A DNA stretch of 9,364 nucleotides from Nanopusillaceae archaeon (GCA_049973735.1 JBMFJL010000019.1:1-9364); one strand, 5' to 3'. Positions 1-9,364 are shown, counted from the first letter of the stretch. The notes: generated by a model from the letters alone, not told the origin. Translations and numbers: made by a program.

Positions 1-909
1 GTCAATATATGCTAATGCACCAGTTTTGCTATTCACTATGTCTCTTATTGTTGGATATGCCGATACTAGTGAATTTGTATCTATCTGACAATTTAATGTA
101 GCATTTTGTATTTTTACATTACCTATTGGACTGCAAGAAAATCCATTTTGACCATTTCTAACGGTAATTATGTTTTTACCAGCAACTATTTTTAATGTTG
201 GTTCTTCTATTTTAATGATCTTCTTATCAGGATCATCTACTCCACTAAAACATCCAGCTGCATCTTTAATTTGTAAAGCAAATGATAACAATCCATTATC
301 TCCTTTTATTTGCACATAGCTAGAGGAAGGTATAACTGGAGATGATGTAAAGTATACTGGTTGATTTTGACTTTGAGAATTTGTCAGTATAAAAGGTATC
401 TCTATTTTTGTGTATACATCTGTAATGTTATAATCTATTGTTAAAGTAATGGAAGCAGGTACTGTAGATAAACCGGCAGGTAAAGAAATTTTAATATTTC
501 CTAAAATATTCTGAACTGATTGTAGACTTCCATTAATGTATAGAGGAGGATTGGCTTCAAAAGTTCCAGAATCTGGCTCTACCGAGGCAATCGAATATAT
601 TTTATAACAAACCTTTGGATTATGTTCACCATCATACATACTATTATAATAATATAATTGTAGATTCGCATCTAGACCTGTAGATCGATTATATATCAAT
701 GGCGATGTGCTATTTATGCCAAATTGAATATTTCCTGCTTTATTTATAGCCCAAGATGGTTTTATAAAATTAGAATTGCCACCTAAATTTGGAATGGAGA
801 TAATTTCATTTGATCCACCTGAAGACCCTGTTGGACATGTTTCGAAATTAAACAATATTAATGTAAAAAGGGCAAACGACAATATCGATAATATTTTATT
901 TGCTTTCAT
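1..909 (-). CDS. Secreted/surface protein with hydrophobic N-terminal signal or anchor, Asn/Ser/Gly/Tyr-rich; 3'-partial (runs off left window edge); absent from supplied ORF track
   Basis: ATG = cat at 907..909. I hand-translated all 303 codons down to nt 1 and found no in-frame stop (no tta/cta/tca among the + strand triplets starting at nt 1). Product: MKANKILSILSFALFTLILFNFETCPTGSSGGSNEIISIPNLGGNSNFIKPSWAINKAGNIQFG...YINGSLQSVQNILGNIKISLPAGL...KIVAGKNIITVRNGQNGFSCSPIGNVKIQNATLNCQID.... The N-terminus is hydrophobic and K/E content is low compared with the cytoplasmic genes here. Five Cys and N-X-S/T sequons are present. A canonical TTTATATA box lies 23 nt upstream of the ATG. Confidence 0.8.
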   Translation of the reverse strand, partial: MKANKILSILSFALFTLILFNFETCPTGSSGGSNEIISIPNLGGNSNFIKPSWAINKAGNIQFGINSTSPLIYNRSTGLDANLQLYYYNSMYDGEHNPKVCYKIYSIASVEPDSGTFEANPPLYINGSLQSVQNILGNIKISLPAGLSTVPASITLTIDYNITDVYTKIEIPFILTNSQSQNQPVYFTSSPVIPSSSYVQIKGDNGLLSFALQIKDAAGCFSGVDDPDKKIIKIEEPTLKIVAGKNIITVRNGQNGFSCSPIGNVKIQNATLNCQIDTNSLVSAYPTIRDIVNSKTGALAYID

Positions 910-932
910 ATTCTTTAAAATGTTAGTTAAAT

Positions 933-940
933 TATATAAA
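933..940 (-). promoter_or_regulatory. Archaeal TATA box (TTTATATA) for the 1..909 gene; implies a leaderless mRNA
   Basis: The + strand tatataaa at 933..940 reads TTTATATA on the minus strand, matching the archaeal TATA consensus exactly. It sits directly after the TAG stop (942..944) of the upstream gene, with 23 nt between the box and the ATG at 909. That places the expected start site (about 26-27 nt from the box centre) at the ATG. Confidence 0.6.
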
Positions 941-941
941 T

Positions 942-2192
942 CTAACTTGCTTTGCTTGGATAGTATACTATGTTAGAAGAACCATAGAGCTTATAATCAT
1001 AATTAATACTTGAAACTACAGTTACAGTAGAATATTTTTGGAAATTATTCTCTGGAGTAATACATATTGGTATTGATACGACAAAATTTTGATTATTGTA
1101 TTTTAAATTATACAGATAATTATCATTTACACTTATATAGCAAGTATCTCCATTACAATTTAACTGATAAGAGTATTGATCACCACTAGAATATGTATTA
1201 ACACAATTCTGGCCATTTACATATGTAAGAGATATGTCATTGCCATGTTGGAATGTCAAAACTATTTTATTTATTTTTTCTACATTATTTAAAGGTCCAA
1301 ATTCTAATAAAAGTACGTCATAAGAATTCGAAGATCTTTGTAATAATATAGGATAACCACTTTGTGATCCTACTCTAGCCATTTTTATATAAGGTAAGCC
1401 TCCCACAGTATTATAATAATTAACATCGTATGCTCCCCTACTTAAATTTAAATATGAATATATATCTAAACCTTTTTCATTTGCCGATGATACAGTTTGA
1501 AGATCTACAACTAGAAAACTAAATCTGGTATTGCTTTGGAAGTTACTTAAAGTAGCTTCTAATTTATTTTCTATACTAAAACCATTGGCGAGATTACTAC
1601 ATTTTGATGTATCTATTTTCAATGATGGAATTTTACAAACAATTGTTATAACCTGTGAAGGGGATGAAATTGTATATTTATTGGGATTTGGTATATACAT
1701 GTCAGGAAGACCCTCAAAACAATCTTTTGACGAAGTTATATAATGACATATGAAACTTACAGATGGAGAATTTGCTATTACTGCAGAAGATAGGTTATAT
1801 GAAAATGTAAAGGTACTGGTAACTTCTGAAGCCCAATTATTCTGTATAATACCTGTTGTTTGTGATGATGGAGATATCTTGATATAATAAGTGCTATCGC
1901 TACTACTACCGCTGCTACCTGGCGTCTGGAAAATATCTGGTTGACTTACAAACATAGTTTCTTGTGCATATCCTGCAGGATCTGATATAACTTTATGAAC
2001 TAGCTGCAAAGAATTGTAGAATGATTTAAATGCATTGGAGATAGAACCTTTCAAATCAGTAGCATTAACGCCAAAAGTAGATGAAATATATCCCAATATT
2101 TGTTCTTTATAATTTAGCCAAATTATAATACCTATGGCTATTAAAATCAATAAGACAACTAGTGAAGAAGAGCCATCAGATTTTATTTTCAT
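942..2192 (-). CDS. Surface/secreted protein, 416 aa: short polar N-terminus, one hydrophobic helix (possible class III/prepilin-like signal or N-terminal anchor), Ser-rich linker, Cys-containing beta-rich ectodomain
   Basis: ATG start and TAG stop, beginning 1 nt after the upstream gene's stop. N-terminus MKIKSDGSSSLVVLLILIAIGIIIWLNY, where D-G followed by about 20 hydrophobic residues resembles a [KRDE][GA] prepilin cleavage context. Linker PGSSGSSSDS. The protein is rich in N/S/Y/T and poor in K/E. It has 10 Cys, clustered as in NGQNCVNTYSSGDQYSYQLNCNGDTCYISV, and sequons NAT and NLS. I recognise no known family. Confidence 0.8.
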   Translation of the reverse strand: MKIKSDGSSSLVVLLILIAIGIIIWLNYKEQILGYISSTFGVNATDLKGSISNAFKSFYNSLQLVHKVISDPAGYAQETMFVSQPDIFQTPGSSGSSSDSTYYIKISPSSQTTGIIQNNWASEVTSTFTFSYNLSSAVIANSPSVSFICHYITSSKDCFEGLPDMYIPNPNKYTISSPSQVITIVCKIPSLKIDTSKCSNLANGFSIENKLEATLSNFQSNTRFSFLVVDLQTVSSANEKGLDIYSYLNLSRGAYDVNYYNTVGGLPYIKMARVGSQSGYPILLQRSSNSYDVLLLEFGPLNNVEKINKIVLTFQHGNDISLTYVNGQNCVNTYSSGDQYSYQLNCNGDTCYISVNDNYLYNLKYNNQNFVVSIPICITPENNFQKYSTVTVVSSINYDYKLYGSSNIVYYPSKAS

Positions 2193-2193
2193 A

Positions 2194-3243
2194 TTAAGAT
2201 ATATATAAAGTGTATATGTTTAAATAATTATTTGGCCTTATCACTAGTAAATTTTGTGGTTCTAAACAATTTGATATGTTTATTGGAGATGGAGTGCTTG
2301 GAGATAGATAATATTGGCATTTTCCATTCAACGACATAAATCCATTTCCATCTACAACTATTGTTAATAGCTTATTCTTTAGATTGTTAGGAAATAGAAG
2401 ATAAAATATATTTTGATTAGATTCTATATACAAATCCTTTATAGTTATTGGATAATTGGATTTAAATGATATGAGATTATTTCCAGGTATTAAATAAGGG
2501 GAAATAAATAATTTATATGAACAACTGGTTAAAGGAATTGATATATTATTTATCAATAAACTAACTCCTTGTGGATTTCCTTCACAAAAATCATAGAATA
2601 AATATACATTACCAGAGGCATGATAATAATAAAAGCTTAGAGAAGAAGATTGCATATATTCTATTTCTATATTTTTTAATTCTCCATAAGAATTAGTAAA
2701 TATGCTGTTAGGTACAAATTCTATTTCTAATAAATTTTCTCCATTATTTAAGAAAATATGCGGAATAAATATATTAATTATACCATTTTCACATGTCGAA
2801 GATAGCTTTTTTCCATTTATATAAAAATTAAAGTATCCTCCTGAGCATGTTGATAATGCAGTTACATTTATACCTGTATATGGTTCATTAAATACAAAAT
2901 ATATGTTTATATTTTTTGATCCGTAGAAAACATTTGTAGAAAAACTATAACTTCCCATTGGTACTTTATAAACAGGTACAAAGGTTCCAATTTGATAATT
3001 TTTAGTAATATAGTAATATAATGAGCTATTTGACAAGATTATATTATTTAATGTTATGCTATAATATCCAGAATCTTCACCAATTAATCCATATTCGTAA
3101 TATGTCAGATTAGTACCATTCAATATTTCATGTAAAATTATCTTTTTTTGATGAGCTGGCAACAATATCCAATATACAAATATAGCTATACCGACTAGTA
3201 TAAAGAACAATCCTACAGCTCTTGTTTGAGATTTAATATTCAT
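2194..3243 (-). CDS. Surface/secreted protein, 349 aa, with prepilin-like (class III-like) N-terminus and three internal repeats of a xNG...C...L-x-x-G-x-N-L beta-sandwich-like module
   Basis: ATG start and TAA stop. N-terminus MNIKSQTRAVGLFFILVGIAIFVYWILL, where R-A then VGLFFILVGIAIF resembles archaellin/pilin KG/RA-xGIGTLIVFIA signals. The protein is N/S/Y-rich and carries sequons NGT, NLT, NSS, NVT and NIS. Eight Cys are spread through the ectodomain. Repeated modules: FYINGKKLSSTCENGIINIFIPHIFLNNGENLLEIEF, LLINNISIPLTSCSYKLFISPYLIPGNNLISF, SLNGKCQYYLSPSTPSPINISNCLEPQNLLVIR. Confidence 0.8.
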   Translation of the reverse strand: MNIKSQTRAVGLFFILVGIAIFVYWILLPAHQKKIILHEILNGTNLTYYEYGLIGEDSGYYSITLNNIILSNSSLYYYITKNYQIGTFVPVYKVPMGSYSFSTNVFYGSKNINIYFVFNEPYTGINVTALSTCSGGYFNFYINGKKLSSTCENGIINIFIPHIFLNNGENLLEIEFVPNSIFTNSYGELKNIEIEYMQSSSLSFYYYHASGNVYLFYDFCEGNPQGVSLLINNISIPLTSCSYKLFISPYLIPGNNLISFKSNYPITIKDLYIESNQNIFYLLFPNNLKNKLLTIVVDGNGFMSLNGKCQYYLSPSTPSPINISNCLEPQNLLVIRPNNYLNIYTLYIS

Positions 3244-3266
3244 AATCTATAATCATATTTTGATAT

Positions 3267-4280
3267 TTATATTTTATACCTGGCTTTTCCCACAATTCCA
3301 AACTTGTCAATCAATTCATAATTTTGTACATCTCTATATACAAAATATATTTTTGCATCAATATCATCCAAAACATTTAATAATTCTATAATCTTATTGA
3401 ATTCTTCAGATTCTTTTATTTTTCTAAAATAATCTTCTGAAATTAATACATATTCTACATTTCCATTCAATGCATTTTTATAAACTTCATCGAATCCGAA
3501 TAATATATAACCTTTATCCATTAAATATAAAATTTCATTAATTTTTTTGTTTAATTCTAATATTTCTAAGTCTTTTAATACATCCAAATATTCTGTTCTC
3601 CTGCTAAATTCATATATACCATTCTCCCCTCCCAATGAAACTTTAAATGTTAAAATTTTATCTACATCTACTTTATTTTCACAATACTCTTTAAATTTGT
3701 CTGGGTAGAATGCTGGTCCAACAATGCATAAGATTTTTGGCTTATATTCTTTAATTAGATTAACAAAATCCGAATATATATTATATAATTTAGATTCATA
3801 ATTTATATCGTCTTTTTTTATATTGATTTCTTCTGTTTTTAATATCTTTATCTCATTACTAATTATTCCAGCAGATATTTCATTACTATCTACTGAGATC
3901 ACCATTATATTTTTATCTTCTCTTTCAGACTCTTCTAAAATTTTTATTTCATATTTTTTAAAACCATTTTTTTTAGTTAAAATAAATTCAGATCCTTTTT
4001 TTATATCAAATGTATGATAATGTCCTACAACTTCATCGCTTGCCTCCAATATTCTTCCATTAACTCTTAAGGAATCTTTATATTCTGAAAATTTTATTTC
4101 TTCAACTTCTATCTTTATTCTTACTTTTATTTTTTCTTTTTCTTTTTCAAATTTTATTACTCTATAGTCTTCGCCCTCCAAAATATCGCCTTTATTTATT
4201 AATTTAAACAAATATATAAGATCTCTATCTCTTTCTACTTTTATTTTGATAGTTTTTTTATCTATTATACTATATTTCAT
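3267..4280 (-). CDS. pelA: Pelota (Dom34 homologue), mRNA surveillance / ribosome rescue factor
   Basis: 337 aa, a typical Pelota length. The N-terminal domain has the characteristic layout KIKVERDRDLIYLFKLINKGDILEG...RVNGRILEASDEVVGHYHTFDIKKGSEFILTKK, including the G-x-YHT-x-[DN]-I motif. It is followed by eRF1-like central and C-terminal domains. There is no GGQ motif, which argues against aRF1. ATG at 4278..4280 and TAA stop. Confidence 0.85.
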   Translation of the reverse strand: MKYSIIDKKTIKIKVERDRDLIYLFKLINKGDILEGEDYRVIKFEKEKEKIKVRIKIEVEEIKFSEYKDSLRVNGRILEASDEVVGHYHTFDIKKGSEFILTKKNGFKKYEIKILEESEREDKNIMVISVDSNEISAGIISNEIKILKTEEINIKKDDINYESKLYNIYSDFVNLIKEYKPKILCIVGPAFYPDKFKEYCENKVDVDKILTFKVSLGGENGIYEFSRRTEYLDVLKDLEILELNKKINEILYLMDKGYILFGFDEVYKNALNGNVEYVLISEDYFRKIKESEEFNKIIELLNVLDDIDAKIYFVYRDVQNYELIDKFGIVGKARYKI

Positions 4281-5278
4281 ATTATGTATGCTAATAATAA
4301 ACTGAGGAATATTGGCGGTACAAATGGAGCACCTTCAATAACTTTTACTTTAATATCATTGTTGCTTTCTTCTAATTTTTCCAATAATCTTATTTCTTCT
4401 ACAGATAATCCCGTTTCTCCAAAGAATAATCTATTTTGTAAAATAAATGCTAAAATTATATTGAAAATATAGGAAAGAAAAGAGATTAAAGAATAACCAA
4501 ATATAAAAAGTATTAGAGAAATTATATATAATAAAAAAAGCATTATTTTATACATTTTCTTATCTTTTCTCCTAAATTTTATAAAATATTTATCGTCAAT
4601 TTTAATTATATCAAAATATTTATTTAGTTCATCAAATATATCTTCCGATATATTAGTTACTATGATATCATCTTCTATCCAGTCTCCTTCAACCAATTCT
4701 TTTGGTCTTCTTTCAAATACCAATCTTTCTCTAAAATCTTTTTCAAATAATTTGAATACAAATAATGGTATATATACAAAAGCCAAGGAATATATAAGAT
4801 AATCTATTCTTAAAGTGTAGAAAAACAGGTAGAAGGTATAAATAGATATTATTAGTAAAAATATATTGAATAATGAAAGAGATAGAAACTTTTTATTTAT
4901 GTTCTTATAAACTTTTATAGCTTCTATGTTATGGAAGATAAATCCTATAATCATTAAAAATATAAAAAATAATAAGATTTTTGTTAAAGAAAGGTAGCCC
5001 AAAATAATAGAAATTATAAAGAAAAAATATAAATCACCTATAGCTAGTAATCTAAGTAGATATAGAGAATAGAAGAACAAAATTATTAAAATAGAAAGGA
5101 AAATGTTAGTTGGAAAAACATTTAATATCAAAACTAAGTATAGTGTATATGAAATATTGAATATAAAAAATAGATATATTATGAAATCGTCTATGGACTT
5201 GTATTTTATATCTTGATAAGAAGAGTAGAATAATATTGCAAAATCTACTAGCATAAGTGTCAACAAAGGATCAGACAT
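4277..5278 (-). CDS. Peptidase A24 family prepilin/prearchaellin signal peptidase (FlaK/PibD/EppA-type aspartyl protease), polytopic membrane protein with charged cytoplasmic insert
   Basis: 333 aa and very hydrophobic. First catalytic Asp context is YQDIKYKSIDDF (D23, nt 5210..5212); second is LLAIGDLYFF (D82, nt 5033..5035), a GxGD-like motif. The 59-residue spacing is close to the FlaK D18/D79 pair. A charged soluble insert (FEKDFRERLVFERRPKELVEGDWIEDD...KIDDKYFIKFRRKDKK) separates the membrane blocks, as in FlaK-type enzymes. The C-terminus has GAPFVPPIFLSLLLAY, the PF-x-P motif typical of A24 peptidases. The TGA stop overlaps the pelota ATG (ATGA at 4277..4280). Confidence 0.8.
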   Translation of the reverse strand: MSDPLLTLMLVDFAILFYSSYQDIKYKSIDDFIIYLFFIFNISYTLYLVLILNVFPTNIFLSILIILFFYSLYLLRLLAIGDLYFFFIISIILGYLSLTKILLFFIFLMIIGFIFHNIEAIKVYKNINKKFLSLSLFNIFLLIISIYTFYLFFYTLRIDYLIYSLAFVYIPLFVFKLFEKDFRERLVFERRPKELVEGDWIEDDIIVTNISEDIFDELNKYFDIIKIDDKYFIKFRRKDKKMYKIMLFLLYIISLILFIFGYSLISFLSYIFNIILAFILQNRLFFGETGLSVEEIRLLEKLEESNNDIKVKVIEGAPFVPPIFLSLLLAYII

Positions 5279-5283
5279 ATAAG

Positions 5284-5291
5284 TTTATTAA
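5284..5291 (+). promoter_or_regulatory. TATA-like box (TTTATTAA) positioned to drive the C/D box sRNA
   Basis: tttattaa at 5284..5291, with 22 nt between the box and the first base of the C box (G5314). AT-rich background makes chance matches likely, so confidence is moderate to low. Confidence 0.4.
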
Positions 5292-5302
5292 GTAATAAAT
5301 AA

Positions 5303-5310
5303 CTTATAAA
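5303..5310 (-). promoter_or_regulatory. TATA-like box (TTTATAAG) for the A24 peptidase / pelota transcription unit; leaderless start
   Basis: The + strand cttataaa at 5303..5310 reads TTTATAAG on the minus strand. 24 nt separate the box from the ATG at 5278, the same geometry as the other promoters in this window. Confidence 0.5.
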
Positions 5311-5313
5311 TTT

Positions 5314-5362
5314 GTGATGAGGTGAGCACCCCCTGATAAATGATGAAAGGAGTAGCTACTGA
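5314..5362 (+). ncRNA. Archaeal C/D box sRNA (2'-O-methylation guide), complete C-D'-C'-D architecture
   Basis: Read directly from the sequence: C box GUGAUGA 5314..5320; 12-nt guide GGUGAGCACCCC 5321..5332; D' box CUGA 5333..5336; 3-nt loop UAA; C' box AUGAUGA 5340..5346; 12-nt guide AAGGAGUAGCUA 5347..5358; D box CUGA 5359..5362. All four boxes match consensus and both spacers have the canonical 12-nt length. The total of about 49 nt is typical of archaeal sRNAs. It is intergenic and is the only GC-rich patch in the window. Confidence 0.9.
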
Positions 5363-5370
5363 TTTAAAAA
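5363..5370 (+). promoter_or_regulatory. TATA box (TTTAAAAA) for the 117-aa plus-strand gene, directly abutting the sRNA D box
   Basis: tttaaaaa at 5363..5370, with 22 nt between the box and the ATG at 5393, which predicts a leaderless mRNA. Confidence 0.5.
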
Positions 5371-5392
5371 TTACAAAGTTTCTTTTCTAATT

Positions 5393-5746
5393 ATGCCACT
5401 GATAATACCATCACCAGAATATATAAAATGGAGAAAGTTGATGAAAAGTAAAAAGAATGTTGAGGAGATGAAAAAGAAATTAAACAGTAGAATAGAGATA
5501 ATATTTAAGAAAGAAATAGATTTGAATGATTCCAATGAATTATATCAATTGGTAGATATAATAAAAGAATTAGAATTAAAAAACCTGTTAGATCATGTAT
5601 ATATAGTAAGGGAGGGAAAAGTGTTGGACAAGGGAGATTTATACTCTCTTGTAGGTATGAGAATTGATAAGGAAAAAATTAAAAAACTATATGATGTTGT
5701 ATCAAAGTTAGTAGATGTTGTAAATAAAATGAAAAAAATCTATTAG
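5393..5746 (+). CDS. Hypothetical small cytoplasmic protein, 117 aa, K/E-rich, no family recognised
   Basis: ATG start and TAG stop. A 117-codon open frame is unlikely by chance in DNA this AT-rich, where stop codons are frequent. Its composition (K, E, I, L, D, V) matches the genuine cytoplasmic proteins here, unlike the S/F/L-rich antisense shadow ORFs. It has a correctly spaced TATA box. Sequence: MPLIIPSPEYIKWRKLMKSKKNVEEMKKKL...HVYIVREGKVLDKGDLYSLVGMRIDKEKIKKLYDVVSKLVDVVNKMKKIY. Confidence 0.65.
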   Translation: MPLIIPSPEYIKWRKLMKSKKNVEEMKKKLNSRIEIIFKKEIDLNDSNELYQLVDIIKELELKNLLDHVYIVREGKVLDKGDLYSLVGMRIDKEKIKKLYDVVSKLVDVVNKMKKIY

Positions 5747-5759
5747 ATTATATTTTTTT
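5732..5759. terminator. Putative bidirectional terminator: A7 / T7 tracts flanking the overlapping convergent stop codons
   Basis: Sequence gAAAAAAAtctatTAGattataTTTTTTTc. The T7 tract at 5753..5759 lies 6 nt past the plus-strand TAG (5744..5746). The A7 tract at 5732..5738, which is T7 on the minus strand, lies 4 nt past the minus-strand TAA (5743..5745). Oligo-T tracts are the known archaeal termination signal. The two tracts could also pair as a 7-bp A:U stem around a 14-nt loop. Confidence 0.45.
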
Positions 5760-6900
5760 CCTTTAAGTTAATTGAATAAATAAGTTTTTTCAGTTTTTCT
5801 ATATCATTTTCAAGTATTTTTATCTTTTCAACTTCTGTAAATATATTTTCTAAATTTGTAACGTCGATTATACTTTCAATTTTTCTTAATCTGTCACTTA
5901 TTTCTCTATACTCTTCCATTAGATTTTCAGCCATATCTTTGAAATCTAAGATATCATATTTTAGTTTTTCTATCGTTGTTTTCATTTCTTTTATTTCATT
6001 TTCCAATTTTTCTATTTTTTCCAATTCTCCTTTTAATTCAGCTATATCTAGTATCTTGTTCTTTAACTCATAGGTAATATTTTGTAAATCCGATAAGAAA
6101 GTATAAAGTCCATTGAGTTTATTTTCAAAGTTAACATATTTTTCATATAAACTTTGTAAATTAGATAGTTGTTTTATGTTTTTAATATCAGATTTATCTA
6201 TTTCATTCAAATACTCTAATTTCTCTATCCTTTCTAATAATCTCTTTTCAATATCTTTTACCTTTCTATTTAAATCATTTATATCTTCTCTTATTTTTCC
6301 CAAATATTTTTCTTTTACTTCTTCTATTTCATTTTTATATTCGTCAAATTTAATCAATCCATCTATTATTTTGTTAATATTTTCTGAGAAAGTATTTGAT
6401 AATTTTTCAACTTCTTCTTTAATCTTTTGGAAATCTTCCTTTTTTACATAATCCTCCAGTATACTATTAACTTCAGTTGAAATATTCTTTACATCTTCCT
6501 GCAACCTCTCTATTTCATATATTTTGTATAGGTCATTTTCAATTTTATTTTCGAGTTCTTTTAATCTATTAGATAAATCATTTATTTTAGACCTTAATTC
6601 TAAAATATAAGAATAATCAACAAAATTTTTTATATTATTTTCGATTACATCAATCTTTAATTTTATATCTTGAATAGATTTAACGTTTTCATAGAAATCA
6701 TCATTTAAATATTTTTTGTATTTTTCTAACATATCCTGTAAATATTTTAATTCCTCGTTTATTCTGTTAATTTCTGTTATAAATTCTGTTTTCTCAACAT
6801 AATCCAGGAACCTCCTATTTACCTCGGAGAATCTTTCATTAACCTTTTTTATGTTTACCAACATCTGTTCGAATAGATCTAACTCTACCTTTTTATCCAT
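5743..6900 (-). CDS. Long all-alpha coiled-coil protein, 385 aa, no enzymatic motif, no signal peptide or TM segment
   Basis: ATG start and TAA stop. Heptad-like K/E/I/L/N composition runs end to end. There is no Walker A (GxxGxGK[ST]), so it is not Rad50/SMC. The motif D-Y-V-x-K-x-[ED]-F occurs twice, as DYVEKTEF (aa 33-40) and DYVKKEDF (aa 150-157), with degenerate copies DYSYILEL (aa 95-102) and EKYVNFEN (aa 253-260). This hints at repeated helical units. Confidence 0.75.
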   Translation of the reverse strand: MDKKVELDLFEQMLVNIKKVNERFSEVNRRFLDYVEKTEFITEINRINEELKYLQDMLEKYKKYLNDDFYENVKSIQDIKLKIDVIENNIKNFVDYSYILELRSKINDLSNRLKELENKIENDLYKIYEIERLQEDVKNISTEVNSILEDYVKKEDFQKIKEEVEKLSNTFSENINKIIDGLIKFDEYKNEIEEVKEKYLGKIREDINDLNRKVKDIEKRLLERIEKLEYLNEIDKSDIKNIKQLSNLQSLYEKYVNFENKLNGLYTFLSDLQNITYELKNKILDIAELKGELEKIEKLENEIKEMKTTIEKLKYDILDFKDMAENLMEEYREISDRLRKIESIIDVTNLENIFTEVEKIKILENDIEKLKKLIYSINLKEKNII

Positions 6901-6920
6901 ATATTATAATATAGAAAAAT

Positions 6921-6934
6921 TTTATTTATTAATT
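6921..6934 (-). promoter_or_regulatory. Possible TATA-like element (ATTAATAAATAAAA) upstream of the 385-aa coiled-coil gene
   Basis: An AT-only block on the minus strand about 20-33 nt upstream of the ATG at 6900, inside the 40-nt spacer after the 104-aa gene. It is less canonical than the other boxes and the background is AT-rich. Confidence 0.3.
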
Positions 6935-6940
6935 TTTCTT

Positions 6941-7255
6941 TTATTCCTTTATCATATTTCTTTTTATATCCGTTATTTCTTTAGATAAAATTTCTACTTT
7001 AATTTCTAAATCGTATATCTTTTTCTTTATAGTTTTTATTTCTTCTAATTTTTCAGATAGAATGTTTAATATGTTTCTAGTTTCTATAATAAGATCTTCT
7101 AATTCTTTTTTTCTGCCTAATAGATCTTTAAGTTTCAAAAATTCAAGCATTAAAGTGTCTTTTGAAGTTTTATACTTTTTAATTTGCTCTTTTAGTTCTT
7201 TTAAATTATTTTCTAAATTTTCTATAATTTTCTCATATTCAGTTATATCTTCCAT
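6941..7255 (-). CDS. Small coiled-coil protein, 104 aa, tightly coupled to polB (1-nt gap)
   Basis: The ATG at 7253..7255 follows the polB TAA (7257..7259) after a single nucleotide; TAA stop. Sequence MEDITEYEKIIENLENNLKELKEQIKKYKTSKDTLMLEFLKLKDLLGRKKELEDLIIETRNILNILSEKLEEIKTIKKKIYDLEIKVEILSKEITDIKRNMIKE. It looks like two long helices with a short central break. No family recognised. Confidence 0.7.
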   Translation of the reverse strand: MEDITEYEKIIENLENNLKELKEQIKKYKTSKDTLMLEFLKLKDLLGRKKELEDLIIETRNILNILSEKLEEIKTIKKKIYDLEIKVEILSKEITDIKRNMIKE

Positions 7256-7256
7256 A

Positions 7257-9364
7257 TTATTTAAAGAATGATAAGATATTTTTTTGTTGTTTTCCTATAC
7301 TATCTACCGGTATGTTAAGTGCTTTCAATATTGGTTCTACTGCCGGTATCACCTGTTTATATATATAATAATCAGGATCGTATTCATTATCCCTTATCTC
7401 ATCAGGTAATCTTACTTTATCAGAGATCTTTTCTCCACCTTTAGATATAATATATTCAACAATGAATCCTTTTCCTACTTTATAACCCCTCTCTTTATAT
7501 TTTTTTGCTGCAATAACATGTGGAGCTGTAATTTCATAGTCTGATAAATCTTTTCTTAGTTGTTCTCTAAGTATGAATTTCTCTTTTGGATATACATGAT
7601 TTCTTATATTTTTTATCACTTCTTCTAAATATTTTTTAATTTCTTCTATTTTTCCTTCTAGTGCATATCTTAATACAGTCTCTTGTACCTCTCCTGCTAT
7701 ATCGGACCAGTCTCTTCTTACTACTTCAAATCCCCTGAGTTTTATATTTTTATTTTCCGATAATAATGCGTATTTTTTTCTTGCTCCTCCCTCTCCATGT
7801 CTCCTCTCGACAAAAATTCCAGATATATAAAAATCTTCGAGTTCCATTTCTAAAGGTTTAGGTAATATATTATTTACTTCTTTTAATAGATTTATACTAT
7901 CTTCTCTATTTTTAACTAGAACAAATATAGAGTCTGTATCTCCATATATAGTTTTATATCCTTTTTTTTCAAAGAATTCTTTAGCTTCTTCAATATGTTT
8001 TCTACCCAATGCAGTAATTGCTGCAGCACATTGTAAACAATACCATCTAGAATTTGGGAATCCCAAATAACCATAAGCAGAATTTATTATATATTTAAGA
8101 GCCAATTGTTTACTATCCAAAATTTTATACTCTTCGCTATCTTTGTCCAAATTTTTCATTTTTTTCTTTATTTCAGCTCTTTCCTCAAATATATTTTCTA
8201 AAATTTCTGAAATAAAACCTTTTTTCTTTTTACAAAACCAAACTTCTTCTTTTCCTAAACTTGTTTCTATCATTATTTTTTCATTTTTGCATTCATCATG
8301 TTCACATTTTAAAGTATCAGGCGATATGTTATACCTTATTATTATTGATGGATATAGAGATCTAAAGTCGTATACAGCAATATTTTTATACAAACCGGCT
8401 TTAGGTTCAAAAACTAGTGCACCAATATAAGATATTTTTTTTCTTTCTTCTACTTCATTTGGTTTTGGCCTATTTGGTATTATTTCATTAAAGTCCCTTA
8501 CCTTTTTTATTAAATAGTTTTCAACTAGCATTCCATAAGTACTTCCAGATAATTCATAAAGTGTAATTCCAACTAGCCTAGAAATTTCTAATAATGTATT
8601 TTCAAAATATTTATACAATTTATATGTTAATTCTGCATCTTTTTGATTATAATGTATTAAATAATTAAAATCTTTTGTATTATGTATTATTTTTGTCATT
8701 AAATTTATGTCCATATCTAATTTTCTCTCTTTTAATATTTCCCAAGAGACTTCATCTAGCGAATACGTTTCAGAATTTAATTGTGGTGCAAATATTCCAG
8801 AAACTATGTCATACAAATCTACATGTTGTATTCCGATGATTCTGTACTTTCTATCTTCTTCTCTTTTCTTAGTATACATTATTCCACTACCATCCCATCC
8901 AAAATCAAATGTAAAATTTAATTTTTTTGCCCTTTCGTATAGAAAATAAAAATCAAAATTATTAGAATTATATCCTACTATTACATCTGGATCTAATTCC
9001 TTTATTAAATCGTTTAATTTTTTTAATAATTCTAGTTCATTGTTAACTTTTATACCTTCATTCGCATTTCCCTTCCAATAAATTGAATAAAATTTTTTTC
9101 CGTCGTATATTGATATCAAATATATTGGTTCTTTTTCTGGCGACGGTATTGCTTTTTCAGATACAGTTTCAATATCTAATGATATAACTTTTAGATTATG
9201 TTTTTCATTTTCTAAAACTTTATTTACTTTTTTAAGTTTATAAAAATCTATTTTTTCGCTACTTTTTATTAATTCAAGATCCAAATCATACCAAAATAAT
9301 GGGTAAATATTATTATCTATTTGGAATTTTTTTATTATTGTTAGATCTCCTTCTTTTATTCCGA
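7257..9364 (-). CDS. polB: Family B DNA polymerase (archaeal replicative PolB), 5'-partial: frame continues past the right window edge
   Basis: All exonuclease motifs are present: Exo I LDIETV, Exo II NSNNFDFYFLYERA, Exo III YNQKDAELTYKLY. All polymerase motifs are present: motif A VYDFRSLYPSIIIRYNISPDT, motif B KQLALKYIINSAYGYLG, motif C IYGDTDSIFV, and KKYA (ARKKYALL). A Cys cluster after motif A (LKCEHDECK...WFCKKKKGF) sits where Tgo/Pfu-type enzymes have a disulfide. Motif C is uninterrupted, so there is no intein. The track's start at 9284 is a TTG. I translated the same frame upstream to nt 9364 with no stop: ...GIKEGDLTIIKKFQIDNNIYPLFWYD-LDLELIK. Confidence 0.95.
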   Translation of the reverse strand, partial: GIKEGDLTIIKKFQIDNNIYPLFWYDLDLELIKSSEKIDFYKLKKVNKVLENEKHNLKVISLDIETVSEKAIPSPEKEPIYLISIYDGKKFYSIYWKGNANEGIKVNNELELLKKLNDLIKELDPDVIVGYNSNNFDFYFLYERAKKLNFTFDFGWDGSGIMYTKKREEDRKYRIIGIQHVDLYDIVSGIFAPQLNSETYSLDEVSWEILKERKLDMDINLMTKIIHNTKDFNYLIHYNQKDAELTYKLYKYFENTLLEISRLVGITLYELSGSTYGMLVENYLIKKVRDFNEIIPNRPKPNEVEERKKISYIGALVFEPKAGLYKNIAVYDFRSLYPSIIIRYNISPDTLKCEHDECKNEKIMIETSLGKEEVWFCKKKKGFISEILENIFEERAEIKKKMKNLDKDSEEYKILDSKQLALKYIINSAYGYLGFPNSRWYCLQCAAAITALGRKHIEEAKEFFEKKGYKTIYGDTDSIFVLVKNREDSINLLKEVNNILPKPLEMELEDFYISGIFVERRHGEGGARKKYALLSENKNIKLRGFEVVRRDWSDIAGEVQETVLRYALEGKIEEIKKYLEEVIKNIRNHVYPKEKFILREQLRKDLSDYEITAPHVIAAKKYKERGYKVGKGFIVEYIISKGGEKISDKVRLPDEIRDNEYDPDYYIYKQVIPAVEPILKALNIPVDSIGKQQKNILSFFK

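Follow-up and report, generated by a model that had tools for sequence, protein, structure and literature searches.

Does a nanoarchaeal gene cluster headed by a prepilin-type peptidase encode an undescribed filament, as a sequence-only reading of this locus had proposed? The window, i.e., the whole stretch of DNA analysed here, is an entire public contig of 9.4 kb (9364 bp) from Nanopusillaceae (Nanoarchaeota), which leaves no sequence to add on either side, and the guess that the organism is a nanoarchaeon was right. The filament or pilin system itself is not borne out, as neither a conserved class III site, nor a pilin fold among the top structural matches, nor nearby assembly genes were found. 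We suggest instead, with a probability of roughly 0.6, that the locus is a conserved nanoarchaeal gene block and not a pilus locus, in which a class III peptidase and pelota are combined with membrane-tethered envelope proteins, here called F1-F4. These surface proteins are previously undescribed, and they resemble common anchored proteins and lipoproteins rather than pilus subunits.

Gene organisation

The features of the locus are as follows.

5393..5746, plus strand: small protein of 117 aa, divergent from the peptidase
5279..5392, no strand: intergenic region with TATA-like boxes, between the peptidase and the small gene
4277..5278, minus strand: A24-family peptidase, 333 aa (open reading frame and profile methods)
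3267..4280, minus strand: pelota (aPelota/Dom34), 337 aa (Pfam and TIGR00111)
2194..3243, minus strand: F1, 349 aa (open reading frame), with a predicted membrane anchor at aa 10-28, nt 3160-3216
942..2192, minus strand: F2, 416 aa (open reading frame), with a predicted anchor at aa 8-26, nt 2115-2171
1..909, minus strand: F3, at least 303 aa, a 303-codon open reading frame that runs off the left end; predicted lipoprotein

Listing and translation of the open reading frames confirm five tightly packed, co-directional minus-strand genes, with gaps of 23, 1 and 32 nt between pelota and F1, F1 and F2, and F2 and F3, while the stop codon of the peptidase and the start codon of pelota share 4 nt (ATGA). 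F4 is a downstream gene that is present in relatives.

Residue counts also agree with the earlier remark that the composition of the three surface proteins is the inverse of a cytoplasmic one. N, S, T, Y and G together make up 39-44% of F1, F2 and F3 and 18-26% of the cytoplasmic proteins in the window, while K and E account for 7.5-8.3% and 23-37%, respectively. Each of the three has 5-8 Cys, 3-6 N-X-S/T sequons and a single N-terminal hydrophobic segment. From composition, cysteines and sequons, they appear to be exported and disulfide-bonded. Neither the single sequences nor the profiles of F1, F2, F3 and F4 have any match in Pfam, NCBIfam or the PDB sequences; the three proteins of the window are thus as unrecognised as had been stated, and no S-layer or solute-binding family was hit in these searches.

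A very divergent A24-type peptidase

The first gene had been read as an A24 peptidase with both catalytic aspartates, and this holds. The assignment needed profile methods, since the A24 match in a single-sequence Pfam scan scores 22.2 bits (E=2e-4), under the gathering score of 26.5; against FlaK (3s0x) the E-value is only 1.4. The family profile, however, reaches PF06819 (Arc_PepC)/PF01478 (Peptidase_A24) proteins among 5.8 billion sequences with E-values from 6e-16 to 1e-6, and hhalign aligns the family with PF01478 proteins over the full length (probability 99.4%, E 4e-21, 238 columns). This alignment brings together both Asp (QD and GD motifs), the LVEGDW domain and the motif EG[AI]PFVP, which reads EGAPFVP in the window. 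D23 (codon 5210-5212, in YQDIKYKS) and D82 (codon 5033-5035, in AIGD), whose codons were checked, are invariant across 11 orthologues; their counterparts in the aligned PF01478 proteins are QDF..EV.D and GGGD. A hydrophobic stretch of ~45 residues is inserted in the LVEGDW soluble domain and is predicted to cross the membrane. Judged by these alignments, the gene at 4277..5278 is a real, if very divergent, A24-type (FlaK/PibD/ArlK, class III) aspartyl peptidase. In public records it is called "hypothetical" or "membrane protein", and it has no arCOG.

A class III peptidase was reported absent from nanoarchaea in a 2016 census. In Nst1, two archaellins and FlaD/E, F, G, H, I and J were described and FlaK is not listed (PMC3655853); FlaBDEHIJF and visible archaella are known from YN1 (L007 here; PMC11420986). 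In N. acidilobi, the archaellum genes (Nps_00925-00940) lie far from the block (Nps_02065-02085). With archaellum genes elsewhere in these lineages, the peptidase would have obvious substrates. It would be the class III signal peptidase of the lineage, and its expected substrates would be the archaellins and any true pilins that are encoded elsewhere.

Pelota, the small gene and putative promoters

The second gene matches eRF1_1 (PF03463; E 1.7e-18, 67 bits) and eRF1_3 (PF03465; E 4.6e-7, 30.7 bits), both above their cut-offs, and TIGR00111 with E 4.9e-25, below the equivalog cut-off. By its domains, the gene at 3267..4280 is pelota (aPelota/Dom34), a ribosome-rescue factor with a housekeeping role. 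The 4-nt overlap is found in 6 of 7 lineages, and the peptidase would be translationally coupled to pelota.

On the other side of the peptidase, the 117-aa protein starts with M-[PA]-x-I-I-P and has no match in Pfam or the PDB. Its position and orientation are kept in all seven lineages examined (BLAST E 1e-29 to 5e-4).

TATA-like boxes precede three of the genes: TTTATAAG on the minus strand (5303-5310), 24 nt ahead of the peptidase ATG; TTTAAAAA on the plus strand (5363-5370), 22 nt ahead of that of the small gene; and TTTATATA at 933-940, 23 nt ahead of that of F3. The minus strand has one TTTAWAWR per 490 nt or so, and chance is therefore not a likely explanation for boxes at such a distance from start codons. 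The boxes could be promoters of leaderless mRNAs, and their spacing suggests that the peptidase, pelota, F1 and F2 are transcribed together and F3 separately.

Conservation of the block

That the three surface-protein genes are linked to the peptidase in related genomes is confirmed, and the linkage extends to distant lineages. In L010 and L012, where pelota is only 36-40% identical, the order small gene (opposite strand), peptidase, pelota, F1, F2, F3, F4 is nevertheless intact, with different flanks. Tight gene spacing is conserved across lineages along with the 4-nt overlap. Some loci are reduced: YN1 keeps the peptidase, but of the surface proteins only F1 and an F2 stub, without F3 or F4, and L003 keeps the peptidase and F3 but not F4.

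No assembly ATPase or platform gene, none of which had been visible in the window either, is found within 6-10 kb (as contigs allow) in L001, L003, L006, L007, L009, L010 and L012. A nearby ATPase of 339 aa is a generic AAA_22/ATPase_2 protein that matches T2SSE only at the P-loop. In the proteome of N. acidilobi no product of the block was detected.

An intact block despite differing flanks is more than would be expected of an accidental neighbourhood, and it hints at some functional coupling with the peptidase. In one such reading, the A24-type enzyme would be an intramembrane protease that acts on, or assembles with, the anchors of F1 and F2 (for example in regulated release, maturation or quality control of the envelope complex), and F1-F4 would form one membrane-tethered complex, possibly part of the attachment organelle of Nanobdellota. 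The seven-gene block of L010 and L012, the conserved overlap and spacing, and transmembrane and juxtamembrane segments of F1 and F2 that are conserved also in lineages that have lost the F2 ectodomain all speak for such a unit; what the attachment organelle consists of is not known (PMC11420986). However, pelota belongs to the block too, so a shared position by itself does not mean a shared function, and YN1 builds an attachment organelle, yet has only F1 and the F2 stub at this locus. Further, no activity of A24 enzymes other than the cleavage of class III leaders is known. We regard a unit of this kind as rather doubtful.

F1 and F2 as probable anchored envelope proteins

F1 has 11 family members, all of them from Nanopusillaceae sources, and is also present in L012. 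Model and alignment give an N-terminal anchor, a short amphipathic helix, a variable stalk rich in S, T and N, and two lectin-like jelly-roll beta-sandwiches, with six Cys. In the AF2 model (pLDDT 83 overall, <50 at residues 38-58) a helix at residues 3-27 is followed by Pro29, a second helix (30-41) and the disordered stalk. The linker between helix and beta domains is indel-rich and differs in length among orthologues; invariant positions number 8/33 in the N-terminal helix, 0/29 in the stalk and 33/287 in the ectodomain. Foldseek returns only generic galactose-binding-like, CUB or BcsB matches (TM<=0.25), so the assignment of the ectodomain as two lectin-like jelly-rolls concerns the predicted fold class only.

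F2, with 16 representatives among 1.84 billion proteins, consists of an N-terminal anchor, a juxtamembrane helix that is conserved and carries an NPxxY-like motif, and an ectodomain of tandem Ig-like beta-sandwiches in which five Cys are invariant, again from model (AF2, pLDDT 83) and alignment. Its Foldseek matches are generic Ig-like domains (integrin alpha legs, transglutaminase barrels, Als/MSCRAMM adhesins) with low TM-scores, and the tandem Ig-like assignment is likewise one of predicted fold class only. The N-terminal topology varies between 1 and 3 predicted transmembrane helices. P0017 and P0020 have two hydrophobic stretches each, while in P0022, P0024, L006 (808 aa) and L009 (622 aa) a long cytoplasmic domain and 2-3 predicted transmembrane helices precede the same ectodomain; the predicted cytoplasmic extensions span ~80-350 residues. 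In two lineages F2 is reduced to a stub of transmembrane segment plus helix. Since relatives have two or three predicted transmembrane helices, some of them behind a cytoplasmic domain, the helix of F2 is best seen as an anchor. That of F1 is most likely an uncleaved membrane anchor as well.

The filament proposal had rested in part on [RD]-[AG] dipeptides before the helix in two of the three proteins, the context of class III cleavage. TR-A and SD-G are indeed present in the window proteins. However, neither R-A nor D-G is kept in orthologues, and these dipeptides are therefore no more than expected by chance. A FlaFind-like pattern, reportedly derived from Szabo et al. 2007, matches 0 of 15 F1 and 1 of 19 F2 sequences. 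Position -2 before the helix is hydrophobic (V/I/L in F1), and the orthologue N-termini vary (QVA|TIG, TTG|LGI, MVG|IFF, MRIWAFF), with leaders that are 1-3 residues long or absent in some members. G or A often stands immediately before the helix. The pilin helix with a beta-sandwich fold was sought with the AF2 models, and no pilin or archaellin is among the top 50 PDB Foldseek matches of F1 and F2.

F1 and F2 might still be large, non-canonical class III substrates, with a leader that is cut by the adjacent peptidase, forming a filament or pilus-tip adhesin for host attachment. The peptidase linkage kept across deep nanoarchaeal lineages, the strongly conserved N-terminal helix of F1, the frequent G or A before the helix and the adhesin-like beta-sandwich ectodomains would all agree with this. 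For one clade of TFF ATPases, Makarova et al. 2016 were unable to identify the nanoarchaeal pilins (PMC4858521), so that unknown substrates may exist. However, a conserved [KR]-[GA] site is missing, the long F2 forms place cytoplasmic domains and several helices before the ectodomain, and the stalk of F1 is disordered and variable where a pilin would have a continuous alpha-1 helix packed on its globular domain. The F2 stubs, the lack of an ATPase or platform gene in the block and the lack of pilin fold matches weigh against it too. We consider a filament unlikely, and F1 and F2 are not supported as class III pilins in view of the missing cleavage motif, the multi-helix F2 forms, the disordered F1 stalk and the missing pilin fold.

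F3 and F4 as predicted lipoproteins

All three window proteins had been credited with one hydrophobic helix. The helix is seen in each, but that of F3 is not pilin-like: it forms the h-region of a signal peptide, at the end of which stands a conserved cysteine. F3, whose orthologues are 309-324 aa long and which is incomplete at the left end of the window, is predicted to have a signal peptide (aa 1-24, nt 838-909), Cys25 (nt 835-837), a G/S/T-rich tether and a beta-rich ectodomain. C25 is invariant in the orthologue alignment. In 13 of 13 full-length F3, F4 and F5 members the first Cys follows directly on the h-region, at residues 18-25; a G/S/T/Q-rich tether comes after it, and 12 of the 13 have an odd number of Cys in all.

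With [LVI][ASTVI][GAS]C taken as the canonical lipobox, F-E-T-C of the window F3 is non-canonical, and the Nanopusillaceae forms (F-E-T-C, M-S-C, F-S-C) are degenerate. Relatives of higher GC have LAGC, LIGC, TLGC and FAGC (LAGC twice and FAGC in L012, TLGC in L010), and hhalign links the Nanopusillaceae F3 to distant F3 at 97.5%. F3 and F4 are thus predicted to be lipoproteins tethered via the lipobox Cys, which would carry a lipid modification. Lipoproteins and AliA are reported to be prevalent in DPANN (PMC12462473).

No archaeal lipoprotein signal peptidase has been identified (PMC12462473), and it can be speculated that the A24-like protease is this missing enzyme, an Lsp analogue that matures F3 and F4. 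Two to three lipobox proteins lie downstream of the peptidase in every full-block lineage, and a canonical A24 gene in L015 adjoins two lipobox proteins. That L015 peptidase, however, also adjoins a T2SSE ATPase, and the archaellins of these genomes need a class III peptidase. In addition, the enzyme is kept in YN1 without F3 and F4, and in L003 with only F3 at the locus. The topology of A24 enzymes is established, with the active site on the cytoplasmic face; the catalytic Asp loops here carry K/R after TM1 as in FlaK, which indicates the same face, while lipobox cleavage takes place on the outside. An Lsp role is therefore very improbable.

A probable cell-envelope or host-contact set

In the preferred reading of a conserved block that is not a pilus locus, F1-F4 would be lineage-specific envelope proteins, most likely Sec-exported and fixed to the membrane on its outer side. 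F1 and F2 would retain an uncleaved N-terminal anchor, F1 carrying a flexible, glycosylatable stalk and its two jelly-rolls, F2 the juxtamembrane helix and disulfide-bonded Ig-like sandwiches, whereas F3 and F4 would be tethered through the lipobox cysteine. Most likely, they make up a rapidly evolving set of an ectosymbiont for its cell envelope or for contact with the host, through glycan binding or adhesion; the earlier suggestion of host attachment is neither backed nor contradicted by the data. Several observations count against the preferred reading. No other part of F1 is as conserved as its helix, which is also the case in pilins, and G or A often precedes that helix. The block is intact in lineages with differing flanks, the nanoarchaeal pilins for one TFF ATPase clade have escaped identification, no product of the block was seen in the N. 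acidilobi proteome, and the TM-scores of the Foldseek matches are low.

Comparison with known systems

Like FlaK/ArlK and PibD (MEROPS A24B; PF01478 with PF06819), the peptidase is a polytopic membrane protein with the first Asp right after TM1 (QDxxxxxV/I-D), the second in a GxGD-type motif, an LVEGDW soluble domain and an EG[AI]PFVP C-terminal helix. It differs in that the second motif is AIGD instead of GGGD, the ~45-residue hydrophobic insertion splits the C-terminal soluble domain (324-333 aa in total versus 242-284 aa), and single-sequence searches of Pfam, NCBIfam and PDB fail or fall below threshold. Its gene is also coupled to pelota instead of TFF assembly genes.

With archaeal type IV pilins and archaellins (FlaB/ArlB, Aap, Ups, Epd), F1 and F2 have in common a single hydrophobic helix at the very N-terminus, the best-conserved segment of F1, followed by beta-sandwich domains. 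However, F1 and F2 have 350-800 aa versus about 100-250, no conserved cleavage motif, no neighbouring ATPase or platform gene and no structural match to pilins; F1 has a flexible stalk after the helix, and F2 has multi-helix and cytoplasmic N-terminal variants.

By Foldseek, the ectodomains fall in the same fold class as membrane-anchored lectin- or Ig-like adhesins (galactose-binding-like/CUB jelly-rolls for the former, integrin-leg, Als and MSCRAMM Ig domains for the latter). As in such adhesins, they are Cys-rich, sequon-bearing and fast-evolving (26-36% identity where pelota has 40-56%). This resemblance holds only at the generic fold level (TM-score <=0.25, 6-13% identity), and no sequence homology and no ligand-binding motif was identified.

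Finally, while the Nanopusillaceae lipobox is degenerate and the families have no Pfam match, F3 and F4 share with archaeal lipobox lipoproteins (haloarchaeal and DPANN, Sec/Tat, AliA/AliB pathway) the order of n-region, h-region, Cys and a tether rich in G/S/T or Q.

Gene content and synteny of the peptidase block

The window, with a G+C content of ~25%, is a complete contig of a terrestrial nanoarchaeon, and its wider gene context was taken from relatives. Scans for tRNA and Rfam families found no RNA genes in it.

Genes of the window (coordinates, strand, description)
1-909, minus: F3, at least 303 aa
942-2192, minus: F2, 416 aa
2194-3243, minus: F1, 349 aa
3267-4280, minus: pelota
4277-5278, minus: polytopic membrane protein of 333 aa (the peptidase)
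5393-5746, plus: small gene of 117 aa, divergent from the peptidase
5743-6900 and 6941-7255, minus: K/E-rich coiled-coil proteins of 385 and 104 aa, between the DNA polymerase and the block
7257-9364, minus: family B DNA polymerase (PolB), open at the right contig end

The sequence-only reading had proposed F1-F3 as a candidate archaeal surface filament or adhesion system, with a class III cleavage context in two of the three. The gaps of 23, 1 and 32 nt that it reported are correct, as is the contrast in composition between these surface-like proteins and the cytoplasmic ones. At the other end, frame 2 of PolB is open to base 9364 and matches the PolB of YN1, with ~105 N-terminal residues missing; a 675-aa ORF with a TTG start is an artefact of ORF listing, and the real gene continues past the right end of the contig. 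Both coiled-coil genes are kept across Nanopusillaceae, and for the larger, the N. acidilobi annotation reads 'Chromosome segregation ATPase' (Nps_02095; proteome spectral rank 44). The two proteins of the window gave coiled-coil matches only (SMC/Rad50 arms), and no ATPase domain was found in them.

In Nanopusillaceae, synteny covers ~20 kb and runs through RtcB, PolB, the two coiled-coil genes, the small gene (-), the peptidase, pelota, F1, a variable slot, aIF2-alpha, Nop10, PAC2 and more genes. The variable slot can also hold F4, a fourth gene (278-288 aa) that is next after F3 in relatives.

Content of the variable slot
Window: F2 and F3
L001: F2, F3 and F4
L003: F2 stub and F3
L006: F2 of 808 aa, F3 and F4
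L009: F2 of 622 aa, F3 and F4
L007 (YN1): F2 stub only

This ~20-kb syntenic block has neither a FlaI/PilB nor a FlaJ/TadC gene. A 339-aa ATPase located upstream in relatives was rejected as a PilB/FlaI candidate because its T2SSE match is confined to the P-loop; it is a generic AAA_22/ATPase_2 protein.

The synteny within Nanopusillaceae could by itself be dismissed as the frozen synteny of a compact genome, a view that is altered by two more distant loci. L010/L011 has 30% G+C, a pelota that is 36% identical and completely different flanks (S8e, LSM and exosome genes ... S6e). L012 has 34.5% G+C, a pelota that is 40% identical and a different upstream flank (FtsZ, Spt5). Both keep the small gene (-), peptidase, pelota, F1, F2 and lipoproteins in the same order and orientation, F1 and F2 of L010 being assigned from position and architecture only, with weak profile scores. 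The linkage to the peptidase thus holds in other genomes, and the block is better conserved than its surroundings. Co-location alone is no proof of shared function, because the block includes a housekeeping gene.

In six of seven lineages (the window, L003, L007, L009, L010 and L012), the end of the peptidase gene and the start of pelota share 4 nt (ATGA, window 4277-4280), while L006 has a 3-nt gap instead. The overlap implies that a membrane protease and a ribosome-rescue factor are putatively coupled in translation, in a conserved arrangement. TATA-like TTTAWAWR boxes, whose background is one per ~490 nt, are found at 5303-5310 (-), 933-940 (-) and 5363-5370 (+), which is 24, 23 and 22 nt before the start codons of the peptidase, F3 and the small gene, respectively. 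No such box at 22-24 nt spacing precedes pelota, F1 or F2. This suggests two possible leaderless transcription units, peptidase-pelota-F1-F2 and F3 (with F4). In the shotgun proteome of N. acidilobi, no product of the block was detected.

The small protein is basic, has 114-124 aa and an N-terminus of the form M-[PA]-x-I-I-P, and is always divergent from the peptidase, also in the distant lineages with other flanks (L003 7504-7860; L006 7489-7854; L007 9531-9887; L009 9513-9878; L010 9534-9878; L012 4515-4889). It has no match in Pfam or PDB.

A divergent class III signal peptidase

Single-sequence searches barely recognise the peptidase. A Pfam scan gives 22.2 bits to Peptidase_A24, below the cut-off of 26.5, the search against PDB sequences returned nothing significant, and a three-sequence profile matches FlaK only marginally (E=1.4). 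The family profile retrieves ~45 orthologues, all without precomputed Pfam hits and named 'hypothetical' or 'putative membrane protein' (Nanobsidianus stetteri, YN1_0370). The other hits of this profile, with E-values from 6e-16 to 1e-6 in a 5.8-billion-sequence database, are one protein of Arc_PepC (PF06819) and four of Peptidase_A24 (PF01478). In a profile-profile alignment, 11 orthologues match the four PF01478 proteins over the full length (99.4% probability, E 4e-21). Both Asp sites are aligned, the first as QD...V/I.D (D23) and the GxGD-type site as AIGD versus GGGD (D82), together with the LVEGDW soluble domain, the GLS..[ED]I..L[KE]K motif and an EG[AI]PFVP C-terminal helix. The evidence supports the prediction that this first gene encodes a genuine, if very divergent, class III signal peptidase.

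The public gene call of the peptidase in L012 (5045-5854) omits the first catalytic Asp motif. An in-frame Met upstream (L012 4892-5044; MLLEIMTFVALIIATLQDIKMKS...) restores it, and therefore this call is N-terminally truncated. Genes g3 and g4 of L014 also have an apparently truncated N-terminus.

F1 and F2 are predicted to be anchored proteins

The F1 family has 11 members, of which all source-named ones are from Nanopusillaceae/Nanopusillus, and a more distant member is found in L012 (E 1.6e-23). The residues preceding the helix (slash, helix start) differ: TRA/VGL, VAT/IGI, TTG/LGI, MMVG/L, MVG/I and LMVVG/I, while the distant relatives have TIIA/WFT and MRIWAFF. A FlaFind-like class III pattern, reportedly that of Szabo et al. 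from 2007, is matched by 0 of 15 F1 members and by a single one of 19 F2 members. The class III signals that had been proposed for these two proteins are therefore not borne out.

The AlphaFold model of F1, made from the 11-sequence alignment (pLDDT 83), consists of a helix (3-27), Pro29, a second helix (30-41) and two beta-sandwich domains. Residues 38-58 have pLDDT <50 and form an indel-rich S/T/N-rich region with none of 29 positions invariant. Foldseek against PDB and BFVD found only galactose-binding-domain-like, CUB, F5/8-C, BcsB, reelin and tail-lectin jelly-rolls, with TM-scores ≤0.25, and sequence and profile searches of F1 against PDB gave nothing significant. F1 is best described, from the model, as a putative type II anchored, stalked, lectin-like ectodomain protein. 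Its best-conserved part is the membrane helix (8 of 33 positions invariant). The N-terminal helix is likewise the best-conserved part of pilins; in F1, its conservation may reflect an interaction within the membrane instead of pilin character.

For F2, a word-indexed search gave a single match, a 98%-identical fragment, and phmmer, run exhaustively against 1.84 billion representatives, gave 16 proteins. A metagenome scan with the F2 alignment returned the L001 contig alone. The family is unrelated to F1, as judged by comparison within Nanopusillaceae. In its short form, F2 has one hydrophobic helix after 2-27 residues, and two members (P0017, P0020) have two hydrophobic stretches, as read from the sequence. 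The long form has 2-3 predicted TM helices and, N-terminal to these, ~80-350 cytoplasmic residues that are coiled-coil or PQ-rich.

Long forms and stubs of F2
P0022: long form, 537 aa
P0024: long form, 650 aa
L009 13051-14919: long form, 622 aa
L006 11059-13485: long form, 808 aa
L003 11192-11521: stub (helix and juxtamembrane helix only), 109 aa
L007 (complete YN1 genome) 13062-13568: stub of the same kind, 168 aa

Since some members carry a large, multi-pass cytoplasmic domain in place of the F2 leader, this leader would be an anchor and not a class III signal. Five Cys are invariant in the family, and its shared juxtamembrane helix carries an NPxxY-like motif. The stubs keep only the TM and this juxtamembrane helix; the conserved core of F2 function may therefore lie close to the TM, and the ectodomain may be dispensable. 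The model of F2 is a tandem Ig-like sandwich (pLDDT 83) with generic Foldseek matches only (integrin alpha legs, transglutaminase C-terminal barrels, Als and MSCRAMM adhesins, RbmA; TM-score ≤0.21). Sequence and profile searches of F2 against PDB found nothing significant.

F3 and F4 are predicted lipoproteins

F3 orthologues have 309-324 aa, so ~20 residues are missing from the F3 of the window. All 13 full-length F3, F4 and related F5 proteins have a basic n-region and an h-region of 15-18 residues, directly followed by the first Cys, at position 18-25, and a G/S/T/Q-rich tether. The lipobox is degenerate in the Nanopusillaceae of ~22-29% G+C (FETC, MSC, FSTC, FQSC, LSC, FSC) and canonical or nearly so in relatives of higher G+C (LAGC and TLGC twice each, FAGC). 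Further, the Cys total is odd (5, 7 or 9) in 12 of the 13 predicted lipoproteins (window, L001, L003, L006, L009, L010, L012), which would fit a lipid on one Cys and disulfide pairing of the others, in the ectodomain. Lipobox proteins and the lipidation enzyme AliA are reported to be common in DPANN (PMC12462473). Given this lipobox pattern, F3 is predicted to be an ordinary Sec/SPII-type protein, an outcome that the sequence-only reading had itself named as speaking against its proposal.

By hhalign, F3 of Nanopusillaceae is homologous to the distant F3 group (97.5%, E 7e-12). F3 and F4 are unrelated within Nanopusillaceae, and the match between distant F3 and F4 (79.7%) is suggestive only. 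Sequence and profile searches of F3 against PDB gave nothing significant.

A probable conserved mixed operon

The evidence supports four new families of predicted membrane-tethered ectodomain proteins: a helix anchors two of them, and the other two are tethered through a lipobox Cys. Class III processing, pilin identity and a filament are not supported. Most likely, the block is a conserved mixed operon, in which the peptidase would serve type IV filament systems encoded elsewhere, the archaellum and possibly others, while F1-F4 would be a set of fast-evolving envelope proteins. Identity of F1-F3 is 26-36% between lineages in which that of pelota is 40-56%. Folds and lifestyle make it plausible that F1-F4 act in glycan binding, adhesion or host contact. 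YN1 builds a large attachment organelle, yet this locus holds only F1 and an F2 stub there.

The conservation of the block leaves room for real functional coupling of the protease with the anchored proteins, which we consider unlikely. Alternatively, the intact block could be a dedicated nanoarchaeal envelope system, in which the protease matures or regulates non-canonical anchored F1 and F2, and these, with the lipoproteins, join the host-contact/attachment apparatus of Nanobdellota; this too we regard as improbable. In a bolder variant, the protease would also be the archaeal lipoprotein signal peptidase.

F1-F4 are four small, lineage-restricted, fast-evolving families in a block conserved across deep nanoarchaeal lineages. 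They are reasonable, testable envelope or host-contact candidates in these obligate ectosymbionts.

Comparison with known systems

A census of type IV filaments reported the class III signal peptidase as missing from two nanoarchaeal genomes (PMC4858521). Podar et al. give a full archaellum set for Nst1, with no FlaK in the list, and the YN1 paper lists FlaBDEHIJF. In the N. acidilobi gene table, the peptidase orthologue Nps_02085 is an 'Uncharacterized membrane protein, 7 TMD' with no arCOG; the archaellum genes are Nps_00925-00940 and the block is Nps_02065-02085. As archaellum genes lie elsewhere in nanoarchaeal genomes, the peptidase has obvious substrates outside the block. [quoted passage not shown]

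A canonical A24 locus on a distant DPANN-like contig (L015, 4365-13885) was not counted as evidence for an extended linkage. On one side of its PF01478 peptidase (P0074) are a T2SSE ATPase (758 aa) and a 716-aa multi-TM protein; on the other, divergent side are a 374-aa multi-TM protein, with no detectable relation to F2, and two lipobox proteins (LIGC, FGGC), whose similarity to F4 is only borderline (E 0.004).

For a pilin call, a peptidase plus an N-terminal helix is insufficient here, as two of the families have a lipobox and two are anchored. Compared with the PF01478 proteins, the nanoarchaeal peptidase adds a hydrophobic insertion of ~45 residues in the soluble domain, which is predicted to span the membrane.
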